From Candidatus Campbellbacteria bacterium (GTDB lineage Bacteria > Patescibacteriota > Minisyncoccia > Phycocordibacterales > EsbW-18): 64,000 bases of DNA. The position numbers and the translations under genes were made by a program. Within the stretch, counting starts at the first letter, position 1, and every line of letters starts with the position of its first letter. The notes under the pieces were generated by a model that had not been told where the DNA came from, did not search any database, and was given only the letters and a program-made list of their open reading frames with translations. Of the stretch, positions 1 to 64,000 are shown piece by piece. The stretch covers positions 184,978 through 248,977 of the forward strand of contig BTUR01000001.1 in assembly GCA_045863475.1 (NCBI GenBank). Reading direction: 5' to 3'.

Positions 1-159
1 ATGAGCACATCCGTTTTGAGATTTGCGCGGTAGTCTGCGCCACGAGCAAACCATCGTGACTGCCAATCACGCAAGATACCGAGGCGGTGTGCAAATGGAT
101 GTACTCGATGTGTCATATAGATAGATAGGGATTGGGGAACGGGGACTAGTGAACAGTGA

Positions 160-555
160 TTAGGAAGATTTCTTTGTCGTTTTCTTTGCCGGAGACTTCT
201 TCGGGGCTGCTGCCTTCGCGTCCGCCTTTTTCACCTCAGACAAAACCAGTGTGATGTTGCTTGAGTGCTTATCGAAACGTGTTGCGCGTCCCTGCGCTCG
301 GGGCAAAATGCGGTGCAGTGTCACGCCCTTGTCGACGCGAACTTCAGCAACCTTAAGCGTCTGTGCCTCCGTCATCCCCTTCTGCTTGGCGTTTGCAAGC
401 GCGCTCTGGAGTGTTTTTTCAAACTGAACCGTCGCTCGTTTCGGCGTTGCGCGCAAAAGCTGGAGTGCCTGCGGGACGCTCTTGCCGCGGATGAGGTTCG
501 CAACGAGGCGGACTTTACGCGGAGATTGCCGGTAGTTTTTGAGGTACACGCGCAT
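160..555 (-). CDS. rplV: 50S ribosomal protein L22, with a Lys/Ala-rich C-terminal tail
   Basis: The translation MRVYLKNYRQSPRKVRLVANLIRGKSV... matches the L22 family; it sits downstream of S19 as in the S10 operon. Confidence 0.9.
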   Translation of the reverse strand: MRVYLKNYRQSPRKVRLVANLIRGKSVPQALQLLRATPKRATVQFEKTLQSALANAKQKGMTEAQTLKVAEVRVDKGVTLHRILPRAQGRATRFDKHSSNITLVLSEVKKADAKAAAPKKSPAKKTTKKSS

Positions 556-557
556 AC

Positions 558-902
558 TTATTTCTTAGCTGCATCTGACGCTGCCGCCTTGGCTGCGTGT
601 GCTGCTGCAATTTCTGCCTCTTTCTTGGCGGTGTCGAGCGCCTTTTGCATCTGACCTCCGTGCTTGCGGAACGTCTTGCTCGGAGAAAACTCGCCGAGGC
701 GGTGTCCCACCATCTCTTCAGTTACGAACACGTCGATAAACGTCTTGCCGTTATGCACCGCAAAGGTGTAGCCGACCATTTCAGGGGTGATAACTGAGGC
801 ACGAGCCCACGTGCGGATAGCCGGTCCTCCCGGCTTCTGCTTGCCCACCTTCGCCATGAGTTTGACGTTGAGATATGGTCCTTTTTTGAGCGATCGTGTC
901 AT
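558..902 (-). CDS. rpsS: 30S ribosomal protein S19, with an Ala/Lys-rich C-terminal extension
   Basis: [12 protein letters not shown]...[18 protein letters not shown] is the canonical S19 core. Confidence 0.9.
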
Positions 903-928
903 GTGACTGATTTTTAACGAGTATAGCG

Positions 929-1060
929 AGTATAAAAATCGTTACCCCGCCCTCTCTAGTTCCCTGCTATAACTGGCATAAACCTAATACCCTATCGCTC
1001 TCTACTTTGGCACGAAACAGGGATATCGTGCTTGAGAGGGCGGGGTTCTCGAAAAATACA
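929..1060. repeat. MITE-like element, copy 1, with terminal inverted repeats CCCCGCCCTCT ... AGAGGGCGGGG
   Basis: CCCCGCCCTCT lies at 945-955 and its reverse complement AGAGGGCGGGG at 1035-1045. Both ends are flanked by TAT(A/T)4TCG-like extended inverted repeats. The same architecture occurs at 3022-3150, 20470-20600 and 22030-22125. Confidence 0.6.
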
Positions 1061-1226
1061 GTCGTCAGAAACTCCTTATTTTTCGGAAAAAAATCGGCCC
1101 CTTGGCCTCGGGGCATAATACCAGAAGCGTCTTACGTGGTCAAATATATAGCTGACACAGAGGCTTCGCCTCTCAGTGCACTGAGAGGCGAAGCCTCCTG
1201 AAATCCACACATAATGCACAGGGGTA

Positions 1227-1535
1227 TTGCAAAGCATGAAGAAAGTATGTAGAATCAGCTGTGGAGTGAATGTTTTCCACCCGGACGCATCCTTCCGGCA
1301 AACACGCCGGCAGGTTCTCGCTGAGGGAGAAGTATCGATGGAAGACGCAGATGTCGGCAGAAAGGTCTGTTGCGTCAAGCGCGACGGCGACAAGGTCCAG
1401 GGCACGGTCTGCAAGTGCACGAGGAGAGGCATCGGCGTGAAGACGCCGCACCGCTTCTACCCGTCCGAGCAGTTCTCGGAGTTCTTCCGGGCCCTCGAGT
1501 ACCTCACGCCGCGACTGGCGCCGGCCGAGCTGTAA
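1227..1535 (+). CDS. hypothetical Cys-containing small protein (ORFan) inserted between rplB and rpsS
   Basis: 102-aa ORF on the opposite strand to the ribosomal genes; high GC; followed by a terminator hairpin. The frame is uncertain because alternative overlapping ORFs exist. Confidence 0.3.
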   Translation: MQSMKKVCRISCGVNVFHPDASFRQTRRQVLAEGEVSMEDADVGRKVCCVKRDGDKVQGTVCKCTRRGIGVKTPHRFYPSEQFSEFFRALEYLTPRLAPAEL

Positions 1536-1593
1536 CCAGGCAGCACCAATGGAACGGGTTTGAGCCCTCGCACGGCTCGAATCCACCAAGAAA

Positions 1594-1663
1594 GGCAGGT
1601 CCCTCGCAAGACCTGCCTTTTTTCTTTACAAAAAACCGCCCCGGCAGAGAGCCGGGGCGGTTT
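1594..1663. terminator. pair of convergent rho-independent terminators
   Basis: GGCAGGTCCCTCGCAAGACCTGCC followed by a T-tract on the + strand, and CCGCCCCGGCAGAGAGCCGGGGCGG with an A-tract (a T-tract on the - strand) immediately downstream of rplB. Confidence 0.6.
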
Positions 1664-1674
1664 AGCATTATCTG

Positions 1675-2523
1675 TTAGACCTTCCGCTTCTTGCCAACGC
1701 GACGGCGTTCGACAATGAGGAAGTTTGAATATTTCTTCGGACGGCGCGTCTTGTGTCCCTTGCCGACGTTCTTTCCGTGGCGGGTGCGAGCTCTGCGGTG
1801 ACCGCGTCCCTGGCGTCCTTCACCACCTCCGTGCGGGTGGTCAACCGGGTTCATCGCGGTGCCGCGGACCTTCGGCTTCTTTCCGAGCCAGCGCTTGCGG
1901 CCGGCCTTGCCGAGGTTCACGAGCTTGTTCTCAGGATTGGAAACTTCGCCGATGGAACCCCATGCTTTCTCAGAAACCTTTCGGATTTCCGTTGACGGCA
2001 TCTTCAGGAGCGTGTAGCCGCCGTCATGCGCGACCACTTCCGCGTAGTTGCCTGCTGAGCGGGCGATTTTTGCGCCGCCGTCGGGCTTCACTTCAATGTT
2101 GTAGACGAATGTACCGACAGGAATCTTTGCGAGCGGGAGCCGGTTGCCGGGAATGAGCGGTGCTTTTTCTGATGCGAGGAACGTGCCACCGACTTTCATG
2201 GACTGCGGTGCAAGGATGTAGCGGCGCGAGCCGTCTGCAAACACGAGCAGCGCGATGAAGCCGGTGCGGTTCGGGTCGTACTCAACTGATTCAACGCGCG
2301 CCGGAATATCTTTCTTCGTGTACGCAAAATCAATGTCTCGGAAACGGCGCTTGTGTCCGCCGCCGCGAGAGAGCGTCGTGAGGCGGCCGAATGAGTTGCG
2401 GCCCGTTGCCCGCTTAAATCCGCCGGTGAGCGGCTTGTGCGGGCGGCTGTGCGTAATGTGCTTCCGGAATTCAATGCCGGTCATGCCGCGACGTCCTTTG
2501 GTTGTAGGTTTGTATTTCTTCAT
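1675..2523 (-). CDS. rplB: 50S ribosomal protein L2
   Basis: MKKYKPTTKGRRGMTG... with GGGHKRR and HPHGGGEG motifs. The start is taken at the internal Met so that it does not overlap rplW. Confidence 0.9.
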   Translation of the reverse strand: MKKYKPTTKGRRGMTGIEFRKHITHSRPHKPLTGGFKRATGRNSFGRLTTLSRGGGHKRRFRDIDFAYTKKDIPARVESVEYDPNRTGFIALLVFADGSRRYILAPQSMKVGGTFLASEKAPLIPGNRLPLAKIPVGTFVYNIEVKPDGGAKIARSAGNYAEVVAHDGGYTLLKMPSTEIRKVSEKAWGSIGEVSNPENKLVNLGKAGRKRWLGKKPKVRGTAMNPVDHPHGGGEGRQGRGHRRARTRHGKNVGKGHKTRRPKKYSNFLIVERRRVGKKRKV

Positions 2524-2533
2524 GGCTGTAGTG

Positions 2534-2992
2534 TTACACGAGCTCGATGGTGTCTCCCTTCTTGAGCTGTACGTATGCCTTCTTGCCACCGCCGGTTTCA
2601 ATCGGCGTGCCGCGGCGCGACGTCTTCGTTTTCTTCGGAACGTTCACAACGCGAACACGAACCGGTGTGACACCGTAGACGTCTTTGACTGCCGATGCGA
2701 TGAGCTTCTTGTTTGCCGATGTCGCAACATCAAATGCGTAGACGTTGTGCGCCGAGAGCAGCGTTCCCTTCTCGGTAACGCGCGGGTTGCGCAGGATGTT
2801 CGGGTTCACGCGTCCGGCGGCAACCGTCTGCTTGAGGCTCTTCTTCTCCTCTGCGCGTGACGCACCCTTCGCAACCGGAAGCTCCTTTGCCTCTTCCTCT
2901 TTCACCTCCTGGACTTCCTTTGTCGCACGCTTCGCAAACAGCGAGGTCTTCGCTTTTGCACCGCTTGAGTTGTCTTTTTTACGAAACAGCAT
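2534..2992 (-). CDS. rplW: 50S ribosomal protein L23, with a roughly 60-aa Lys/Ala/Glu-rich N-terminal extension
   Basis: L23 core ILRNPRVTEKGTLLSAHNVYAFDV...KKAYVQLKKGDTIE; lies between L4 and L2. Confidence 0.8.
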   Translation of the reverse strand: MLFRKKDNSSGAKAKTSLFAKRATKEVQEVKEEEAKELPVAKGASRAEEKKSLKQTVAAGRVNPNILRNPRVTEKGTLLSAHNVYAFDVATSANKKLIASAVKDVYGVTPVRVRVVNVPKKTKTSRRGTPIETGGGKKAYVQLKKGDTIELV

Positions 2993-3021
2993 ATGTCTGA
3001 TTTTATTAGCGAGCGTTAGCG

Positions 3022-3150
3022 AGATTTATAAAATCGGCACCCCGCCCTCTACCCACAAAGACACCTGGAAGTTCAGTCTGAATATTCATGTTTTTTTGTA
3101 TCTGTGATTTTGTCATGGTGTTAGAGGGCGGGGTCTTCGAAAATATACTC
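3022..3150. repeat. MITE-like CCCCGCCCTCT terminal-inverted-repeat element, copy 2
   Basis: CCCCGCCCTCT at 3040-3050 and AGAGGGCGGGG at 3123-3133; flanks match copy 1. Confidence 0.6.
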
Positions 3151-3167
3151 ACTTCGTTCGTTATTTT

Positions 3168-3947
3168 CTAAGAGTTCAATTTTGATTCAAACGCTTTCAG
3201 TGACGCATCCGGGTCGACAATCACAACGTACGTGTATGAGAGCGCGGAAAGCGCATTGAGGTTGCGCGCCTCTTCAACTCCGGTTGTCGCGATATTGCGG
3301 AAGCTTTTCTTTACTGCCTCGCTGTTTGAAGGCATCACGAACAGCGCAGCGTTGCCTGATTTGCGCGCAAGCTTCTCAAAGCCTGAAATCTTTGCGAGAT
3401 TTGTGAGCGCAGTTTTCGCCTCGGCGGTTTTCGGAGCGTTCATGGGAAGCGTATCAACAAACAGCACCTCGCCGTCTGAAAGTTTCTTTGAAAGCACTGA
3501 GAACAACGCCTTCGCGCGCATCTTCTTCGGGATGCGAACACCGTACTCCTTCGAAGCAATCGGGCCGTGCGTTACACCACCGCCGCGCCATATCGGCGAG
3601 CGAATAGAACCGTGTCGGGCGCGTCCCGTTCCCTTCTGGCGCCACGGCTTCTTACCACCACCACGAACTTCGCCGCGTCCTTTCGTGTGTGCACGGCCGC
3701 GTCCTGCGCGTGCATTGTTTTGCATGCCGGATACCACCTGGTGCACCAAGTCCGCATTCCAAGAAACACCGAAGATGCCTGCCGGGAGTGTTACCGTACC
3801 TGACTCTTTTCCTGCGACTGTGAAGATGGGGGCTGAGAGACCGTCCGCTGATTTCTTCACCGCGACCTTCTTTTCAGCCTTCGGTGCAGCCGCCTTCTTC
3901 GGCGCTGCCTTCTTCACTGTTTTCTTTTGTGCGACTTTCTTTTCCAT
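3168..3947 (-). CDS. rplD: 50S ribosomal protein L4, with a Lys/Ala-rich N-terminus
   Basis: GRGRAHTKGRGEVRGGGKKPWRQKGTGRARHGSIRSPIWRGGGVTHGP is an L4 signature. The start is taken at MEKKVAQKK, just after the rplC stop. Confidence 0.85.
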   Translation of the reverse strand: MEKKVAQKKTVKKAAPKKAAAPKAEKKVAVKKSADGLSAPIFTVAGKESGTVTLPAGIFGVSWNADLVHQVVSGMQNNARAGRGRAHTKGRGEVRGGGKKPWRQKGTGRARHGSIRSPIWRGGGVTHGPIASKEYGVRIPKKMRAKALFSVLSKKLSDGEVLFVDTLPMNAPKTAEAKTALTNLAKISGFEKLARKSGNAALFVMPSNSEAVKKSFRNIATTGVEEARNLNALSALSYTYVVIVDPDASLKAFESKLNS

Positions 3948-3954
3948 AGAAAAA

Positions 3955-4554
3955 TTATTGCGCGATGACTTCAACGACTGTGCCGCGACGTCCCGGAACC
4001 GCGCCTGAAACAACGAGGATGCCCGCTGACGGGTCAATCTGGAGCACGCGAAGGTTCTTTACGGTAATGCGCTCTCCGCCCATGCGTCCTGCCATGCGGC
4101 GGCCTTTCGGCACGCGCTGCACACCACCGGCGCCGATGGAGCCCGGCTCGCGCTCTGAGTGCTTCTGACCGTGCGTGCGGCGTCCGCCGTGGAATCCGTG
4201 CCGCTTCACCACACCCTGGAATCCTTTTGCCTTTGAAATACCCGAAACCGTAACCGTGTCACCGACCGCAAGCGAGTTGGGGTCAATAACCGTACCGACT
4301 GCAAAGTTTGCGATGTCACCGACTTGAAATTCTTTAAAATTCTGGAATGTCCCCTTCGCTTTCTGCGCGCGGTTTACTTTCGATTCCTTCTTTGTGCCAT
4401 AGCCAACCTGCACCGCGGTGTAGCCGTCGGTGTCTTGTGTTTTCACCTGTGTGACCGTCGCCGGAAACAGTGAAATGACCGTGCCCGGGTGCACGACGCC
4501 TTTTTCGTCGAAAATCTGCGTCATCTCTTGCTTTGTACCAATGAGAAATTTCAT
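3955..4554 (-). CDS. rplC: 50S ribosomal protein L3
   Basis: MKFLIGTKQEMTQIFDEKG...GFQGVVKRHGFHGG is an L3 signature. Confidence 0.9.
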   Translation of the reverse strand: MKFLIGTKQEMTQIFDEKGVVHPGTVISLFPATVTQVKTQDTDGYTAVQVGYGTKKESKVNRAQKAKGTFQNFKEFQVGDIANFAVGTVIDPNSLAVGDTVTVSGISKAKGFQGVVKRHGFHGGRRTHGQKHSEREPGSIGAGGVQRVPKGRRMAGRMGGERITVKNLRVLQIDPSAGILVVSGAVPGRRGTVVEVIAQ

Positions 4555-4749
4555 TTTTATTTTCTCCTGCGTTCCCGCAGGTTGAAAACTGATTCGCCCT
4601 GCCGGACACTGTGGTCCGGCAGGGCCGGTAGTGTCCAGTGGTCCCTATAGGGACGTGGAACGTAACGGGAGACACTATACACGAGCACTGTTTTGGATGC
4701 AAGACGCCCGCGACAAGTAGTCGCGGGCAAGAGGGGTATCAACAGGCAT

Positions 4750-4971
4750 TCAGAAGGAGTCGAGCGCCTTGAGCCACCCCTTGGGAAGCTCGTTGGGGTT
4801 GGACATCTGCGCACCGCAGTTCGGGCAGAAGCGCGGGTTCCGGTTGCCGTCTTGGTGACGAATCTGTCCCCCGCAGGAGCTGCACTTGAGGATCATTCCC
4901 TGGTACGGATGATAGTAGTCGGCGACCCACTCCGCGGTCTTGACCTGCGCCTGTTCACCAGCCATGTCCAT
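4750..4971 (-). CDS. small zinc-ribbon protein (CxxC...CxxC)
   Basis: The 73-aa product contains KCSSCGG...RFCPNCGAQM; the gene sits in an insertion island between rplC and rpsJ and has high GC. Confidence 0.45.
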   Translation of the reverse strand: MDMAGEQAQVKTAEWVADYYHPYQGMILKCSSCGGQIRHQDGNRNPRFCPNCGAQMSNPNELPKGWLKALDSF

Positions 4972-5122
4972 CTCCTTTCGGGAATCTACCCGCGACTATA
5001 CGCTGGCGGCAATACGAAGTCAAAGCGAGGCGTCCCTTAGGGACGATTGATGGCACTATTGCCACCGTGCACACATAAGAGTAAGGTGGCGAAAGAGTTG
5101 TTCCAACAAAAGGAGAACGGAC

Positions 5123-5773
5123 ATGCGGAAAGACAGGTTTCTCGATTTTCTCGGTGGAGCTGCGTTTTTCGGAGGGATATTCCTGAGTGCCTGGCACCAC
5201 GCCGCGTACCCTGGCCCTGTCACTTTCTGGTGGGGACTCATGCACGTGCCCTTGGTGGCTCTGTGGGTTTTTGGTCTTCGGAGGCTTTTCCACATCCTGA
5301 TGGGACCAAGTGTGGATGAGCTCGAGGCCGAAGACCGTCAGGCACGGGCAGGGAAATCCACCCCCGCCACGCTTGTGTCGGTCGTCGTTGTCGCGCTGCT
5401 CAGTGCCCCTGCGCTTGCGCAGGAAATCCCGAAGACGGACACTCCGCTGGTTTTCAAGTCAGTCGTGCGCGACGTCAACGTCAGAGAGTTCGTCCTCTCC
5501 CCGGAGGAGGAGGTTCGTTTCTTCAAGAGCAATGTGACACGACTGGAGCGAGAGGTCGTGGTCGCCGTCCTCCAGACGCGCATGAGCATGGAGACCGAAG
5601 AAGACGGGAGTATTGTCGCCCTGCTTCTTCGAGTTAAGACGGAAACCGCCTGTTACGGGTTCTGTTTCGAGCCCGAGGTACTGGAGCCGCCATCCTGCGT
5701 CGTTCCACTGGAGATGCCGAAGGCAACCGCCGCTGTCCCCGCAAGGGACGGCGGTTTTTTCATACAAAAGTAA
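5123..5773 (+). CDS. hypothetical membrane/secreted protein
   Basis: 216-aa ORF with N-terminal hydrophobic segments; terminator hairpin at 5726-5762. Confidence 0.35.
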   Translation: MRKDRFLDFLGGAAFFGGIFLSAWHHAAYPGPVTFWWGLMHVPLVALWVFGLRRLFHILMGPSVDELEAEDRQARAGKSTPATLVSVVVVALLSAPALAQEIPKTDTPLVFKSVVRDVNVREFVLSPEEEVRFFKSNVTRLEREVVVAVLQTRMSMETEEDGSIVALLLRVKTETACYGFCFEPEVLEPPSCVVPLEMPKATAAVPARDGGFFIQK

Positions 5774-5824
5774 AAGCCGCACCGAGAATCTCGGTACGGC
5801 TTCCACAGGAGATGGGAGCAGTGA

Positions 5825-6142
5825 TTAGCCGTACTGGACGGCCTTCTTCAGAAAATCCCGTGGGAAACCCTGCTCACAGAATCGAAGCACCTTCCCGCAA
5901 CTGCGACAAAATCGGGGTAGCCGTTGGACCGAAAACTCTGGAAACTGGTCGCCACAGCCGCCGCACTCGAACGTGCATCCCTTGATCGGGTTGAACTCAA
6001 CCGTGGTGATGTCGCACTCGTGTGCGCCATCCACGACCGTCACCCTTTCCGGTACAACCCCTTCACTCACGCATTCCTCCTGTTTCGAAAGAACAAGCTC
6101 CAAATCTATTTTCGGAGCGGAACTGGTGAAGATACCAAACAT
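5825..6142 (-). CDS. hypothetical Cys-rich (zinc-ribbon-like) protein
   Basis: The 105-aa product contains CGGCGDQF...FCRSCGK, a second zinc-ribbon-like protein in the same island. Confidence 0.4.
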   Translation of the reverse strand: MFGIFTSSAPKIDLELVLSKQEECVSEGVVPERVTVVDGAHECDITTVEFNPIKGCTFECGGCGDQFPEFSVQRLPRFCRSCGKVLRFCEQGFPRDFLKKAVQYG

Positions 6143-6227
6143 TTTTTAATGCGCAAGCGTTTGACACGGTTATACAAAAACTATAGATTGCTCCAAGATT
6201 CAAACGCTCAAGAAAGGAGTCCGCTTC

Positions 6228-6545
6228 ATGATCTTTGGCATCGTAGGCAATAAGGAGCGGGATGGCAGTTTGTTCCTGTATACCTGCTTCGTCGCGCGGA
6301 ACGAGAAGGAGTTCTTCGACCAGCATGCGCAGTACGGAACGGACGGCTTCCAAGTCCTTCGTGTCGAATCCCCGTGTACTTTCCTGGGGAGCGAGGAGGA
6401 GCTGCTCGAGCAACTCTGCAAACACATCGCCGAGAAAGGACCAATGGCCAGTCTGCTGCGTATGGCCTTGAAGGCCGGCGCGAAGGTCGGCTGGGAAGTG
6501 CGAACACAAGATATCGCACACCGCCTGCTCGGAATCGGTAGATAA
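6228..6545 (+). CDS. hypothetical protein
   Basis: 105-aa ORF followed by strong terminator hairpins at 6569-6595 and 6604-6628. Confidence 0.35.
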   Translation: MIFGIVGNKERDGSLFLYTCFVARNEKEFFDQHAQYGTDGFQVLRVESPCTFLGSEEELLEQLCKHIAEKGPMASLLRMALKAGAKVGWEVRTQDIAHRLLGIGR

Positions 6546-6568
6546 CAGGGCGGAAGCCATCTCTATAC

Positions 6569-6628
6569 CGCCGTCTTTCGGGACGGCGGTTTTTCCATAT
6601 GAAAACCCGCCCTTTCGGGTGGGTTTTG
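6569..6628. terminator. tandem/bidirectional rho-independent terminators
   Basis: CCGCCGTCTTTCGGGACGGCGG followed by TTTTT, and AACCCGCCCTTTCGGGTGGGTT followed by a T-run; these serve the + strand ORF and the downstream end of rpsJ. Confidence 0.6.
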
Positions 6629-6786
6629 TTACATCATCCGCGCACCGAAAATCTCATCTTCCGGTTTCATCTCATTTTGAGGAATGTACGGTCACCGACT
6701 CCTCAGTGATATTTTGAGTACGCTGATTTTGGTACGGGATTGATGAAAAATAAAGTCACCCGACCTTGCGGCCGGGCTCCTTATTT

Positions 6787-7149
6787 TTACATCATTTTGA
6801 CTTCAATGTTCACTCCTGACGGCAGTGACAGCGAGGTGAGCGACTCGATAACTTTCGGAGAGGGGTTCATGATGTCGAGTACTCGCTTGTGAATGCGCAT
6901 CTCGAATTGCTCTCGTGAGTTCTTGTCGATGAATGCGCCGCGGTTGACCGTGTAGGTCGAGCGCTCGGTCGGAAGCGGAATAGGACCAATGACCTCCGCG
7001 TCGTACTTCGTCGCCGTGTCGAGAATCTGCTTCATCGACTCGTCGAGCAGCTTGTGCTCGTAGGCGCGAACGCGGATGCGCAGCTTGTGCGGTGCGTCAT
7101 CGCCCGTTTTGGCTGCTTTCTTGGTTTTCGGTTTTTTCAACGTACTCAT
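6787..7149 (-). CDS. rpsJ: 30S ribosomal protein S10
   Basis: MSTLKKPKTKK...RIRVRAYEHKLLDESMKQILD...GPIPLPTERSTYTVNRGAFIDKNSREQFEMRIHKRVLDI is the S10 family. The start is taken at the internal Met rather than the extended ORF. Confidence 0.85.
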   Translation of the reverse strand: MSTLKKPKTKKAAKTGDDAPHKLRIRVRAYEHKLLDESMKQILDTATKYDAEVIGPIPLPTERSTYTVNRGAFIDKNSREQFEMRIHKRVLDIMNPSPKVIESLTSLSLPSGVNIEVKMM

Positions 7150-7255
7150 AGGTTCCGTGCGGGGATACTGTAGCGTATCGGGGTGTTTCTGTCTAGGAAT
7201 CCTCCTCACGTCGCCGAGCTCCAACGAAGTTGGAGCTCGGTACACGTGCCCAGGA

Positions 7256-8458
7256 TTACGCAACAATCTTTGTGACGACTCCTGCACCCACTGTCTTGCC
7301 ACCCTCGCGGATAGCGAAACGCTGCTGTGCTTCAAGCGCAATCGGCGCTGTGAGCTTCACTTTGAACGTTACGGTGTCACCCGGCATGACCATCTGAACG
7401 CCCTCAGCGAGTGTTACCTCTCCGGTGACGTCAGTCGTGCGGATGTAGAACTGCGGCTTGTAGCCGGAGACGAACGGCGTGTGGCGTCCGCCTTCATCCT
7501 TCGTGAGGATGAGGACCTCGGCCTCGAATTCCGTGTGCGGCGTAACCGAACCCGGAGCTGCGATGACCTGTCCGCGCGTCACGTCTTCTTTCTTGAGACC
7601 GCGGATGAGGATGCCTGCGTTGTCACCTGCCTGTCCTTCGTTGAGCGACTTGTTGAACATCTCAATGCCGGTAACGGTCGTCTTCTGCGTCGGCGCAAGT
7701 CCGACAACTTCAACGTCCTGACCAACTTTGATGATACCGCGCTCGATGCGGCCCGTTACCACGGTGCCACGTCCTTCAATTGAGAAGATGTCTTCAACCG
7801 GCATGAGGAACGGTTTGTCCGTTTCGCGAACCGGCTCGGTGATGTAGCTGTCGAGCGTGTTGACGAGCTCAAACACCTTCTGTGCCCACTCATCATCTGC
7901 TGACTTCGCTTCAAGCGCCTTAAGGCCTGAACCGCGGACGAACGGCGTCTCTTTGCCGTCGAATCCGTACTTCGTGAGCATTTCGCGAACCTCCTCTTCG
8001 ACGAGGTCGATGAGTTCGGCGTCGGCGACCATGTCACACTTGTTAAGGAAGACGATCATTTTCGGAACACCAACTTGCTTTGCAAGAAGGATGTGTTCAC
8101 GCGTCTGCGGCATCGCGCCGTCCGGAGCTGCAACCACGAGCACTGCGCCGTCCATTTGAGCGGCACCGGTGATCATGTTCTTGATGTAGTCGGCGTGACC
8201 AGGAGCGTCGATGTGCGCGTAGTGGCGGTTCGGCGTCCAGTACTCCGAGTGGTGGAGTGAAATAGTAATACCGCGCGCCTTCTCTTCGGGCGCTTTGTCG
8301 ATGTTGTCGATTGCCTCGACGCGGGCGCCGTATCCCTTGTCCTTGTTGAGGTCCAGGACGTGGAGGATAGCTGCGGTGAGAGTCGTCTTGCCGTGGTCAA
8401 CGTGGCCGATGGTTCCGACGTTGACGTGCGGCTTTGAACGATCAAATTCTGCTGCCAT
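7256..8458 (-). CDS. tuf: elongation factor Tu
   Basis: [22 protein letters not shown] and NKCD GTPase motifs; 400 aa. Confidence 0.95.
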
Positions 8459-8778
8459 ATGTATTAATGCTAAAAATTGCTAAAAAGTGGCTCTCTACTT
8501 TAACCCCTCGAGAAGCGCACACGCTTCCGACAAAAAATACGCTAAGCGCGCATTGTGTAAGCACGGCTCATACTATACGTGTACGCAAGAGGAGTCAATC
8601 CCGTTAGAGCTGTATTTTCAATGAACAGTGGAGAAACTGTGTATAGAAAAACCCTACGTGCCGCTGCGATTCGGATGATGGAATCTCTAACGGGATCAAC
8701 TTTTTCGGCACTTTTTGTGCATTACGCGTGGATAAGCGAAAGCCCCGTCCCGGCGTGCCGGAACGGGGTCTTCAAGAA

Positions 8779-9426
8779 CTACATCATGTCCAGAAAATCG
8801 TACTGTCGGGGAAGCTCGAGGTGATCCGGCACGCGGATGCGTTCGACGGGAACACGGTCCCCCAGTGCATCCAGAATGTGCTGTCCGATGAGAAACATCT
8901 GCGGACACATCTCGCGCGGCTCGTGTCCCGGTCGCAGATAGCATGCGACAATCACATGACTTCTGCGCGCGGACTCAATCATCGCCTCGACGCGCGCAAG
9001 CGATGCTCCGACGCGCAGTGCTGCAATCAGTATCTCTTCGCGCGAAGCGTGACTGCCGAGGTGCCGGTCCTTCCATCCGAAATCAATGACACGCAATTCA
9101 TCACCGGAGAGCTCGCCGTGGAGTACGAACAACAGTACGTTCGTGTTCTCGATAAGCTCATCGCGACGCTGTGACGCGTACATCTTGTTCGCCGCCGCTC
9201 CCCTGCTGTTGCTCTCCAGGAGCATCGCGGATGGCGCCACGATACACATCGACACCATCATGATGCCGCACCAGCGCAACATCGTTGCGTCACTCATGCT
9301 AAACCCCGCAATGAGCGCTCCGAAACTGATGATGCTGAGCATCACGCCTACGAACGACACTCCTGCAAGTACCGCGAGTTTGCTTCTCTGCCACCTGCTT
9401 TTTCGAGCGAGCTCTCCGTAGGTCAT
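8779..9426 (-). CDS. MTYGE-family membrane protein, paralog 1 (2 TM plus cytoplasmic domain)
   Basis: Begins MTYGEL, has two N-terminal TM helices, and shares LFxLxHGxL...VRxIxxxW and C-terminal PLDxF-like motifs with the two neighbouring genes. Confidence 0.55.
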   Translation of the reverse strand: MTYGELARKSRWQRSKLAVLAGVSFVGVMLSIISFGALIAGFSMSDATMLRWCGIMMVSMCIVAPSAMLLESNSRGAAANKMYASQRRDELIENTNVLLFVLHGELSGDELRVIDFGWKDRHLGSHASREEILIAALRVGASLARVEAMIESARRSHVIVACYLRPGHEPREMCPQMFLIGQHILDALGDRVPVERIRVPDHLELPRQYDFLDMM

Positions 9427-9557
9427 CGCACGTCCCTCCGCATGCGCCGTACCTTCGTTCCTTCTCTGTACTCAATGGTCGCACGGGAGGGTTCAAGCGC
9501 AAGTGGAAAACCCCCGCACGCTTTTTGCGTGCGGGGGTCGTGAGGAACGAAGAGCTG

Positions 9558-10178
9558 CTACTCGGAGAGGCCGATGTTGAGGGCCGAGAGCTTCGGCGGC
9601 TCGGGAACCGGGAAGTCGTCGAGGGGGTAGGCCTGTCTTGCGGCCTCGAAAACCCTCTGGCTGATGAAGAACTTACCATCACGAGCATCGATGACGCCAG
9701 CACCGATGGTTTCGAGAAGTCGTCGGTCGAAACTGTCCCTGTCAGACGCGTAAGCCTCGAAAAGCAGTTGGTCAGTCAACGGCATGGTGACCGGTGATGA
9801 GGTTTTGGGCGTCGACGACGCGGGTCCCGTCCAGAGAAGTCTCACGGTTTCCCAGTGGGTCGGGTGCAGTCCCGAATGACTGAGCAGGAAGAATAAATCA
9901 TCGAACTGCTTCTCCCACGCTTCGCGGATGGGACGGAGCACTCGATCTTCCACATGACGTTCGTAGACGAGCGAGCCAACTCCCACCAGACATCCGATCA
10001 GCGCCCCCGCGAGAAGCATCCATGCACCAAAGCCGGCGGTGCTAGCCTTGCCGACGAAAGCGGCTTCACCGTAGAAGATGAAGAAGGATGCAAAGCACAC
10101 GGCAGCGAGAAGCATCCCGCCGTAACCAACAGGAGAACACCAGCGGTCGAAACGCTTCTGCAACTCTCCATACGTCAT
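9558..10178 (-). CDS. MTYGE-family membrane protein, paralog 2
   Basis: MTYGELQKRF..., same architecture; the LFFLLSHSGL...VRLLW motif. Confidence 0.55.
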   Translation of the reverse strand: MTYGELQKRFDRWCSPVGYGGMLLAAVCFASFFIFYGEAAFVGKASTAGFGAWMLLAGALIGCLVGVGSLVYERHVEDRVLRPIREAWEKQFDDLFFLLSHSGLHPTHWETVRLLWTGPASSTPKTSSPVTMPLTDQLLFEAYASDRDSFDRRLLETIGAGVIDARDGKFFISQRVFEAARQAYPLDDFPVPEPPKLSALNIGLSE

Positions 10179-10283
10179 GGGAAATCCTTTCTCTGCCCTC
10201 AGGCAGCGTTATGTTCTGCGGCGACGATATAAGTAAAGCGCGGACGAGTCAAGCTCGTCCGCGCGGTGCAAGGAACACAGGAT

Positions 10284-10895
10284 TCAGGATCCGCAGAGTG
10301 TGTCGAGCTTCTGCCGGGTCTCTTCGACGCTCCGGTCGTCATTGCTGTTCGCTGAAAACTTGTCGAGAGGACACGCCGCCCGAACAACATCCCAGAGGTT
10401 CTCTCCGATGGAGAGTCGGTGGTAGCTCTTCTGCGAGATCTCGAGAAAACCCCTGGCCTGAAGACGGTACAGGTAGCGGAAGAATTGCAACTCACCCTCC
10501 TGAAAGCTGCGGGCCGCCCCCTCGACTTGCTCTTTGCTCCAGAACATCGACACATGTTGCGCCGAATCGGACGTCCAGAGGTGTCTGATGACGCGAACTC
10601 CCTCGGCCTTCAGAGGGCCGTGAGCGAGAAAAAGAAACGTGTCGATATTGTTGATTCGCTGCAACCATGCGGCTCTGATGTCCTCGCGCTCGTTGTACCA
10701 CCGTGCTGTCGAGAAAAAGAGTGCGGTGGCACCTGCGATCAAGAGCGCCAGGACGAGCACGATTTCCCAGGGAACGTCGTACCCCAGCGCAAAACGTGCT
10801 CCTATGCACATGAGCACCAAAATCGTGACGAGTGCGACAACGAAAAACGAATTGCGAAACATCCGGTAATTCTTATTCGCCACTCCGTACGTCAT
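10284..10895 (-). CDS. MTYGE-family membrane protein, paralog 3
   Basis: MTYGVANKNY..., same architecture; the LFLAHGPLKAEGVRVIRHLW motif. Confidence 0.55.
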   Translation of the reverse strand: MTYGVANKNYRMFRNSFFVVALVTILVLMCIGARFALGYDVPWEIVLVLALLIAGATALFFSTARWYNEREDIRAAWLQRINNIDTFLFLAHGPLKAEGVRVIRHLWTSDSAQHVSMFWSKEQVEGAARSFQEGELQFFRYLYRLQARGFLEISQKSYHRLSIGENLWDVVRAACPLDKFSANSNDDRSVEETRQKLDTLCGS

Positions 10896-10977
10896 GACGC
10901 CCTCCCTTTCTGAAAATCCTGCGGTTATTATCTTCTGCCACCATACGTCAAACCGCCCGCACTGTACAGTGCGGGCG

Positions 10978-11010
10978 GTTTCTGTTCCCTGTCGTCTGTT
11001 CCCTGTTCCC
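10978..11010. repeat. GGGAACAGGGAAC motif cluster (reverse complement on + strand) directly 3' of a TAG stop
   Basis: TGTTCCCTG at 10983-10991 and GTTCCCTGTTCCC at 10998-11010. In gene orientation the stop reads TAG AGCCAGGGAACAGGGAACAG. Confidence 0.5.
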
Positions 11011-11015
11011 TGGCT

Positions 11016-11711
11016 CTAGTCGTGCTTCATCTCGTTGCCCAAGTGCTCGAGGTAGCGAGCAGCTGCACTTTGTCCTCCCAAACCAAATGAGAGACCGAAT
11101 GCAAGTGCAAGTGCGATGACAACACCTGTGAAGAGCGTCTGCAAGAATGCAACGCCGATACCGAGGTGTGAGAGCGCAACCAAGAGTGCGAAGACCAAGA
11201 TTGACCAGCGTGAGAGTGCACCGAGGAAACCTGCCATCTTGATGTGCGTTGCCTTCGCCGATGCGATGACGAGCTTGCGGACTGCCTCTGCAATCACCAC
11301 CGCAACCAGCATGATGAGCACTGCGACGATGACCTGCGGCAAGTAGCCCAAGACCACGTTGCTCAAGAAGTCGGTCACCTGTGTGAGGTTGACGATTTCA
11401 AGTGCGGCAATCAAGAAGACTACGATAATGAACCAGCGAACGAGCTCGCCGATGAATTTGCCTGAGTTAAGCGAGAAACCGGCGCGTGCGAGCGTCTGTT
11501 CCATGCCTGCGCCCCGAAGCGCCGAGTCGAGCTTCATCGTCTTGAGAACCTGGTCCACAGCACGTGCCAAAAGCGACGCGATGATCCAGCCGACGATGAA
11601 CACGATGAGGGCAACGATGAATTTCGGCAAAAACGCGATAACTCCCGCCCATACAGACGCGAGTGATCCCGCTACCGTCATACCCGTTGTTCCAAGAATT
11701 GTTCCTTGCAT
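11016..11711 (-). CDS. polytopic membrane protein with repeated 'conserved TM helix'-like segments (MscS-associated type)
   Basis: 231 aa with about 5 TM helices; repeated motifs KFIVALIVFIVGWIIASLLARAVD and KFIGELVRWFIIVVFLIAALEIV. Confidence 0.5.
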   Translation of the reverse strand: MQGTILGTTGMTVAGSLASVWAGVIAFLPKFIVALIVFIVGWIIASLLARAVDQVLKTMKLDSALRGAGMEQTLARAGFSLNSGKFIGELVRWFIIVVFLIAALEIVNLTQVTDFLSNVVLGYLPQVIVAVLIMLVAVVIAEAVRKLVIASAKATHIKMAGFLGALSRWSILVFALLVALSHLGIGVAFLQTLFTGVVIALALAFGLSFGLGGQSAAARYLEHLGNEMKHD

Positions 11712-11934
11712 AGATTAGTTAGAATATAGTTCGAATTCGTTTTTTAATGTTGTTTTCAGGGTTTTTCCCCGAAAACATGCCCGAAGGCGCTATTTCGACT
11801 TTTAATGTCTTTAATGATAGCAACGGAGCAGGATGTCCTTTAACCCCCTTGTGGATAACCCTTCGTTCGCCTGAATCGCCCAAAAAGCGCGCGTCTCCGC
11901 CTGCTGGCGGAGCGCTCACTCTCGGGCTCTCGCC

Positions 11935-12066
11935 CTCCGAGAGTCTTTTTGCGCGACAGGCTCTCTGCGTGCGGGAAATAAGCTCGTTCCGTACGCAGGG
12001 AATACAAAATACGAGAGTCTTTTTGTGCGACAGGCTCTCTGCGCACGGGAAATAAGCTCGTTGCGC
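11935..12066. repeat. tandem direct repeat (2 copies of about 60 nt) followed by a perfect hairpin
   Basis: GAGTCTTTTTG(C/T)GCGACAGGCTCTCTGCG(T/C)(G/A)CGGGAAATAAGCTCGTT occurs twice; CCCCGCAGTGACCAAAGTCACTGCGGGG lies at 12068-12096. Confidence 0.5.
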
Positions 12067-12128
12067 ACCGCCCCGCAGTGACCAAAGTCACTGCGGGGCG
12101 TGTTGAGGTGAAGAAAAAATGAAGTACC

Positions 12129-12686
12129 CTACAATCCGAGTTTGTTGACGATGTTGCGGTGCGGATAGTCAAACACATCGCGCACGAGTCGGTCGTTCAT
12201 ATCCATGCGGTATCTGAAGTCCTTTGTGGAAAGCGTAACGTAGCGAATTTCCGTACCGCAGTCAGACTCAATACCTGCAATCGCGCGCTTGAGCGCCCGC
12301 TCGTTGATTCGGTCCCCGACGATGAGAATGTCTGTACGCGTGTCAAAGTCACCGTTCATGAAAATACCCGATGCCGATATAAGTTTTATGGTTCCTGTAC
12401 GCGCAACGCGCTCTTCAATATCAACATCCACAAGCATGTTGCCCAATAAAAGTTCACGCAACGAAACCATGTGAGGAAACGAAGCATCGAGTGTCCAGCC
12501 CTTAGCTTTTTTCTTCGCAAATCCGGCAGATTTCAGCCACGAGAGCGGACCCGTCAGTGTGCGTGCAGGAACGTGGAGGCGTTCAGAAAGTGTTTTCGGC
12601 ATAAAGACGCCGTCCGGGTGAAATAGAAAAAAACGCATCAATCGCACGAGCGTCGCATCCCCAAACAGTTTTGCCAGCAAATCCAT
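12129..12686 (-). CDS. hypothetical protein with a possible N-terminal winged-helix
   Basis: 185-aa ORF; N-terminus LVRLMRFFLFHPDGVFMPKTLSERLHVPARTL resembles wHTH regulators; C-terminal domain unknown. Confidence 0.4.
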   Translation of the reverse strand: MDLLAKLFGDATLVRLMRFFLFHPDGVFMPKTLSERLHVPARTLTGPLSWLKSAGFAKKKAKGWTLDASFPHMVSLRELLLGNMLVDVDIEERVARTGTIKLISASGIFMNGDFDTRTDILIVGDRINERALKRAIAGIESDCGTEIRYVTLSTKDFRYRMDMNDRLVRDVFDYPHRNIVNKLGL

Positions 12687-12878
12687 CCCGATAGTGGCAG
12701 GTCGCGGTCGTTGTAAACTTCCGAAACCAGCAAATTAAGTTTTAACAAAAATACAGCTCACCCCACGGAATCCGGAAAGCGACCGCGGTCACTATCGGGA
12801 TCCATGTCTAGATTATAGACGCATTTCTTCATAAAACAAAAACGCCCCCGTGGGGGTGTTTTTGTAATTGCTTGGATA

Positions 12879-15077
12879 TCAGGACAGTGCGGCTATTTGT
12901 TTTTGAAGCTCTTCGATGAGTTGCATGATGAGCGCGATGAGCGCCGTTTTAATCTCTTCAATCATGCGCGCCCGGTCTTCCGGCGAAAGCGCACTGATAT
13001 CGGTCACGTCCAAAGGACCTGTCACTTCCTCCGCTCGACGGCTACTACCACCTCCTCCACCTCCACCACCCCCGTCATCCTCCTCTTCTTCCTCTTCATC
13101 GGGTGTGAAATTAACGATAAGCGCTTGAGAACCGTAGTCGGATTGGTCGGTGTACCAACCATTCTCGTCATACGCACGCAGATAGATTGTGTACGAACCT
13201 TCTGCAAGTCCGGAAAGTGAGCATATGAACGCTTCGTTTGTTTCGTTGTATGCACCATCACCCGCATCACACGCGGTCCATGTGCCGTCGGGGTTGCTGC
13301 TGAATGCATATTCAACCCCCGCAATATCTGAAGCTGAGTTGGATGCATCCGCAGTTCCCGTCAAATCGTAGGAGGTGATGTCAGTTTCTGCTGAAGCGAC
13401 TGTTGGAGCAACTGTGTGCGGGAAGTTAAACACGATAAATGTTGAGCCCGCGTCCGTTCTGCCGCTAACATCAGCTGCGTATGCAACCATGGCTATGTCG
13501 GGACGACCGTCGTTGTTGAGATCACCTGCGGTCATGCCTTGTGCAAAGAATGAGCCGGAGATGCCCTCCCAGCGCGCCGCGTATGCGTCCGCATCGGTGA
13601 TGGTGATGTCATTGCCGGTTCCTGTGGTGCTTGCAAACGAATCATTGTCGATGTAGTACACCGCGCCGAGTGATTCGTTTGTCTCACCCTCAGGAAATCG
13701 TCCGGAGATAAAGAAGTCGTCAACGCCGTCGCGATCCATGTCGGCAACTGTCAGACTCGTGCCGAGGTGCTGCGTGAGGGACGCGCCAATGAAGCGGAGG
13801 TTGTAGTTCGTCGTGGGTGATGATGTGCCAAGCTCCACCACGTTGTCCGTGCCAACGTAATCATCAATGAGGTCATTGTTAATGAGGTACGTCCAGCCCG
13901 TACCGCGAACAGTGTTGCCGCCGTGGTCGGCGCCATTGGCGCCGACCAGAATATCCGTTGCACCATCATCGTCAAAATCACCCGCAGCGATGCTGCCGCC
14001 GAATACCGCGTGGCGCGAAATCATATCGTAACGAGTCGAAACAGTCGACGACGCATTAAGATCAACAATATTGCCGACACCAGCGTATGCGTCGAGTAGT
14101 TCATTGCGAATGAAATACACAGAACCACCATCGGCTTCAACATTGTCGCGGCCGTATGCAGGAAGCATGAGATCGAGTGTGTCGTTGCCGTCAAAATCTT
14201 CAATGATAAGCGGCCCGTTACCGAAAAGTTCCGTTGATTCACTGCCATCGAGCCGGATGTTGAACAGTGTTGTGGATGCGAGATCCACCGTGTTGCCGGT
14301 GCCAACATAGTCATCCAAGAGTGAGTCGTAGAAAATATAAATCGAACCGGAGTACGTGCGACCGTTGTTGTCCGCATCTCGTGCACCAATGAGCAAATCA
14401 TTGCCACCAACGCCGTCGAGATCGGCAACTGCCAGACCCTGCGTAAACGCGAGCATGTCGTTTGCGGCGGCACCTTCAAACCGGATGGTATAGCTTGAGG
14501 ATGCCGACATGTCCACGGTATTACCGGTACCAGTGAGGCCTGAAAAAATGCTGCTGTCGATAAGATAGAGCGCTCCTGCTGACGAGCGTCCGTTGGGATC
14601 AACACCGTATCCGGCAACAAGAAGATCCGGTGCGTCGTCGCCGTCGACGTCCGCAACTTTTGCGCCGCTGATTGAGAAGTAGTCGTCTGCCGCAGCACCG
14701 TCAAAACGAATGTTGTAGGAGGTTGATGCGAAAAGATCGATGGTGTTACCTGTCCCTGTGTAATCGTCCAGAAGTGAATCAAAAAGCACGTGGAGTGAGC
14801 CGGAATTCGACCGACCATTATTGTCGTCCCACCACGACTGGAGCAATATGTCGTTGCGTCCATTACCATCAAGGTCGGCAATGACCGGGTCGCTATAGCC
14901 GGTCCAGTCACCTTCTGTTGCACCGTCAATACGAATGTTCCATGCGGTTGCATCAGAGGTGATGTGCGTTGCTGCGGCAAATGCGGAGAGCGGTGCGACG
15001 AGTGTTGAGGCAGTAAAGACGACACCGGTAATGAGCGCGATCGGTTTGCAGATCACGGAATATTTTTTTAGCATATG
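12879..15077 (-). CDS. large secreted FG-GAP/VCBS-repeat protein with an acidic Gly-rich C-terminal region
   Basis: N-terminal signal/TM; at least seven FG-GAP-like repeats (DLDGNGRNDILL, DVDGDDAPDLLVAGYG, DLDGVGGNDLLIGA, DFDDDGATDILVGANG, DMDRDGVDDFFISG, DLNNDGRPDIAMVAY); EEEEEEDDGGGGGGGGG then an amphipathic C-terminal helix. Confidence 0.7.
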   Translation of the reverse strand, partial: HMLKKYSVICKPIALITGVVFTASTLVAPLSAFAAATHITSDATAWNIRIDGATEGDWTGYSDPVIADLDGNGRNDILLQSWWDDNNGRSNSGSLHVLFDSLLDDYTGTGNTIDLFASTSYNIRFDGAAADDYFSISGAKVADVDGDDAPDLLVAGYGVDPNGRSSAGALYLIDSSIFSGLTGTGNTVDMSASSSYTIRFEGAAANDMLAFTQGLAVADLDGVGGNDLLIGARDADNNGRTYSGSIYIFYDSLLDDYVGTGNTVDLASTTLFNIRLDGSESTELFGNGPLIIEDFDGNDTLDLMLPAYGRDNVEADGGSVYFIRNELLDAYAGVGNIVDLNASSTVSTRYDMISRHAVFGGSIAAGDFDDDGATDILVGANGADHGGNTVRGTGWTYLINNDLIDDYVGTDNVVELGTSSPTTNYNLRFIGASLTQHLGTSLTVADMDRDGVDDFFISGRFPEGETNESLGAVYYIDNDSFASTTGTGNDITITDADAYAARWEGISGSFFAQGMTAGDLNNDGRPDIAMVAYAADVSGRTDAGSTFIVFNFPHTVAPTVASAETDITSYDLTGTADASNSASDIAGVEYAFSSNPDGTWTACDAGDGAYNETNEAFICSLSGLAEGSYTIYLRAYDENGWYTDQSDYGSQALIVNFTPDEEEEEEDDGGGGGGGGGSSRRAEEVTGPLDVTDISALSPEDRARMIEEIKTALIALIMQLIEELQKQIAALS

Positions 15078-15168
15078 CAGACCATCATACCCTGTTTCTC
15101 CAACATCAAAAAACGCCCCCACAGGGGCGTTTTTCTTAGAAGTTGCGGCTGCGACCTAAAGTGACGCT

Positions 15169-15579
15169 TTATTTAAGCGTGACCTTACCTCCGGCTTCCT
15201 CAATCTTCTTCTTCATCTCCTCAGCATCTTCTTTCTTCACACCTTCTTTGATGATGCCCGGTGCACCGTCAACGAGATCCTTCGCCTCTTTGAGACCAAG
15301 ACCCGAGACTTCCTTCACCGCCTTGATGACTGCGATCTTGTTGTCGCCTGCTGCGGTAAGTTCGACGTTGTACTCAGACTTTTCATCTGCAACCGCCGCT
15401 GCCGCTGCCGGCGCTGCTGCTGCAACTGCCGAGACACCGAACTTCTTCTCGAGCACTTTGACGAGCTCGTTGAGTTCAATAACCGACATCTTCTCAACCT
15501 TCTCTACCAAATCTTTGAACTGCGCGGGAACTTCAACTTTTTCGTCAGCTCCCGGCTGTACTGTTGTTTCTTCTGACAT
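15169..15579 (-). CDS. rplL: 50S ribosomal protein L7/L12
   Basis: [32 protein letters not shown]...[23 protein letters not shown] is canonical L7/L12. Confidence 0.9.
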
Positions 15580-15674
15580 ATGTGTAGTTAATTAGTTTAT
15601 TAGTTGGTTAGTTGGTTAGTTGTGCTTGCCTAATAAACTAAAGCGAAGCGTGACCAACAAACTAACAACTGCCG

Positions 15675-16175
15675 CTATTCCTTCTTGCCTGCAATAGCAG
15701 CAAGCGCCACCACCAGACCCTGGATGGGTGAGTTAATGACGTTGACGAACATTCCGCGCAACGTATTCATTGACGGAATGGTTGCGATTTCAAGCATTTC
15801 TTCGCGGTTAAGCATCTTGCCTGAAAAGATACCTCCAAGAATCGCAATGCGGTTCTCAAATTTCTTCGTGAAGGCATGAATGCCGCGCGCCGGGGCGGTC
15901 GTATCCGCTCCCTCGCCGCTCACGTGCGCGATGGCTACTTCACCGGAAAGGTCCGGTGTCTCACCTTGTGCGCCCGATGTCGGCAACGCTTTTTTGATGA
16001 GCGTTTTCTTTGCAACGGTGTACCCCACGCCGTCTCCCTTGAGCGTCTTGCGCACTTCGGAAACGTCGTGAACAGTCAGTCCGTGAAAATTCACGAACAC
16101 TGCCGTTGCGGCGTTTTTGAAGATGCCTTCAAGTTTCTGAAGGACGTCTTCTTTTTTCTGTCGTGTGACTGCCAT
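15675..16175 (-). CDS. rplJ: 50S ribosomal protein L10
   Basis: MAVTRQKKEDVLQKLEGIFKNAATAVFVNFHGLTVHDVSEVRKTLK is L10; it lies immediately upstream of rplL. Confidence 0.85.
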   Translation of the reverse strand: MAVTRQKKEDVLQKLEGIFKNAATAVFVNFHGLTVHDVSEVRKTLKGDGVGYTVAKKTLIKKALPTSGAQGETPDLSGEVAIAHVSGEGADTTAPARGIHAFTKKFENRIAILGGIFSGKMLNREEMLEIATIPSMNTLRGMFVNVINSPIQGLVVALAAIAGKKE

Positions 16176-16376
16176 AGTTCTTTTTGTTTTTAAAACAAAA
16201 AATGACCGCACGGGCCACTCTAAAAGAGTTGTCGACCTCTACAGGACCTCTGCCTCTTGTGTATGTGAGACTGCCTGTGTTCTCTGGCCGTGCCCAAACA
16301 AGATACAAAAAAGAGCGCAAAAAAGCAAGAAGCCGAGTCCCGATGTGTCGGGACTCGGCTTCTTTTGTATCTTTTT

Positions 16377-16392
16377 CTGTTCCCTGTTCCCT
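16377..16392. repeat. GGGAACAGGGAAC motif (reverse complement) directly after a TAG stop
   Basis: CTGTTCCCTGTTCCCT; in gene orientation the stop reads TAG TTAGGGAACAGGGAACAG. Confidence 0.5.
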
Positions 16393-16394
16393 AA

Positions 16395-18881
16395 CTAGAT
16401 TTCCCGGATATCCGGATCGTCGGTTTCGCTCGGGTCAAGGGCGCTTTCACAACCCGGGTCGGGGAGCGTCTGACCGCCACCGTCATAGTCGATGACTCCA
16501 TCGCCATCATCATCAAGTCCGTTGTTACACTGTGTCACCGTCGTTGCCTGGTTGAGCTCGTCGTCATCTTGGGGACTTGAACAGCCGGGGTCATTCATGT
16601 CGATCAACTCGTCCTCAGGGTCGTCGTTGTCGATGTTGTCAGAACACTGTGTCGCGTTTGCCTCATCGTCATCATCCGCGGACTGACAACCGGGATCATT
16701 CGGGTAGTCCGTTTGTTTGTCGCCGTCGTTGTCTTCTCCGTCGGAACACTGCGGCGGACGTAAATCAACAATGACTGAGTCGGAAACCGTGCCAGACGCA
16801 CCACCAATACCTTCGCCACCACTTGGTACATCACACGTAATAATAAACGTTATCGGACCTGTAATGGTCGGCGACCATTCCGCACCATCGTCATCTTTAG
16901 GATTGCCGTTCCACGACGCTACACCTTTATTATTGCTCGTACCGACACAGGTGCCGGGTTCGATGTCAGATGACGTCCAGGTGAGATACGCCATCGGGTT
17001 TGCTTCCGAAACGTACACCGGACCGTCATCGCCGTTTGCTTTTATATCAACATCTGCCCCCGGAGCTGGCGGGTCTTGCGTGTACTCCAGCACAAAGACA
17101 ACTGTATCTCCCGCCTCGAGATACTGAGAATCTACCGGAGTTATGTCGGTAAGCGTGTAACCGTTTTTCGTGTCCGCTGGGTCAATAATGTACGTACCGA
17201 CCGGCATGGGCTCATAAATTTTTTCAGTTTGGTTCGAGAGTTCGTTGTTGTATCCGCCCGGAGGCCCGGAGAGTATCCACGTCGTCGCAAATGGATTACC
17301 GAGGTTATCGAACGATCTGACAATGACCGTACCCGTCGTCGGTGAAGGAGGATTGACTGTCACCGTACATGCTGTTCCTGTCATACCGTCTGACGAAACA
17401 GTAACTGTCTTCGTCCCTGAGGTTGTGTAAGAAACGAAAAACGCCCCGCCCGTATCAGATGACGGGGTACCACCCGTCGCGCTCCATGAATACGTTCCAT
17501 TGCCGCCGCGTGCAGTAAGCCCCGCCTGTTCGCCAATATCAACGGTCTGCCCTGCCGGCAAACACTCAGGTGTCACCTTCACTGTTGTTGTCGCACCAGC
17601 CGACCCACCGGATGTGTTGCCACAGTTCACCGCAAACACCGTGTTGTTGTGAAGCGGTGCGGTTGGACCAGCAGTACCTGACGGTTGCGTGCCGGTGAAA
17701 AACCCAACCGTCTGACCTTCAGGGTTTGCATAACAATATGTCGCATTCGTTGAACCCCATGTGATGGTTGTGCCCTGTCCGTAGGTAACTGGTGAAGGAG
17801 ATGCGGAGATTGTCGCGGTGACTGATGCGCCGGTGTTAAACGTCGCGGTCACCGAGCGGTTTTGTGTCATCGAAACAACACAAGAGCCTGTGCCGGAGCA
17901 CGCACCGCTCCATCCGGTAAATGTCGAACCTGTCGCAGGAGTTGCAGTTAGTGTTACTGATGTACCTGATGAATATCCTTGTGAGCAGTCGCTCCCACAC
18001 GAAATTCCCGCAGGAGCTGACGTCACCGTACCGCTCCCTGTTCCTGCTTTGGCGACAGTAAGCGTGAAGGAGGAGGCGGAAACCGTCACGGTATCCGTAC
18101 ACGTTCGTGTCACTGTGCCGTTGGTATTGTTGCGCCACTGCACACGCCCTTTTGCCGTGTAGGTTCCGTTTGAAGAGTACGGGGCGTTTGTCCAAGAGTT
18201 TGAGCCACTGCTAATCCATGCGGTCGTTGCGTCGTACGAGCCATTGTTTGTGTAATCAATTTCGTATTTGCGATTTGTTCCTGTTGAGCAATTTTGTGCG
18301 TTTTGTGTTGAAAGCGCGAAGGTGAAACTGCTGCCGGCGGGACCTGAAGACGGCGTGACGGCAAGATTACATGAGAATGAACATGGGTTGGGGCGGTTGA
18401 TGGTAAATGTTGTCGTTTTTTGATCTTGATTTTCAGGCGGATAACCGTAGAGACTCGTTGTGCGAACGATGAGTGTGTATGTGCCATTGGCAAGCGATGA
18501 AACGTTTATCGAACCGTTATACTCAAACGGAGGATTGGGAATCCCTTCGTAATCCCTCCACATCGTGGGCCCTACAAGTGATGTTCCTTGCACTAAAGCC
18601 CAGGTTTGTCCCTGAGTAACGATGTGCCCGTTTCCCTCAACACCTTCACACCTTCCTCCCGGAAGCCAGTCTGCACTGACGATGGTAAGAGTATTTTGAG
18701 CGGCATCGAGAGAAACTGTCCCCGTGTTATACGTATGAGGACCAAAACCATAATCACCCGGCACAGGGTTACAAAGTGCAAGTGCCGTTGACGGAGAAGA
18801 CAACGCTCCGAAGAGAACCAGCGCACTAAAGAGCACTGTTACCGAAAATGCAGAACGTGTAAAAGAGGTGGGGCGTTGCAT
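16395..18881 (-). CDS. giant secreted Thr/Ser/Gly-rich surface protein with an InlB-B-like repeat and C-terminal Cys/Asp-rich putative Ca2+/metal-binding repeats
   Basis: Signal peptide MQRPTSF...ALA. GSGTVTSAPAGISCGSDCSQGYSSGTSVTLTATPATGSTFTGWSGAC resembles the bacterial InlB B-repeat domain. Four C-terminal repeats of CxDGxDNDGDxxxDYxxDPGC. Confidence 0.65.
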   Translation of the reverse strand: MQRPTSFTRSAFSVTVLFSALVLFGALSSPSTALALCNPVPGDYGFGPHTYNTGTVSLDAAQNTLTIVSADWLPGGRCEGVEGNGHIVTQGQTWALVQGTSLVGPTMWRDYEGIPNPPFEYNGSINVSSLANGTYTLIVRTTSLYGYPPENQDQKTTTFTINRPNPCSFSCNLAVTPSSGPAGSSFTFALSTQNAQNCSTGTNRKYEIDYTNNGSYDATTAWISSGSNSWTNAPYSSNGTYTAKGRVQWRNNTNGTVTRTCTDTVTVSASSFTLTVAKAGTGSGTVTSAPAGISCGSDCSQGYSSGTSVTLTATPATGSTFTGWSGACSGTGSCVVSMTQNRSVTATFNTGASVTATISASPSPVTYGQGTTITWGSTNATYCYANPEGQTVGFFTGTQPSGTAGPTAPLHNNTVFAVNCGNTSGGSAGATTTVKVTPECLPAGQTVDIGEQAGLTARGGNGTYSWSATGGTPSSDTGGAFFVSYTTSGTKTVTVSSDGMTGTACTVTVNPPSPTTGTVIVRSFDNLGNPFATTWILSGPPGGYNNELSNQTEKIYEPMPVGTYIIDPADTKNGYTLTDITPVDSQYLEAGDTVVFVLEYTQDPPAPGADVDIKANGDDGPVYVSEANPMAYLTWTSSDIEPGTCVGTSNNKGVASWNGNPKDDDGAEWSPTITGPITFIITCDVPSGGEGIGGASGTVSDSVIVDLRPPQCSDGEDNDGDKQTDYPNDPGCQSADDDDEANATQCSDNIDNDDPEDELIDMNDPGCSSPQDDDELNQATTVTQCNNGLDDDGDGVIDYDGGGQTLPDPGCESALDPSETDDPDIREI

Positions 18882-19022
18882 GTATAGAAAGTATTTAGGA
18901 GTAATAGTTACGTGATTAAATGATAGCACGCAAAAAACGTAACAAAACGAATGTGTGGAAAAAGATACACCCCGCTCGGAGATGAAGTCCGAAACGGGGC
19001 GTGGTGCCATGCGGTGCGCGTA

Positions 19023-19523
19023 CTACGCGCCACCTCTGGACTTGCAGGTGATGTCGACGGGAAACTCCTGGGAAGCCAGAACTTCGTTGAAGGTAATGCC
19101 GGGCGACCACTTGTAGCCTCCCCTGCCAATTACGACTTTGACGAAGGCCACCTTCCCAGGAAGGTCACAGAAAGCGGGGAAGCTGAAGCCCCAGCGACCA
19201 ACACGCACCGGTTTGGCTCCTTGGCCACCGAGCGGCTGCATCGAACGATGGTTGCTGTCGAGGAAACCGGCGATAATGCCGCTGTCCTCAGGCCAACCGG
19301 GGAGATCTTCGAGCGCCGCGTACTCGCCCCTGATCTCGACACCGTGGCCGACGCTGATGGTCGAACCATCCGGTTGATCAACCGAATTCACCTGCACCGC
19401 CCAGCTCATGGGCGGCGGAGGGTCGATCTTCGGAGTCGTGGCGAGAGAACCACCACCGTCACCACACGCGGAAAGCGCGAGGGCGGCGGCCAGTACGAGA
19501 AGCGGCGAAACGTTGCGGTTCAT
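19023..19523 (-). CDS. putative lipoprotein
   Basis: MNRNVSPLLVLAAALALSACGDGG shows a signal peptide and lipobox; high GC. Confidence 0.45.
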   Translation of the reverse strand: MNRNVSPLLVLAAALALSACGDGGGSLATTPKIDPPPPMSWAVQVNSVDQPDGSTISVGHGVEIRGEYAALEDLPGWPEDSGIIAGFLDSNHRSMQPLGGQGAKPVRVGRWGFSFPAFCDLPGKVAFVKVVIGRGGYKWSPGITFNEVLASQEFPVDITCKSRGGA

Positions 19524-19708
19524 GACCGCCTCCTTTCTTCCCCTTTAGAGGGATACCTGCGATGCTCTTCGGTATTGAAGAGCGTCTTCTGTCGTACAGC
19601 ATTTCATACTTTATCAAAAAAGTCAAGTGGTTACGCCCCAAAAAGGGGAAAACGCGTGGACAACCAATTCTGGTTGTCCACGCGTCTCCAAAAACTTCAA
19701 AACCCTCC

Positions 19709-20245
19709 TTACTTCATTATGTACGCGATTTTCACCGAAACGGTGCCATCTTCATTTTCGGCAAGCGTGATATTTACCTCCGCGCTCTCTTTTGTAGCGT
19801 AAAAGTTCGTTCCCGCATCCTCCGTTTCAACAGCGTCTCGTTGAATAATCCAGCCCGTGTTCTGCAACATTCGCCGATATCCAGTCACATTCTCGAAAAA
19901 ACTCTTCGACGAGGTGTACTGGGCGTACGGCATGTTCCCTGCACCATTTTGATACGCAATGGTGTAGCTCGTCTCTATATCTGCATCCTGCTCCAAAAGA
20001 AGCTCTCTCGGAAACTCAGGCGTTAAACTTCCCTCCCGCGCGTGGTAAATAGGGTTGCCCGCTTCATCGTACGTCGTCTCAGGCGCGCTCATTTTGGTAA
20101 ACCACAGCGCAAGTCCGAGCAGAACGAGCACAATAACGACGGTGGTGATGAGCGCTTTGCGTGACTTGTGTTGCGCAGGAGCCGGCGCGGCACCTTGCGG
20201 CATGGTCGGATTTCCAGGAGTTTGGCGAATGTCTTGTAGGTCCAT
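19709..20245 (-). CDS. hypothetical single-pass membrane protein
   Basis: Start taken at MDLQDIRQ; TM segment ALITTVVIVLVLLGLALWF. Confidence 0.4.
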   Translation of the reverse strand: MDLQDIRQTPGNPTMPQGAAPAPAQHKSRKALITTVVIVLVLLGLALWFTKMSAPETTYDEAGNPIYHAREGSLTPEFPRELLLEQDADIETSYTIAYQNGAGNMPYAQYTSSKSFFENVTGYRRMLQNTGWIIQRDAVETEDAGTNFYATKESAEVNITLAENEDGTVSVKIAYIMK

Positions 20246-20469
20246 ATATAAATGTATTAGTGAATAGTGAGAAGAGGCGACGTGCCTTGTCCCCCAATAG
20301 TACGTTCTCTGATACGCGGGAACAATAAATCGTGTTGATAACAACGGCACACGCACGACATTTGACACCACCGAGTTCCACGTATATACTCACCTCATTA
20401 ATACTGTGCTGATTGGGTGCTGCGCCAGAAACGGACGCGGCTCTTTTAATTAAAAACAAGGAGTGAAGC

Positions 20470-20600
20470 GACTATGTTTTTATTAACCCCGCCCTCTGTG
20501 CTCTCAGGACATGCCCTAGAGAGAAGGGTGCCGAGAAAGAAAACATCGCGACAACCACACAATTAAAAACGTAGAGGGCGGGGTGAGATTTATAAAACTC
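20470..20600. repeat. MITE-like CCCCGCCCTCT terminal-inverted-repeat element, copy 3
   Basis: CCCCGCCCTCT at 20487-20497 and AGAGGGCGGGG at 20573-20583, flanked by GATTTATAAAACTCG; immediately upstream of nusA. Confidence 0.6.
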
Positions 20601-20624
20601 GCTTCGCTCATTAAATAAATCATC

Positions 20625-21908
20625 ATGACATTCGACCTTAAAACACTAACAACCGTTCTCGGCGAACTCGAAGAGGAGCGGGGTGTTGCAAAAGAAAAAG
20701 TACTCGACGCGATTGCAATTGCGCTCGCGACCGCATACAAAAAAGAGTACGGCAAGCGCGATCAGATTGTGCGCGCAACATTCGACCTCAACACGGGCGC
20801 AACTGAATTCGAACAGGTAAAAACTGTCGTTGATGAAACGACCGTTCGATTTAAAGAAGACGGCGAAGAAGAAGAGGAAACGTCTGACACGGAAACTGAA
20901 GACGGTGTGGTGAAGCTTCCTGTTTTCAATCCCGAAAAGCACATGCTCCTTCCCGACGCGCAAAAAATAAAGAAGGGAGCGAGCGTCGGTGATGAAGTCG
21001 TTTTCCCGCTTGAAGCGCACGATGACTTCGGACGCATTGCCGCACAAACCGCAAAGCAAGTTATCATCCAGAAAATCCGCGAGGCGGAGAAAGAGCACCT
21101 CTCTGCAGAATACGGACAGCGCGAGGGAGAAATTCTTTCCGGCTCCGTGCAGCGCATTGAGCGCGGCAACATTTTCGTTGACCTCGGCCGTGCCGTCGGC
21201 ATCCTGCCGTACGACGAACAAATTCCCGGCGAGCGTTACCGCCCCGGCGAGCGCATCCGCGCATACCTTTTCAAAGTTGAAGAGACGCCGCGCGGCGTGT
21301 TCCTTCGCCTCTCACGTTCGCACCCGCAGTTCCTCGCGGAACTCTTCGCAAACGAGTGCCCCGAAGTAGCGCAGGGCGTTGTTGAGATCAAAGCGATTGC
21401 ACGCGAACCCGGAAGCCGCTCGAAGGTCGCAGTGTGGTCAAACGACGATCACATTGACCCCGTCGGTGCCTTGGTGGGACAGCGCGGCGTGCGCGTCTCA
21501 ACCGTCATGAGTGAATTGGCCGGTGAAAAAATTGACGTCATTGAATGGTCTGAGACGCCGGAGCACTTCATCGAAGACGCGCTCTCACCCGCAAAGGTGC
21601 TCTCCGTCGAGATTATCGACGAAGAAAGTCACAGTGCAATCGTTCGCGTAACCGAGGACCAGCAGTCGCTCGCCATCGGCCGCGGCGGACAAAACGTTCG
21701 CCTCGCCGCGAAACTCACCGGCTGGCGCATCGACATCCAGTCAGCCGGCGGTGAATCGCTCGACGAAGAGTCACCTGAGGAATCTGTTGAACACGTCGCA
21801 ACCGAGATCGCTGATGAAACAGAATCACCGAAAGCTCCTGAAAAAACAGCCGATGAAACGGAAGCACCCGAAGAAACGGAGGGTACCAAAAAAGACGGGG
21901 AAGAATAA
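20625..21908 (+). CDS. nusA: transcription termination/antitermination factor NusA, with an acidic insertion in the N-terminal domain
   Basis: S1 and KH domains (GEILSGSVQRIERGNIFVDLG; IDPVGALVGQRGVRV; LAIGRGGQNVRLAAKLTGWRIDI). Confidence 0.9.
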   Translation: MTFDLKTLTTVLGELEEERGVAKEKVLDAIAIALATAYKKEYGKRDQIVRATFDLNTGATEFEQVKTVVDETTVRFKEDGEEEEETSDTETEDGVVKLPVFNPEKHMLLPDAQKIKKGASVGDEVVFPLEAHDDFGRIAAQTAKQVIIQKIREAEKEHLSAEYGQREGEILSGSVQRIERGNIFVDLGRAVGILPYDEQIPGERYRPGERIRAYLFKVEETPRGVFLRLSRSHPQFLAELFANECPEVAQGVVEIKAIAREPGSRSKVAVWSNDDHIDPVGALVGQRGVRVSTVMSELAGEKIDVIEWSETPEHFIEDALSPAKVLSVEIIDEESHSAIVRVTEDQQSLAIGRGGQNVRLAAKLTGWRIDIQSAGGESLDEESPEESVEHVATEIADETESPKAPEKTADETEAPEETEGTKKDGEE

Positions 21909-22029
21909 GGGCAATCCGGCGAGATAAAATCTAGATAAAGAAAAAATAAAGTTTTTCTAAAGTTTTTCACCACCTTTATAAAGTTCTCACCTGTTGCGTG
22001 AAACGTCCAAAAATCACCGAGTGAAACGA

Positions 22030-22125
22030 TGATGATTTTTGAGACCCCCGCCCTCTGTGCGGGCAACAGCGCAAGAAAAACCAAAGAAAATGTGCAAGGA
22101 GGGCGGGGCGATGATTTTGAAAGCT
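22030..22125. repeat. MITE-like CCCCGCCCTCT terminal-inverted-repeat element, copy 4
   Basis: CCCCGCCCTCT at 22046-22056 and GGAGGGCGGGG at 22098-22108, bracketed by GATGATTTTTGA and GATGATTTTGA direct repeats (possible target-site duplication). Confidence 0.55.
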
Positions 22126-22153
22126 CGCGCCGCTCGCTAACAAAACCAATCGT

Positions 22154-22699
22154 ATGAACTACTGGCACGACGTTCCGATAGGAGAAAATGCACCTGAGGA
22201 ATTCAACACCATCATCGAAATCCCGAAAGGGTCGAACAATAAATACGAGATTGACAAAGAGACCGGTCTCATCGCGCTGGACCGCGCGAACTTCAACGCA
22301 TCCGGATATCCGTTTGATTACGGATTCGTACCGCAGACACTGTGGGACGACGGCGACGCGCTCGACGTGGTCGTGCTCGCGACGTATCCCATTCCGTCGG
22401 GAATGCTGGCGGCCGTTCGCCCGGTCGGTTTCATGGACATGATTGACGGCGGCGACCCCGACCACAAAGTGATTGCGGTGCCCGTGCACGACAAACGCTG
22501 GGAGGACGTCCAGGATCTTGAGGACTTGAATAAGCACACACTGCGCGAAATTCAGCACTTCTTCGAAACGTACAAAGCTCTCAAAGATGACGACCCGGCA
22601 AAAAACGCGGTCATCATCAAAGGATTCACCGGCAAAGCAGATGCCATCAAAGCCGTCGAACGCGCCGCCCGCCTGTACCAGGAAAAAATGGAGCTCTAA
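22154..22699 (+). CDS. ppa: inorganic pyrophosphatase
   Basis: IIEIPKGSNNKYEIDKETG...DGDALDVVVL...DHKVIAV is family I PPase. Confidence 0.9.
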   Translation: MNYWHDVPIGENAPEEFNTIIEIPKGSNNKYEIDKETGLIALDRANFNASGYPFDYGFVPQTLWDDGDALDVVVLATYPIPSGMLAAVRPVGFMDMIDGGDPDHKVIAVPVHDKRWEDVQDLEDLNKHTLREIQHFFETYKALKDDDPAKNAVIIKGFTGKADAIKAVERAARLYQEKMEL

Positions 22700-22844
22700 G
22701 CGCGCTGGTTTCATAAACCGCCGCCAGGCCGTAACGGTCCGGCGGCGGTTTCGTATACCCTCTTTGCGGACTATTGGGGTGGTGTACAATAGTTGCTACA
22801 GTCAGAAATTTGTCGACCTTATCAATTTTTAACAATAACCACGT

Positions 22845-23459
22845 ATGAAGAAAACACTCATTGGCATCTCAGCAGCCCTTCTCCTTGCTGCTCCGATTGC
22901 ATTCGTTGCGGCAGAAAGCACAACAACGACGACAACCACGCGCGAACAGAAACGAGAGGAGATGAAAGCGCGCTGGGAAGAGCGCCGCGAAGCGCTGGAG
23001 CAGAAGCGCGAGGAAATTAAAAATCGTTTCGAAGAGAAACGCGCGGAATTCTCCGCAGACCGCCAGCAAAAGATTGCAAACATTCTTGAGCGCGTCATAA
23101 CGAGACTTCAAAGCGCAATCGACCGCCTGACCGGATTTGCAGATCGCATTGATGCACGTCTGACACTCCTTGAAGACGAGGGTCTGGACATGGATGTCCC
23201 GCAGGGTCACGTCGACGCTGCACGCGACACACTCGATGATGCGCAGGAGAAACTCAACGGCATCGACCCGTCAGAAATCCTCGAGGATTTGGGTACGACA
23301 ACTCCGCCGACCGCAATTGGCACACTCCGTGCAGAGCTTGTAGCGGTAAAAGAACTTCTCCGCGAAGCTCACGGACAGCTCATTGACGCAATCTCATCCA
23401 TCAAGGCAGGTCTCCAGAGAAACGACGATGATGAGGATGAGGACGAAGACGACGAATAA
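22845..23459 (+). CDS. secreted coiled-coil protein with poly-Thr and an acidic C-terminal tail
   Basis: Signal peptide, TTTTTTT, repeated (K/R)EE heptads, C-terminal DDDEDEDEDDE. Confidence 0.45.
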   Translation: MKKTLIGISAALLLAAPIAFVAAESTTTTTTTREQKREEMKARWEERREALEQKREEIKNRFEEKRAEFSADRQQKIANILERVITRLQSAIDRLTGFADRIDARLTLLEDEGLDMDVPQGHVDAARDTLDDAQEKLNGIDPSEILEDLGTTTPPTAIGTLRAELVAVKELLREAHGQLIDAISSIKAGLQRNDDDEDEDEDDE

Positions 23460-23500
23460 TAGCAACCGTATCTTTTATTTGATGTAACACCACACATAAT

Positions 23501-23752
23501 ATGGAACCCATGAACATGCAGACACCCGCTCCGCAGAAAAACAACGGACCGGTCGTCGGCATCATCGTTGTTATCATCGTGCTTGCAATCGGCGCGTACT
23601 ACTTGTTCACGCAACTGCAGGCGCAACAGGAAGCAAACCAGACCGATGAAGCGGCCGTCGAGAACATTGAGGGCGACCTCCAGCAAGAGGACTTCGCCGG
23701 GCTCGAGGCAGAAATGGAAGCAGACCTCCAGGAACTCGAGCAGACACAATAA
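23501..23752 (+). CDS. small single-TM protein with an acidic C-terminus
   Basis: 83 aa; TM segment VVGIIVVIIVLAIGAYYLF. Overlaps a longer alternative ORF in another frame. Confidence 0.35.
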   Translation: MEPMNMQTPAPQKNNGPVVGIIVVIIVLAIGAYYLFTQLQAQQEANQTDEAAVENIEGDLQQEDFAGLEAEMEADLQELEQTQ

Positions 23753-23831
23753 CCAACAACGAAAAAGACCGTCCGGGAAAACCTGGGCGGTCTTTTATTT
23801 TCGCCGGCAAACTGGTACACTCTTGCCGCGT

Positions 23832-24854
23832 ATGTACTCGAATTTTAAAATCACAAAAAATAAAAATGCAACCGTCACCATTGAGGGTGAGTTGCCGCAC
23901 GATGAGCTCTCCCGTCACCGCGCGCGCGTGTTGGGTGAATTGGGACGAGACATTGAACTCCCCGGATTCCGCAAGGGCCATGTCCCGGAAAAACTGCTTA
24001 TCTCCCACGTCGGCGAAGGGGCGCTCTTGCAGGGTATGGCGGAGCACGCACTTTCAGAACACTACCCGAAAATACTTTCGCACCACGGCATAGACGCTAT
24101 TGGTCGCCCGGCCGTCTCCCTCACGAAACTCGCGCCCGGCAATCCGCTCGGATTTAAAATTGAAACCGCGATTGTGCCAGTGCTCTCGCTTCCCGACTAC
24201 AAAGAGCTCGCGAAGAAACATGTTGCACAAAGCAAGAAAGAAGAAGTTGTTGTAACGGAAGACGAAATCTCAAAGTTTATTGAAACCGCGCTTAAAGAAA
24301 AAAATGAGCGTGCCGGCAAAAAAGACGAACCGCTGCCCGAAATAACCGATGAGCTTGTTAAGGAATTCGGCGCGTTCACCGATGTGGCCGATTTCAAGGC
24401 AAAAATTAAAGACGGATTACTGCACGATAAAAAGCACAAAGCGCGTGAGACACTGCGCATCACAATCCTTCAAGACATCACCGACCACACGAAGGTCGTC
24501 ATGCCGGACATCCTTGTTGAAGCCGAGCTCGACAAAATGTACTCGCAGTTTACGCACGATATTGAACGCTTCGGTCTCAAACCCGATGAGTACATGACGC
24601 ACATCAAGAAAACTCCGGAGGATTTGCGAAAAGAATGGCGTCCCGATGCGGAAAAGGCCGCGAAGCAGCAGCTCATTCTCCATGACATCTCCGTTGCTGA
24701 AAAAATTCAGCCGACAGCCGACGAAATCAAAAAAGAAGTCGACCACATTCTCTCGCACCACAAGGACGCGAAGCGCCCGCACGTCGAGGCGTACGTCGCC
24801 ACGGCGCTCGCCAATCAGAAGGTTTTGGAATTTTTAGAAAAACAGGATGCGTAG
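23832..24854 (+). CDS. tig: trigger factor-like chaperone (short form, apparently lacking the PPIase domain)
   Basis: N-terminal ribosome-binding motif PGFRKGHVP; 340 aa rather than about 430; lies upstream of clpP as in tig-clpP operons. Confidence 0.7.
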   Translation: MYSNFKITKNKNATVTIEGELPHDELSRHRARVLGELGRDIELPGFRKGHVPEKLLISHVGEGALLQGMAEHALSEHYPKILSHHGIDAIGRPAVSLTKLAPGNPLGFKIETAIVPVLSLPDYKELAKKHVAQSKKEEVVVTEDEISKFIETALKEKNERAGKKDEPLPEITDELVKEFGAFTDVADFKAKIKDGLLHDKKHKARETLRITILQDITDHTKVVMPDILVEAELDKMYSQFTHDIERFGLKPDEYMTHIKKTPEDLRKEWRPDAEKAAKQQLILHDISVAEKIQPTADEIKKEVDHILSHHKDAKRPHVEAYVATALANQKVLEFLEKQDA

Positions 24855-25366
24855 CGTCGTGCTTTTCTTTTAAATTCTTAATCCCGTTGTAATCTCAAGC
24901 GAGGTTTTGGAATTCCTGGAACAACAGCAATAAAAAGAAGGGACCCGGACGCGCAATGCGTCCGGGTCTTCGTCTCCCTCTCCTACCCTCTCCAGGCACG
25001 CCACATCATGTGCGCGTCCCTCGCTGCCTGCACCAGACTCGCCACCCCCGCCCCGAGAAACACGAGTCGGAAAAGCCCCGTCGGCAAGTAGGCCACGAAC
25101 AGCGCCGAAAGGAAGAGACTGAACGCGTTGAGGACATGCGTGAGCGTTACCGCATGTAATACCCGTCCGCACCGCGCACCGAAGTCCTCTTTCTGATGGT
25201 GCAGAAGCGTCAGAACCCCCTGAAGATTCACGTGCATCTGCCTCCCCCTTCCGTTGAAAGGCGTTCTTCTGCTTCTATGCATAGCAAACGTAGGCTCTAT
25301 GGTCAACGCATCGCGTTTTTGCTATGCTGTGCCCCGTTGAAGCTATCACCTAAGCACTCTACTTCT

Positions 25367-25957
25367 ATGCTTATCCCAACCGTCATTGAAAAAAGTCAGT
25401 TCGGCGAACGCGCGTACGATATCTACTCGCGCCTGCTCAAGGAGCGCATCATTTTCCTCGGCGGTCCGATTGACGACCACACCGCCAACATCGTCATCGC
25501 ACAACTTCTCCACCTCGAATCACAGGAAACGGAGAAAGATGTGTGGTTCTACATCAATTCCCCCGGTGGTTCTGTGTCGGCAGCATTCGCAATTATCGAT
25601 ACAATGAATCACATCAAGCCGAAAATATCGACAGTGTGCGTCGGTATGGCGGCGTCCGCTGCTGCATGGATTCTTTCGTCAGGTGAAAAAGGAAAACGCT
25701 ACGCGCTCCCCAACGCCGAAGTCATGATTCACCAACCACTCGGCGGCGCGGAAGGTCAGGCAACCGACATTGCAATCACCGCGGAGCACATTCTCAAAAT
25801 ACGCGATAAACTCGTCGACATTATGGCAAAAAACACCGGCCAGACGCGCGACCGAGTTGCGAAAGACATCGAGCGTGACTTCTTCATGTCCGCAGAGGAA
25901 GCCAAGAAATACGGTGTAATTGATGAAATCCTGACGAAAAAGAGCGGGAAGAAGTAG
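25367..25957 (+). CDS. clpP: ATP-dependent Clp protease proteolytic subunit
   Basis: [41 protein letters not shown]...MIHQPLGG shows the catalytic Ser/His/Asp context. Confidence 0.9.
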
Positions 25958-26007
25958 GAAAAGAAGACCGCCCGCCTCGGAAAATCCCGAGGCGGGCGCG
26001 TTTTCGT

Positions 26008-26358
26008 TCAGTCGGAAGCATCGCTTCCATAGGGTACTGGGCCACCGCCCCTGCACCCCAACACGATGGGTACCACGAGAATCCACAGGACGGTGTAGAC
26101 ACCGAGAACGATGAATCCCCACGGCTGCAATGGAGCGGCCAACAGAAGAACCGACCCCGCAAACGTCGTCCAGAAAAGAAGACGTGGAAACTGCTCTGTG
26201 AAAGCGCTCGCAATGACCGAACCAATGAGTGCATACAGATAGAGGCCAAAGATCATGTCCCAGTTTTCGGTCTCAAGCGCATCGGTCACACCCGAGTGGC
26301 ACACCACCGAGAGAACCATCACCAGAAATGCGATACTGAGCGCCTTCGCCATGAGCAT
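26008..26358 (-). CDS. hypothetical membrane protein
   Basis: 116 aa with 3-4 TM helices. Confidence 0.35.
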   Translation of the reverse strand: MLMAKALSIAFLVMVLSVVCHSGVTDALETENWDMIFGLYLYALIGSVIASAFTEQFPRLLFWTTFAGSVLLLAAPLQPWGFIVLGVYTVLWILVVPIVLGCRGGGPVPYGSDASD

Positions 26359-26640
26359 TTCCTCCCGAATCGAGTTGTTGAGAATTCAGAACGTTCTGGG
26401 CAAAAAATACGCTTTTTGGGTAACCCTGTCAATATCTCCTCGGGATACCGCTTGCCCAGAGCGAAGTCGAGGGGTATGATGTTGCTATTACAACACATAA
26501 ACCTGAAACTCGCTGAAACTTTTGGAAATTATATGAACGCCCACGAAACCATTGAACTGAAACGACGTTCTCCCCTGCCGTTCGACGACAGAGGCGTGTA
26601 AACACTCCAAAACTTTACTGCGGTTTCAAAAGAAACCGTT

Positions 26641-28170
26641 ATGGATCTAAAACTTGTAGCATTTCTGCTCGCGGCCGCCGGGTTAGTCGGCATCGCGCTC
26701 GGATACTTCCTGCGCTATCTCGTCTCGCTCGGCCAGCGCGGGTCTGTTGAACTTGAAATCAAGCGCAAACTCCTTGAGGCACAGGAGGAAGCAAACCGCA
26801 TTATTGAGAACGCGGAGAAAAAGGCCGACGCGAACCTTGAAGAAGCGCAGAAGGAAGCGGAGGAATTTGAAGAAAAACACAAAAAGACCGAGGAGCGCCT
26901 CATTAAAAAGGAAGAGTTCCTCGACAAACGCCAGGCCGACATCGACCACCTCGGTGAAGAGCTCAAAGAAAAGATGGAAGAGGTAGACGTACTGCGCACC
27001 GAGACCGAAACACTGAAGGAGAAGCGCGAACAAGAACTTCAGGCGGTATCGCGTCTCTCAGAAGAAGAAGCGAAAGATCTCTTTATAAAAGAAATTGAAA
27101 AGAAATACGAAGCAGATCTCATGGCACGCATGCACAAGCTTGAGGTCACCGGCAAAGAACAGCTTGAAAAGAAGGCGCAGGATATTCTCATCACCTCCAT
27201 TCACCGTCTCGGCAACAACGTGACGTCCGACATTATGTCGTCATCAATTGATTTGCCGTCTGACGACATGAAAGGAAAAATCATCGGTAAGGAAGGACGC
27301 AACATCAAAGCATTTGAGCGCGCATCCGGCGTTGAAGTCGTTGTTGATGACACACCGGGGCTCATCATCCTCTCGTCGTTTGATCCGGTTCGCCGCGCAG
27401 TCGCCAAATTGGCCTTGGAGCGCCTCATTAAAGACGGCCGTATCCAACCGGCGCGCATTGAAGAAGAAGTCGAGAAAGCACGACAGGACATCAATAACAT
27501 CATCAAAGAAAAAGGTGAACAGGCGGCATACGACGCAGGTGTATTCAATCTTGACCCGCGCGTCATCTCGATTTTGGGACGCCTCCACTTCCGCACGAGC
27601 TACGGACAAAATGTATTGCAGCACTCCGTTGAAATGGCGCACCTCGCCGGCATGCTTGCTGAAGAGCTGGGCGCTGACGTTGCGGTCGCGAAAGCAGGTG
27701 CCCTGGTTCACGACATCGGTAAAGCGGTTGACCACGAAATCCAAGGAACGCACGTTGAAATCGGACGACGTATTCTGCAAAAATTCGGCGCGGATGAGGC
27801 AATCATCAAAGCAATGCAGGCGCACCACGAAGAGTACCCGTACGAAACACTGGAAAGCATCATCGTGCAGGTCGCCGATGCGGTTTCCGGTTCTCGTCCC
27901 GGTGCACGCCGCGACACGGTTGAAAACTATCTCAAGCGTCTCTCAGACTTGGAGAACATCGCCACATCCTTCTCCGGTATTGATAAGGCGTACGCCATTC
28001 AGGCAGGTCGTGAGATTCGCATCTTCGTAAACCCTGAAGCAATTTCCGACATTGAAGCAAAAACACTCGCACGCGATATCGCCAACAAGATTGAAGCGGA
28101 GTTGAAGTATCCGGGCGAAATCAAAGTCAACGTCATCCGCGAAAACCGCATCATCGAATACGCGCGATAA
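26641..28170 (+). CDS. rny: ribonuclease Y
   Basis: N-terminal TM, coiled-coil, a KH domain (GKIIGKEGRNIKAFERASG) and an HD domain (HSVEMAHLAGMLAEE...LVHDIGK). Confidence 0.9.
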   Translation: MDLKLVAFLLAAAGLVGIALGYFLRYLVSLGQRGSVELEIKRKLLEAQEEANRIIENAEKKADANLEEAQKEAEEFEEKHKKTEERLIKKEEFLDKRQADIDHLGEELKEKMEEVDVLRTETETLKEKREQELQAVSRLSEEEAKDLFIKEIEKKYEADLMARMHKLEVTGKEQLEKKAQDILITSIHRLGNNVTSDIMSSSIDLPSDDMKGKIIGKEGRNIKAFERASGVEVVVDDTPGLIILSSFDPVRRAVAKLALERLIKDGRIQPARIEEEVEKARQDINNIIKEKGEQAAYDAGVFNLDPRVISILGRLHFRTSYGQNVLQHSVEMAHLAGMLAEELGADVAVAKAGALVHDIGKAVDHEIQGTHVEIGRRILQKFGADEAIIKAMQAHHEEYPYETLESIIVQVADAVSGSRPGARRDTVENYLKRLSDLENIATSFSGIDKAYAIQAGREIRIFVNPEAISDIEAKTLARDIANKIEAELKYPGEIKVNVIRENRIIEYAR

Positions 28171-28239
28171 AAGTCGTTACACAAGCAAGTGAAAAGGCCG
28201 TCCCGGAAAGCCGGGACGGCCTTGTTCGTTTGCGAGAAG

Positions 28240-28560
28240 TTACTGCTTCAAGCTCGCTCGCCAGTGTGTGTTGACGGACTCTCCCACCCACTTCTGAACG
28301 AGGTTCTCAAGCGCCTCGCGGCTGTTGCACTCCATCTTCTCTTCCTCCGTCCAGGTGTTGTCGGCGAGGAAGGTCTGACCACCGTACATCGGAAAGACCC
28401 GAATGTAGCGCGTTCTGATTGAGTCGAGCGGAAACATCCAGTGCCCGGCGAGACGTCGGTCGAGAACGTCTTCGTGAGCCGCGACCCAACAGAAGCTGCA
28501 GTCGGCAATAATCACCGACTCGCCTACCGGGAGAATTGGAGCCCCTGAGAGCTTGGTCAT
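28240..28560 (-). CDS. hypothetical protein
   Basis: 106 aa from MTKLSGAP; high GC; its 5' region overlaps the 3' end of the next small gene. Confidence 0.3.
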   Translation of the reverse strand: MTKLSGAPILPVGESVIIADCSFCWVAAHEDVLDRRLAGHWMFPLDSIRTRYIRVFPMYGGQTFLADNTWTEEEKMECNSREALENLVQKWVGESVNTHWRASLKQ

Positions 28561-28571
28561 AGTCTCCCCTT

Positions 28572-28751
28572 TCAGTGAACCCTGGGTGTGATCCAGTCCT
28601 CGGTCGTCTCGATGCACGCCTGGGCGGTGCAGATGACGTAGACGAAGTGACCGTTGATGTCCTTGTAGCCAAGGACGACCCCGGGGACCGATTCCCCGTG
28701 CATCTGGTACGTCACCTCGGTTCCACGCGGAATTGGACGATGATACGTCAT
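28572..28751 (-). CDS. hypothetical small protein
   Basis: 59 aa from MTYHRPIPRGTEVTYQMHG...; high GC; paired with the neighbouring ORF. Confidence 0.3.
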   Translation of the reverse strand: MTYHRPIPRGTEVTYQMHGESVPGVVLGYKDINGHFVYVICTAQACIETTEDWITPRVH

Positions 28752-28956
28752 GCGTCTCCTTTCGCTTTTCCTGCGTTTTTTGAAACGAATTTGGAACAAA
28801 CCTCGTGATTTTTTATCCTATTTTCAGTACCTTGTCAACTTTCTCTCGTATCCACATGAAACTAGCAGCCTATTGCCAAAAAAACGGCTTCATTGCTATA
28901 CTTTTCAGTACGGTCGAACCAAAACCATTATCAACCACTAGTGGTTACAAAAAATT

Positions 28957-29229
28957 ATGAACAAAGCAGCACTCGTTGAGCGCATTGCAGACCGCCACGG
29001 AGTTACGAAGGCAGACGCAGAGCGCATCATGGAGACACTCATCGATTCAATCACATCAACGCTCAAGGGCGGTGGTGAAGTTGCAATCGCAGGACTCGGA
29101 GCGTTCAAAGTTCGCGCACGCGCAGCACGAACGGCACGCAACCCGCGCACTGGCGCTATGGTTCAGGTTCCTGCAACAAAGGTACCGAAATTCACAGCAG
29201 CAAAGGCGCTCAAAGAAGCGGTCAAATAA
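28957..29229 (+). CDS. hup: DNA-binding protein HU
   Basis: MNKAALVERIADRHGVTKADAERIMETLIDSI...GAFKVRARAARTARNPRTGAMVQVPATKVPKFTAAKALKEAV. Confidence 0.85.
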   Translation: MNKAALVERIADRHGVTKADAERIMETLIDSITSTLKGGGEVAIAGLGAFKVRARAARTARNPRTGAMVQVPATKVPKFTAAKALKEAVK

Positions 29230-29320
29230 CCCTTCTTTGTCCCACATACAAAAACGCTCTGCTCTTGGCAGAGTGTTTTTGTTTACCACTTTTTTTGTTA
29301 CTATAACGCGTGTTTCCGAT

Positions 29321-29391
29321 GCGGGATTAGTTTAGTGGCAAAATGACTGCCTTCCAAGCAGTAGACGCCGGTCCGATTCCGGCATCCCGCA
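29321..29391 (+). tRNA. tRNA-Gly (anticodon UCC)
   Basis: Acceptor GCGGGAT/ATCCCGC, anticodon stem-loop ACTGC-CTTCCAA-GCAGT, T-arm GCCGG-TCCGATT-CCGGC; CCA is not encoded. Confidence 0.75.
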
Positions 29392-29399
29392 CTAATTTG

Positions 29400-29468
29400 C
29401 CTTCCAAGTAGATGGAGATGTGTTTGAACACATCTCCATGGAGTCCGATTCTCCCTGCCCGCACAGAG
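29400..29468 (+). pseudogene. tRNA-derived fragment: anticodon-arm-like segment, a perfect 11-bp hairpin, then a T-arm/acceptor 3' strand identical to tRNA-Gly(GCC)
   Basis: TTGCCTTCCAAG, then ATGGAGATGTGtttgaaCACATCTCCAT, then GAGTCCGATTCTCCCTGCCCGCA, which is identical to 33314-33336. No 5' acceptor strand or D-arm is present. Confidence 0.45.
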
Positions 29469-29503
29469 TTTTTAAAACAAGGACATAGTGGTTTCATACA
29501 AAA

Positions 29504-29531
29504 ACCCCGCCACATACGTGGCGGGGTTTTT
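29504..29531 (+). terminator. rho-independent terminator
   Basis: CCCCGCCACATACGTGGCGGGG followed by TTTTT. Confidence 0.6.
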
Positions 29532-29822
29532 GCTTTTGAGGAGTAATCCTCATTCTGCGTGCTATGCAGCAGATTCTTCACCTTGGGGCTGTGCCTCTCC
29601 TTCGGCAGGTGCCTCCGGCATCGGCTGGCCTTCTGCAGGCTGCTGACCCTCCGTCTCCGGCTGGTCAACCTGCGGATTTACATTTTGATCGGTCATATGC
29701 AAGATGAGTTAGCTGACAATTAAATCCGCAGAATGCGGATTTGTAACTTCATACTACCAGAAACAAGCACTTCGGGCAACAAAAATCGCCCCGCGGCTAC
29801 GGGGCGATTTTGTTTGAGAGAT

Positions 29823-30251
29823 CTAACTAAACCACTGACGAAATCCTCGTGCACGAGGCAGTAAAAGAAGCAGTGCAAGCGGCGCGCCCCAGTTTGCCCA
29901 TCGTTCGACGAAGTCCCAGATTGACTCACCCATAATAGGACGCACGAGCGCGGTCCATAATCCCCAAAACGCCATCCAGAGTAGTGCGATGCGAATTGGT
30001 TTCACCAAAATAATGAGTGCAAGAATAATATCCATCAAACCAATGAGCGTCAGGAGCGTCATCGCCGTCCCCTGCTCCACCTTCATCAACTCCTGAATCC
30101 AAATAACCCACTGTTCCTTTCCGTTGTACGCAAGTATGCCGTGTCCGAAGAACTCTCCGGCGACCGCAATGCGCAACACCCATTCCATTGCTTTTGTATT
30201 CATACAAAAATAAATTAAAAAATGACTGATACCCTCAGTGTACGGCATCAA
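29823..30251 (-). CDS. hypothetical membrane protein
   Basis: 142 aa with 4 predicted TM helices. Confidence 0.4.
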   Translation of the reverse strand: MMPYTEGISHFLIYFCMNTKAMEWVLRIAVAGEFFGHGILAYNGKEQWVIWIQELMKVEQGTAMTLLTLIGLMDIILALIILVKPIRIALLWMAFWGLWTALVRPIMGESIWDFVERWANWGAPLALLLLLPRARGFRQWFS

Positions 30252-30291
30252 TCATTTTTTACGAGAGACCATGTGTATTGTCTCAACCTAG

Positions 30292-30362
30292 TCGGGGCGC
30301 CGAGAATCGGACTCGGTCTACTTGGTCCCAAACCAAGCGTACTACCGGTATACTACGCCCCG
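30292..30362 (-). tRNA. tRNA-Pro (anticodon UGG)
   Basis: Reverse complement gives CGGGGCG-TAGTATACCGGTAGTAC-GCTTGG-TTTGGGA-CCAAGT...CCGAG-TCCGATT-CTCGG-CGCCCCG-A; CCA is not encoded. Confidence 0.7.
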
Positions 30363-30742
30363 CTTTTGCCCTCCAACCCTCTTCTTATCTCATCGTGAAT
30401 AATCCTGTGGCAGTTAGCACACACAACTATACACTTTTTTATCTCTTTTATAAGTTTTTCGGACCCCACCTCTCGACGAAGTCCCCCTATTGTGAATGAT
30501 TTTGTCCCCTCAATTTTGTGATGAAAATCAAGCACTCTCGAATCGGCGTTGCCACAACGGTAGCATCCCCGGCTTTGTTTATATTCAGAGATCCACCGAT
30601 AATGCTTTTCTATAAGTGATTGTTTCGTCGCGCGATAACAATCGCGACACTTTCTCCGCCTAAATACCTTGCGTGGTGTTGTTAGTGCAACGCCAAAATA
30701 GTCGTCCGGGAATGTTTTGCCACAGTATTTGCATTTTTTCAT
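30353..30742 (-). CDS. HNH endonuclease, small standalone
   Basis: CxxC...CxxC, the LDFHHKI and CANCHRIIH motifs; its last 10 nt overlap the tRNA-Pro(UGG) 5' end. Confidence 0.7.
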   Translation of the reverse strand: MKKCKYCGKTFPDDYFGVALTTPRKVFRRRKCRDCYRATKQSLIEKHYRWISEYKQSRGCYRCGNADSRVLDFHHKIEGTKSFTIGGLRREVGSEKLIKEIKKCIVVCANCHRIIHDEIRRGLEGKSGA

Positions 30743-30802
30743 GCCCCAATTCTAGGGCGTGGATATAAATTTGGGATAAAATCACACATCCCAAAGAACA
30801 GG

Positions 30803-30873
30803 TCGGGCTGCCGGGAATTGAACCCGGTCTACATCCACCCCATGGATGCGTACTACCGGTATACTACAGCCCG
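30803..30873 (-). tRNA. tRNA-Pro (anticodon GGG)
   Basis: Reverse complement gives CGGGCTG-TAGTATACCGGTAGTAC-GCATCC-ATGGGGT-GGATGT-AGA-CCGGG-TTCAATT-CCCGG-CAGCCCG-A. Confidence 0.65.
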
Positions 30874-30981
30874 AGTGAGGAAAATCAGGTTTTATGTTCA
30901 CATGAAAACTGATTTTCCGAGCGAGGGACGTATCGAGATGCGCAGCAGCGAAGATACGCCCGACGAACTAATCTAGCATTT

Positions 30982-31740
30982 TTACATTTTTTTCTCCACC
31001 GAACTTTTCTTTAAACTCTTCCACACAATCTCAAAAATCTCGCGCATCGTCTTTGTAATCGCCGGGTTCTCAATCACTAATCCTTGTAAATTAAGCGGAT
31101 CAAAAAATCGCACAAACGTCGGACCAATCTCTACGGCAATGTCCGACGAGTATTCTCCTGCAGGTGCTTCAACAAATTCGCGTCCATACTCGATATCTTT
31201 TGCCCGAAATTCTTTCAAAGAAGGATCTTTCGGAGCGATACCTTGCATTCGCACCCCTCTGTTTTTCAACTCTTCGTTGTATTCCTCATATCCGCCGAAT
31301 ATTTTCATAACCTCAGGCGATGTTTTGGCATAGAAACCTTTTACAATTCCTCCCTCAAGAGAATCCAGACCGTACCGCAAAACTTCTTTCGCACCCTCAG
31401 CACCGTCAAAAAACAGCACTTGCGGTTTTTCGGTACCAACTTTCTCCAACGCCTTGATTTCCGGAAGCGCCCGCTCAACCTGTTCCAACCTTTCACGCGC
31501 CTTTTCAATCAGGTTTTCCGGCGATATCGCACGATAGAGCCTCTTTTTTGTACGTGGAACCAAAACCGCCGCTCCTTTGCGTACAAGCTCGTTAAGAATC
31601 ACATATGCCGTCGGACGTTTAAGCCCGCTGACAACCGCCACGGAGTACGCAGATGTCGTCCCGCGCTTCAAAAGAGCAAGGTATACCGCCGCCTCTTTCT
31701 CGGAAAACCCCAAGCGTTGTATAAGCTCCTGAAATTCCAT
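30982..31740 (-). CDS. TrmB-family winged-helix transcriptional regulator
   Basis: N-terminus LGFSEKEAAVYLALLKRGTTSAYSVAVVSGLKRPTAYVILNELVRKG is TrmB-like HTH, followed by a C-terminal effector-like domain. Confidence 0.55.
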   Translation of the reverse strand: MEFQELIQRLGFSEKEAAVYLALLKRGTTSAYSVAVVSGLKRPTAYVILNELVRKGAAVLVPRTKKRLYRAISPENLIEKARERLEQVERALPEIKALEKVGTEKPQVLFFDGAEGAKEVLRYGLDSLEGGIVKGFYAKTSPEVMKIFGGYEEYNEELKNRGVRMQGIAPKDPSLKEFRAKDIEYGREFVEAPAGEYSSDIAVEIGPTFVRFFDPLNLQGLVIENPAITKTMREIFEIVWKSLKKSSVEKKM

Positions 31741-31949
31741 ACATGGGCAGTATATACGCAACAGAAATAATAGTCAATATTTTTGACAACCTAAAGTGAT
31801 GGACGCATTAAAACCTTATTCTCAGGCGTTTTTTGACGTTTCACTGCACTATTTTTAGTCATAGTATTTGACATTTTATTCAAACCCATGTACACTGTGT
31901 CCAGATGATGAGCAATAAAGCTCATCGAGATCTTTGAGGAGACACTCTC

Positions 31950-32432
31950 ATGTATATCGAGGTCATCGGTGACACTCGGAACGGCGGAGATGTTTGGGCT
32001 GAAGTGGTAATCGGCGAGTGGAGCGGCAAGCCCCACCTCGATTCCGAACAAGCCACCATCTTCTACACCCCACTCTCAGAGCCGGTCCGGCAGGTTCTCG
32101 ATTCGCTTGGTCACAAGCACATCGAGGCCTTCGAGCATCTCTTCCTGCAACTCTTCCGCGCAGGCATGGATGCCGAGCATGATTGTCCTGAGATTATTCA
32201 AAATATTCGGGACATCTGGGAGCTCGACGCCGAGCAAGAGCGAGAGAGGCTCTGGCAAGAGGAGCACCGGGCCGGAATTGAGTACTGGGGCTCTAGGGGA
32301 CCAAACACCATCGAAAAGGACGAGCTGCTCGGAAAACAAATCTGGCAGGGACTCTCGATTGATGGTGGTGGTAACGAGGAGACGGCCCAGGAGTCCGCGG
32401 AGGACTCAGAAACAGAACCTCCGAAGCCGTGA
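31950..32432 (+). CDS. hypothetical acidic protein
   Basis: 160-aa ORF with high GC. Confidence 0.35.
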   Translation: MYIEVIGDTRNGGDVWAEVVIGEWSGKPHLDSEQATIFYTPLSEPVRQVLDSLGHKHIEAFEHLFLQLFRAGMDAEHDCPEIIQNIRDIWELDAEQERERLWQEEHRAGIEYWGSRGPNTIEKDELLGKQIWQGLSIDGGGNEETAQESAEDSETEPPKP

Positions 32433-32487
32433 GGCCGAAGACTCACGCACAGCCAACGGGAAACCGGGGCTGTTTTTTTATAAGTTT

Positions 32488-32892
32488 CTAAAGGACATTC
32501 TCAATGACACCTATTCTGGCAGTTTTGTCCTTTAGATTTAACTTTACCGTAACCACGTCCAGTTGGAATTTTGTTTCACGTGGAACATCCTTATCTACCA
32601 GGTAGGTTTGAATTACCCGTGAAAGCCGCTTGAGCTTTTCACGTGTAACATGTTCCTCTGGTCTTATTTGATTTGTTTCACGTGAAACATTACTTGTTTC
32701 TGTTTCCCATGAAACACACTTTACCTCAACAAAGTGAACTACGGATTCTTTGCAAGCAACAACATCCAACTCACCCCATTTTCTAAGATAATTTCTTTCA
32801 ATTATTGAAAAACCCTGTTTCATGAGAAACCGGACAGCCAGATCTTCCCCGATTCTTCCTATTTTTGATGTTTTTGTACCTAATTGTTTCAC
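32488..32892 (-). CDS. YraN/UPF0102-family predicted endonuclease, with a repeat-derived insertion
   Basis: GEDLAVRFLMKQGFSIIERNYLRKWGELDVVACKESVVHFVEVK is the YraN core. The ORF also contains multiple GTTTCACGTGAAAC-type palindromes that encode a low-complexity insert. Confidence 0.55.
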   Translation of the reverse strand: MKQLGTKTSKIGRIGEDLAVRFLMKQGFSIIERNYLRKWGELDVVACKESVVHFVEVKCVSWETETSNVSRETNQIRPEEHVTREKLKRLSRVIQTYLVDKDVPRETKFQLDVVTVKLNLKDKTARIGVIENVL

Positions 32893-33265
32893 GTGAAACT
32901 ATATTTTATAAAAAGCCTTATTTTATAACGTTTTTCATAAACTAAAGGACTTCAAGGACTGGTGTCTTTTACACATATCCCCGTTGTTATCCCCATTTTA
33001 GTGTTGAAAAATAAAGTTTTCTTAAAGACTTTCCTTGCTGTCTTTTTCATCTGATGTTCAAAATTGATTTCTTAGAGGCCTTGCCACTAAGTGCTTAGTG
33101 GCGAGACCTCTTGGGTACAACTTGGAAAAAAGTGTATATACGCTATACTCCAAAGCGTGCTGAAAGCACACTTGCGGGCATATGCGGTAGGTAGCATATG
33201 TCGCTGCGTTTGGAAAAGATGGGACTGAAGATCTCCAATCTTCATTCCGCCTTATTCCTCATTTG

Positions 33266-33336
33266 CGGGCATGGTTTAGTGGTAGAACACGTCCTTGCCA
33301 AGGACGAGACGGGAGTCCGATTCTCCCTGCCCGCAC
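33266..33336 (+). tRNA. tRNA-Gly (anticodon GCC)
   Basis: GCGGGCA...CGTCC-TTGCCAA-GGACG...GGGAG-TCCGATT-CTCCC-TGCCCGC-A, followed by CCA at 33337-33339. Confidence 0.8.
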
Positions 33337-33361
33337 CAAGTTGGTTACCCAAAATACTACC

Positions 33362-33386
33362 GTAGTGTGCTCCCGGAGGGATTCGG
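33362..33386. repeat. duplicated tRNA-Arg 3'-end fragment (direct repeat of 33481-33500)
   Basis: TGTGCTCCCGGAGGGATTCG occurs at both sites; the intervening 95 nt contains further T-arm-like debris (GGCTTTCGAATCCCTCC). Confidence 0.5.
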
Positions 33387-33482
33387 TCACAGATACTTTT
33401 CTGCTGAAAAGTCCTTCGACCCCGCCTCGCACCGTCGTGCTCCGGCTTTCGAATCCCTCCGAAAACATCGTATTACAATTTG

Positions 33483-33554
33483 TGCTCCCGGAGGGATTCG
33501 AACCCCCAACAACAGGTTCGAAGCCTGTCGTGATATCCATTTCACCACGGGAGC
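33483..33554 (-). tRNA. tRNA-Arg (anticodon UCG)
   Basis: Reverse complement gives GCTCCCG-TG-GTGAAATGGATATCAC-GACAGG-CTTCGAA-CCTGT-TGTTG-GGGGG-TTCGAAT-CCCTC-CGGGAGC-A. Confidence 0.7.
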
Positions 33555-33620
33555 AGATACGGTCGTATCATAATCTGATTCTTCGCTTTTTGCTACGGAT
33601 TTTCAATATACAATCAATGT

Positions 33621-35084
33621 ATGAAACCCATCCCTAAAGAAGTTCGCGGCGTTGTCGCACTGCTTCAGCACGGAGGCTACGAGGCATACCTTGTCGGCGG
33701 ATGTGTTCGGGACATCTACCTCAACCGAACACCCAAAGACTGGGACGTGACGACAAACGCAACGCCGGAGCAAATCCAGGCGGTTTTTCCGCACACGTTC
33801 TATGAAAATGATTTTGGAACCGTTGGTGTGGTCAACGACGACACGGAAGACCCGACACTAAAAAATATTGAGGTAACACCGTACCGAAAAGAAGGGAAGT
33901 ACACCGACAAACGCCGCCCTGACGAGGTTGTCTTCGGCGCAACGCTTGCAGAAGACCTCGCGCGTCGCGACTTCACCGTCAACGCACTTGCGTACGACCC
34001 CGCAACGGAGACACTGGTTGACCTCTACGACGGGGAAGAGGATCTCGCAAAGGGAGTTATTCGCGCGGTGGGCAATCCTGATGAACGTTTTGAGGAAGAT
34101 GCACTGCGATTGCTGCGTGCCGTGCGCCTTGCAACCGAACTTTCCTTCGAGATCGAAGAAAAAACGGCAACCGCCATCAAGCAACGCGCAAAAAACCTCG
34201 GTGAGATTTCCGGCGAGCGCATTCGCGAAGAACTCAGCAAAATTCTTATGTCTGACGCGCCGTTCCGTGGCCTGGAAATTCTCCATGAACACGGACTGCT
34301 CCGTTTTGTCGTTCCCGAACTCTCCGAAGGAGTCGGCGTGGGTCAGAATCAGGCCCATTCTTTCACGGTTTTTGAGCACATCGGTCGCACCGTGCAGGCG
34401 GCGGCGGATAAAAAGTTTCCGCTTGAAGTCCGGCTCGCGTGTCTCTTCCATGACATTGCAAAACCGCACACAAAAGCGATGGATACGAAGAAAAACGACT
34501 GGTCATTCCACGGGCACGAGGTTGTCGGAAGCCGTATCGCACGAAAACGCCTCCAGGAACTCCGATTTTCCAACGATGTCATTGATACGGTGATAAAACT
34601 TGTGCGTTGGCACATGTTTTTCTCCGACACTGAGCAAATCACGCACTCCGCGGTGCGCCGGCTCATACGAAACGTCGGACGGGAGAACGTGGAAAACATT
34701 TTAAACGTCCGCATCTGCGATCGCATCGGCACCGGACGTCCGAAAGAGCAGCCGTACCGGCTCCGCAAGTACAAAGCAATGATTGATGAGGTGATGCGCG
34801 ACCCGGTGTCCGTCTCGATGCTTGCAATTGACGGCCGCGGACTCATGCAACTGCTTGATGAGAAACCCGGACCGCGCGTGGGGTGGATTTTGCACGCACT
34901 CTTAGAAGATGTGCTTGATGATCCGACACGCAACGAGCTCTCCTATTTGGAAAAACGCGCGTTTGAACTCGCCGGTATGCCTGAAAAAGAACTGCGCGCA
35001 CTCGGTGAAAAGGGAAAGGACGCACGTGAAGAAGCGGAGGAAAAGGAAGTCAAAAAGATCCGCTCAAAGCACCACGTGCAGTAG
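33621..35084 (+). CDS. cca: CCA-adding enzyme / poly(A) polymerase-family tRNA nucleotidyltransferase with an HD domain
   Basis: GGCVRD...DWD nucleotidyltransferase head, the RDFTVNAL motif, and HD-domain motifs HSFTVFEH and LFHDIAKP. Confidence 0.85.
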   Translation: MKPIPKEVRGVVALLQHGGYEAYLVGGCVRDIYLNRTPKDWDVTTNATPEQIQAVFPHTFYENDFGTVGVVNDDTEDPTLKNIEVTPYRKEGKYTDKRRPDEVVFGATLAEDLARRDFTVNALAYDPATETLVDLYDGEEDLAKGVIRAVGNPDERFEEDALRLLRAVRLATELSFEIEEKTATAIKQRAKNLGEISGERIREELSKILMSDAPFRGLEILHEHGLLRFVVPELSEGVGVGQNQAHSFTVFEHIGRTVQAAADKKFPLEVRLACLFHDIAKPHTKAMDTKKNDWSFHGHEVVGSRIARKRLQELRFSNDVIDTVIKLVRWHMFFSDTEQITHSAVRRLIRNVGRENVENILNVRICDRIGTGRPKEQPYRLRKYKAMIDEVMRDPVSVSMLAIDGRGLMQLLDEKPGPRVGWILHALLEDVLDDPTRNELSYLEKRAFELAGMPEKELRALGEKGKDAREEAEEKEVKKIRSKHHVQ

Positions 35085-35504
35085 AACGCAAAAAGCCGCC
35101 CTACAAAGCGTGATCGTTGCATTGTGCGGGATGCACCATGTTGATCTGTGCCCTGTGAAAGCGGCTTGTCGTGGAACGCCCAGCAGGCAATTCCAGTTTG
35201 GATGTGGGGTAAAAATCGCATAAGGACTATTGATTGGAGGTATGCGTGCATACGAACTCCGGAATCTTGCGACACCTCAAAGAGAGATGTGGCTATCCTT
35301 GATGAAACGACTCTTCATTCCCTCATCACGACAAAGAACAAATCCTCGGGGAGAGGGCAAGGAGACATGTGGGGTTTTGATTTGTAGACCCCCTCAACTC
35401 CGACTCTGGTATCAATTCTAAAGGACACAGTTTCAATGTAAAGGACACAATGGTGGATAACCGTGCTTTCCGATGTCCTTTATAAAGGACATCGGAAAAA
35501 ACCC

Positions 35505-36269
35505 TTACAAAACAAGCTCAACAGGGCAGTGGTCAGAACCGTAAACAGTAGGTATGATTTCCGACTTCTTCACACGACTAAGTAAATCAGGTGTTACAAA
35601 AAAGTAATCCAAGCGCCAGCCGACATTGCGATCGCGTGCGCGCGTTTTGAGATCCCAGTACGTATACGCGTCACGTTTGTTGGGATAGAAATTACGAAAC
35701 GTGTCAACGAACCCCTCCGCTATCACCTCATCCATCCATGCACGTTCTTCCGGAAGGAATCCGACGTGGTCCTCGTTTTCCTTGGGCCGGGCAATGTCTA
35801 TCTCCTCATGGGCGACGTTCACGTCCCCGCAGAAAATGACGCTTTTGCCTTGTTTTTTAAGCCCCTTTACGTATTCCAGAAAGGCGTCGTAGAAATCAAG
35901 CTTGTGTTTGAGTCTCTCGGGAGCACCGCCACCATTGGGAAAATAGACGTTTAAAAGCACAAAATCCTCAAAAACAGCCTCAATAAGCCTTCCTTGGGAG
36001 TTGAACCGCTCCGGCAGAACGTCAAAATTCACCTTTTTTGGCTCAATCTTGCTGTAGAGGGCAACACCACTGTGACCCTTGCGCTCTTTTGAGGAGTTGA
36101 AGTAAGCGAAATATCCCTCCGGTTTTCGGACCTCTGGCGGGAGTTGTAACTCCTCGGCTTTCGTCTCCTGCAGGCAGAAAATGTCGGGTTTTTCGTGCTC
36201 AAACCACTCCCAATATCCCTGGTTATAGAGCGAGCGGAGGCCGTTAACATTCCACGAAACGATGCGCAT
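35505..36269 (-). CDS. xth: exodeoxyribonuclease III
   Basis: MRIVSWNVNGLRS...CLQETK...SDHCPV is the ExoIII/APE family. Confidence 0.9.
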   Translation of the reverse strand: MRIVSWNVNGLRSLYNQGYWEWFEHEKPDIFCLQETKAEELQLPPEVRKPEGYFAYFNSSKERKGHSGVALYSKIEPKKVNFDVLPERFNSQGRLIEAVFEDFVLLNVYFPNGGGAPERLKHKLDFYDAFLEYVKGLKKQGKSVIFCGDVNVAHEEIDIARPKENEDHVGFLPEERAWMDEVIAEGFVDTFRNFYPNKRDAYTYWDLKTRARDRNVGWRLDYFFVTPDLLSRVKKSEIIPTVYGSDHCPVELVL

Positions 36270-36376
36270 GAAGAAATAATACCATCTGTTGTGCTATGCA
36301 CAGCATGCGTTCCCCGGCAAAACACCCTTGCTACAATGAAGGAAACATTATTAGAAACGTAATTAACAAACGCACT

Positions 36377-36649
36377 ATGATGAAAGGAAAATGCTCGACG
36401 GCGGGGATTGCATGGATTCTCGTTCTCGTCGGCGCAATCAACTGGGGCTTGGTGGGACTCGGCTACTTCTTCGGAGGTAACTGGAACGTCGTCAACTTGC
36501 TCTTGGGAAACTGGATGTGGCTTGAAGCAGTCGTCTACGTCCTCGTCGGCGTTGCCGGCGTCTACTCAATCTGGGGTTGCAAGTGCCACACCTGCAGCAG
36601 CGGCAAAATGGAGATGAAGAGTGCCGCACCGATGGGCGGACAAATGTAA
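36377..36649 (+). CDS. DUF378-like small membrane protein
   Basis: IAWILVLVGAINWGLVGL...VYVLVGVAGVYSIW shows two TM helices with the INWGLVG motif. Confidence 0.55.
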   Translation: MMKGKCSTAGIAWILVLVGAINWGLVGLGYFFGGNWNVVNLLLGNWMWLEAVVYVLVGVAGVYSIWGCKCHTCSSGKMEMKSAAPMGGQM

Positions 36650-36831
36650 CTCTCCGCTTGCATTTTATTTCGGGAACACGCGTAATTGTCTGCTGACAAT
36701 TCACTCGCACTCGCCCTCATCGGGCTCCGTGAGTTTCCCGAAATAAAAAGCTCGCTACGTACGAAACCCCGGCCGTAAGGCCGGGGTTTCACGTTCTAAT
36801 TTTCTGCAAGTACCGCGTAAAGTGGGGGCCC

Positions 36832-36859
36832 TTGACAAACAATTTTAGCTTGCTATAAT
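36832..36859 (+). promoter_or_regulatory. near-consensus sigma70 promoter
   Basis: TTGACA at 36832-36837, a 16-nt spacer, TATAAT at 36854-36859; the predicted +1 is about 36865-36866. Confidence 0.6.
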
Positions 36860-36864
36860 GCCCT

Positions 36865-37021
36865 CGTCACATAGCTCAACGTAAGGTAGAGCGGCGGTCA
36901 AAAAACCGCGTCAGACCGAAGGGGAAAAGAGGCAGTGCTGGCGAGCACAGAAGCCCTCAGAACCTAGGTCGCAGAGATACGCATCTCTGTTGTGTGGGTC
37001 GAATCCCACTGTGGCACCCGA
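36865..37021 (+). ncRNA. tRNA-like structured RNA with a roughly 100-nt insertion in the variable-loop position, an initiator-like C1·A72 mismatch and an encoded CCA; identity unresolved
   Basis: 7-bp acceptor (CGTCACA/TGTGGCA), U8-A9, D-arm GCTC-AACGTAAGGTA-GAGC, anticodon-like stem GCGG(T)-loop TCAAAAA-(A)CCGC with no standard anticodon. A roughly 95-nt multi-hairpin insert follows, then T-arm GTGGG-TCGAAT-CCCAC, then C73-CCA. A downstream hairpin and terminator lie at 37022-37100. Confidence 0.4.
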
Positions 37022-37073
37022 GCCGCTGGTACACCCGGCGGCTTCTTCATTTCACAAATTCACAAAAATAAAA

Positions 37074-37100
37074 CCCCTCACACGAGGGGTTTTATTTTTT
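37074..37100. terminator. bidirectional rho-independent terminator
   Basis: CCCCTCACACGAGGGG with an A-run on one side and a T-run on the other; serves the ncRNA on + and the Xer gene on -. Confidence 0.6.
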
Positions 37101-38000
37101 CCCGTGAAAGTTTTTATGCACGTCGCGCAGGTGTTTGTCGGTGACGTGCGTGTAAATCTGCGTCGTCGTGATGTTCGCGTGACCTAAGAGCGCCTGCACC
37201 GAACGCAGATCCGCGCCGTTTTCCAGCAAGTCGGTGGCAAACGAGTGACGCACGACGTGCGGTGTTACTTTTTTTGAAATACCCGCTTTCACGGCGTACC
37301 GTTTCACGAGGCGTTCGACAGAACGTGCAGATAACCGCAAATCTGAACGGCTTTTTGAGGACGGCCCCGCCTGTACAAACATCGCATCATCAAGATCGGC
37401 ACGCTTTGCAAGATAACTTTCAACCGCGGCGCGTGCGGTGGGGGAGACAAACACGACACGCACCTTATCTCCCTTGCCACGAATGGAGAATTCTCCGCGC
37501 GAAAGATCAATATCGCGCGGCAACGACACGAGTTCAGAAACGCGCATGCCGGTGGAGAACAAGAGTGCAAGAATCGCGCGGTCGCGCAGGGCAGTCAGTG
37601 AGTCGCCCTCGGGTGCACGCATGAGACGTGCAAGTTCTGAGGACGTAATGAGATCCAAATCGCGGTCACCGACTTTCGCAAGTTCAATCGCCTCCGGCTG
37701 AAGACTCTCTACGCCGCGTTTGCGCAAAAATTTCAGAAATGCGCGCAGTGCGATGAGATAGTAGTTCTGCGTTTTCTTCTTCAGCGTCTCGCCGCTTTTT
37801 CCTCCGGCATCCTGACGGTTCAGCCACAGGCGGAACTCACGCACCACCGTCTCAGTGATGTCCTTCGGTTTCGAGACTTTGGAGAAGGTGATGAAGCGGG
37901 AGAGGTACCGGTCGTAATTTTCAACCGTCTTCAGCGAGCGGCCGCGCTCGATTTCAAGATACTCGAGGAATTCGCGCTTGAGTGTTTCAACATCTTTCAT
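37092..38000 (-). CDS. xerC: tyrosine recombinase, XerC/XerD family
   Basis: N-terminal SAM-like domain (LEYLEIERGRSLKTVENYDRYL) and the catalytic region ...HVVRHSFATDLLENGADLRSVQALLGHANITTTQIYTHV with R...HxxR...Y. Confidence 0.85.
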   Translation of the reverse strand: MKDVETLKREFLEYLEIERGRSLKTVENYDRYLSRFITFSKVSKPKDITETVVREFRLWLNRQDAGGKSGETLKKKTQNYYLIALRAFLKFLRKRGVESLQPEAIELAKVGDRDLDLITSSELARLMRAPEGDSLTALRDRAILALLFSTGMRVSELVSLPRDIDLSRGEFSIRGKGDKVRVVFVSPTARAAVESYLAKRADLDDAMFVQAGPSSKSRSDLRLSARSVERLVKRYAVKAGISKKVTPHVVRHSFATDLLENGADLRSVQALLGHANITTTQIYTHVTDKHLRDVHKNFHGKK

Positions 38001-38123
38001 ACTCCTATTGTGCCTCCTTTTTAGTGTCGCACAATATTGTCAACCAATCGCAATTGACATACATAGACGGTGTTGCTATTACTCTTGCAGAACGAACGAA
38101 AAAACGACCTGAAAGGAGTGCCC

Positions 38124-38390
38124 ATGTTCCTGTACATCCTGATTGCCGTCGGAGCGTACATACTGCTGGGGGGCATCTACGTGTGGTCCCTCAGGAAGAT
38201 CTACGCACGGAGGCCGGCCTGGGAACCAAGATCTGACGACACCTGGTTCATGAGAGTATTTCTCGAACCGGATGTCCGTGCCGGTCTCTGCTGGCCGATA
38301 CCCGTAGTGGCGATGACGGTGACGGCCGTAATCGTGGTCGTTGTAACCTCGATTGCCGCGGTGCTCAACGGCTTCAAGTTCACCAACTAG
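38124..38390 (+). CDS. hypothetical small membrane protein
   Basis: MFLYILIAVGAYILLGGIYVW plus a second TM segment; high GC. Confidence 0.35.
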   Translation: MFLYILIAVGAYILLGGIYVWSLRKIYARRPAWEPRSDDTWFMRVFLEPDVRAGLCWPIPVVAMTVTAVIVVVVTSIAAVLNGFKFTN

Positions 38391-38439
38391 CAATCCCAGC
38401 CCGCCCGCACAAAAATTTCTGTGTGCGGGCGTAGTACTT

Positions 38440-38660
38440 GCAAAAACTCTAACACGTGCTATAGTTGCATCGGCTCGACGAAGTAACTTCCGAAGGTTTC
38501 CGCTCTCTGGGGCACCTCGCCAGAGACCCTTGTAGCTGTGCACGGACAGGGGCTCACACAAAAACGGCCCTGGAGTATGCCGAGAAACTGGGTGAAAACA
38601 TCGAGCCATGGGGTGCCCACAAGCACCCCATCATTTTGTAAAAAGCATTAGGAGCAGGTA
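38440..38660 (+). promoter_or_regulatory. putative promoter plus a roughly 170-nt structured leader/attenuator upstream of rpsO (candidate S15 autoregulatory leader or independent small RNA)
   Basis: TTGCAA, a 16-nt spacer, TATAGT at about 38441-38468. GGCTCGACG at about 38470 pairs with CATCGAGCC at about 38605. Terminator-like ATGGGGTGCCCACAAGCACCCCAT followed by CATTTTGT at 38609-38640. Confidence 0.4.
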
Positions 38661-38673
38661 TACTCTTTGCATC

Positions 38674-38937
38674 ATGGCATTAACAAAGAAGAAAAAGGTA
38701 CGTGTTATCAAGGAAACCGCGCGTCACGACAGTGACACCGGCTCTCCTGAAGTACAGATTGCGCTTTTGAATAAGCGCATTGACGAACTTGCGAAGCATC
38801 TCAAAGGCAACCGCAAAGACAAGCACTCCCGACGCGGACTGCTCGGTTTGGTCGCACAACGACGCTCACATCTCAACTACCTGAAAAAAAAGAGCCCAGC
38901 AAAATACGCTGAGCTTCTCAAGCAGATTAAGGAGTAG
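38674..38937 (+). CDS. rpsO: 30S ribosomal protein S15
   Basis: MALTKKKKVRVIKETARHDSDTGSPEVQIALLNKRIDELAKHLKGNRKDKHSRRGLLGLVAQRRSHLNYL. Confidence 0.9.
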   Translation: MALTKKKKVRVIKETARHDSDTGSPEVQIALLNKRIDELAKHLKGNRKDKHSRRGLLGLVAQRRSHLNYLKKKSPAKYAELLKQIKE

Positions 38938-38954
38938 CAACTCCTACAATTATT

Positions 38955-39569
38955 ATGTCTATCATCAAACAAAAGGCACAACGCGTTGCCGTTTTTATTG
39001 ACGCGCAAAACATCTATCACAGCGCACGCAACCTCTACAATGCGCGTGCAAACTTCGGCCAAATCGTTGACGACGCGGTTGACGGCCGTCCGCTCATACG
39101 CTCTATCGCGTATGTCATCTCCACTGAAGAGGGGAGTGAAAAAACATTTTTCGAAGCACTTGAAAAAGCCGGCATTGAAACAAAAACAAAAGACCTCCAA
39201 ATTTTTGCCGGCGGTCAGAAGAAAGCCGACTGGGACGTCGGACTCGCAATTGATGCGGTAAAGCTCGCGCCCAAACTCGACGGAGTTATTTTGGTCTCCG
39301 GTGACGGCGACTTCATTCCGCTCGTGAAATATCTCCAGGTCAACGAAGGGTGTCAGGTGGAGGTTGTCTCATTCGGACGCTCAACATCCGCAAAGCTTAT
39401 TGAAGCCGCGGACCACTTCACCGATCTCGACGAGAATCCCCGCAAATATCTTTTGGGATACCGTGGCGGCAAAATACAACGACGCGAGCAAGGAGCCGCA
39501 CCGCGCGAACAGCAGAAAAACGAACCGTCTTCAAACGGTCCGAAAACTGTCCGCCGACGCTTGGACTAA
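38955..39569 (+). CDS. NYN-domain (LabA-like, PIN-related) predicted ribonuclease
   Basis: VAVFIDAQNIYHSA...DVGLAIDAVKLAPKLDGVILVSGDGDFIPLV shows the NYN acidic motifs; it lies between rpsO and pnp. Confidence 0.65.
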   Translation: MSIIKQKAQRVAVFIDAQNIYHSARNLYNARANFGQIVDDAVDGRPLIRSIAYVISTEEGSEKTFFEALEKAGIETKTKDLQIFAGGQKKADWDVGLAIDAVKLAPKLDGVILVSGDGDFIPLVKYLQVNEGCQVEVVSFGRSTSAKLIEAADHFTDLDENPRKYLLGYRGGKIQRREQGAAPREQQKNEPSSNGPKTVRRRLD

Positions 39570-39708
39570 CAACACGAACATAAAAACCTCCCGCATCTCG
39601 GGAGGTTTTTTATATCAGAACAGAAGATGTTGACTAAACCAATAAAATTGTTATAATACTCTCAGATGCTAATCACTGACGTCTCTGCTTTCCCACAAGG
39701 AGAACGCG

Positions 39709-40266
39709 ATGTTGGAGTGGATCATGCAAGTCGCACAGAGTCATCCGTTCATCGTGATGCCCATCGTGCTGTTCGCCGCGGCCGTCGTAGTGCTGGTGCT
39801 CATCGCCTTCGGCTACGACCTCACCCGTCCCTACCGGGATCGGAAGAAGGGGGAGAGTATCCCCTACAAGAAGGCGGTCGTCGCACTCTTCGCCCTCAGC
39901 ATCCTCTCGGGGTGTGCCAAAGAGATGACCGCGGAAGAGCGCGCGTTCGTCGCATCCATGGAAGACCGCATCGTGGCCGCTCAACCAGACACGATGATTC
40001 TGACCTGGAACAACAACCTCGGACGAATCGTTCGGGTGGAAGTTCTCGGGGAGAAAGATGAGCGGTCAAGGATGCAAGTGCACGTCGAGTGGCCGGATGG
40101 CACCCACACGTGGTACGCCCCTCGTGCTCTCGCCCGAACCACCAAGCGAATCGCTGACGGTAGCAGCAGCACGGAGATGACGGGCGTCCTCTTGGAGTGG
40201 TGGTTGCAGAGCTCGCTCCAACGAGATACCCCGCAGCCGCCGGCTCGATCCGGCCCGACACCGTAA
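39709..40266 (+). CDS. hypothetical membrane-anchored protein
   Basis: 185-aa ORF with two N-terminal TM helices; high GC. Confidence 0.4.
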   Translation: MLEWIMQVAQSHPFIVMPIVLFAAAVVVLVLIAFGYDLTRPYRDRKKGESIPYKKAVVALFALSILSGCAKEMTAEERAFVASMEDRIVAAQPDTMILTWNNNLGRIVRVEVLGEKDERSRMQVHVEWPDGTHTWYAPRALARTTKRIADGSSSTEMTGVLLEWWLQSSLQRDTPQPPARSGPTP

Positions 40267-40432
40267 CCCAGCCCCGCCCGTCTTGGCACAAAGCCAGACG
40301 AGGCGGGGCTTCTTCATTTCTCGGGTGCGCGGTGCTACAGTACAAGCGTTACTAGTAGCGTCTTTAGCCCTCAGATGGCTAGGTTTGAAGTCTCTTCAAA
40401 TCTAAGATCTGGGGACTAGGCATCAGTCCCAC

Positions 40433-42661
40433 ATGCAGAAAAAAATTTTTACTACGGAAGTAGGCGGCAAAACACTGACCGCCGAGTTCAACGACCTTGC
40501 AATGCAGGCAAACGGCTCGTGCTTGGTCTCGTACGGCAACACAACCGTCTTGGCAACCGCCGTCATGGGCTCTCAGGAGCGCGAGGGATTGGATTACTTT
40601 CCGCTCACCGTTGATTACGAAGAAAAATTCTACGCCGCAGGAGCGATTTTGGGCAGTAAGTACGTGCGCCGCGAAGGCAGACCGTCTGACGAAGCAATTC
40701 TCTCGGGCCGCGCCGTTGACCGCACCGTACGACCGCTCTTTGATGCACGCCTTCGCGTTGAAGTGCAGGTCGTCATCACCATACTTTCAATCGGCGAAGA
40801 TGACCCGGATGTCGTCTCCGTGCTTGCCGCATCACTGGCACTCGCAACATCCGACATTCCGTGGGCAGGACCGGTGGGCGCCGTTCGTCTCGGCCTCGAC
40901 ACGCAGAAAAACTGGATCGTAAACCCGACGTACGACACGCGCGAGACAAACGTGATGGATATTCTGGTGTGCGGACAAAACGGACTGATCAACATGATTG
41001 AAACCGGCGCGCTCCAAATCCCGGAAGAAACAATTATTGAGGCGCTCACGAAGGCCTCTGCCGAAATCACCGCGCTTGAAGCATTCCAAAACAAGGTCAT
41101 CAAAGAAATCGGAAAAGAAAAGAAAGTGTTTTCATTCCCGGAACTCTCAACAGAAGCACGCGACCTCTTTGCAAAAGAAATCGAACCGAAGCTTGCAAGC
41201 GCGGTGTTCACCGGCATCTCCGGAGGCGAAGCAACCGGCGAGTTGCACACAACGTGGAAAACACTTCTCAAAGAGCAGTTGCCTGATGAAAACCGCGGTT
41301 TGGCAGATCTGTACTTCGAAGAGAAAGTTGAAAGCGCATTTGACGAAGGTGTGCTCGAAGGCCGCCGCCCCGACGGCCGTGACTTCGATGAGGTGCGTGC
41401 CATTTACGCGCAAGCAGGCGGTGTAGCACCAATGCTCCACGGTGCCGGCATCTTCTACCGCGGCGAGACACACATCTTTGCCGCACTCACGCTCGGCGGT
41501 CCCGACGACATTCAGGAACTGGAAGGTATGGAGGTACAGCGCAAAAAACATTTCATGCTCCACTACAACTTCCCGCCGTACTCAACAGGGGAGACGGGAC
41601 GCATGGGTGGCACCAACCGCCGCATGATTGGTCACGGCGCACTTGCTGAAAAAGCACTTCTGGCTGTTATCCCGCCGAAGGAGTTGTTCCCGTACACCAT
41701 TCGTTTGGTTTCGGAAGTTATGTCGTCCAACGGCAGCTCATCAATGGGTTCCGTCTGTGGCGGCACCTTGGCCTTGCTCGACGGTGGTGTTCCGATTGCA
41801 TCCCCGGTTGCAGGTATCGCGATGGGTGTCGTTATCGGAGAGAACAACGCGTACAAAGTGCTCACCGACATCCAGGGACCTGAGGATCACTACGGCGACA
41901 TGGACTTCAAAGTTGCAGGAACGCGCGACGGCGTCACCGCAATGCAAATGGACGTGAAAGTTGCCGGTGTTCCGCTCTCGGTATTCCCGGAAGCGTTTGA
42001 GAAAGCGAAGCGTGCGCGCCTGCACATTCTTGAGAAAATCACCGAAGCAATTCCTGAGGCACGCGCCGACATCTCACCGCTTGCACCGAAGATTCTCGTG
42101 ACGAAGATTAAGAAAGACCAGATTGGGCTCGTCATCGGCGGCGGCGGCAAGACCGTCAACCAAATCCGCGACCTCACCGGCGCTGAAATCTCCATTGAAG
42201 AAGACGGTACGGTCTTCGTCACCGGCAAAAACGGCGCGGCAGAGAAGGCGCTCAAGATTATTGAAGCTATCACGCGCGAATTCCACGCAGGCGAGACATT
42301 CCAGGGAGAGGTAACGCGCATCGCCGAGTTCGGTGCATTCGTGCGCCTCGGTGAAGACACGGGCATCTCAGGTATGAAAGGAACGGAAGGGTTGGTGCAC
42401 ATCTCGGAGATTGCACCGTTCCGCATCGGAAACGTAGAAGATGTTTTGAAAGAAGGTGAAATCGTTCCCGTCGTCATCAAAGAGATGGGGGAGGAAGGGC
42501 GCATTCGACTCTCCATCAAAGATATCGACCCTGAATTCGCATCGCGCAAGGGAGTTGCACCGTTTGAAGGCCCGCTTCCGCAAAACGACCACCCGCGCAG
42601 ATCCGGTAGCAGTGACCGGCCACGACGATTCGGCGGAGGCCACGGCGGCCCGCGACACTAA
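40433..42661 (+). CDS. pnp: polyribonucleotide nucleotidyltransferase (PNPase)
   Basis: Two RNase PH domains, a KH domain (IGLVIGGGGKTVNQIRDLTGAEI), an S1 domain, and a Gly/Arg-rich tail. Confidence 0.95.
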   Translation: MQKKIFTTEVGGKTLTAEFNDLAMQANGSCLVSYGNTTVLATAVMGSQEREGLDYFPLTVDYEEKFYAAGAILGSKYVRREGRPSDEAILSGRAVDRTVRPLFDARLRVEVQVVITILSIGEDDPDVVSVLAASLALATSDIPWAGPVGAVRLGLDTQKNWIVNPTYDTRETNVMDILVCGQNGLINMIETGALQIPEETIIEALTKASAEITALEAFQNKVIKEIGKEKKVFSFPELSTEARDLFAKEIEPKLASAVFTGISGGEATGELHTTWKTLLKEQLPDENRGLADLYFEEKVESAFDEGVLEGRRPDGRDFDEVRAIYAQAGGVAPMLHGAGIFYRGETHIFAALTLGGPDDIQELEGMEVQRKKHFMLHYNFPPYSTGETGRMGGTNRRMIGHGALAEKALLAVIPPKELFPYTIRLVSEVMSSNGSSSMGSVCGGTLALLDGGVPIASPVAGIAMGVVIGENNAYKVLTDIQGPEDHYGDMDFKVAGTRDGVTAMQMDVKVAGVPLSVFPEAFEKAKRARLHILEKITEAIPEARADISPLAPKILVTKIKKDQIGLVIGGGGKTVNQIRDLTGAEISIEEDGTVFVTGKNGAAEKALKIIEAITREFHAGETFQGEVTRIAEFGAFVRLGEDTGISGMKGTEGLVHISEIAPFRIGNVEDVLKEGEIVPVVIKEMGEEGRIRLSIKDIDPEFASRKGVAPFEGPLPQNDHPRRSGSSDRPRRFGGGHGGPRH

Positions 42662-42813
42662 TAAATCAGGCATCGTTACTTAACCCAACTACCCGCCGTG
42701 CGCGGGTAGTTTTGTATATTGACAAATGTTATTTATATGCTATTCTGTTCACTAGCAAGTTCGTTGTTGGGGCTTGCCAACACATACACGGCCCTAGGCC
42801 GAAGGAGAAGACA

Positions 42814-43143
42814 GTGAACAATCCGAAAGAGATGTTTCCTGTGTTGGAGGCAGAAATCACGCACGTCGTGGAACCAACCAAGGTCCCCGCCAGCAGTGTG
42901 ATCAGATTCTGCGTGTTCGATGTCGGCCACTACGACGTTTCGAACCCGTTGTTCAAAGAAGGATCCCCAGAGTTCGGTGGAAAGAGGATGACCGGCAGCG
43001 AGCTGATGGAGATGCTCCTTCGGAACGACTGGGTTCTTCTCTCCCTCTGCTGGATCCGAAAGGACGGACACACGAACTACGGTCACGAGCCCACTGTCAA
43101 CCACGAGCTCGTGGCCACAATGGCGAAGATCAAGGCCAGCTAG
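42814..43143 (+). CDS. hypothetical protein
   Basis: GTG start 6 nt after GAAGGAG; high GC; followed by a terminator at 43160-43200 and a perfect 18-bp hairpin at 43218-43262. Confidence 0.3.
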   Translation: MNNPKEMFPVLEAEITHVVEPTKVPASSVIRFCVFDVGHYDVSNPLFKEGSPEFGGKRMTGSELMEMLLRNDWVLLSLCWIRKDGHTNYGHEPTVNHELVATMAKIKAS

Positions 43144-43217
43144 CCATCCGCATCACCGCCCGAAGAAAGCCGCTGCTTTCTGAGGGCGGTTTTCTTTTTC
43201 ATACAACTCATCCACTA

Positions 43218-43262
43218 CTGATATCGAACCAAAACTACTCTCAAGTTCTTAAGAACTTGAGA
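43218..43262. terminator. perfect 18-bp inverted repeat hairpin
   Basis: AAAACTACTCTCAAGTTC-tta-GAACTTGAGAGTAGTTTT, followed by TTTCATCC. Confidence 0.5.
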
Positions 43263-43328
43263 GTAGTTTTTTCATCCACTAACTTTTTTGTCGCAACATT
43301 TTTTATCCGCTATGCTGTACCTATGAGT

Positions 43329-43446
43329 CCCGTTAGAAGCCACGGTCGTAACAAACGGGAATCGAAAACTTTGATGAAATACTATTACGCAAAAGTAATC
43401 ACACAGGTTTACTGGCGGTCGTTGACCGCGACCTGCTTCTAACGGG
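43329..43446 (+). promoter_or_regulatory. conserved cis-regulatory element, copy A; ends exactly at an ATG
   Basis: CCCGTTAGAAGCCACGGTCG...core TTGATGAAATACTATTACGCAAAAGTAATCACACAGG...CGACCGCGACCTGCTTCTAACGGG|ATG. The 20-bp termini are inverted repeats. Copy B lies at 59760-59878. Confidence 0.55.
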
Positions 43447-45084
43447 ATGAGCGATACACCACTTCCGGGGTACAGCGGCATGCCGCCGGAGCCGTCACCA
43501 AAAGACGGCTCGGTTCCGCCGAGTACGGCTCCACAACTGGCACCGACGTTTGGTCTCCCGCCAGAGACACCGATTATGCCGGGAACTGTTGACCATCACA
43601 TTGAGCCGTCCGCACCCGTGCAACCGACCCCAGCTGCGGCGCCCGCTTCTGAACCCTTGCAGTCAAAACCGCAACCAATCCCTGGCGTCATCATGCCGCA
43701 ACACACCACACCCCAAACACCGACGCCTGCACCAGCAGCAACTCCTGCTCCCACACCCGCGGCTCCAACCGTTCCCAAAATTCCGCTAGTAGCCATCCCG
43801 CAACAAAAACCACCCGCCAGAACGAGCATGTATGACGCGGACGTCCGTGGTGTCGCGGGCGCTTCACCGAAAGATTACGGCATCGTCGGCCCTACCAACC
43901 GCACGAGTACACCTCCATCGCGACCCCAAACAATCCCGCAGGAACCTGCCCGTCTCTCGGCACAAGACGCGCTGTATCAAAGCGCTCTGGGAAAACCGCT
44001 TGAAGGTCCCGTCATTCCTTCCACACGGCCGCAACTCCCGCCGACACCTCCGTCTCCGGTTGCAATGTCCCCGGTTCCCGCACCGACACCTGCAGAAACG
44101 GCAAACGAAATGGCACGGCGCACCGCCATTCGCACACTTGAAGGCGACGTCGCATCAACCATCGCAAAGAATCAACTCACCGTCGGCGGCATTGCACTCG
44201 CACAACAAAAAAAGATGGCGGAAGAAGCCATCAGCAGCGTTTCGGAAGAAAAGAAATTCTCGTGGTGGGCAGTGTCCGGTATCATCCTTGCACTCTTAGG
44301 TGCGGGTATCGTCACCGTTGCATACCTCATGCAACTTAACGCACCGGAACCGAATGAACCGGTGCTCACAACGCAAGACGCGCTCATTCCCGCCGTGCCC
44401 GAAGCGACACTCGACATCACCGACATGACGCGCACGTCCATCCTGCGCGCACTCTCTGAACTCTCCGGACAATACGCATCGCGTCCGGGTATCTCACTGG
44501 TACGTCTCATCTCATACCGCGAAGAAATTGTTGAATCAGAAACCGTGCGCGTGCAGGCGGATGTATCCGCAGAACAATTCTTCACGCAAATCTCCGCACA
44601 TGCACCGAGCCGGCTTATCCGCGCACTCGGAAAACAAACCTACTTCGGCATCACAACCGTTGAAGGGCGCGCGCTGCCGTTCCTCGCGTTTGAAACGACC
44701 TCATACGACTCGTCATTTGCGGGCATGCTTGAATGGGAGCAGTTCCTTCTCGCCGATTTGCCGTTTCTCGCGTACACACCGGCACTCATTCCCACACCGG
44801 AGCCGACAACAAGCACGACAACGGCAACAAGCACACCGGTCTCGACAACGACACCAGCAACGACAACGCCCGCCGCACCGAGTACGGGAGTTCCTGTCGT
44901 GGAGATTCCCGTATTCGTTGACATCGTCGTAAAAAATCACGACGCGCGCGCGGTGAAGAATCAGGACGGTTCCGTAAGATTCCTCTACGCATTCCCGACA
45001 CCGACATTCCTACTTATCGCGCAGAATGAGGTCGTACTCGGAGCCCTCATCGACCACCTCAACACGGCGCGATTTACCCGGTAG
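43447..45084 (+). CDS. Pro/Thr-rich membrane protein (N-terminal proline-rich region, one TM helix, C-terminal globular domain)
   Basis: 545 aa; about 250 aa of P/T/A-rich low complexity; TM segment WWAVSGIILALLGAGIVTVAYLM; C-terminal domain of unknown function. Confidence 0.5.
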   Translation: MSDTPLPGYSGMPPEPSPKDGSVPPSTAPQLAPTFGLPPETPIMPGTVDHHIEPSAPVQPTPAAAPASEPLQSKPQPIPGVIMPQHTTPQTPTPAPAATPAPTPAAPTVPKIPLVAIPQQKPPARTSMYDADVRGVAGASPKDYGIVGPTNRTSTPPSRPQTIPQEPARLSAQDALYQSALGKPLEGPVIPSTRPQLPPTPPSPVAMSPVPAPTPAETANEMARRTAIRTLEGDVASTIAKNQLTVGGIALAQQKKMAEEAISSVSEEKKFSWWAVSGIILALLGAGIVTVAYLMQLNAPEPNEPVLTTQDALIPAVPEATLDITDMTRTSILRALSELSGQYASRPGISLVRLISYREEIVESETVRVQADVSAEQFFTQISAHAPSRLIRALGKQTYFGITTVEGRALPFLAFETTSYDSSFAGMLEWEQFLLADLPFLAYTPALIPTPEPTTSTTTATSTPVSTTTPATTTPAAPSTGVPVVEIPVFVDIVVKNHDARAVKNQDGSVRFLYAFPTPTFLLIAQNEVVLGALIDHLNTARFTR

Positions 45085-45178
45085 ATTTTTTAGAAAAACC
45101 TGGTACACCCCGTGAGATAGTGAACGAATGTTGCGCGTATATTGAAATTATGTATCTCATGGGGTACACTCACGTGGT

Positions 45179-45541
45179 ATGAAACACCTCACACCCGAAC
45201 AAATTGCGTCGTTTAAGCAGAAATTGCTTGACGAAAAAGCCCGCCTGGAGGCGGAACTTTCAGACGTCGGCGTTAAAAACCCCGACCGTGCGGACGACTG
45301 GAACGCAGTCGTTGATGAAGGAAAAGACGTATCAACGGCGGACAAAAACGAACTCGCTGATGCCTTTGAAGACCTCGAAGAGAATAACGCGATTGTCTCT
45401 GAGCTTGAGACCCAGTACCGCGATGTTACTGCGGCACTTGCACGCATGGAAGAGGGAACGTACGGTATGGACGAAAAGACCGGTGAACCGATTCCTGTTG
45501 AGCGCCTAGAGGCAAACCCGGCCGCGCGAGAAAATATCTAA
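45179..45541 (+). CDS. DksA/TraR-like protein lacking the C4 zinc finger
   Basis: Coiled-coil N-terminus FKQKLLDEKARLEAEL; C-terminus GTYGMDEKTGEPIPVERLEANPAARENI resembles the DksA C-terminus without cysteines. Confidence 0.45.
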   Translation: MKHLTPEQIASFKQKLLDEKARLEAELSDVGVKNPDRADDWNAVVDEGKDVSTADKNELADAFEDLEENNAIVSELETQYRDVTAALARMEEGTYGMDEKTGEPIPVERLEANPAARENI

Positions 45542-45599
45542 CTACTACAACACCGTCCCGGCCAAGCCGGGACGGTGTTTTTGTTTTGGAAATAAAAAA

Positions 45600-45850
45600 A
45601 CGCGCCGTACTAGGGGAGGCCTAGCACGGCGTATACCTACACTCTCGATACGAAGCAGGGGGGACAGCGGATGTCTGTGCCGCCGCGGACGAGCTCGTCC
45701 GCATGCGGGCAACAGGCGGGCACTGCGCAAGGGAAGTGAAGACGATGAGAGCGATGCTCGCCCATCGCTCGTACCACGATCCTTGGCGTGCTCAACACGC
45801 GCACATCACACCTCCGCAGCCCACGCTCCGTATCGAGAGCAAACCTAATC
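45600..45850. other. GC-rich structured convergent intergenic region (candidate ncRNA)
   Basis: CTCTCGATACG (about 45640) pairs with CGTATCGAGAG (about 45828), enclosing about 190 nt rich in palindromes (GGACGAGCTCGTCC, CGCATGCG). No convincing ORF. Confidence 0.25.
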
Positions 45851-45936
45851 TGCTTGAGAGTTTATCACGTTTATAAATAAAGTCAAATTGAAAACCGCCC
45901 CGGCGTACCGGGACGGCTGTAAGGCAAAGGAGTAGT

Positions 45937-46353
45937 TCAGAAACCACGCCTCGCAGGGCGCGGATTCTGTCGGTCCCTTTGCTTCATGAGCCGATAGAGC
46001 TGGTGCGGAGCCTCGAATGACTGCCAGACATTGACGCCCGGTACGCCGCGCGTTTGGGCAAGCTCCTCGCGATCAGAAGTCATGAGACAAATTGGCACAT
46101 CGGCACGGTCAGCCAGGGAACGAAACTCCTGAGAAAGCGCCGAGATGATGAGCCCAGCCATGCCACGTACCCCGGGAACATTAGGATAGTCCGCCACAAG
46201 AATGGCAATGAGCCCCTTTTGGGATCGCGCGATTTGAATCCCCTCGAACTCGTGTCCGGTCTCTACAACTTCAACGTCGGGAAAAAGTTCCCGAAGTCGC
46301 CTGACAACATGCTCCCTCGAGGAATCAACCTGGTCAATGACAAGAATTTTCAC
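45937..46353 (-). CDS. single-domain response-regulator receiver (CheY-like) protein
   Basis: MKILVIDQVDSS...ILVADYP...ICLMTSD. Confidence 0.5.
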   Translation of the reverse strand: MKILVIDQVDSSREHVVRRLRELFPDVEVVETGHEFEGIQIARSQKGLIAILVADYPNVPGVRGMAGLIISALSQEFRSLADRADVPICLMTSDREELAQTRGVPGVNVWQSFEAPHQLYRLMKQRDRQNPRPARRGF

Positions 46354-46432
46354 TTGAAGCTCCTTTCTGTTCTGCGAGCACCTTACCTGTCGCCCTCACC
46401 GGTGTCAATTTATTTTTCTTTGATGTTGTGGT

Positions 46433-47983
46433 GTGCATACTCTCTCCGTGTCATTCGCAAAAACATACGGAGCACAGACCAATCTTTTGTCTGCACACAT
46501 AGTCGCTGCGGAAGTAGACGTCTCCGGTGGACTCCACGCATTTTCCATCGTGGGACTTCCCGACAAAGCAGTTGAAGAGTCACGCGACCGCGTGTCCGCC
46601 GCGATAAAAAATTCCGGATTCGAGTCGCCAAAAAGCAGGAATCAAAAAATCGTCATCTCACTTGCGCCTGCTGACATAAAAAAGGAGGGGCCATCGTTTG
46701 ATCTTGCTATTGCACTCTCCTATCTGCTCTCGCAAGACGACATTCGTTTCACTCCTGACAAAAAATTATTCCTCGGCGAACTCTCCCTTGATGGTGCGGT
46801 GCGCCGCGTCTCCGGCGTGCTCCCGTGCGTGCTCCACGCAAAACGCTCGGGATTTACTGAAGTATTCGTCCCAAAAGAAAACGTTCGCGAGGCGGCGCTG
46901 GTACACGGTATCGCTGTCTACGGTGTTGCAACACTGAAAGAACTCATCCAACACCTTGATGAAAAACAAAAAGAGCGCGTGCTCATTACACCGTCGGAAG
47001 AAACCCGCGTAGAAAGCACACCTCCCGCATATGCGGTGGACTTCCAAGACATACGCGGACAAGAAACAGGGAAACGCGCACTTGAAATCGCCGCAGCCGG
47101 AGGACACAACGTCGCACTCTGGGGACCGCCTGGCACCGGCAAGACACTTCTGGCACGCGCCCTCGCCGGCATTCTACCAACGCTGTCATTTGATGAGATG
47201 CTTGAGGTAACGAGTATTCACTCCGTTGCAGGAATACTCCGCGACGATGTCATAACCCACCCGCCGCTGCGCTCTCCGCACCACACGAGCTCGTACGTAT
47301 CACTAATAGGCGGCGGCGCATTCCCCAAACCCGGTGAGATAACACTCGCACACCGCGGCATCCTCTTTCTTGATGAATTTCCAGAGTTTGACCGTAGAGT
47401 CATCGAAGCACTGCGGCAACCGCTTGAAGAACGCGTTGTCTCGGTGTCGCGCGCAAAGGGGTCTGCACTCTTTCCGGCAGATACACTCACCGTTGTTGCG
47501 TTCAACCCGTGCCCGTGCGGCAAGTGGGGGAGCGCAACTGCGTGCACGTGCTCACCGCTCGTGCTTTCACGGTATCAGCGCAAGATGTCCGGACCCGTTA
47601 TGGATCGCATTGATTTGTGGGTTGAGATTCCGCCCGTTGAACACGCAACACTCGGCGAAACGGCAAGCGGTGAAAAAAGCGAGACGGTTCGTGCACGCGT
47701 AAACTCGGCACGTGAATTGCAACGAAACCGGCTTGCATCGTTTGAAAAAAGAAAAAACAGCGAGATGTCGGTGCGTGATCTCGACGCGCTCGTCCCGCTG
47801 AATGCGGAGACGCGCGCACTCCTCAACGAGTCAGCCGAAACACTGGGACTCTCCGCGCGCGGATATCACCGCGTTATCAAAACAGCGCGCACTATTGCCG
47901 ACTTGGACGGTTCAGAAAATGTCGAGACACGTCATATTCTGGAAGCGCTTCAGTACCGGCCGAAGTCACTGTTCTCGGTATAA
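46433..47983 (+). CDS. comM: YifB/ComM-family Mg-chelatase-like AAA+ ATPase
   Basis: N-terminal Lon-protease-like domain; Walker A GPPGTGKT; ILFLDEFPEF; C-terminal LSARGYHRVIKTARTIADL. Confidence 0.85.
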   Translation: MHTLSVSFAKTYGAQTNLLSAHIVAAEVDVSGGLHAFSIVGLPDKAVEESRDRVSAAIKNSGFESPKSRNQKIVISLAPADIKKEGPSFDLAIALSYLLSQDDIRFTPDKKLFLGELSLDGAVRRVSGVLPCVLHAKRSGFTEVFVPKENVREAALVHGIAVYGVATLKELIQHLDEKQKERVLITPSEETRVESTPPAYAVDFQDIRGQETGKRALEIAAAGGHNVALWGPPGTGKTLLARALAGILPTLSFDEMLEVTSIHSVAGILRDDVITHPPLRSPHHTSSYVSLIGGGAFPKPGEITLAHRGILFLDEFPEFDRRVIEALRQPLEERVVSVSRAKGSALFPADTLTVVAFNPCPCGKWGSATACTCSPLVLSRYQRKMSGPVMDRIDLWVEIPPVEHATLGETASGEKSETVRARVNSARELQRNRLASFEKRKNSEMSVRDLDALVPLNAETRALLNESAETLGLSARGYHRVIKTARTIADLDGSENVETRHILEALQYRPKSLFSV

Positions 47984-48076
47984 AACAAAACACCCCGGCA
48001 TGCCGGGGTGTTTTGCGGTCTCGGATATCTCTAGATCAAAACCCGTAGTACGCTTGCGCGCGCTACCGGCTCTTTC

Positions 48077-49087
48077 CTAGAACGGATTGGCTGCACCACG
48101 CACTTCAAAGTGTACGTGTGAACCCGTCGAGCGTCCTGTTGAACCGACGTAACCGATGACATCTCCCTGTGCAACCGTCTGTCCGACTGTTACCGCGTTA
48201 CTGCTGTTGTGCGCATACAACGTCTGTGTGCCATTGCCGTGTTTAATAACGACATAGTTGCCGTATCCTCCGCTCCAACCGCCCGTGCTTGCAATGATGA
48301 CTTCACCTGCAGCCGCAGCATAGATAGGTGTACCCGCACGTGCCGCAATATCAATACCGTTGTGTCCGTGCAATCCTTGTGAGCGCGTACCGTTAACCGG
48401 GCGCAGGTAGTACCCCGCGTAGGATGGTCCTGCGTACGAGCGTGAACCACCGGACGAACTCGACGGTGCCGGTGCCGCAATCTCACCGTCCGGAATAATA
48501 ACTTCTTCTCCGACGGTCAGTGACGCACCTTTCTCCAAACCGTTGTATGACAGAATTTCATCGGCATCACCTTTGTATTTCTTGGCGATTGAGGCAACGG
48601 TGTCACCCTTCTTCACCACGTGTCGAATGCCGGTAACAGGAAGAATAACGAGCGTCTGTCCGGGACGAATGGTTGATTTACCAATCATGTCGTTTGCCCA
48701 GCGAATGGTGTTGATGGAAACGGAGAACATTTCGGCAATCTGGGACAGTGTGTCACCTTCGCGCACAACGTATACGGAAATCTGGTCTGACGACGCCTTA
48801 CGCGCCTCAGCAGCCATTGGGTTCTCATCCGCCGCAAGCGCATCACCCCCGACAATAGAGGACGGGGAAGCAACGGCAAGCTTTGGGTTCGGGTTTTCCG
48901 TGCTTTGGAGTAGCGGCATGGAAATGGAGGTGAGGTGAACGTTTGAAAACTGCTCCTGAGCGCCTACGGACGGCAGTGCACCATACATACCGATAAGCCC
49001 TCCGTACGAGACGAAGGGGAGAACGGTCGCTGCGAAACGGAAAGCAAGGTGCTTCCAAAAACGTCCCGAGAGAGCCCTATCTTTCAT
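48077..49087 (-). CDS. M23-family peptidase with two LysM domains
   Basis: LysM motifs (DTLSQIAEMFSVSINTIRWAN; DTVASIAKKYKGDADEILSYNGL) and the M23 core GIDIAARAGTPIYAAAAGEV...HVHFEV. Confidence 0.8.
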   Translation of the reverse strand: MKDRALSGRFWKHLAFRFAATVLPFVSYGGLIGMYGALPSVGAQEQFSNVHLTSISMPLLQSTENPNPKLAVASPSSIVGGDALAADENPMAAEARKASSDQISVYVVREGDTLSQIAEMFSVSINTIRWANDMIGKSTIRPGQTLVILPVTGIRHVVKKGDTVASIAKKYKGDADEILSYNGLEKGASLTVGEEVIIPDGEIAAPAPSSSSGGSRSYAGPSYAGYYLRPVNGTRSQGLHGHNGIDIAARAGTPIYAAAAGEVIIASTGGWSGGYGNYVVIKHGNGTQTLYAHNSSNAVTVGQTVAQGDVIGYVGSTGRSTGSHVHFEVRGAANPF

Positions 49088-49490
49088 TCGGCCAGCAAAA
49101 TGCGACGCTGAAGAACCGAAATCCCGATAAAAATGTATTATATGACTGCGTTAGGTTGTAATGCCCCCGTTTCAGCAAGTGGGACCGCCCTTTTGGAGAG
49201 GTCCGAGAATCATCCACTTCAGAACACCTTCAATTCTACGTGTCCGACACTCCATGGGCAACGGCTTGGTGGATAAACTGAGGAATGCGCGTGGAGTCAA
49301 AAACGGCTTATTAGAGCCGTTTTTTGTCTCTCATGGTCACCACAAACCCTTGTCTAAATGCCAGTTTTATTGTAAAAAACAAATGAATGTAACCTTTCAT
49401 CGATTGACAAATTCTAAAAAACAACACAAAATCAACGCAGATAGTCCTGAATCGGCGCATTTGAGCGCCAACACTTCAAAAGGAGGGTGC

Positions 49491-49673
49491 ATGACCAGTA
49501 TTCCCGGATTTTTCATCGGCCTAGCAATACTCATCGCGTCACTGGCGGTGGGTCTGAAGAACGGGAACGAAGTCGTCTTCGGCCTCTGCCTGGTTGCCGC
49601 CTTCGTGGGTCTCGGGGTGGCCATCGCCAGTTCGACGCCGGAGGCGGAGGTTCTCTCACGGGATAGCATCTGA
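49491..49673 (+). CDS. small two-TM membrane protein
   Basis: AAAGGAGGG ribosome-binding site; MTSIPGFFIGLAILIASLAVGL...LCLVAAFVGLGVAIA. Confidence 0.4.
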   Translation: MTSIPGFFIGLAILIASLAVGLKNGNEVVFGLCLVAAFVGLGVAIASSTPEAEVLSRDSI

Positions 49674-49675
49674 CC

Positions 49676-50119
49676 ATGGAGACCTTCGTGCAGGTCGCCG
49701 TTCTGTCTCTCATCGCCCTTTTCCTCGTCGCGTTCTTCTGGGTCATCGCCATGTTCATCTGCAATGGCGCTAAGGGGGATGATTATGGCCCGGAAGAGCA
49801 GGGGGCGGGGAGGCTCGACGACGTCCTTCCGGAGGACACCGCCGGCTGGGAAGCGCTCCCGTTCGGGGTGACGTGCCGCATCCTCTACCAGATGATTGAC
49901 TGCGAGCGGGGGAAGTGGGACTGGTACATCACACTGCGGTGGATGGAGGAAGACGAGTATCTAGAGCAGACCTTCCTCATTCCGAATGCGGTGATGTCTG
50001 AGGAGTCACCCGCCTTCGGCGCAATCCTCCCGAACTTCGCGGACAAGTGCATCGTCTTCGAGAAGGTTCCGGAGACCAAGTTGCACTACGTCGTCTTTAA
50101 GGTCTTTCCGTGCCCATAA
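49676..50119 (+). CDS. hypothetical membrane-anchored protein
   Basis: 147-aa ORF with N-terminal TM; high GC; terminator at about 50126-50160. Confidence 0.4.
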   Translation: METFVQVAVLSLIALFLVAFFWVIAMFICNGAKGDDYGPEEQGAGRLDDVLPEDTAGWEALPFGVTCRILYQMIDCERGKWDWYITLRWMEEDEYLEQTFLIPNAVMSEESPAFGAILPNFADKCIVFEKVPETKLHYVVFKVFPCP

Positions 50120-50188
50120 GGGCCCACGCCGTCCCGGCATCTCGGGACGGCGGTTCTTTTTAGGTGCGTGGTATCATGCCAGGCAACC

Positions 50189-52114
50189 ATGTCACACCTC
50201 GACGGTCTTAATCCGGCACAAAAAAGAGCAGTGGAGCATATGAGCGGTCCGCTTTTGATTATCGCCGGCGCCGGAACGGGTAAAACGCGCGTCATCACAC
50301 ATCGCATCCTCAATCTCATCAACGCAGGTGTCCTGCCGGAGAAAATTCTTGCCATCACATTCACCAATAAAGCCGCCGGCGAGATGCGCGAGCGCGTTTT
50401 TAAACTCCTGCCGCCGGGAAGTCCCGCGCCGTTCATCGGCACGTTTCATGCGCTTGGCGTGAAAATCCTCCGGGAAAATCACCGTCTCCTCAACATTCCG
50501 AAGTTTTTCTCGATTTTCGACCGCGACGATTCAATTTCTACGATTAAGCGCATACTCCGCGACCTCGGACTAGACCCAAAACAGCATTCGCCCTCCGCGT
50601 TCCTCTCCGTTATTTCAAAAAATAAAAACGAAGCGCGTCCGCTCTCTGAATTCCGTGAGAAAGCGAACACGCTGTTTGAACGCATGACGGTTCCCGTGTG
50701 GGAGCGGTACAGCGAAGCACTCGCTCAGGAAAAAGCATTCGACTTTGACGATCTTTTACTTGCAACACTCTCGCTTTTCAAAAAGTATCCCGACATTTTG
50801 CGGGAGTATCAAAACCGCTGGTCGCACATCCACGTTGATGAGTACCAAGACACGAACACCGTGCAGTACGAACTCACACAACTCCTCTCCGGTGCGCACA
50901 AAAATATCTGCGTGGTCGGTGACCACGATCAGTGCATCTACACATGGCGCTCAGCCGACATGCGCAACCTCTCACGCTTTGAAGAAGATTTCCGTGACGT
51001 CACGGTTGTGACACTCGAAGAAAATTACCGCTCAACACAAACCATCCTCACCGCCGCAAACCGCGCCATTTCGCAAAACGAAATGCGCAAAGAAAAAAAT
51101 CTGTTCACCAGCGGGTCGGAAGGGGAGAAAATTGAGCTGTACACCGCCGCATCTGAGACCGATGAAGCACAATGGGTGGCGTCACGCGCACAGGAACTCA
51201 TTGACGCAGGTGTTCCGGAAAATGAAATTGCCGTGTTGTTCCGCGCAAACTTCCAATCACGCGCGCTTGAAGAGGCGTTTCTCAACGCGCGTGTTTCGTA
51301 TCAAGTGCTCGGCACACGGTTCTTTGAACGCCGTGAAGTAAAAGACGTGCTCTCATACATCGTCGCGGCGCTTAATCCCGACAACACAACCGCACTAGCA
51401 CGCATCATCAATGTCCCTGCGCGCGGCATCGGAAAAACAACACTTCTCAAAATATTTTCCGGGCAAGAGCACCTGCTCCCCCCAAAAATGAAAGAGAAAG
51501 TGACCGCATTTCGAACTCTTCTGTCGCGCATCGCCGACTTCTCGCACGCACACAAGCCGTCTGATGTCGTGAAATTCGTCGTGAAAGAAAGCGGTATCGA
51601 GCACGAACTCGCACACGGCACCGACGACGAACACGAGCGCCTTGGCAACATCCGTGAATTGGCAACGCTTGCCGTGCGCTACGACGCACTGCCCGCAGAC
51701 GAAGGCCTGCATACGTTTTTGGAAACCGCACTCCTAGCCGGTGACCAGGATTCACTGAAAAACGACGAGGCCTCGGTAAAACTTATGACCATTCACGCGG
51801 CAAAAGGTTTAGAGTTTGCGCACGTGTTTATTACGGGACTTGAAGAAGGATTGTTCCCCGATGAGCGCAGTACTCTGCGCGAAACACCGGAAGAGCGCGA
51901 GGAAGAGCGCCGGCTCTTCTATGTCGCGCTCACCCGCGCAAAGAAACAAGCACACCTCTCGCACGCCCTCATGCGCACCATCTTCGGTACGCCATCAATG
52001 AACGTTCCGTCGCAATTCATCACCGAACTCGACGCCGAGCTTGTGCGCGACGTTACGCCGCAGGATTCGTGGCGACCCGGAAGCGGAAAGGGGCTGCTTG
52101 ATATTGAGTTTTAG
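50189..52114 (+). CDS. pcrA: ATP-dependent DNA helicase, UvrD/PcrA family
   Basis: LNPAQKRAVEHMSGPLLIIAGAGTGKTRVITHRI, DEYQDTN, ...ATLAVRYDAL...MTIHAAKGLEF... are superfamily 1 helicase motifs. Confidence 0.85.
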   Translation: MSHLDGLNPAQKRAVEHMSGPLLIIAGAGTGKTRVITHRILNLINAGVLPEKILAITFTNKAAGEMRERVFKLLPPGSPAPFIGTFHALGVKILRENHRLLNIPKFFSIFDRDDSISTIKRILRDLGLDPKQHSPSAFLSVISKNKNEARPLSEFREKANTLFERMTVPVWERYSEALAQEKAFDFDDLLLATLSLFKKYPDILREYQNRWSHIHVDEYQDTNTVQYELTQLLSGAHKNICVVGDHDQCIYTWRSADMRNLSRFEEDFRDVTVVTLEENYRSTQTILTAANRAISQNEMRKEKNLFTSGSEGEKIELYTAASETDEAQWVASRAQELIDAGVPENEIAVLFRANFQSRALEEAFLNARVSYQVLGTRFFERREVKDVLSYIVAALNPDNTTALARIINVPARGIGKTTLLKIFSGQEHLLPPKMKEKVTAFRTLLSRIADFSHAHKPSDVVKFVVKESGIEHELAHGTDDEHERLGNIRELATLAVRYDALPADEGLHTFLETALLAGDQDSLKNDEASVKLMTIHAAKGLEFAHVFITGLEEGLFPDERSTLRETPEEREEERRLFYVALTRAKKQAHLSHALMRTIFGTPSMNVPSQFITELDAELVRDVTPQDSWRPGSGKGLLDIEF

Positions 52115-52200
52115 GGAACAGGGAACAGATGACGGGGAACAGGAGCGAGAAAGGAAACCTGCTATCATATTCCTAATCACCGTTCCCCGTTCCCCGTACC
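52114..52200. repeat. GGGAACAGGGAAC motif in inverted-repeat configuration between pcrA and rsmA
   Basis: TAG|GGAACAGGGAACAGATGACGGGGAACAGG at 52114-52143, and CCGTTCCCCGTTCCCCG (reverse complement) at 52181-52197. Confidence 0.5.
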
Positions 52201-52208
52201 CTACTCTC

Positions 52209-52994
52209 ATGGCCCACCGCGCAAAAAAACACCTCGGACAAAACTTTCTAAAATCAAAAGTGGTTGTTGCAAAAATGGTTGCCGCCGCGGATATCCTTGA
52301 AGGTGATGTTGTGCTTGAAATCGGACCGGGGAAGGGGGTACTGACTGAAGCACTCTTACAAACCGGATGCGTCGTCGTTGCAATTGAGAAAGACCGCGAG
52401 CTTCTGCCTCTCTTGCAGGAAAAATTTCAAAAAGAAATCGCCGCAAACAAACTTCATCTCATTGAAGACGACATACTGCAGTTTTCTCCTGAAAAAAACA
52501 CCTTGCTCTCGCACGGATACAAGCTCGTCGCTAATATTCCGTACTACATCACCGGAGAAATACTGGAAAAGTTCCTCTCAAATCAGCACGCGCCTTCGTG
52601 TGCGGTGCTTTTGGTTCAAAAAGAAGTTGCACAACGCGTGGTCGCGCGTGACGGACGCGAAAGCATTCTCTCAATCTCGGTGAAAGCATTCGGTACGCCG
52701 AAAATCGTGACCGCCGTTCCGAAAAAATATTTCTCACCCGCGCCAAAAGTTGACTCCGCTGTACTTCTCATCAACAACATCACCAAAAACAATTTCAAAG
52801 ACATGTCCGAAAAAAGATTTTTTGAAATCGTAAAAACCGGGTTCGCGCACAAACGCAAGGTGCTGACCTCAAACCTCTCGTCGCTTTTTCCAAAAGAGAC
52901 GCTCGGAGCATTTTTCAAAGAACACGGACGCCCATTGAGCGTCCGTGCGGAAGAGTTGTCTTTGTCTGACTGGTTGTCACTTAGCCGTCGCTGA
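52209..52994 (+). CDS. rsmA: 16S rRNA (adenine1518/1519-N6)-dimethyltransferase
   Basis: AKKHLGQNFL...VLEIGPGKGVLTEALL...NIPYYIT. Confidence 0.85.
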   Translation: MAHRAKKHLGQNFLKSKVVVAKMVAAADILEGDVVLEIGPGKGVLTEALLQTGCVVVAIEKDRELLPLLQEKFQKEIAANKLHLIEDDILQFSPEKNTLLSHGYKLVANIPYYITGEILEKFLSNQHAPSCAVLLVQKEVAQRVVARDGRESILSISVKAFGTPKIVTAVPKKYFSPAPKVDSAVLLINNITKNNFKDMSEKRFFEIVKTGFAHKRKVLTSNLSSLFPKETLGAFFKEHGRPLSVRAEELSLSDWLSLSRR

Positions 52995-53451
52995 GCAGTG
53001 ATGTTCCCATGTTGAGCAGGTAGCCGTCACCGGCGCCGGTGACCGGCGAGCATCCGGTTGAACTAATTGCCCAGCACGTCGCACCGCCCGTATACGGAAT
53101 GTAATTGCCGACGACATTCGCCTGTGATCCCGGCCATATTGCGTAGTATTCGTAGATGCGCGGAATACCCATGGACAACCAGTCGGGAAAGCCGATACCG
53201 AGTTTCTCAAGAAACTGCAGGAGATAAAAGTAAATAATGCGGTACTCCGTATATGTTGTCTTGTCGTACACCGTAAAAATGATGAATCCGCACGTGCATG
53301 TTTGATAGTCCACGTTCACGATATAGCCACCAAACGGCCTGACGAACTGCGCTTCGGCCCTACGGGAGAAAAACGGAGAGAATGAGGTGAGCAAAACCAA
53401 CGAAAGCGTGGCGAGGGAGATAAGTGTTCGTTGTACTGGTGCGGAATTCAT
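52981..53451 (-). CDS. hypothetical secreted protein
   Basis: Start taken at MNSAPVQRTLISLATLSLVLLTSFSPFFSRRAEA (signal peptide). Confidence 0.4.
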   Translation of the reverse strand: MNSAPVQRTLISLATLSLVLLTSFSPFFSRRAEAQFVRPFGGYIVNVDYQTCTCGFIIFTVYDKTTYTEYRIIYFYLLQFLEKLGIGFPDWLSMGIPRIYEYYAIWPGSQANVVGNYIPYTGGATCWAISSTGCSPVTGAGDGYLLNMGTSLLSDG

Positions 53452-53455
53452 ATAT

Positions 53456-54133
53456 TTAGAAGATAAACGAGAAGGGGATAAAGTTGCTCCGCTCATTCCG
53501 TCCGTTGATAACACCGATTTGGTATTCCATCGTTCCGGCCGCATCTCTGAAAAAGTCCCCGTGCTCTTCCAAAAAATCCTCAGGAAACGGCCCTTGTACA
53601 GTAAACGTAAGTGTTTCACCGTCCGGCGAGTCAATCAAACCCCACTCCTCAAACGCAGAGCCAACACGGTTTCCTGTGGCGGTGAACCCCGTGCCATATA
53701 TTGTCACTTCCGTGCCCACACCACCGCTTTTTGGTTCAATACCCAGTATTTTCAACACATAACGCTCATCCGGGCGCTTTGAATCAGTAACTTGAGATGC
53801 CAGTAGATGTGCACGAGTCGAGCGCCCAAAAAACCCCGTTCCGGCAAAAAGACCAAGTGGTGTAAGGATTTCTGAGGCGTGTGCCTCCTGATACCGGCGC
53901 ACGGCATCCGCCGTCAACAACCCAAAATACATTGTTTCGTTCCCCGGAGAGCCGGGGCCGAGCGCGGCAATTTGTGTTCGCTCATCTTCATTAAGCAGTC
54001 GCTGAAGTTCAAGCACATCCTGTCCGCTATCGCCAAGTGAGAGATCGCGAGAAAATGTTGCCGCAAAAACAAAAAGTGGGGCAAAAAACAAGAATACAGC
54101 TATACCCAGAAATCCTGAAAAAGAGGTGCGCAT
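53456..54133 (-). CDS. secreted protein with a peptidoglycan-binding-like domain and a C-terminal beta-rich domain
   Basis: Signal peptide; LSLGDSGQDVLELQRLLNE is PG_binding_1-like. Confidence 0.5.
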   Translation of the reverse strand: MRTSFSGFLGIAVFLFFAPLFVFAATFSRDLSLGDSGQDVLELQRLLNEDERTQIAALGPGSPGNETMYFGLLTADAVRRYQEAHASEILTPLGLFAGTGFFGRSTRAHLLASQVTDSKRPDERYVLKILGIEPKSGGVGTEVTIYGTGFTATGNRVGSAFEEWGLIDSPDGETLTFTVQGPFPEDFLEEHGDFFRDAAGTMEYQIGVINGRNERSNFIPFSFIF

Positions 54134-54193
54134 AGGAATAGTATAACGTAAAATAAACGGTAAAGAACCCGCACGTCGTGCGGGTGGGGATGT

Positions 54194-55189
54194 ATGGATA
54201 CCACACGAACCACACCAAGCAGTAAGATTGTCGCGCTCGCCATCATTGTCGTCGCTGTTGTGGTTGCGTCGTGGCTCATCAAATTCGGAGGGAAGACCGA
54301 AGGAGTTGCCGATACGCGCTTTACGACCTCAGACGCTCAAAAAACATACGTGAATGAAACCGACACCGATGGGGACGGACTAAAGGATTGGGAAGAGTCG
54401 CTGTGGGGATTTAATCCAAAAAATGCTGACTCCGACGGGGATGGCATCAATGACGGCGCCGAAAAACAGGAACTACAGGCACAGATACTCACGCAACAAG
54501 AAGCATTTGCACAGCTTCTCGACCCCACACAGGACCCGAATTGGGAATCGCTCTCGTACACCGAACAGGTGACCGGACGACTCCTTGCTGACTACCTCAC
54601 ATTCAAACAGACCGGTCGTGCGCTCACCGAGAAAGACGCTGCCGCGCTCGTTGAAAATCTTCCGACATATGAGATTCCAACCAAGGCGGCACCGCGCGTG
54701 TACTCACTCACCGAACTGCGTCTCTCAAATGCAGCAGGAGAAGGCGCGTTGTACGCGTACGGAAACGAAGTTGGTTCCGTGCTTTCAGTTCCCGAGAATG
54801 AAACCGCTCCAAACGAACTCCTCGTGCTCGTGTCATTCATGCGTTCGGGTGACGACGCGGTATTTGTACGCGACCTGCAAATCGTTATTACTCAATACAA
54901 CACGGTAATTTCCGAACTGCTTGCCATCACAGTTCCAAAAAGCATTGTCGTCGAACACCTTGGTGTCATCAACGCGCTGTCTGCAGTACAAAATGATCTT
55001 CGTTCTTTCTACAGCTTTACGGAAGATCCATTCCTCGCGCTTTCAGTGTTCACTGCATATAATGAAAGTACGACGCAACGCGACGAGGCGTTCGACGCAT
55101 TGCGCGCGGCCCTCGCGGATGAGGGTGTTGCATACCCAGAAACGGAACCGGGATACGTACTTATGAGCGCCGCTTCTCTATCACTATGA
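54194..55189 (+). CDS. membrane-anchored protein with thrombospondin-type-3-like Ca2+-binding repeats
   Basis: N-terminal TM; DTDGDGLKDWEE and DSDGDGINDGAE repeats. Confidence 0.5.
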   Translation: MDTTRTTPSSKIVALAIIVVAVVVASWLIKFGGKTEGVADTRFTTSDAQKTYVNETDTDGDGLKDWEESLWGFNPKNADSDGDGINDGAEKQELQAQILTQQEAFAQLLDPTQDPNWESLSYTEQVTGRLLADYLTFKQTGRALTEKDAAALVENLPTYEIPTKAAPRVYSLTELRLSNAAGEGALYAYGNEVGSVLSVPENETAPNELLVLVSFMRSGDDAVFVRDLQIVITQYNTVISELLAITVPKSIVVEHLGVINALSAVQNDLRSFYSFTEDPFLALSVFTAYNESTTQRDEAFDALRAALADEGVAYPETEPGYVLMSAASLSL

Positions 55190-56904
55190 TTTCCCTTTTT
55201 CGAACAACAACTACCCAAAAATGCTTCGCTGTCGTCCTTCTTGTTATCTTCTCCTTCGGCGTTATATCCTCCGCATACCCGCATCCCGCCTACGCACAGA
55301 GCACGGAGGAAGAAACTACGTACTACGACGGTCCGTCATTTGATGAACTGTTTGAGAAATACGCTGAACAGTGCGCGACCGCAGCGGCCATCGACCTTGT
55401 TCTGGGCGCAGTGCTAAGTGTGATACCGACATCGGTACCAACTGCTCCTTGGCCAACTATCATCAAAGAAAGCATAAAAGACTGTCTCGTGTCTGCGACA
55501 AAGTTTGCACTGCTTGAACTCATCACCGGACAAGCCGTCGGCTGGGCGCAACGCGGGTACGGCGGTAATCCGTCATTCGTACAAAATATCTCGCAGTATC
55601 TTCTCTCTATCGCCGACTCCGTCGCCGGAAGTTACATTGAACGCACAACCGCCGGACAATTTCTCTGCTCGCCATTCCGCGCCGAGATTCAACTCGCACT
55701 TACGCGCTACTACCAGGCACAGTCAGGGCGTGCATTTCCGTACGGACAATCAAGTTGCACCTTAACCGGTATCGCAAGTAACGTTGACGCGTTTCTCGCC
55801 GGTGACTTTTATTCCGGTGGTTGGGAATCATGGATAGAGTTGTCCACCAATTCATATCTCACGCCGTACGGCGCATACCTCGAGTCAGCCGCTGCACTTG
55901 AAAAAGAGGTTGAGGAGGCGACCACAGAAGCTGAAAAGAAACTCGAATTTGGAAGCGGTTTCTTGAGTAAAGAAACCCAGAACTGCTACGAGACACAAGA
56001 GACTCTTGAAGACGGTACCGTCGTTACGTTCCAGGAGTGCGATCCACCGCAAGTGGTCACCCCGGGTGAGACGGTGAAATCCAGTTTGGAAAAAGCATTC
56101 GGTGTAAAACTTGACGCAATCGTCGCAGCCGACGAGCTCAACGAGATCATCTCGCTCGTCGCCGTCTACCTCCTGACCGACGTTCTCACCCAAGATGAGG
56201 GTCTCACCGGCTACAACTACACCGAGGAGTTTGAAGAACCACTCGTTGATGTCGAGGACCCGAACACCTATCCGGGTGGAGGCGGCGGGCAGTGCACACC
56301 AACAGACCCAGAACCCGGCACACTCGGATCAAGTATCACCTATACGCCATCAGCGATAAACGATTTCTTTGCCGGCAACATACCGCTTCCCTCGGGTAAA
56401 CGCTGGGGTGATTACCGGCGCGTTGCAATTACCTTTGACCTTACCGTAGGCGCGTGGAACGGGCCCGGAGAGCAGTACAACGTTGTGTGGCTCAACCGCG
56501 GCGGTAATGATTGGGGCGGTGGCGCAAACCGCGTTATAGAGGTAGCGGCGGTGCACACAACTGGTACCAATCTGCGCGCCGTCACGCAAGTAGACAGCTG
56601 TACGATAGACAGCAGCAACCGTAAGTCTCAGCGCATAGCACTACAACCTGGAGAGACGTATGCCTTTACGATTGACTACGAGCCGGGAGCAAATCGTGCA
56701 CGACTTACCGTGCATCGAGGCAACAATCAAATACTGTCTATGAATCTTGACCCGACCGTAGACTTTCTCTCAAGCACAAACTCAGAAAACCAAACGGGGT
56801 ACTATCTCCAACTTGGCGCGGAAGGAAGCGTGCAGGGGAATGAGGGAAACACGGACGGTTGGAGATGGAGTGATATCACTGTTGAGTTTGAACCGGGGAA
56901 CTAA
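55186..56904 (+). CDS. large secreted hypothetical protein
   Basis: 572 aa; signal peptide ending AYA; 4-nt overlap with the upstream gene (operon). Confidence 0.5.
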   Translation: MISLFRTTTTQKCFAVVLLVIFSFGVISSAYPHPAYAQSTEEETTYYDGPSFDELFEKYAEQCATAAAIDLVLGAVLSVIPTSVPTAPWPTIIKESIKDCLVSATKFALLELITGQAVGWAQRGYGGNPSFVQNISQYLLSIADSVAGSYIERTTAGQFLCSPFRAEIQLALTRYYQAQSGRAFPYGQSSCTLTGIASNVDAFLAGDFYSGGWESWIELSTNSYLTPYGAYLESAAALEKEVEEATTEAEKKLEFGSGFLSKETQNCYETQETLEDGTVVTFQECDPPQVVTPGETVKSSLEKAFGVKLDAIVAADELNEIISLVAVYLLTDVLTQDEGLTGYNYTEEFEEPLVDVEDPNTYPGGGGGQCTPTDPEPGTLGSSITYTPSAINDFFAGNIPLPSGKRWGDYRRVAITFDLTVGAWNGPGEQYNVVWLNRGGNDWGGGANRVIEVAAVHTTGTNLRAVTQVDSCTIDSSNRKSQRIALQPGETYAFTIDYEPGANRARLTVHRGNNQILSMNLDPTVDFLSSTNSENQTGYYLQLGAEGSVQGNEGNTDGWRWSDITVEFEPGN

Positions 56905-56907
56905 CGT

Positions 56908-59094
56908 ATGTTTACGTGGCTTAAAAAAAACCTGAAATACATCCTACCCATCGCGTGTGTGGCACTCTTTTTACTCTTGCCTGAAAGCTTATACGCCCAA
57001 GGATTTCTTCGATACCTCCACCCAAAAACATGGATTGAAGAATTGCTCAAACTCGTTCTCCAACTCGGTGGGCTTATCCTCGGATTTGCCGGCATCGTGC
57101 TTGAGATGACCATTCAGTACACGATAGTTAAGATGAAGGATTTTGTGAACGGTATTCCTTCCATTGATTTGGCGTGGCGCACTATCCGCGATGTTGCCAA
57201 CATTCTTTTCATCTTTGTTCTTCTCCTCATCTCCATCAACATCATTCTTGGTTCGTGGGGAAGCGGACCATACAACAAATCGCTTATTCCGAAGGTCATC
57301 ATTGCCGCGCTTCTTATCAACTTCAGTTTGTTTTTTACAAAAGTTGTTATTGATGTTTCCAACATCATTACCTTCGAGTTTTATGAAACAGCGAAAAGCG
57401 TCCGTAGTAGCGGCACCATAGATCTCCCCGGAGGCGTCACAATAGACACCGGACTCACAAGCTCATTCATGCAAGGGCTTGGCGTGTCAAAGATTGCAAC
57501 CGACAAAGCGGCGGCAACATTCGCGCAGTCATCATATCCGGTCTTCAGCCTCACCATGGGTATCATCACAACGCTGGTGGCGGCGTTTGTTTTTCTTGTG
57601 ATAGCAGCATTGCTTATCGTCCGGTTCGTCTTGTTTATCTTCTTGATGATAACTTCGCCTATTGCATTCCTTGGTGAACTGCTACCACAACTTCGAACAC
57701 ATTCAAAAAAATGGTGGGAAACTCTTTCTGCTCAGGCTGCGTTTGCCCCCATATTCTTCGTCCTTATTCTCATCGTCGTGCTCATTATTAACGATGACCA
57801 ATTCGGTGCGCTTGTTACCGCGCCGCCGGGAACATTCGGACAAAACGTCAACACTGCACTTATACAGATGGTGGCAATTCTGTTTCAGTACGCAATTGTC
57901 ATCGGCATGATTGTCGCCGCACTTGTCGCCGCGAAACAAACTTCGAATAAAGCCGGCGAAGGATTTGTAAAATGGGGTTCAAAGTGGGCGGGCAAAGCGG
58001 TATTCGGAGGTACCGCAGCACTTGGACGCAACACCCTAGGTCGCCTCGGGGAAAAAATCGCCCAGTCGGGGACGCTTGGAACAGCGGTCGAGAAAGGTGG
58101 CTTCCGTGGTTCTCTTGCAAAAGGCCTTATTCTTGCAGGAGATAAGGGGAGAAGTTGGACGTATGACGCACGTGCTTTCAAGGATGTTTCAGGTGGTGAC
58201 TTCAGTGCTGGCGATGTTGGCATTAAGGGAGGGCTCGTTGGTGCACGTGAAGCACGTCAAAAACTAATCCAGGAGCGTGCTGGTAAATATGCAACAGCAG
58301 CAGGTATTGGCGGCTTGGAAGAGGAACTCCAAAAAGCGGAAGCCGCTGGTGATCAGAAGAAAGCGGCGGAGATTAAAGAACAAATCGCGAAACTAAAAGG
58401 AACCAGAACATCATCACAAGAAGCACTCGAAAAAGAGACGAAAAAGTTAACTGCCGCACAACGGGAGGAAGCGCAGACCGCAATACGTGTTATTGACGCA
58501 CAGGAAGCATATATTGAAGGCCTACAGCGTGACTTCAGACTTGAGCAGGATCCGAAGAAAAAAGCAGAGCTGGGAGCAAAGATACAAGCCACAGTCAGTG
58601 AACTGAATACCTACAAGGGAACGGTGGCTCAGTACAATGCTTACATGGATGCCCACAAGAGAGCGGAAAGTGTTGCAAAGGGCGCGTCCGGTGCTGTGAC
58701 GAGAGCGAAAGGAAAATACGCTGATACTCTTGCCTCAGGCGGTGCATTCATCTCAACCAGAAATGCTGGAGATGCTCTACGGGCTGAGATGAAGAAGGAC
58801 AGTGGTGATGCTGCAAAAGAAGTAATCAAAGCAATGAAAGCTGCTGCACAAGCACAAGTGAGACAGGCTGGTGGTGGGCAAGCAGGAGGTGGTGCTGGAG
58901 GAAGAGTACGAAGAGGAGCGGGGCAACCCCCCCAAGGACAACCCGCGGGCGGAGGAGGTGGGCCGCAAAACCCGGCTCCTCCTCAACCCCCGCGGCAAGC
59001 AGGCGGCGCAATCCTTAATCCTCAAGGACAACCCGTAAACGCACAGGGAACTACTGTTCCACCAAATAATCCTCCGAACATAATAACCCCGTAA
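56908..59094 (+). CDS. VirB6/TrbL-like polytopic membrane protein with a long Gly/Pro/Gln-rich C-terminal tail (type IV secretion-like)
   Basis: Signal sequence, then at least 6 TM helices with large loops, a Lys/Glu coiled-coil region, and a C-terminal GGGQAGGGAGG...PPQPP tail. Confidence 0.5.
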   Translation: MFTWLKKNLKYILPIACVALFLLLPESLYAQGFLRYLHPKTWIEELLKLVLQLGGLILGFAGIVLEMTIQYTIVKMKDFVNGIPSIDLAWRTIRDVANILFIFVLLLISINIILGSWGSGPYNKSLIPKVIIAALLINFSLFFTKVVIDVSNIITFEFYETAKSVRSSGTIDLPGGVTIDTGLTSSFMQGLGVSKIATDKAAATFAQSSYPVFSLTMGIITTLVAAFVFLVIAALLIVRFVLFIFLMITSPIAFLGELLPQLRTHSKKWWETLSAQAAFAPIFFVLILIVVLIINDDQFGALVTAPPGTFGQNVNTALIQMVAILFQYAIVIGMIVAALVAAKQTSNKAGEGFVKWGSKWAGKAVFGGTAALGRNTLGRLGEKIAQSGTLGTAVEKGGFRGSLAKGLILAGDKGRSWTYDARAFKDVSGGDFSAGDVGIKGGLVGAREARQKLIQERAGKYATAAGIGGLEEELQKAEAAGDQKKAAEIKEQIAKLKGTRTSSQEALEKETKKLTAAQREEAQTAIRVIDAQEAYIEGLQRDFRLEQDPKKKAELGAKIQATVSELNTYKGTVAQYNAYMDAHKRAESVAKGASGAVTRAKGKYADTLASGGAFISTRNAGDALRAEMKKDSGDAAKEVIKAMKAAAQAQVRQAGGGQAGGGAGGRVRRGAGQPPQGQPAGGGGGPQNPAPPQPPRQAGGAILNPQGQPVNAQGTTVPPNNPPNIITP

Positions 59095-59098
59095 CCCA

Positions 59099-59734
59099 AT
59101 GATGAACCCGGAAATACAACAATTGATAAACAAACAGGTTGGGGCTATGCCACCGAAGGTGCGCGAGGCGTTTTTGCACATTGATGCATCAAAATATATC
59201 GGCACCTTGGCCAAGAAACACGACCTTCGCACGGATCAGGCCGGTGTCCTCGAAAACGAGATAATGATTATTATGCTGGGCCTCGAAAACCCACGCACAT
59301 TCATGAATAACCTGACACAGAAGGGAAATATTTCTCGGGATACCGCAGCCGCTATCGTAGAAGATATCAACCGGGATGTGTTCGATAAAATTCGTCACGA
59401 CCTTGCAACTTTTCTTGAACAGAGTGAAAAACAGTATGGCCCTGGAGAGCCGGAAAAAACAGATTCGCCCGCTCCTGCTGTTATTATGCCCCAGCCGCAA
59501 ACAGCCCCTACAACACCTGTCGCACCTGTTATCACCCCCGCGGCACCGACATCTCCAACAGCACCAGCGCAGGGAAGTGGTGCGCGCACACTCAACACCG
59601 ACTTTGCAAAAGAGAGAATGGAGCGTCAGTTCCGCATGCCGACTGAAACGAAACAGGTGACCGAAAAGCCGGTTTCCGGGGAAGAGGGGAAAAAGTACCC
59701 GGGCGTTGATCCGTACCGCGAACCGACGAAGTAG
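59099..59734 (+). CDS. hypothetical protein with a Pro/Thr-rich linker
   Basis: 211 aa; the stop TAG is followed by TTGGGAACAGGGAACGGTCAT. Confidence 0.4.
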   Translation: MMNPEIQQLINKQVGAMPPKVREAFLHIDASKYIGTLAKKHDLRTDQAGVLENEIMIIMLGLENPRTFMNNLTQKGNISRDTAAAIVEDINRDVFDKIRHDLATFLEQSEKQYGPGEPEKTDSPAPAVIMPQPQTAPTTPVAPVITPAAPTSPTAPAQGSGARTLNTDFAKERMERQFRMPTETKQVTEKPVSGEEGKKYPGVDPYREPTK

Positions 59735-59759
59735 TTGGGAACAGGGAACGGTCATGAAT

Positions 59760-59878
59760 CCCGTTTAGAAGCCGCGGTCGCTACTCTCAGAAATCAACAA
59801 CCATGATAAAACGTTATTACACAAACATAATTTCGCAGGTTCAGAAGCGGACAGTGACCGCGACCTGCTTCTAACGGG
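59760..59878 (+). promoter_or_regulatory. conserved cis-regulatory element, copy B; ends exactly at an ATG
   Basis: CCCGTTTAGAAGCCGCGGTCGC...core ATGATAAAACGTTATTACACAAACATAATTTCGCAGG...GTGACCGCGACCTGCTTCTAACGGG|ATG. Its 27-nt 3' end is identical to copy A. Confidence 0.55.
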
Positions 59879-60292
59879 ATGAAATTTGAAGTACCGCAGT
59901 TTATCGACGTCGAAGACAAGGTGTTCGGACCGTTCACCTTTAAGCAGTTCGTGTACCTCGCCGGAGGAGCGGGTCTTTCAGTTGTCATCTGGCTTTTTGT
60001 GCCGCGCTTCATCGGCATTTTTCTCATTGCCGCGGTTCTGGGGCTCGCCGTTGCGCTCGCATTCTACAAGGTAAATGAGAAACCGTTCGTGAATTTCCTG
60101 GAATCCATGCTGCGCTTCTTCGTTTCAAAAAAACTCTACATCTGGAAGAAGGAGGCTCGAAAAGTCGAACACAAAACGGCGGCGGAGGCACAGGTAGAGG
60201 GCGTCGTCGTGCCGCGCCTGTCTGACAGCAAGCTTCGTGACCTGGCCTGGAGCCTTGATGTGCACGATTCACTGTACGACGAACAAAAGTAG
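59879..60292 (+). CDS. PrgI/VirB3-like small membrane protein (type IV secretion)
   Basis: MKFEVPQFIDVEDKVFGPFTFKQFVYLAGGAGLSVVIWLF has the VPxxxxxxDKxxGxxTxxQxxYL N-terminus and two TM helices typical of Gram-positive VirB3-like proteins. Confidence 0.45.
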   Translation: MKFEVPQFIDVEDKVFGPFTFKQFVYLAGGAGLSVVIWLFVPRFIGIFLIAAVLGLAVALAFYKVNEKPFVNFLESMLRFFVSKKLYIWKKEARKVEHKTAAEAQVEGVVVPRLSDSKLRDLAWSLDVHDSLYDEQK

Positions 60293-60309
60293 GGAACAGG
60301 GAACGGTCA

Positions 60310-60714
60310 TCAGGGGACAGGAGGAAAGGACTTGCGGCAATACCTAATGATGCCGTTAAGGAGTTTGAGGGTTTTTATCACCCTTTCACAAAGCAGGAAA
60401 AAAGCATCGTCTTGTAAATACCCGACGTCACGGGCCAGGAGAAGCTGGTTTTGCACCTCAACCAAAGAACCTCGTGCAACAAGGTAGAATCGGAGTTTCT
60501 CTTTATGAGACACCCTTCCGTGTGCTTCGGCCACATTAGAGGTCACTGAAACTGCCGCCCGCCGTATTTGGTTTGTTAATCCGAATATTTCATCCCCGGG
60601 AAATTCTTTTGTGCAAAGGTAAATTGCCTTTGCAAGGCCGTGTCCCTCCTTCCAAACCTGTAAATCGGTAAAATCTAGAGCCTTACTCATACCGCCACGG
60701 TACACAAACTGCAT
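60310..60714 (-). CDS. four-helix-bundle protein (the family found in 23S rRNA intervening sequences), bracketed by inverted repeats
   Basis: LDFTDLQVWKEGHGLAKAIYLCTKEFPGDEIFGLTNQIRRAAVSVTSNVAEAHGR...LRFYLVARGSLVEVQNQLLLARDVGYL. Flanked by GGGAACAGGGAACGGTCAT (60292-60310) and its imperfect inverse GTTCACCGTTCCCGGTTCCCAGTTCCC (60737-60763). Confidence 0.7.
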   Translation of the reverse strand: MQFVYRGGMSKALDFTDLQVWKEGHGLAKAIYLCTKEFPGDEIFGLTNQIRRAAVSVTSNVAEAHGRVSHKEKLRFYLVARGSLVEVQNQLLLARDVGYLQDDAFFLLCERVIKTLKLLNGIIRYCRKSFPPVP

Positions 60715-60766
60715 AAAGCCCTCCTAAACCGTTCTGTTCACCGTTCCCGGTTCCCAGTTCCCTAAT

Positions 60767-61444
60767 ATGCGTTACAATGTAACGCATATGGCGCAACAAA
60801 AAGCGCAGAGCGCGCAGGTATTCGTTCCCATCAAAGAGATCCGCAGCGGTGTCGTCATCCTCAAGGACGGTTCCATGCGATCCGTGCTCCTCTGTAGCTC
60901 GCTGAACTTCGCTCTGAAGTCCGAAGATGAGCAGTCGGCAATCATCATGCAGTTTCAGAACCTCCTCAACTCGGTGGAGTTTCCCATACAGATATTCATT
61001 CAGTCACGCGAGCTGGACATCCGTCCGTACATCGCGCTTTTAGAAAACCAGATAAAAGTGCAGGAGATTAATCTCATCAAAATGCAGACGCGCGAGTATA
61101 TCGAGTTCATCAAAGGGTTCATGGAGAACGTCAATATCATGTCCAAGAGTTTCTTCGTTGTTGTCCCGTATTCTCCGGCGGTTATCTCTGCAGCGAAGGG
61201 AGGTGTGAAGGGCGCACTTGGTGGCATCCTCTCGGGCAAAAAAGAAAACCCTGAGCAGAAAATCATCGCGTTTGAGGAACACCGCAGTCAGCTCGAACAA
61301 CGCATCGCGGTTGTATCACAGAATCTTGCACGCACCGGCATTCGCGCAGTCCAGCTGCAGACGGAGGAACTCGTTGAACTGTACTACAAACTGTTCAACC
61401 CGGGCGACTCCGAAAAACCGATTGCACTCTCCGCAGTTAAATAA
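60767..61444 (+). CDS. VirB4-like protein, N-terminal domain ORF
   Basis: QVFVPIKEIRSGVVILKDGSMRSVL matches the N-terminus of Gram-positive VirB4/TrsE/PrgJ ATPases. It ends at TAA, 3 nt before the ATG of the ATPase ORF. Confidence 0.5.
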   Translation: MRYNVTHMAQQKAQSAQVFVPIKEIRSGVVILKDGSMRSVLLCSSLNFALKSEDEQSAIIMQFQNLLNSVEFPIQIFIQSRELDIRPYIALLENQIKVQEINLIKMQTREYIEFIKGFMENVNIMSKSFFVVVPYSPAVISAAKGGVKGALGGILSGKKENPEQKIIAFEEHRSQLEQRIAVVSQNLARTGIRAVQLQTEELVELYYKLFNPGDSEKPIALSAVK

Positions 61445-61447
61445 TCT

Positions 61448-63391
61448 ATGGGAATTTTTGACTTCATCACAGGAAAAAAGAACAACGACGCACCGCAAAT
61501 CTCCCCGGTGTTGCCAAAAGACATCTACGAAGCCGGTGTGCTTGAGTTGCAAGACATCATTGCGCCGTCGGCACTCAAAGTAACACCGCGCGCACTGAAC
61601 CTTGGTGACAAAGTTGTTCGCACGTTTTTCGCCATTTCGTATCCTCGCTTCCTGCCTGACAACTGGCTCTCGCCGATTATCAACCTCGACAAAGTATTTG
61701 ATATCTCAATTTCCATCATTCCGGTAGACACAGCGCAGGTACTCAAAGAATTTCGAAAACGCGTTGCCGAAGTACAAAGTCAGATTCATATTCGTGAAGA
61801 AAAGGGGCTCGTGCGCGATCCGATGCTTGATGCCGCATACCAAAACCTTGAAAATCTCCGCGACCAGCTCCAGCAGGCAACTGAGAAGCTTTTTGACGTC
61901 GGTCTCTACATATCAATCTACGCCGATAAAGAAGAGGACTTGGATAAACTTGAGTCTGAAATCCGCTCACTCCTGGAAAGCCGCCTTATTTACCTCAAAC
62001 CCGCACTCTTCCAACAAGAGCAAGGGTTCCGCAGTGTTCTGCCGATACAGAGCGACGAGCTCGGCGTGCACAGCAAGCTCAACACCTCGCCGCTTTCCTC
62101 ATTCTTCCCGTTTGTGTCATTTGACCTCACGTCCGACAAGGGAATCCTCTACGGCATCAACCGGCACAACGCGGGGCTCATCCTCTTTGACCGTTTCTCC
62201 ATGCCGAACTACAACTCGGTGACCTTCGCTACCTCCGGTGCCGGAAAATCATACGCAACGAAGCTCGAGATTCTGCGCACACTCATGTTTGATACCGACG
62301 TTATTGTGATTGACCCGGAGCGTGAATACGAGCACATGAGTGAAGCGATGGGCGGGCGTTACTTCAACATCTCACTGACAAGCGAACACCACATCAATCC
62401 GTTTGATTTGCCGCCCGTGCGCGAAGACGAAACACCCGCAAACGTTTTGCGCTCACAAATCGTCACCTTGGTGGGACTCTTCCGCATCATGTTCGGCGGA
62501 CTCACCCCTGAAGAAGACGCCATCATTGACCGCGCCATCACCGAGACGTACGCACTCAAAGACATCACCGGCGAGCGTGATTTCTCCGGAACCGAACCGC
62601 CGCTGTTGTCTGACTTTGAACTGGTCCTCGCCGGCATGGAAGGAGGGGAGTCTCTGGTGCAACGACTCACAAAGTACACAAAGGGTACCTGGTCCGGATT
62701 CATCAACATGCCGACGAACGTCGACATCAATAAGAAGTTTATTGTCTTTTCCGTGCGCGACATGGAAGACGAACTCAAGCCGGTTGCGATGTACCTCATC
62801 ACACACTACATCTGGGGCGCGGTACGACGCACGCTGAAAAAACGCCTGCTCGTTGTTGATGAGGCATGGTGGATGATGAAAGAAGAAGACACCGCGTCAC
62901 TTCTCTTCGGATTGGCCAAGCGCGGACGCAAATACTACCTCGGCATCGCAACCATCACCCAAGACGTCGGCGACTTCTTGCGTTCTCCCTACGGACTGCC
63001 GATTATCACAAACTCATCCATCCAGATGCTCTTGAAGCAGTCGCCGTCGGCTATCGATTTGGTGCAACAGACATTCAACCTCACCGACGAGGAGAAGTAT
63101 CTGCTTCTGGAATCAGAACAAGGAGAGGGCATCTTCTTTGCGGGACTCAAGCATGTTGCCATCAAAGTCATCTCGTCATATACGGAAAACCAAATCATCA
63201 CCTCAGATCCATCAGAACTGCTTTCCATTAAAAAATCGCGTGAACAGCTCCGTTCCGCAAAAAGTGACGATGCGGAGCCTCTCCAGGAGAAAATCTATTC
63301 CAACAGAAGGGTTCCGGACGGCGATACCACAGCACCCGTTGCACCCGGAGCAGGAATCGCCGGCAACGTGGAGCTTAGGAACGTAGAATAA
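61448..63391 (+). CDS. virB4: VirB4/TrbE-like type IV secretion ATPase (C-terminal ATPase portion)
   Basis: Walker A TFATSGAGKSYATK, Walker B LLVVDEAWWMM, and the conserved RKY..G.....QD motif (KRGRKYYLGIATITQDVGDF). Confidence 0.85.
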   Translation: MGIFDFITGKKNNDAPQISPVLPKDIYEAGVLELQDIIAPSALKVTPRALNLGDKVVRTFFAISYPRFLPDNWLSPIINLDKVFDISISIIPVDTAQVLKEFRKRVAEVQSQIHIREEKGLVRDPMLDAAYQNLENLRDQLQQATEKLFDVGLYISIYADKEEDLDKLESEIRSLLESRLIYLKPALFQQEQGFRSVLPIQSDELGVHSKLNTSPLSSFFPFVSFDLTSDKGILYGINRHNAGLILFDRFSMPNYNSVTFATSGAGKSYATKLEILRTLMFDTDVIVIDPEREYEHMSEAMGGRYFNISLTSEHHINPFDLPPVREDETPANVLRSQIVTLVGLFRIMFGGLTPEEDAIIDRAITETYALKDITGERDFSGTEPPLLSDFELVLAGMEGGESLVQRLTKYTKGTWSGFINMPTNVDINKKFIVFSVRDMEDELKPVAMYLITHYIWGAVRRTLKKRLLVVDEAWWMMKEEDTASLLFGLAKRGRKYYLGIATITQDVGDFLRSPYGLPIITNSSIQMLLKQSPSAIDLVQQTFNLTDEEKYLLLESEQGEGIFFAGLKHVAIKVISSYTENQIITSDPSELLSIKKSREQLRSAKSDDAEPLQEKIYSNRRVPDGDTTAPVAPGAGIAGNVELRNVE

Positions 63392-63393
63392 CC

Positions 63394-63828
63394 ATGGACG
63401 GGCAACAAGAAGCAAAAAAGCCGCGCATCAGCAAGACGAGTGCGGTCCTGATGGTCGCAACCGCAATTATTCTCGACCTTGTGAGTATCATACCCGCTGT
63501 CGGACAGGCTCTCGCCGATGTTGGGTCATTCGTTATATTTCTCCTTTGGTTCCTCATTCTAGGAGTTCCGCTTGTCACACCAAAAAAACTCCTAACAACA
63601 GGACTTGCGTATGTGATTGAAGTTATCCCGGCCATTAGCGCACTGCCGGCAATCACTGCGGGTGTTATAATTATGATAGTGCTGACCAGGGCGGAGGACG
63701 CAACAGGACTCACACTTCTGGATTCAAAAGGTATTGTTAATCCGCTCAATGTCACCAAATCCTTGGGTAAAAATACTGTTTCAAACGCCACCCCTCGTAT
63801 GAATGACATACTCACCCCATCAGCCTAA
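63394..63828 (+). CDS. small polytopic membrane protein (possible T4SS pilin/VirB2-like or accessory protein)
   Basis: 144 aa with 3-4 TM helices; 3-nt gap after virB4. Confidence 0.4.
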   Translation: MDGQQEAKKPRISKTSAVLMVATAIILDLVSIIPAVGQALADVGSFVIFLLWFLILGVPLVTPKKLLTTGLAYVIEVIPAISALPAITAGVIIMIVLTRAEDATGLTLLDSKGIVNPLNVTKSLGKNTVSNATPRMNDILTPSA

Positions 63829-63835
63829 GACATAT

Positions 63836-64000
63836 GAAGAAAACCCTTTCCACAACACTCTTACTCTCACTTCTCGCCACACCCCTCCTTTCTCTTGCGC
63901 AGGTTAACGTTGCAACATCCGTCATTCAATCCTCAGTTGAGCTTATTTGGGAATCGCACGCATACCTGCCACCGCTGTATCCGGGCAAGGCGTTATATCC
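63836..64000 (+). CDS. secreted protein (5' fragment, truncated by the window end)
   Basis: MKKTLSTTLLLSLLATPLLSLAQ is a signal peptide. Confidence 0.3.

Follow-up and report, generated by a model that had tools for sequence, protein, structure and literature searches.

A GC-clamped hairpin element, probably mobile, upstream of housekeeping genes in Campbellbacteria and other Patescibacteria

The Correia elements of Neisseria and the ERIC or IRU elements of enterobacteria are non-coding palindromic repeats of about 100-150 bp that lie near genes, are present in some strains and absent from others, and are co-transcribed to give long RNA hairpins. Correia elements have 26-bp terminal inverted repeats (TIRs), a TA duplication and similarity over the whole element within the genus, and RNase III cuts their RNA hairpins, which can change how stable the mRNA is. 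Rickettsia palindromic elements (RPEs) are small palindromic insertions that lie in frame within protein-coding genes, and they are tolerated in functional genes, including RNA genes, by folding away. REP sequences and REPINs (BIMEs, mobilised by RAYT) have two inverted conserved palindromic units and a less conserved spacer, are extragenic, hairpin-forming and species-specific, number hundreds per genome, and are thought to move as single-stranded DNA, leaving no target-site duplication (TSD). Integron attC sites and the CTX-phage attP site, on which tyrosine recombinases act as folded single-stranded DNA, are built from inverted arms that are conserved, a single position that is consistently unpaired and a terminal structure that varies in form and length, and integration there proceeds without duplication. 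The intervening sequences (IVSs) of 23S rRNA lie in helix 25 or 45, and their excision by RNase III leaves the rRNA in fragments. They are sporadic and thought to be horizontally acquired (PMC11270868).

The stretch of Campbellbacteria DNA analysed here (64 kb, referred to as the window) contains four exact CCCCGCCCTC…GAGGGCGGGG pairs, all at the locations and in the gene context that an earlier note on this sequence had given: between rplB and rpsS (copy 1), between rplD and rplW (copy 2), upstream of nusA (copy 3) and between nusA and ppa (copy 4). The neighbouring genes for L22, S19, L2, L23, L4 and L3 on the minus strand were identified from ORF translations, and those for NusA and inorganic pyrophosphatase on the plus strand from precomputed Pfam matches. 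The NusA is 100% identical to a MAG protein at NCBI assigned to Candidatus Campbellbacteria, a member of the Parcubacteria group. The eight exact arms in the window are those of the four pairs, with no exact arm left unpaired, and a search for CCCCGCCCTC allowing at most one mismatch gave 12 matches in the window against 3.8 expected, a count reached in none of 100 shuffles. A further 10 kb contained no copy. The 11-nt GC-rich inverted arms that had been described are indeed present as exact pairs at all four places, except that copy 4 has lost the 11th stem pair because its 3' arm is GGAGGGCGGGG. The interiors, previously reported as unrelated, AT-rich and 45-75 nt long, are unrelated, but measure 79, 72, 75 and 41 nt in copies 1 to 4 and are just moderately AT-rich, at 36-48% GC where the window as a whole has 53%.

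The element extends well beyond these arms, which are not its boundaries. The earlier note had given its size as roughly 100-130 nt, whereas alignment of the four copies in the direction of the downstream gene revealed conservation over about 40 nt on the 5' side and about 50 nt on the 3' side of the arms, so that the conserved, inserted units are about 150-185 nt long. Each is a composite (149-183 nt as delimited below) with the order HP2', GC-clamped core (63-101 nt, with the variable interior) and HP2. HP2' has an AU-rich stem and a loop of the type AAGGAG-N6-9-CGACT(A/G), in the form AAGGAG…CGACTAT, while HP2 has an 8-bp AU stem, GAUUU(U/A)NN / NN(A/U)AAAUC, and a loop of 14-19 nt that carries CUCGCUUCGCUCG (the CTCGCTTCGCTCG loop). 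In all four copies the orientation relative to the gene is the same, and 3-7 nt separate the end of HP2 from the ATG of rpsS, rplW, nusA or ppa. The features are as follows.

1115..1143, minus strand: sigma-70-type promoter upstream of copy 1, TTGACC-17-TATTAT, kept in relatives without the element
904..1086, minus strand: copy 1, whole composite, 183 nt, between the conserved promoter/short hairpin and the rpsS ATG (902)
1051..1084, minus strand: copy 1 HP2', stem GAAAAATA / TATTTTTC, loop aggagtttctgacgactg, identified by folding
945..1045, unstranded: copy 1 core, arms 945-955 and 1035-1045, interior 79 nt, z = -3.9
909..940, minus strand: copy 1 HP2, stem GATTTTTA / TAAAAATC, loop tactcgctatactcgt, 6 nt from the ATG
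2996..3172, minus strand: copy 2, whole composite, a clean insertion of 177 nt that separates the rplD stop from the rplW ATG, with empty sites in L129, L126 and L128
3139..3168, minus strand: copy 2 HP2', GAAAATA / TATTTTC
3040..3133, unstranded: copy 2 core, interior 72 nt, z = -6.0
2999..3035, minus strand: copy 2 HP2, GATTTTAT / ATAAAATC, loop aaatctcgctaacgctcgcta
20362..20390, plus strand: sigma-70-type promoter upstream of copy 3, TTGACA-17-TATACT, 11/12 matches, kept in relatives
20448..20624, plus strand: copy 3, whole composite, preceded by the conserved leader hairpin of nusA and followed by the nusA ATG (20625)
20448..20484, plus strand: copy 3 HP2', AATTAAAAAC / GTTTTTATT, loop aaggagtgaagcgactat
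20487..20583, unstranded: copy 3 core, interior 75 nt, z = -5.5
20587..20621, plus strand: copy 3 HP2, GATTTAT / ATAAATC, loop aaaactcgcttcgctcattaa, complementary to the HP2' loop over 11 bp
22005..22153, plus strand: copy 4, whole composite, preceded by the conserved nusA-ppa spacer (…ctgttgcgtgaaac) and followed by the ppa ATG (22154)
22008..22041, plus strand: copy 4 HP2', CAAAAATCA / TGATTTTTG, whose 3' arm is the left 'direct repeat' of the earlier note
22046..22108, unstranded: copy 4 core, short form, interior 41 nt, z = -1.9
22113..22146, plus strand: copy 4 HP2, GATTTTG / CAAAAC, whose 5' arm is the right 'direct repeat'

By these z values each core folds far better than shuffled sequence does; the fold z-scores that speak for structure were -4 to -6.7. 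The four copies have a common core and flanks that are about 65% alike, and no similarity in their interiors. The outer ends of the inserted segment are A-rich on the same strand and do not form a simple inverted repeat. There is no conserved ORF in the composites; possible upstream ORF frames differ among copies, and a small ORF spanning the element was rejected because neither start codons nor reading frames are conserved. By inspection, K-turn and bulge-helix-bulge motifs are absent from the conserved stem. The minimum-energy fold of copy 1 has three separate hairpins, whereas the thermodynamic fold of copies 2 and 3 is a single long rod in which the HP2' loop is paired with the HP2 loop, and two competing folds are therefore possible.

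HP2 is a real, selected hairpin whose stem is maintained by compensatory changes. Covariation is seen at the non-anchored positions of the stem in a set of 24 copies drawn from genomes, metagenomes and the window (position 7, for example, is UA in 8 copies, AU in 7, CG in 4 and GC in 4, with one mismatch), and the observed pairing was reached in none of 5000 shuffles. In 17 of the 24, an ATG follows the end of HP2 after 3-9 nt. No G·U pairs occur in the covarying stem in these 24 copies, and neither the HP2 stems nor the conserved stem gave a strand-specific G·U signal for selection at the RNA level; G·U (28) and A·C (25) pairs were equally frequent, and as such the G·U count is uninformative as to the RNA strand. 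The flanking hairpins also occur around a different centre. The same HP2'-X-HP2 frame, with another central hairpin, TCCAGCAC…GTGCTGGA, precedes tig in two relatives from Campbellbacteria (L121, L125) and rplF in a genome of Niyogibacteria (L083). The tig site carries an apparent 24-nt deletion scar in L124, and is empty in the window and in L120.

Canonical promoters lie upstream of copies 1 and 3 and are conserved, which places these two copies in the 5' leaders of rpsS and nusA. With copy 2 inside an operon and copy 4 between nusA and ppa, the four copies are very probably transcribed, and it is plausible that they form RNA stem-loops, which might serve in processing, attenuation or stabilisation as the earlier note had suggested. 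The lineage lacks Shine-Dalgarno motifs, so the composite exchanges a short, unstructured native leader for a structured one; that it substitutes for a Shine-Dalgarno sequence was rejected, since such motifs are generally missing in the lineage. We also considered a promoter within HP2, with the -35 in the 5' arm, the -10 in the 3' arm and a leaderless mRNA, and rejected it, since the -10-like arm stands at no fixed distance from the ATG (3 to 7 nt), the arms covary as a promoter would not require, and canonical promoters are already present upstream.

Comparison with close relatives shows that the four copies are insertions, and recent ones. The earlier note had regarded them as mobile and had proposed looking for empty sites in related strains; all four sites are empty in close relatives. 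One of these (L129), with 95-98.5% DNA identity to the window across the S10 operon and an identical L22, lacks copies 1 and 2. At copy 2 the flanks are identical in 60/60 and 57/60 bases, and the junction reads gaact/177 nt/catatg in the window against gaact/aatatg in L129, with no duplication. In L129 a single base separates the rplD stop from the rplW start, the spacing between these genes at this site is 1-10 nt in L129, L126 and L128, and copy 2 brings a new TAG stop for rplD. At copy 1, L129 has 47 unrelated nt where the window has the 183-nt composite, with the rpsS promoter and the short hairpin upstream identical in the two strains, and three more distant relatives (L126, L127 and L128) are empty at both sites. 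L120, whose NusA is 95% identical, lacks copies 3 and 4 and has 30 nt at the former site and 50 unrelated nt at the latter. All six relatives compared over this region, L120 to L125, lack both the nusA and the ppa copy and have no core in up to 21 kb each; all six keep the nusA promoter and leader hairpin, and none has the composite. Three of the four copies replace 30-50 nt of native leader, up to the ATG, as opposed to being simply inserted.

These comparisons also settle the status of the GATGATTTT(T)GA direct repeats that bracket the core of copy 4 and had been read as resembling a TSD. The repeats exist (22031-22042 and 22110-22120), but the GATGATTTT(T)GA / GATGATTTTGA repeat is no TSD because it lies inside the inserted segment, in the core-proximal arms of HP2' and HP2. 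Like MITEs, the element is short, non-coding and present or absent at orthologous sites. It does not, however, belong among MITEs in the strict sense, since the TSD is missing, as seen at copy 2 against the L129 empty site. The perfect 11-nt inverted repeats lie some 40-50 nt inside the insert on each side, the interiors are dissimilar, and no cognate transposase was found among the window ORFs scanned. Since the interiors are unrelated and the flanks only about 65% alike in spite of their recency, the copies in the window are not recent copies of one another and came from different donors. Capture of the interiors from elsewhere was rejected, there being no interior match in the window or in any fetched locus.

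The copies in the window belong to a single repeat family, as the earlier note had proposed, with flanks, orientation and distance to the ATG in common and relatives by the dozen in Patescibacteria. In a scan of GTDB with one genome per species, at least 49 elements in low-GC loci were found among the matches listed, four of them the window's own copies and the others almost all from Patescibacteria, including Saccharibacteria and members of the Parcubacteria group (Nealsonbacteria, Tagabacteria, Niyogibacteria and Taylorbacteria); GC content ranged from 34 to 64%. The scan also listed chance matches in high-GC genomes and an unrelated Bacteroidales repeat. The invariant stem is 11-15 bp long and GC-rich, CCCCGCCCTCT(AAGC)…(GCAT)AGAGGGCGGGG, usually as CCCCGCCCTCTAAGC…GCATAGAGGGCGGGG or its reverse complement, with a single conserved mismatch, A·A or T·T, in position 13 and pairing kept to position 15. 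The total length of the core is mainly about 96-103 nt, with a smaller class near 60 nt. Across phyla the core does not vary, and the interiors diverge in sequence and keep their length. Copies between genes stand 15-50 nt ahead of the start codon of housekeeping genes, mostly highly expressed (frr, rpsE, rplK, rplT, rpsR, rpsL, rpsP, rpoA, rpoC, mreB and uvrB among them), and the core's inner orientation does not follow gene direction (about 12 vs 7-9). Paralogues within other genomes are 78-100% identical: two copies at different loci of one MAG (L046 and L104) are 100% identical over 96 nt, L001 and L103 as well as L080 and L117 are roughly 80% identical, and L112 is related to L001 and L103. 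In one locus (L034) a copy is nested inside another. Carriage by phages was rejected, as scans of viral contigs gave 0 and 1 matches among the matches listed.

RNase P RNA and 23S rRNA also carry the core, at the tips of peripheral helices. In RNase P RNA, L060 (135 bits) has it at P12, L072 (90 bits) at both P3 and P12 and L098 at P3, and in L044 (98 bits) it likewise lies inside the RNA. In 23S rRNA it lies at the tip of helix 25 in L064, at model positions 583/584, and in domain III in L086. In these structural RNAs the element forms a rod-like hairpin far more stable than shuffled sequences (z = -3.3 to -7.4), and the core is present without HP2.

Taken together, the four sites are probably copies of a small, non-autonomous, non-coding, hairpin-forming mobile element family that is widespread in Patescibacteria and co-transcribed into 5' leaders. 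The empty sites, the identical paralogues, the nested copy and the different helices occupied in RNase P RNA and rRNA are direct evidence of copying and of gain or loss. In this Campbellbacteria genome the core travels within HP2'-core-HP2, inserted into or replacing the spacer before a start codon, and an enzyme that recognises the invariant stem would move it in trans. Because insertion leaves no duplication, movement is probably on folded single-stranded DNA, and the same observation points away from DDE transposases and towards enzymes acting on folded single-stranded DNA or site-specifically, with tyrosine recombinases, HUH, IS110 or IS607-like enzymes as candidate movers. Among the 20 window ORFs scanned against Pfam there was no transposase or other mobilising gene, and only a XerC/D-like recombinase. 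Once transcribed, the element would fold into a stable GC-clamped stem-loop, which may be neutral at the tips of structural RNA helices and in mRNA leaders probably provides a processing or stabilising structure beside a start codon that lacks a Shine-Dalgarno sequence. Correia elements and the IVSs of rRNA offer an analogy from which it is reasonable to propose that the element stabilises the 5' end of the mRNA or directs its processing.

Some of the data sit less well with a purely mobile element. The scan of window ORFs gave no mobilising gene beyond the Xer-like recombinase, the copies number just four in 64 kb with none in 10 kb more, and no strand-specific G·U signal speaks for selection of the structure as RNA. 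The copies in the window are unlike each other inside and only about 65% alike in their flanks, although recent, and three of the four sites show replacement of a 30-50 nt leader. The invariant core, the interiors kept in length and the 3' end that always abuts the ATG are explained by selection for a host function at least as well as by pure selfishness. The foremost alternative, which we consider a good deal less probable than mobility but worth serious attention, is therefore a host cis-regulatory RNA module, in which the core and HP2, perhaps with kissing or alternative pairing of the HP2' and HP2 loops, form a leader that is read by a conserved Patescibacteria factor (an RNase or RNA-binding protein) and controls the processing, stability or translation of highly expressed mRNAs without Shine-Dalgarno sequences, with mobility secondary and the cassette spread by recombination. 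Such a module would account for the invariance of the core across phyla over diverged interiors in two maintained size classes (about 60 and 98 nt), for the compensatory changes, conserved loop motif and start-codon spacing of HP2, for the loop complementarity that gives copy 1 one fold and copies 2 and 3 another, for the retention of the HP2'-X-HP2 frame with TCCAGCAC…GTGCTGGA before tig and rplF, and for neighbours that are translation and transcription genes. It is at odds with expression of the same essential genes without the element in close relatives, with the uncoupling of core inner orientation from gene direction, with the lack of G·U pairs in the covarying stems, and with cores in rRNA and RNase P RNA that have no HP2; in addition, identical paralogues and a nested copy indicate copying and not convergence.

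More speculatively, and with somewhat less confidence than we attach to the regulatory module, the two aspects might be combined: the hairpin would be an RNA or single-stranded DNA module specific to Patescibacteria with its own dedicated conserved factor, spreading in a hairpin-dependent manner without duplication, serving as a punctuation signal that is cleaved or bound at the 5' ends of mRNAs without Shine-Dalgarno sequences, and tolerated or excised at the tips of RNase P RNA and 23S rRNA helices. If so, the HP2'-X-HP2 frame with interchangeable CCCCGCCCTCT or TCCAGCAC hairpins would be a portable expression cassette peculiar to reduced genomes.

It is improbable that the repeat is a palindromic binding or recombination site at the DNA level with no role as RNA, whether a folded hairpin like attC or CTX attP, a pair of uptake sequences or a nucleoid or replication signal. 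The perfectly symmetric 11-nt arms, the Watson-Crick pairing without G·U at paired positions, the Xer-like recombinase encoded in the window, the insertion without TSD and an attC-like layout (conserved arms, the mismatch at position 13, a block of GC pairs and a variable terminal structure) would suit a site of this kind. However, the arms CCCCGCCCTCT/AGAGGGCGGGG contain no RYYYAAC / GTTRRRY boxes, the neighbours are essential housekeeping genes with neither cassette nor integrase context, the arms never occur singly and their density is low (4 per 64 kb), unlike that of uptake sequences, and neither copies in RNase P RNA and rRNA nor a fixed position at start codons would be expected. Still less likely, and in our judgement excluded, are intrinsic, possibly bidirectional, terminators or attenuators with a common GC clamp: the stems are GC-rich, with A-rich sequence upstream, T-rich sequence downstream and intergenic positions, but in place of a short loop and a U-tract directly after the stem there are loops of 41-79 nt and a T-run that begins 4-6 nt past it, a terminator scan called none of the four cores and yet called canonical terminators nearby (after rplB, 1638-1652), copies lie within rRNA and RNase P RNA, and copy 2 separates genes that are translationally coupled in relatives. 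Unrelated hairpins with a GC clamp alike by chance, the least probable explanation of all, are refuted and likewise excluded, for although high-GC genomes yield many chance matches to the pattern, the observed count was never reached by shuffling, flanks, polarity and distance to the ATG are conserved, and dozens of copies occur in AT-rich Patescibacteria genomes.

Returning to the reading that we favour, a mobile family, the element looks like one that is as yet undescribed. A scan of the window with Rfam 15 at gathering thresholds returned tRNAs only, a permissive Rfam scan of positions 850-3250 gave matches at chance level only, and the searchable literature, queried for the sequence strings and for Patescibacteria repeats and MITEs, contained nothing relevant. 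The genomes of Patescibacteria, a large part of bacterial diversity, are tiny, and there are almost no studies of how these bacteria regulate genes and process RNA. The element would offer a handle on leaders without Shine-Dalgarno sequences, on the origin of the rRNA insertions of the group, and on an enzyme that moves hairpin DNA without target duplication, and its sites before essential translation genes and in RNase P RNA and 23S rRNA give it relevance to the expression of core RNAs and genes. The elements serve as strain-level markers. One contig (L130) starts just upstream of copy 1, and for this reason the elements probably also cause assembly breaks.

By analogy, the element appears to work like the small palindromic repeats of other bacteria, namely Correia, ERIC, RPE, REPIN and rRNA IVS. 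The likeness to Correia and ERIC elements lies in size, palindromic structure, non-coding character, position near genes, presence or absence among strains and co-transcription, with long RNA hairpins predicted here; the differences from Correia are the lack of a TSD, the unrelated interiors, the superphylum-wide core, the three-hairpin composite and the 3' end at the start codon. As with RPEs, small palindromic insertions are tolerated in functional genes, but those described here occur only in leaders, spacers and the tips of structural-RNA helices. The rod-like hairpin of about 100 nt exactly at the tip of helix 25 in L064 is like an IVS, whereas the core in L086 is in domain III, the copies in the window are in mRNA leaders, and the family is found in RNase P RNA too, with most of its members in mRNA leaders; a survey of rRNA insertions in CPR bacteria (PMC11270868) does not describe this hairpin. 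REPINs share the paired conserved units around a less conserved spacer, the extragenic location, the hairpin formation and the insertion without TSD, but differ from an element of low density whose core extends across phyla, and no RAYT gene was seen in the window. With attC and CTX attP the element shares its arms, its unpaired position, its variable terminal structure and the absence of duplication, and differs from them in having no R-box consensus, cassette or integrase context and many target sites in place of one. What is new in comparison with the known families is a core that is shared superphylum-wide, a three-hairpin frame in which cores are interchangeable, abutment on the start codon, and the use of sites in RNase P RNA as well as rRNA.

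A second palindromic element, different from the family built on the core (the invariant GC-clamped hairpin of the main element), is about 125 nt long and carries the terminal inverted repeats CCCGTT(T)AGAAGCC(A/G)CGGTCG…GACCGCGACCTGCTTCTAACGGG.

Copies of the ~125-nt palindromic element
Window 43328-43446, palindromic element
Window 59761-59878, palindromic element
Window near 12687-12801, short diverged copy
L123 (locus from a relative) about 4890-5017, palindromic element at tig

In the window and in L123 these copies lie directly at start codons, and the element has a direct repeat of 5 bp on either side that takes in the ATG, namely ATGAG/ATGAG and ATGAA/ATGAA, with ATGTA/ATGTA at tig in L123. 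The ~125-nt element looks like a genuine MITE with target-site duplication and with start codons as its target.

The HP2'-X-HP2 frame, in which two AU-stem hairpins flank a central hairpin (the core in the window's four copies), also occurs 5' of tig and rplF in relatives, there with a second hairpin at its centre that is likewise conserved, TCCAGCAC…GTGCTGGA.

Occurrences of the second central hairpin and associated sites in loci from other genomes
L121 13088-13201, frame with the second hairpin
L125 about 13386-13503, frame with the second hairpin
L083 4051-4200, frame with the second hairpin
L124 about 12010-12035, tig site with what looks like a deletion scar of 24 nt
L046 (one Patescibacteria MAG) 120-260 and 1720-1860, multi-hairpin array

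The tig site is empty of such an insert in the window and in L120, a relative with 95% identical NusA. The array of L046, present twice in that locus, lies between the core and the next ATG, is closed by GCTCAATG/CATTGAG, and includes the TCCAGCAC…GTGCTGGA hairpin. The search pattern used for the core also brought up a family of unrelated repeats, each about 85-100 nt long, gactctccCCCCGCCCTCCCTGTTAGGGAGGGAGC…GCTCCCTCCCTAACAGGGAGGGCGGGGggagagtc, with several copies in each MAG of rumen and gut Bacteroidales (Prevotellaceae/Bacteroidaceae; L022, L025, L029, L037, L038, L040, L047, L049 and others).

Besides the core elements, comparison of the window with L129, a strain 95-98.5% identical in DNA, revealed two more strain-specific indels in the ribosomal region.

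Features of the ribosomal region (window)
122-159, 37-nt indel segment after the rplV stop
1150-1191, 41-nt indel segment upstream of the rpsS promoter
1227-1535 (+), small ORF between rplB and rpsS, transcribed divergently
1638-1652, canonical terminator after rplB
4750-4971 (-), 73-aa ORF with two CxxC pairs, upstream of rplC

The 41-nt segment creates a perfect 19-bp palindrome (1160-1197) 5' of the rpsS promoter. The small ORF, which splits the S10 operon, is the same in L129; the more distant relatives L126, L127 and L128 have a small unannotated ORF of different sequence at the equivalent place, that of L128 on the strand of the ribosomal genes. Pfam searches gave no match for this ORF or for the 73-aa ORF, the latter appearing zinc-ribbon-like from its sequence.

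In the nusA leader (window 20362-20447) a hairpin (gctgcgcc…gacgcggc) with a T-run stands downstream of a near-consensus promoter, all kept in six of six relatives examined; through the hairpin and T-run NusA may regulate its own expression by attenuation. A type IV secretion/conjugation-like cluster (window 59879-63391) with PrgI-like, TraC-like and TraG/VirB4-like genes also contains a gene of the 23S_rRNA_IVP family (PF05635, Pfam E = 6e-33; window 60310-60714, minus strand).

In the following three loci from other genomes the core itself sits within a structural RNA.

Cores in structural RNAs
L060 1935-2032, RNase P RNA
L072 4636-4694, RNase P RNA
L064 3673-3772, tip of 23S rRNA helix 25

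Where the core sits, the Rfam consensus of RNase P P12 (CCgCccgcccc…ggggcggG) and that of the 23S helix 25 tip (…gcccc…gggguc…) are already CCCC/GGGG-ended, which may mean that microhomology guided the insertion, or that the core arose in helix tips of this kind.

Follow-up and report, generated by a model that had tools for sequence, protein, structure and literature searches.

The closest described counterpart of the gene cluster analysed here is the classical str-S10-spc supercluster of Escherichia coli and Bacillus subtilis, in which the ribosomal protein genes are present in the same order and tuf is located directly before rpsJ. In E. coli, the structured leader of the S10 operon is located before rpsJ and is regulated by L4. 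The S10 cluster is also a standard syntenic marker block for the binning and the phylogenomics of uncultivated bacteria.

The window (the whole 64-kb stretch of DNA that was analysed) is from a member of the Campbellbacteria, which are tiny-celled bacteria of the CPR. On its minus strand, the gene order is tuf, rpsJ, gap, rplC, rplD, rplW, rplB, gap, rpsS, rplV. These genes and the predicted signals at their borders are as follows:

7256-8458, minus strand: tuf, directly upstream of rpsJ
6787-7149, minus strand: rpsJ (S10), last gene of the predicted tuf-rpsJ unit (Pfam Ribosomal_S10, E 3.6e-31)
6758-6777, minus strand: terminator-like hairpin directly 3' of rpsJ
4674-4702, minus strand: predicted rplC promoter TTGCAT-17-TATAGT, read from the sequence
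4584-4662, minus strand: structured 5' leader of rplC, a CCA-N-GUCCC...GGGAC-CAC-UGG hairpin followed by a 12-bp GC hairpin
3955-4554, minus strand: rplC (L3), first gene of the predicted rplC-rplD-rplW-rplB unit
3168-3947, minus strand: rplD
2534-2992, minus strand: rplW
1675-2484, minus strand: rplB
1638-1652, minus strand: predicted terminator after rplB
1097-1143, minus strand: predicted rpsS promoter TTGACC-17-TATTAT with a TG extension, and immediately after it a hairpin with a T-run
558-902, minus strand: rpsS (S19), which would open the next unit
160-555, minus strand: rplV

As the original prediction had it, the expected order is interrupted twice, by gaps of 2.2 kb (between rpsJ and rplC) and 0.77 kb (between rplB and rpsS), and tuf precedes rpsJ without fusA, rpsG and rpsL, which is true across the 64-kb window. 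The absence of these three genes from the window is one difference from the classical supercluster. The other is that pairs of predicted terminators and promoters, together with inserted genes, are found at the two gapped junctions, such that the cluster does not appear to be one operon. In a literature search, neither the architecture of this split cluster nor the MAG itself was found described.

The promoters and terminators discussed here are consensus or conservation calls, and at both junctions they point to a division of the cluster into separate transcription units, as had been proposed. The hairpins following rpsJ and rplB are indeed located directly after these genes; the scan for terminator-like hairpins finds 27 sites, when 11.7 are expected. 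Equivalents of the rpsJ terminator are seen in the related loci L120, L085 (read from the sequence) and L006 (1892-1904). The predicted rplC promoter is preserved in L085, L001, L006 and L004; in L005 its -10 region alone is retained. The predicted rpsS promoter is preserved in L006, L001 and L005. In L006 there is no island between rpsJ and rplC, and the rpsJ terminator, the rplC promoter with its leader and the rpsS promoter are already present. The 120-residue rpsJ product is also called on L081, the contig of which is identical.

The same junctions have been compared in about 45 loci of related Paceibacteria, taken at an rplC identity of 50% or more, where the name Paceibacteria is based mainly on ribosomal protein similarity, because the taxon labels of many of the comparison MAGs are unreliable. 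In 11 of 41 loci, rpsJ and rplC are more than 600 bp apart, and in 3 more the upstream flank, as far as it is available, has no rpsJ. For rplB and rpsS, 14 of 37 loci have a spacing above 600 bp, and in 8 more no rpsS is found in the downstream flank that is available; this junction is small in all 27 more distant loci. The distance between rplC and rplD is at most 300 bp in 43 of 45 loci, and between rpsS and rplV this is so in 33 of 33. Insertions into this operon had been called rare; in this lineage they are not, the two junctions being repeatedly expanded. From reading their ORF sequences, we take the cargo of the gaps in the relatives to include diacylglycerol-kinase-like proteins, pilins, a HicAB pair, a pirin, an amidase and a transposase, next to many membrane proteins and orphans.

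The content of the gaps also varies among close relatives. In the window, the gap between rpsJ and rplC has four small ORFs, here named islA to islD, in the arrangement -,+,-,+, and all four are also genes in the public annotation of the MAG (GMU74012-15). The features of this island are as follows:

6567-6590, plus strand: predicted islD terminator
6228-6545, plus strand: islD, a 105-residue orphan ORF (GMU74015) with the RBS AAAGGAG
6161-6189, plus strand: promoter-like site of islD
6097-6156, minus strand: predicted islC promoter and 5'UTR, kept in the window, L085 and L120
6156-6151 and 6134-6129, minus strand: -35 (TTGCGC) and -10 (TATCTT) boxes of this promoter
6118-6097, minus strand: hairpin in the islC 5'UTR, followed by a U-rich tract
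5825-6070, minus strand: islC, an 81-residue four-cysteine zinc-ribbon protein (GMU74014) with a GTG start behind the RBS AGGAGG
5770-5806, minus strand: predicted islC terminator with a 17-bp stem
5123-5773, plus strand: islB, 216 residues, with a predicted terminator (5729-5755) overlapping its 3' end
5023-4995, minus strand: promoter-like site of islA, TTGACT-17-TATAGT
4750-4965, minus strand: islA, a 71-residue four-cysteine zinc-ribbon protein

In L085 (rplC 96.5% identical), islB and islC are present and islA and islD are missing. In L001 only islB is found, in L006 the gap is empty, and in L005 it is filled with 5 kb of unrelated genes. An RBS is found at every island gene, and a promoter-like or terminator-like site at most of them. 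The island had been described as compositionally distinct. This description does not fit the data: the GC content is 0.557, compared with 0.555-0.568 for the flanking ribosomal protein genes, and 18% of same-sized windows exceed the island in tetranucleotide distance. Only the codon-usage score is weaker than for the core genes; it is close to zero, with similar values for the antisense frame.

It is probable that the two gaps are pre-existing breaks between transcription units which are permissive for accessory genes, rather than places of new ribosome factors. The str-S10 cluster would be organized as the separate units tuf-rpsJ, rplC-rplD-rplW-rplB and rpsS-rplV onwards. Intrinsic terminators would end rpsJ and rplB, a sigma-70-type promoter with a leader would start rplC, and a conserved promoter would start rpsS. 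Stretches lying between one terminator and the promoter after it would be insulated from transcription, so that genes may be gained, lost, duplicated or recombined there without disturbing the expression of the ribosomal proteins. In the window, the converging islC and islB genes would be the older core of the island, to which islA and islD would have been added as strain-specific genes; islA, which is a paralog of islC, would have been gained, or lost, along with the new islB N-terminus.

Hypervariable accessory-gene islets likewise have fixed conserved flanks and cargo that differs between close strains; their genes are also small, orphan-rich and secreted or phage-related, with signs of recombination mosaicism. 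The sites described here differ from such islets in being located inside what is otherwise the most conserved bacterial gene cluster, in having no integrase, tRNA or repeat boundary, and in having the composition of the host genome.

Both islA and islC have the predicted CxxC...CxxC pattern, in the form CxxC-x16-CxxC. A full HMMER search places islA in a family of proteins of 61-79 residues with the motif W-A-x2-YHP...KCSxC...NPKFCPNCG...PxGW..ALDxF, and all four of its blocks (W-x-A-x2-Y-H-P, G-M-x2-K-C-S-x-C, N-P-K-F-C-P-N-C-G and P-x-G-W-x2-A-L-D-x-F) are found in islA. The end-to-end alignment of islA with 12 other family members shows 35-57% identity, with the four cysteines and one glycine being invariant. 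This family is found by the full HMMER scan only; word-indexed searching with a profile of islA and islC yields the query itself or near-identical sequences, and a scan of metagenome contigs with a five-sequence family alignment yields mostly generic zinc ribbons inside long proteins. The AF2 model of islA has a pLDDT of 83. The islC protein aligns to the islA-type family over the ribbon core and the C-terminal tail only and is thus placed in a divergent subgroup, with P0010, P0018 and P0037. By sequence, islA and islC belong to an uncharacterised family of small proteins and are not paralogs of ribosomal proteins. A strong terminator had been proposed after each zinc-ribbon ORF. This agrees with the prediction for islC; 3' of islA a GC hairpin (about 4707-4729, read from the sequence) has no U-tract, so not every island ORF has a strong terminator. 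It can be noted that transcription of islA, which has no clear terminator, might continue as far as the rplC leader.

The closest described proteins are the uncharacterised ones of the phage families phrog_22543, phrog_10714 and phrog_21525 (module W...CSxCG...FCPNCGAxM), which share with the islA-type proteins a Trp-containing N-terminal β-hairpin and a four-cysteine ribbon with the FCPNCGA knuckle. They differ in having an N-terminal domain of 40-100 residues, missing in the islA-type proteins, and the latter have an additional C-terminal PxGW..ALDxF helix. The match of islA to phrog_22543 (E 2.3e-6) covers profile positions 49-99 of 105 only, being the C-terminal module. With this exception, scanning the island ORFs and the ORF of the second gap against Pfam, NCBIfam, PHROGs and PADLOC gives only sub-threshold generic zinc ribbons, and the best PADLOC defence profile (E 0.016) is among short partial matches.

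These similarities raise an alternative, in which a phage or other mobile element once integrated between rpsJ and rplC and has since decayed to the present island. The zinc-ribbon module is frequent in IMG/VR viral contigs, and close family members are found in phage-like contigs of 47 kb and 102 kb, where the family occurs in clusters of replication and DNA-modification genes near a DNA polymerase. The atypical codon usage and the strain-variable content would also fit such an origin. However, family members occur in non-ribosomal cellular DNA as well, a tblastn search with islA against 50,697 deposited phage genomes gives no match, and the GC and tetranucleotide composition is that of the host. 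No integrase or transposase domain is detected in the four island ORFs with Pfam and NCBIfam, no flanking direct repeats of more than 25 nt are found around the island, and no tRNA lies closer than 22 kb. Moreover, islB and islC occupy one site across genomes in which rpsJ and tuf are only 83-92% identical, which indicates long residence and not recent integration. A mobile-element remnant is therefore considered unlikely.

The proposed insulated accessory-gene sites also agree better with the properties of islC than does the original proposal that the inserted genes are lineage-specific ribosome- or translation-associated factors. In favour of the latter, in the window, L085 and L120 islC directly follows rpsJ and is co-directional with it, many of the small zinc-ribbon proteins belong to the ribosome, and there are weak generic profile matches to eS27, bL33 and archaeal zinc-ribbon translation proteins. 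Against it, rpsJ is followed by its predicted terminator, and islC has its own predicted promoter, which is conserved. The ORF of 105 codons that can be read for islC includes 24 codons which coincide with this conserved promoter and 5'UTR, the protein having 81 residues. The islC gene is absent from L006, L001 and L005, despite tuf being 89-92% identical in these genomes. Over its 81 residues, the islC protein shares 60% identity with its homolog in L085, a genome with an rpsJ identity of 97.5%, and in L120 the identity is about 39-43%; the four cysteines are kept in all of these homologs. Non-synonymous and synonymous codon changes number 32 and 20 for islC and 3 and 33 for rpsJ, and the islC protein evolves about ten times faster than its ribosomal protein neighbours. 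The islA-type relatives are found beside DNA polymerase, DNA-modification and unrelated cellular genes, and the islB relatives carry a signal peptide.

Similarity to the zinc-binding ribosomal proteins bL33, bL32, bL36, bL28 and eS27 is limited to small size and the four-cysteine ribbon. Outside the cysteine knuckles neither sequence nor fold matches significantly, and islA and islC further differ from these families in being variably present and fast-evolving. When the family profile is compared with the PDB, bL33 is matched at E 0.3-1.1 only, over the knuckles; in Pfam and NCBIfam no ribosomal protein family is found for islA or islC, and islC has no match among the PHROG profiles. Relocated ordinary ribosomal proteins, which had been named as a possible outcome, are therefore not what the zinc-ribbon ORFs are. 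It is most likely that both are small accessory factors, which would bind nucleic acid or protein, and not components of the ribosome. That the zinc-ribbon proteins, islC above all, are ribosome-, translation- or S10/NusE-associated factors is very unlikely. There is similarly a slim chance that an islC-type protein is a lineage-specific partner of S10/NusE or the ribosome, for example coupling the expression of the tuf-rpsJ and rplC units, in which case the gaps would be birthplaces of such factors and not neutral landing pads.

The remaining genes are also in agreement with accessory cargo. The islB protein is predicted to be secreted or membrane-anchored. It has a conserved domain of about 85 residues ending in CYGxC, preceded by an N-terminal two-helix transmembrane extension which is strain-specific, the relatives starting with a plain signal peptide. 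Homologs in the same gap and orientation are found in L001 (40% identical, with two copies of the domain), L085 and L120; compared with strain L084 there are 34 substitutions, about half of which are synonymous. A word-indexed protein search with islB finds itself or near-identical sequences only. For islD, no homologs are found in 5.8 billion proteins, its single-sequence AF2 model (pLDDT 63) is too weak for use, and its status as a gene is uncertain, the case for it being its start and stop signals; among the small ORFs, it alone lacks conservation in any relative. A match of islD to AI-designed TIM barrels was discounted, having no passing stretch, and the possibility that islD is a diverged copy of islB, as in a tandem triplication, was rejected, there being no protein similarity. 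The predicted terminators of islD and islB are alike at 22 of 25 nt.

In the gap between rplB and rpsS, the original prediction described a 102-residue plus-strand ORFan (ORF 1227-1535). A plus-strand ORF is indeed present. The protein is most likely shorter:

1338-1535, plus strand: g2a, a 65-residue protein antisense to the operon, inside ORF 1227-1535

It is 48% identical over 64 residues (E 3e-20) to an ORF of L001 at the same site and in the same orientation, and is consequently not an orphan. Between the window and L001, conservation is much lower in the frame on the opposite strand, and an operon-strand ORF (1173-1589, minus strand) was dropped, the antisense 65-residue frame being preferred. 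No match to g2a is found in Pfam or the PDB, and searches of the sequences of solved structures with g2a, islD and islB give nothing meaningful. A further alternative is that none of the small ORFs is a real gene and that the gaps are spacer or regulatory DNA without coding function. It might be suggested by the near-zero codon-usage scores, with similar antisense values, and by islD, with its low-confidence model and no homolog. This is hardly credible when islA is in a 13-member family with invariant cysteines and a confident model, when the cysteines, the promoter and the RBS of islC are kept in three genomes, when islB homologs are found in four genomes and the islB substitutions follow a coding-type pattern, and when g2a is conserved in one frame only.

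The most useful by-product of the analysis of the island is the leader RNA of rplC. Its folding z-score is -7.3, and its covariance model matches only directly upstream of rplC, at 9 loci and in the window, three of the matches falling outside the seed alignment. In an alignment of few sequences, which was fitted to the model, both partners have changed in eleven base pairs, and none of 500 shuffles gives a score as high as the observed one. Like the autoregulatory leaders of ribosomal protein genes in Rfam, it is a conserved covarying structure directly before the first gene of a predicted unit. Unlike these, it matches no Rfam family, also not at a permissive threshold, and it is seen in a Paceibacteria subgroup only. 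The structured leader is thus before rplC in this lineage, compared with before rpsJ in the E. coli S10 operon.

Nothing in the inserted genes points to a new mechanism of translation. The rplC leader, for its part, is a candidate new RNA element regulating ribosomal protein genes; the classical arrangement of the S10 leader does not apply in this lineage. The S10 cluster appears to be routinely broken at two junctions, with variable cargo, in a large group of Paceibacteria, which pipelines that assume its contiguity should allow for. The two junctions are also fixed and easy to find, and the accessory genes of these symbionts at strain level, such as those of secreted proteins and phage-related small proteins, could be sampled there.

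Gene mapping of the 64-kb window, which belongs to the Candidatus Campbellbacteria MAG AMXMBFR44 (CPR/Patescibacteria; proteins GMU74011-15), bears out the gene order of the original prediction, with a ribosomal protein cluster that is split in two places and with no rpsL, rpsG or fusA anywhere in these 64 kb. Four small ORFs (islA to islD) are located in the larger gap, between rpsJ and rplC (2.2 kb), and one (g2a) in the smaller gap, between rplB and rpsS (0.77 kb). The features are as follows.

7256-8458, minus strand, tuf
6787-7149, minus strand, rpsJ
6758-6777, terminator-like hairpin 3' of rpsJ
6228-6545, plus strand, islD (105 aa; promoter-like TTGACA-17-TAGATT; RBS AAAGGAG; terminator 6567-6590)
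5825-6070, minus strand, islC (81 aa; GTG start with AGGAGG upstream; terminator 5770-5806, 17-bp stem)
5123-5773, plus strand, islB (216 aa; RBS AAGGAG; 3' end overlapped by terminator 5729-5755)
4750-4965, minus strand, islA (71 aa; RBS AGGAG; promoter-like TTGACT-17-TATAGT)
4584-4702, minus strand, rplC promoter and leader, directly upstream of rplC
3955-4554, minus strand, rplC
3168-3947, minus strand, rplD
2534-2992, minus strand, rplW
1675-2484, minus strand, rplB
1338-1535, plus strand, g2a (best read as 65 aa; RBS GAGGGAG)
1097-1143, minus strand, rpsS promoter with hairpin and T-run
558-902, minus strand, rpsS
160-555, minus strand, rplV

Directly upstream of tuf (8779-10895, minus strand) there are three tandem paralogs of about 205-215 aa, all beginning MTYG and each having, by appearance, two transmembrane helices; they match no Pfam family, and a homolog in the relative L001 is also upstream of tuf.

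The content of the rpsJ/rplC gap varies among close relatives. In L085 (rplC 96.5% and rpsJ 97.5% identical to the window) only islB and islC are present, the window differing by indels at 4704-5375 (islA and a new islB N-terminus) and 6163-6786 (islD). In L120 (tuf 92%, rpsJ 83%) rpsJ is followed by an islC-like gene and then by an islB-like gene on the opposite strand, after which the contig stops before reaching rplC. The gap holds islB only in L001 (tuf 89%) and 5 kb of unrelated genes in L005 (tuf 89%), and it is empty (297 bp) in L006, the closest species-representative genome (rplC 81%). Because this island-free locus already has a terminator after rpsJ, an rplC leader and an rpsS promoter, the breaks between the transcription units are probably older than their cargo.

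The rplC promoter, TTGCAT-17-TATAGT, and after it a leader with predicted structure, some 80 nt long, are shared by the window, L085, L001, L004, L005 and L006. The folding z-score of the leader in the window is -7.3, and a covariance model of six sequences adds copies in L007, L032 and L039 (nine related loci in total), all strong matches being in the right orientation immediately before rplC. In this small set, aligned by fitting to the model, 11 of 20 pairs are changed on both sides and none of 500 shuffles reaches the observed score. A comparison with Rfam gives no family match, and the leader is a candidate new ribosomal protein leader RNA. The rpsS promoter is TTGACC-17-TA(T/C)TAT in the window and in L006, and a promoter at this place, with a hairpin and T-run immediately after it, is conserved in the window, L006 (5065-5120), L001 (~7790-7835) and L005 (~12520-12560). 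It is a speculative possibility that this terminator-like hairpin, which begins right after the -10 box, may block upstream read-through while sparing transcripts begun at the rpsS promoter. In this strain only, the rpsS 5'UTR has about 175 extra nt (903-1096, minus strand), with a 13-bp long-range stem CCCCGCCCUCUC...GAGAGGGCGGGG and a folding z-score of -3.95.

In the rplB/rpsS gap, it is the frame antisense to the operon that L001 shares (48% identity over 64 aa, E 3e-20); the operon-strand frame matches much less well (34 aa, E 9e-6). Convergent terminators are present here, as predicted; g2a has no detectable family, but with its L001 homolog it is not the orphan that had been proposed.

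The junctions were surveyed in 80 genomic loci around rplC homologs, mapping eight cluster genes on each and separating loci whose rplC has 50% identity or more from those more distant. In the former class, the rpsJ/rplC gap exceeds 600 bp in 11 of 41 loci (3 more have no rpsJ in the available upstream flank) and the rplB/rpsS gap in 14 of 37 (8 more have no rpsS in the available downstream flank). Among the distant loci, the rpsJ/rplC gap is this long in 2 of 28, and the rplB/rpsS gap is at most 300 bp in 27 of 27. The other junctions are short in both classes, being at most 300 bp in 43/45 and 8/9 loci for rplC/rplD and in 33/33 and 16/16 for rpsS/rplV. The cargo is heterogeneous, comprising, as judged by reading ORF sequences and not by profile searches, a recurrent diacylglycerol-kinase-like protein of ~130 aa, porin-like proteins (340-400 aa), type-IV-pilin-like proteins, a HicA/HicB pair, a pirin, an amidase, a transposase (in a tuf/rpsJ gap) and many membrane proteins and orphans. 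From these gap lengths and the varied cargo it follows that insertions at the two junctions, which the original prediction took to be rare, are common in this lineage. The diacylglycerol-kinase-like membrane protein is co-directional in the rplB/rpsS gap of L013, L018, L026, L027, L030 and L047 (Paceibacteria), and in L018, L030 and L043 there are secreted proteins of 340-400 aa in this gap as well.

Three relatives (L001, L085, L120) have an islB homolog in the rpsJ/rplC gap, likewise in antisense orientation; that of L001 is 40% identical and has two tandem domain copies. The N-terminus of these homologs is a typical signal peptide, MKK...ALAQ(E/D); in the window the start is replaced by an 84-residue extension, apparently containing two transmembrane helices, that still evolves as coding sequence. 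In the C-terminal part of islB only 10 of 120 codons differ from L085, much less than the synonymous divergence of the genes on either side; islB (5123-5773) is nearly identical to the L085 copy even though the L085 flanks are 10-12% diverged. In the strain variant L084, islB is 6.5% diverged, whereas the adjacent islA and spacer have one change in ~385 bp, islA itself being identical. This uneven divergence indicates recombination mosaicism and suggests that this secreted-protein gene has been exchanged by recombination. Compared with the window, L085 has one T fewer in the T-run of the islB terminator (1215-1235), so that the gene caller extends islB through islC on the antisense strand (protein P0009); this probably reflects an error of assembly or homopolymer length, or else a true frameshift.

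For islD, start and stop signals are the whole basis of its gene status: there is no homolog among 5.8 billion proteins searched, it is absent from L085, and its single-sequence model has a pLDDT of only 63. It is perhaps spurious, a possibility to be taken seriously even if it is not the favoured one. The terminator regions 3' of islB (5745-5792) and islD (6580-6655), both on the plus strand, agree at 22 of 25 nt and, in another block, at 14 of 15, which hints at local duplication; the two proteins show no similarity.

The island is not compositionally distinct, as had been proposed: its GC content is 0.557, compared with 0.555-0.568 in the flanking ribosomal protein genes, and its tetranucleotide profile is ordinary. 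The codon-usage score, which is below that of the core genes, is the sole composition measure that deviates. That the island is a decayed mobile element is considered unlikely.

The zinc-ribbon proteins islA and islC are paralogs by sequence, being 32% identical over 50 aa (pairwise E 3e-9) with the same CxxC-x16-CxxC spacing and the same R-x-PRFC-x2-CG knuckle. A longer, 105-aa reading of islC was rejected: its 24 additional codons are the promoter (TTGCGC-16-TATCTT) and, in the 5'UTR, a hairpin with a U-rich tract. Two further genomes conserve both as DNA sequence, and in one of them this position lacks a start codon. The hairpin (6097-6118, minus strand), which has UUGUUCUUU after it, ahead of the RBS, and is kept in L085 and L120, might function in attenuation or as a stabilising stem.

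Word-indexed protein searches with the zinc-ribbon query return self matches only, but a full HMMER scan of 1.8 billion cluster representatives finds a family of 61-79 aa aligning end to end with islA (motifs W-x-A-x2-YHP-x2-GM-x2-KCSxC, NPKFCPNCG and PxGW-x2-ALDxF), together with a divergent islC-type subgroup (P0010, P0018, P0037). The members have varied neighbours:

P0014, 102-kb phage-like contig, flanked by genes with Pfam matches to HMUDK_hel (5-hmdU DNA kinase) and ADDT (amino acid:DNA transferase), with a thymidylate-synthase homolog in the neighbourhood
P0023, 47-kb phage-like contig, directly upstream of DNA polymerase A
P0022, cellular contig also having ParAB and LeuRS, between homoserine dehydrogenase and PAP2 phosphatase
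P0011, adjoining a class-V aminotransferase
P0018 (islC-type), contig L120, immediately after tuf-rpsJ

An islA-family gene in L114 (6199-6384) and L115 (8001-8186) is amid a phage-like cluster, between HMUDK_hel- and ADDT-matching genes with an adjoining thymidylate-synthase homolog; these families suggest thymidine hypermodification. Many longer proteins of IMG/VR viral contigs have a C-terminal module matching residues ~8-57 of the family profile, and islA matches phrog_22543 (E 2e-6). The family membership, the phage and cellular contexts and the viral and PHROG matches show that islA and islC are neither relocated nor paralogous ribosomal proteins. It is improbable that they are ribosome- or S10-associated factors, as their place in the cluster had been taken to suggest. 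Most likely they are small nucleic-acid-binding or protein-binding accessory factors with phage relatives. Between the window and L085, islC has 32 non-synonymous and 20 synonymous codon changes (81 codons), compared with 3 and 33 in rpsJ (121 codons) and 7 and 60 in rplC (199 codons). That the island ORFs are spurious altogether is very improbable.

The reading that we consider likely is that breaks between transcription units, existing beforehand, would act as permissive sites, which hold an old, fast-evolving small pair, islC and islB, with islA and islD as strain-specific additions. We infer that genes can be gained, lost and duplicated in such insulated intervals from a terminator to the next promoter. 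The original observation is largely correct, and its interpretation has partial support for the transcription units, but none for ribosome function, rarity or distinct composition. The literature searched contains no description of this architecture; the islet is an instance of the known type of flexible accessory-gene islet, at an unusual site, and its analysis has yielded, as a by-product, a candidate new ribosomal protein leader RNA before rplC.

Follow-up and report, generated by a model that had tools for sequence, protein, structure and literature searches.

Three co-directional genes, here termed A, B, and C, lie immediately upstream of tuf on the minus strand of the window, i.e., the whole stretch of 64,000 nucleotides that we analysed (Table 1). 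The original prediction described them as a tandem triplication of a rapidly diverging two-transmembrane (TM) protein family, a pattern expected of immunity, antitoxin, or receptor proteins under diversifying selection. In our study, the observation was confirmed in part and the interpretation was supported in part.

Gene organization of the array

The list of open reading frames (ORFs) of the window confirmed the positions, the lengths, and the MTYG(E/V) starts of the three genes, as well as the location of tuf directly downstream of them. In the six-frame ORFs of the whole window, MTYG occurs three times, in each case at the start of A, B, or C. A ribosome-binding site precedes and a terminator hairpin follows each of A, B, and C, and the three genes are predicted to be transcribed independently. 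In the DNA alignment, the hairpin after B is kept in a related locus (L004) with G-U-compatible changes. The hairpins that follow the genes are short GC-rich terminators with T-runs, and no recombinase was found among the neighbours in the part of the window that was scanned; both observations argue against an integron or a shufflon.

The GC contents of A, B, and C are 0.577, 0.585, and 0.559, respectively, and that of tuf is 0.574; thus, the markedly higher GC originally noted for the array was not observed. The GC3 values (0.69, 0.68, and 0.71; 0.69 in tuf) are likewise on par with tuf. The composition of the array is native, which argues against recent transfer from a distant donor.

Table 1. 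Features of the array and its flanks, in the order of transcription (window positions unless residues are given)
Feature	Position	Strand	Description
mscS-like TM-repeat gene	11016..11711	-	Pfam PF05552 (5.8e-17); conserved left flank of the hot spot
Perfect 16+16 nt hairpin and T-run	10950..10981	-	Putative terminator for the mscS-like gene that precedes the array; marks the upstream edge of the latter
Paralog C	10284..10895	-	ORF, 203 aa; MTYGV start; two-TM hairpin; predicted winged helix; CPLDKF tail
Paralog C, TM helices	about residues 17-36 and 43-65
Paralog C, junction motif			IRAAWLQRINNIDTFLFL
Paralog C, predicted winged helix	residues 97-108 (α1), 121-129 (α2), 135-147 (α3), 151-163 (wing), 165-174 (α4)
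Putative terminator hairpin after C	10238..10264	-	Overlaps the promoter-like site for B
Promoter-like site for B	10252-10224	-	TTGACT-17-TATCGT
Paralog B	9558..10178	-	206 aa; MTYGE start; architecture as in C; C-terminal motif YPLDDFPVP
Replaceable winged-helix cassette of B	9635..9894	-	About codons 95-182; from DNA alignment, blastn limits, and sliding-window identity
Putative terminator hairpin after B	9510..9538	-	12-nt perfect arms, then TTTT
Paralog A	8779..9426	-	215 aa; MTYGE start; architecture as in C; degenerate tail VPVERIRVP
Putative terminator hairpin after A	8743..8768	-
tuf (EF-Tu)	7256..8458	-	ORF and tblastn synteny; conserved right flank of the hot spot

Members of the protein family

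In BLASTP comparisons between the paralogs, the E-values were 2e-7 (A-C), 4e-5 (B-C), and 0.004 (A-B). The motif LFxLxHGxL...VRxIxxxW is common to all three, as originally described; the C-terminal PLDxF motif, also reported as shared, is found in B (YPLDDF) and C (CPLDKF) and is degenerate in A (VPVERI). A, B, and C are thus true, if distant, paralogs. The nearest relative of each paralog is found in another genome, not in a neighbour in the array; the closest relatives of C (P0007, P0008, and the protein of locus L006) are 28-31% identical to it. The array thus gathers old types and is not the product of recent tandem duplication, and the term 'triplication' is misleading.

When 1.84 billion representatives were scanned exhaustively with HMMER, 13 hits and only about 12 true clusters were found; all but one of the hits are 190-215 aa in length and carry the family motifs. 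All family members labelled with their source came from assemblies of CPR bacteria (Patescibacteria) related to Campbellbacteria. The motifs are also present in the independent members P0007-P0013 and P0015-P0017. A word-indexed protein search yielded 5 proteins only and was dominated by TM-word candidates. We define the family by an MT(Y/F) start, a two-TM hairpin, an AW...F.D..FLL junction, an LW pair, an IG...A...YPL.dF tail, and a length of 187-219 aa. A, B, and C all have this build, A with its degenerate tail, and they scored between 1e-57 and 1e-61 against the family HMM.

As the original prediction anticipated, the family was not recognised in any library tried: profile searches of Pfam, NCBIfam, PADLOC, PHROG, and the PDB returned no family match. 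A Pfam scan of 17 members at E<=5 gave TM-region noise only, with no wHTH, MarR, ArsR, or PadR family among the matches, which speaks against a wHTH regulator family at the sequence level. The NCBIfam scan gave no match. In PADLOC-DB, no catalogued defence protein was matched, and TM segments alone matched Csx27/tm_4 (E 0.01-0.06). Matches to PHROG holins were limited to 3 of the 17 members (E 0.017-0.046), and there are no adjacent endolysin or phage genes; both observations speak against phage holins. No described immunity family was matched in the Pfam, NCBIfam, and PDB profile searches. Pattern scans of IMG/VR for close relatives and scans of JGI metagenomes found no relatives, tblastn of paralog C against phage and plasmid records found no match, and a literature search found nothing relevant to the family. 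These proteins appear to constitute a small, hitherto undescribed protein family.

Predicted fold and membrane topology

In the AlphaFold model of C (model m09997461c466; pLDDT 90.6, pTM 0.76), two helices form a membrane hairpin that has its two ends on the inner side, and a cytoplasmic winged-helix (wH) domain with the canonical order α1-β1-α2-α3-wing comes after it. Isolated β-bridge residues occur in the model at positions 2 and 181, and residues 2-3 (TY) might contact the YPL.dF tail. An earlier model, with the three paralogs as the only input, had a pLDDT of 49.9 and was unusable. Almost all of the top 50 Foldseek matches in the PDB are wH proteins (probability up to 0.97, with E-values of only 0.03-0.3), and the same sort of wH match was obtained with a viral structure library. 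The PDB matches include the MarR-type regulators CouR (6c28) and HpaR (7el2), IclR (1mkm), TubR (4asn), SSV1 F-93 (1tbx), and the wH domains of Cdc6 and Rio2. The order of the secondary structure elements, together with the Foldseek matches despite their weak E-values, points to the winged-helix fold.

Hydropathy, the positive-inside rule, and AlphaFold agree with the originally proposed two N-terminal TM helices and a cytoplasmic domain, which spans about 125-140 aa. The N-terminal net charge is +1 to +4 in 15 of the 17 members, the loops between the TM helices are of neutral or acidic character, and Arg and Lys are abundant just after TM2. The extracellular loop has just 6-17 residues. Each protein is thus predicted to form a membrane hairpin of two helices in N-in/C-in orientation, to which the cytoplasmic wH domain is attached.

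The conserved scaffold comprises the N-terminal MT(Y/F), the R..AW...F.D..FLL junction after TM2, the LW pair within helix 1 of the wH domain, and the tail IG...A...YPL.dF. The sequence varies strongly in the membrane hairpin and over the surface of the wH domain. As calculated from the sequences, the wH domain has a pI of 4.4-8.2, and helix 3 has a net charge of -2 to +3 and is mostly hydrophobic. Hydrophobic or aromatic residues make up most of the presumed recognition helix (ELQFFRYLYRLQ, LWRVVVRML, and EFYQCLLAGVLYG), and the wings often carry a net negative charge. The wH domain opens with L(S/T)..E..V(I/L)..LW, which we take to be similar to helix 1 of ArsR/MarR regulators.

A hot spot between the mscS-like gene and tuf

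By using the mscS-like gene as a synteny anchor, we fetched 69 loci. The array lies at a constant position, a hot spot flanked by the mscS-like gene and tuf, and this gap contains one to three family copies of differing types in the related genomes. The family HMM detected three copies in the window and in L001, and one copy in each of L006, L008, L009, and L081; L008 has a decayed family copy. Between L006 and the window, the flanking proteins are 94% (mscS) and 96% (tuf) identical, yet the sole L006 copy is only about 28% identical to C, and DNA similarity is absent across the gap. At least one two-TM gene of the family or of similar build is found in the gap of most related genomes checked, with the exception of L013, in which the single gap gene looks different. 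Four tandem genes in L010 are alike to the family only in architecture and the AWWEK junction, and homology between them and the family was not demonstrable (hhalign probability 1.3%, HMM E 0.19). Neighbouring stretches, namely the rpsJ-rplC gap and the FG-GAP gene, are variable among related genomes as well.

The locus is embedded in a neighbourhood of core, ribosomal-protein genes. Unlike typical defence islands, the hot spot contains mostly members of the family and similarly built genes, not mixed systems. The neighbours at about 12 distinct loci are the housekeeping genes tuf, mscS-like, mraZ, MazG, tsaE, and pilB-like, and also LigT; no toxin, effector, secretion, defence, integrase, phage, or mobile-element gene was adjacent at these loci. 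As no toxin is found beside the loci, the originally suggested immunity or antitoxin role is left with no direct support, and a receptor is unlikely because the domain is cytoplasmic.

Exchange of modules and age of the alleles

Comparison of the N- and C-terminal halves of family members revealed mosaic proteins. B and P0006 (L004) are 100% identical in the N-half and 37% in the C-half, and P0010 and P0017 show the same arrangement (89% and 36%). The reverse is seen for P0016 and P0017 (32% and 85%), for the L006 protein and P0007 (28% and 58%), and for P0011 and P0015 (28% and 56%). The L004 variant has codons 1-92 and the last ~25 codons in common with B; the cassette between them is unalignable, and its flanks are ~96-99% identical in DNA. 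The DNA breakpoints are located at AWEK(Q/K)F and YPL(D/E), at least five identity breakpoints occur within 2.4 kb, and a second lineage shows the shuffling of modules again. Although the mosaic alleles were recovered on short metagenome contigs, a double in-frame assembly chimera is unlikely, and P0017 was found in two independent samples. The membrane and wH modules have thus very probably been swapped repeatedly, through homologous recombination with crossovers in the conserved motifs of the junction and the tail. No silent donor cassette was found elsewhere in the window. A diversity-generating retroelement was rejected, as the variable region is not repeated in 8400-11100 or elsewhere in the window and the alleles differ by complete replacement with indels.

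The alleles of A in L005 (P0004) and L001 (P0005) are 80% and 64% identical to A in amino acid sequence, respectively. Between A and P0004, dS is 0.675 and omega is 0.17; dS for tuf on the same contig is 0.058 (98.5% nucleotide identity to L005), and that for the N-half of B is about 0.045. The divergence of the A alleles is thus ~12 times the genomic background. Within allele classes, omega per module is 0.08-0.28, and no value above 1 was detected in the allele pairs. The alleles far exceed the surrounding genome in age and are under purifying selection, and several types of deep divergence persist next to one another. We based the selection estimates on allele pairs and not on the comparison of A, B, and C, for which the proposed dN/dS analysis is meaningless because the synonymous sites are saturated.

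These results bear on the original description of the family as rapidly diverging under diversifying selection. The locus is exceptionally variable, with mosaic alleles and a divergence above background. The omega values within allele classes do not support rapid divergence under diversifying selection in the dN/dS sense. The diversity derives from old alleles and module exchange rather than from fast point substitution. The alternative of housekeeping orthologs conserved one-to-one among relatives is excluded by the variable copy number, the mosaics, and the allele divergence.

Possible functions

We consider it very probable that the orphan family, the hairpin-wH build, its scaffold, the hot spot, the module swaps, and the old constrained alleles jointly hold. 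The exchange of membrane and wH halves between strains like cassettes is typical of recognition or defence genes. We tentatively propose that the array is a polymorphic repertoire for recognition whose diversity is maintained by balancing or frequency-dependent selection, most probably with a stand-alone conflict function. Such a function might be the exclusion of, or an abortive response to, phage or other invading DNA. At the inner membrane face, the wH domain would recognise a variable protein or nucleic acid that stems from the invader, and the class-II-holin-like hairpin may be a mere anchor at the entry site or an effector that perturbs the membrane. A more specific form, a stand-alone CPR immune receptor whose hairpin-bound wH sensor detects incoming phage or other foreign DNA, or its pilot proteins, on the inner side of the membrane, is conceivable but rather unlikely. 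Detection would then block entry or collapse the membrane, and recombination at conserved junctions built into the genes would reshuffle the sensor and membrane halves of a modular repertoire in a hot spot of the core genome.

TM-hairpin proteins comparable with the family are the defence effectors Cam1, Csx28, SLATT, and two-TM CBASS effectors, as well as class II holins. The shared feature is an N-in/C-in hairpin of two helices that is connected to a cytoplasmic domain with a possible sensor or regulator role; in contrast to them, the family is accompanied by no CRISPR or cyclase signal system. PADLOC shows no defence family and no match above TM noise, and pore formation by the family is putative.

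The proteins might instead be fast-evolving housekeeping adaptors, in which a membrane-tethered, protein-binding wH domain recruits a cytoplasmic partner; we regard this as unlikely. The core ribosomal-protein neighbourhood, the native GC3, the purifying selection throughout, and the two-TM genes in most related gaps (L013 excepted) are consistent with it, and the non-basic wH surface suggests protein binding. The diversity would then reflect weak constraint and a local recombination hot spot in an organism whose proteins generally evolve fast, with no selection for diversity; the variable rpsJ-rplC gap and FG-GAP gene also agree with this view. However, dS is 12 times that of the adjacent tuf in one contig, and the clustered breakpoints, the shuffling in a second lineage, and the deeply divergent types kept side by side point beyond drift alone.

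Membrane-bound one-component transcription regulators, in which the hairpin senses a membrane or envelope cue and the tethered wH domain binds the DNA of distinct small regulons directly at the membrane, are about as improbable. The best structural matches are DNA-binding regulators of the MarR, IclR, PadR, and Fur types, and CouR, HpaR, IclR, TubR, and SSV1 F-93 share the order α1-β1-α2-α3-β2-β3 with the family. The ArsR/MarR-like opening motif, the predicted promoter and terminator of each gene, and the paucity of regulators in CPR genomes also agree with such a role. Nevertheless, the family has no sequence match to these regulators (no MarR, ArsR, or PadR HMM at E=5), lacks the MarR dimerisation helices, and is distinguished by its N-terminal hairpin, non-basic domain, hydrophobic helix 3, and often negative wings. 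Regulators are usually conserved one-to-one at 94-96% flank identity, at which copy number and type change here, and each swap of a whole domain would rewire a regulon. ToxR, CadC, BcrR of Enterococcus, and ArnR of Sulfolobus also place an HTH-type domain at the cytoplasmic membrane face in a single polypeptide. These proteins begin with the DNA-binding domain and continue with the TM segment(s) and often an external sensor domain; in the family, the hairpin comes first and the wH domain last, with almost no external part. To our knowledge, none of them forms a recombining multi-allelic array.

The immunity role first suggested for this locus, in the form of orphan proteins kept as an array of specificities against toxins that competitors deliver, seems improbable. 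Tandem polymorphic immunity arrays occur as EsaG/DUF600 and TsaI in S. aureus, as orphan cdiI modules, and in the acquired interbacterial defence islands of Bacteroidales. The present array resembles them in its tandem divergent paralogs, its copy-number change between strains, and its recombination between types; old allele classes under purifying selection would fit specificity classes, and membrane anchoring would suit the neutralisation of toxins with the membrane as their route of entry or site of action. In contrast to those arrays, it has a different fold and sequence family, is embedded in core genes without mobility genes, and has no cognate toxin, secretion-system, or polymorphic-toxin gene beside the ~12 loci. 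Moreover, the family matches no immunity family and is confined to one narrow clade, although immunity genes usually travel with toxins across taxa. We know of no polymorphic-toxin system of such a kind in Campbellbacteria.

Finally, a self or kin specificity locus, in which matching modules within or between cells set compatibility, is most improbable: the near-identical flanks around a middle that cannot be aligned, and the ancient alleles, each under purifying selection, recall the agr groups and the comCD/comQXP pherotypes, but those loci consist of entirely different genes, the variable wH domain of the family lies inside the cell and the external loop is very short, and the adjacent genes include no peptide-signal gene, kinase, or processing enzyme.

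Implications

The CPR bacteria (Patescibacteria) have tiny genomes and a mostly obscure biology, with little known of how they meet phages or competitors. The family described here is confidently folded and without database relatives, and its non-basic winged helix lies C-terminal to a membrane hairpin and is exchangeable as a module. Its locus bears a clear population signature: the recombination junctions are conserved, the alleles are ancient, and copy number turns over in the midst of ribosomal genes. If the conflict function proposed above is correct, the family would represent a new minimal sensor architecture for bacterial immunity and a naturally occurring case of 'Lego' junctions built in for the swapping of domains; if the proteins are regulators, they would represent a new class of membrane-tethered transcription factor. 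In either case, these small proteins of about 200 aa offer a concrete experimental target.

Results

Family membership and gene array

The three paralogs A, B and C, each predicted as a two-transmembrane (2-TM) hairpin followed by a winged helix (wH), lie on the minus strand in the order mscS-like, C, B, A, tuf, rpsJ. All three are annotated as 'hypothetical' in the source record (Candidatus Campbellbacteria bacterium AMXMBFR44), and in the six-frame ORFs of the window MTYG is confined to their three starts. Their pairwise BLASTP matches are weak yet non-random (A-C, 2e-7; B-C, 4e-5; A-B, 0.004). As each has its own Shine-Dalgarno-like sequence and its own downstream hairpin, A, B and C appear to be transcribed separately. 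The original statement that their GC content is markedly above that of tuf was wrong: GC is 0.577, 0.585 and 0.559 in A, B and C against 0.574 in tuf, and GC3 is 0.69, 0.68 and 0.71 against 0.69. Their base composition is native.

Features of the mscS-tuf region and of other variable sites in the window
Feature	Position	Strand	Match or note
185-aa protein upstream of mscS-like gene	12129-12686		no Pfam match
mscS-like TM-repeat gene (231 aa)	11016-11711	minus	PF05552, 5.8e-17
Short repeat GGGAACAG, three copies	10981-11010		directly 3' of mscS-like stop codon
Hairpin of mscS-like gene	10950-10981	minus	
C (203 aa)	10284-10895	minus	ORF; start MTYGV
GC-rich hairpin and T-run after C	10238-10264	minus	
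B (206 aa)	9558-10178	minus	ORF; start MTYGE
GC-rich hairpin and T-run after B	9510-9538	minus	
A (215 aa)	8779-9426	minus	ORF; start MTYGE
GC-rich hairpin and T-run after A	8743-8768	minus	
Insertion in A-tuf spacer (~101 bp)	8590-8700		no Rfam match
tuf	7256-8458	minus	ORF
rpsJ-rplC stretch	4555-6786		
S10-operon ORF	6063-6560	minus	no Pfam/NCBIfam match
S10-operon ORF, CxxC...CxxC	5825-6142	minus	no Pfam/NCBIfam match
S10-operon ORF	5123-5773	plus	no Pfam/NCBIfam match
FG-GAP repeat surface-protein region	12879-15122		

The mscS-like product consists of PF05552 TM-helix repeats only, without the cytoplasmic beta domain of MscS. The 185-aa protein upstream, whose synteny is kept in the related loci L001 and L081, has an N-terminus that is wHTH-like by eye and a sub-threshold ArsR-like NCBIfam match (E 0.12).

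Searches of A, B and C against Pfam, NCBIfam, PADLOC, PHROGs and PDB sequence profiles gave transmembrane-segment noise only. Among 5.8 billion proteins, a word-indexed search returned only self matches and three close variants (P0004 and P0005, alleles of A; P0006, a variant of B). A HMMER profile search run exhaustively through 1.84 billion cluster representatives (E<=1e-3) gave 13 matches. One of the 13, P0014, is a coiled-coil repeat protein and was discarded as spurious. The remainder (192-214 aa) have two TM helices and common motifs: a start MT(Y/F)(G/K/R)E, a junction R..AW(E/K)..F.D..FLL immediately after TM2, a stretch ..L(S/T)..E..V(L/I)..LW.., and a tail l.IG..v...A...YPL.dF..P. 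In P0015 of L008, a probable TTG start, 15 codons 5' of the ATG call, gives the family-typical MTFGELERRL. A, B and C belong to a new, narrow family of 2-TM proteins with a cytoplasmic winged helix.

Structure and topology

The AlphaFold model of C (17 sequences; pLDDT 90.6, pTM 0.76) has helices 3-36 (TM1), 43-81 (TM2 and juxtamembrane helix) and 84-90 (short), followed by a1 (97-108), b1 (119-120), a2 (121-129), a3 (135-147), a beta-hairpin (151-154/160-163) and a4 (165-174), the canonical winged-helix order; the tail helix is of lower confidence. The N-terminal charge is mostly +1 to +4 (0 or -2 in 2 of 17 members), the inter-TM loops are neutral or acidic, and an Arg/Lys-rich stretch follows TM2; by the positive-inside rule the topology is N-in/C-in, and the wH domain is therefore cytoplasmic. 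Because the wH domains are non-basic (pI 4.4-8.2) and helix 3 is mostly hydrophobic or aromatic, classical sequence-specific DNA binding appears doubtful. The conserved positions (M1, T2, Y3, W77, L87-88, L95, L106-W107, I163-G164, A171, P176-L177 and F180) map to the N-terminus, junction, helix 1, last wing strand and tail, and may form a constant interface clamping the wH domain to the hairpin. In the model, residues 2 and 181 are isolated bridge residues.

Turnover in the mscS-tuf gap

With the mscS-like protein as the synteny anchor, 69 loci were retrieved from the species representatives of GTDB. In the closest loci, the content of the gap between the mscS-like gene and tuf varies: C, B and A in the window; D (MTYREM, 199 aa), an A ortholog (64% aa) and E (MHYDEF, 211 aa) in L001; a single gene in L006 (MTYQTAK, 201 aa) and in L009 (MTYRML, 187 aa); P0015 with a second, decayed copy (famC HMM E 0.014) in L008; P0012 in L081; four similarly built 2-TM genes in tandem in L010; and one different gene in L013. 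Between L006 and the window, protein identity is 94% for the mscS-like product and 96% for that of tuf, and the flanks align at 80-88% nucleotide identity, whereas the gaps (767 bp with one gene; 2354 bp with three) have zero DNA similarity, and the one protein encoded in the L006 gap shares only ~28% identity with C. Members outside this synteny adjoin housekeeping genes (pilB-like/tsaE, MazG, mraZ, LigT), and no toxin, secretion, integrase or phage gene lies beside the family at any locus examined. The gap is a fixed hot spot with turnover of copies and types, without partner genes.

In the stretch of L008 with P0015 and the decayed copy (1260-1697 and 785-1531), the latter lies downstream and is frameshifted. 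The L010 genes (3930-7396; 196, 207, 238 and 238 aa, the last two identical) share a tail, WSPED..VPSPSPA, and a junction resembling AWWEK; homology to the family was undetected (HMM E 0.19; hhalign probability 1.3%), so that they form a very distant branch or else an analogous family.

Other variable sites lie nearby. The A-tuf insertion, absent from the near-identical strain contig L005 and occurring once in the window, has a 16-nt inverted repeat, CTCTAACGGGAT(T/C)(G/A)AC, at its borders, folds as a long hairpin (-41.4 kcal/mol, z = -4.07) and contains the TTGACT box of the tuf promoter-like site; a MITE-like element and a leader structure are both candidate explanations. The S10 operon is interrupted between rpsJ and rplC by three ORFs, and this stretch, non-homologous to its counterparts in L006, L008, L009 and L013, forms another variable island within the ribosomal genes. 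The FG-GAP region is also replaced (2.3 kb in the window, about 6.2 kb at L006 2876-9055), without DNA similarity.

Module exchange and selection

Two contigs from sample SRR13959604, L004 and L005, carry mosaic alleles. Over the C-B spacer and the first 92 codons of B, L004 differs from the window by 3 mismatches in ~377 nt. The whole wH domain of B (window 9635-9894) then fails to align, over ~260-270 nt, and identity returns to ~96-99% between YPLDDF and the end of the terminator. The 3' end of the C gene of L004 has only 66% nucleotide identity. In L005, A is 80% and the adjacent tuf 98.5% identical to the window. Over 2.4 kb, these shifts amount to five or more breakpoints in identity. 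In a second lineage, P0017, present in two independent samples, joins the membrane half of P0010 to the wH half of P0016, with its DNA junction within AWEKKFDDVEFL. When 20 members were divided at the junction, the halves disagreed in several pairs (N-half/C-half identity): B and P0006, 100%/37%; P0010 and P0017, 89%/36%; P0016 and P0017, 32%/85%; the L006 protein and P0007, 28%/58%; P0011 and P0015, 28%/56%; P0010 and P0013, 62%/29%. The mosaics are unlikely to reflect a double in-frame chimera of assembly, although the contigs are short metagenome ones. Modular recombination occurs at conserved junctions.

The nearest wH relative of each window paralog is in another genome, not in the neighbouring gene; the array thus brings together old types, which speaks against the proposed triplication, if recent.

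Against a background dS in the SRR13959604 strain of 0.058 (tuf) and ~0.045 (N-half of B), A and P0004 differ by dS 0.675 and dN 0.115 (omega 0.17). Per-module omega within allele classes is 0.08-0.28, with the weakest constraint in the N-terminal tail and, within the wH domain, in the C-terminal half, and no region approaches or exceeds 1, barring one short saturated or low-count segment. The alleles are old and under purifying selection throughout, contrary to the rapid divergence under diversifying selection first proposed; low omega with high allele dS means that the diversity reflects long-lived or imported alleles and recombination, not accelerated point substitution.

Discussion

We infer that the allele diversity is kept by selection, so that the proteins would recognise something itself variable. 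Since the variable domain is intracellular and membrane-proximal and the hairpin holin-like, we tentatively place first, at well under even odds, a stand-alone conflict function, in which the variable cytoplasmic domain would recognise a variable target at the membrane and the outcome would be exclusion of, or an abortive response to, phage or foreign DNA. On the same grounds, membrane-bound one-component regulators and a fast-evolving adaptor are each somewhat less probable, orphan immunity proteins are improbable, and a kin-specificity locus is very improbable.

The sequence family is undescribed and its fold is common; the nearest known kinds are membrane-tethered wH proteins and polymorphic recombining loci. 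What is unusual is the architecture, with the hairpin first and a non-basic wH domain last, together with built-in exchange junctions.
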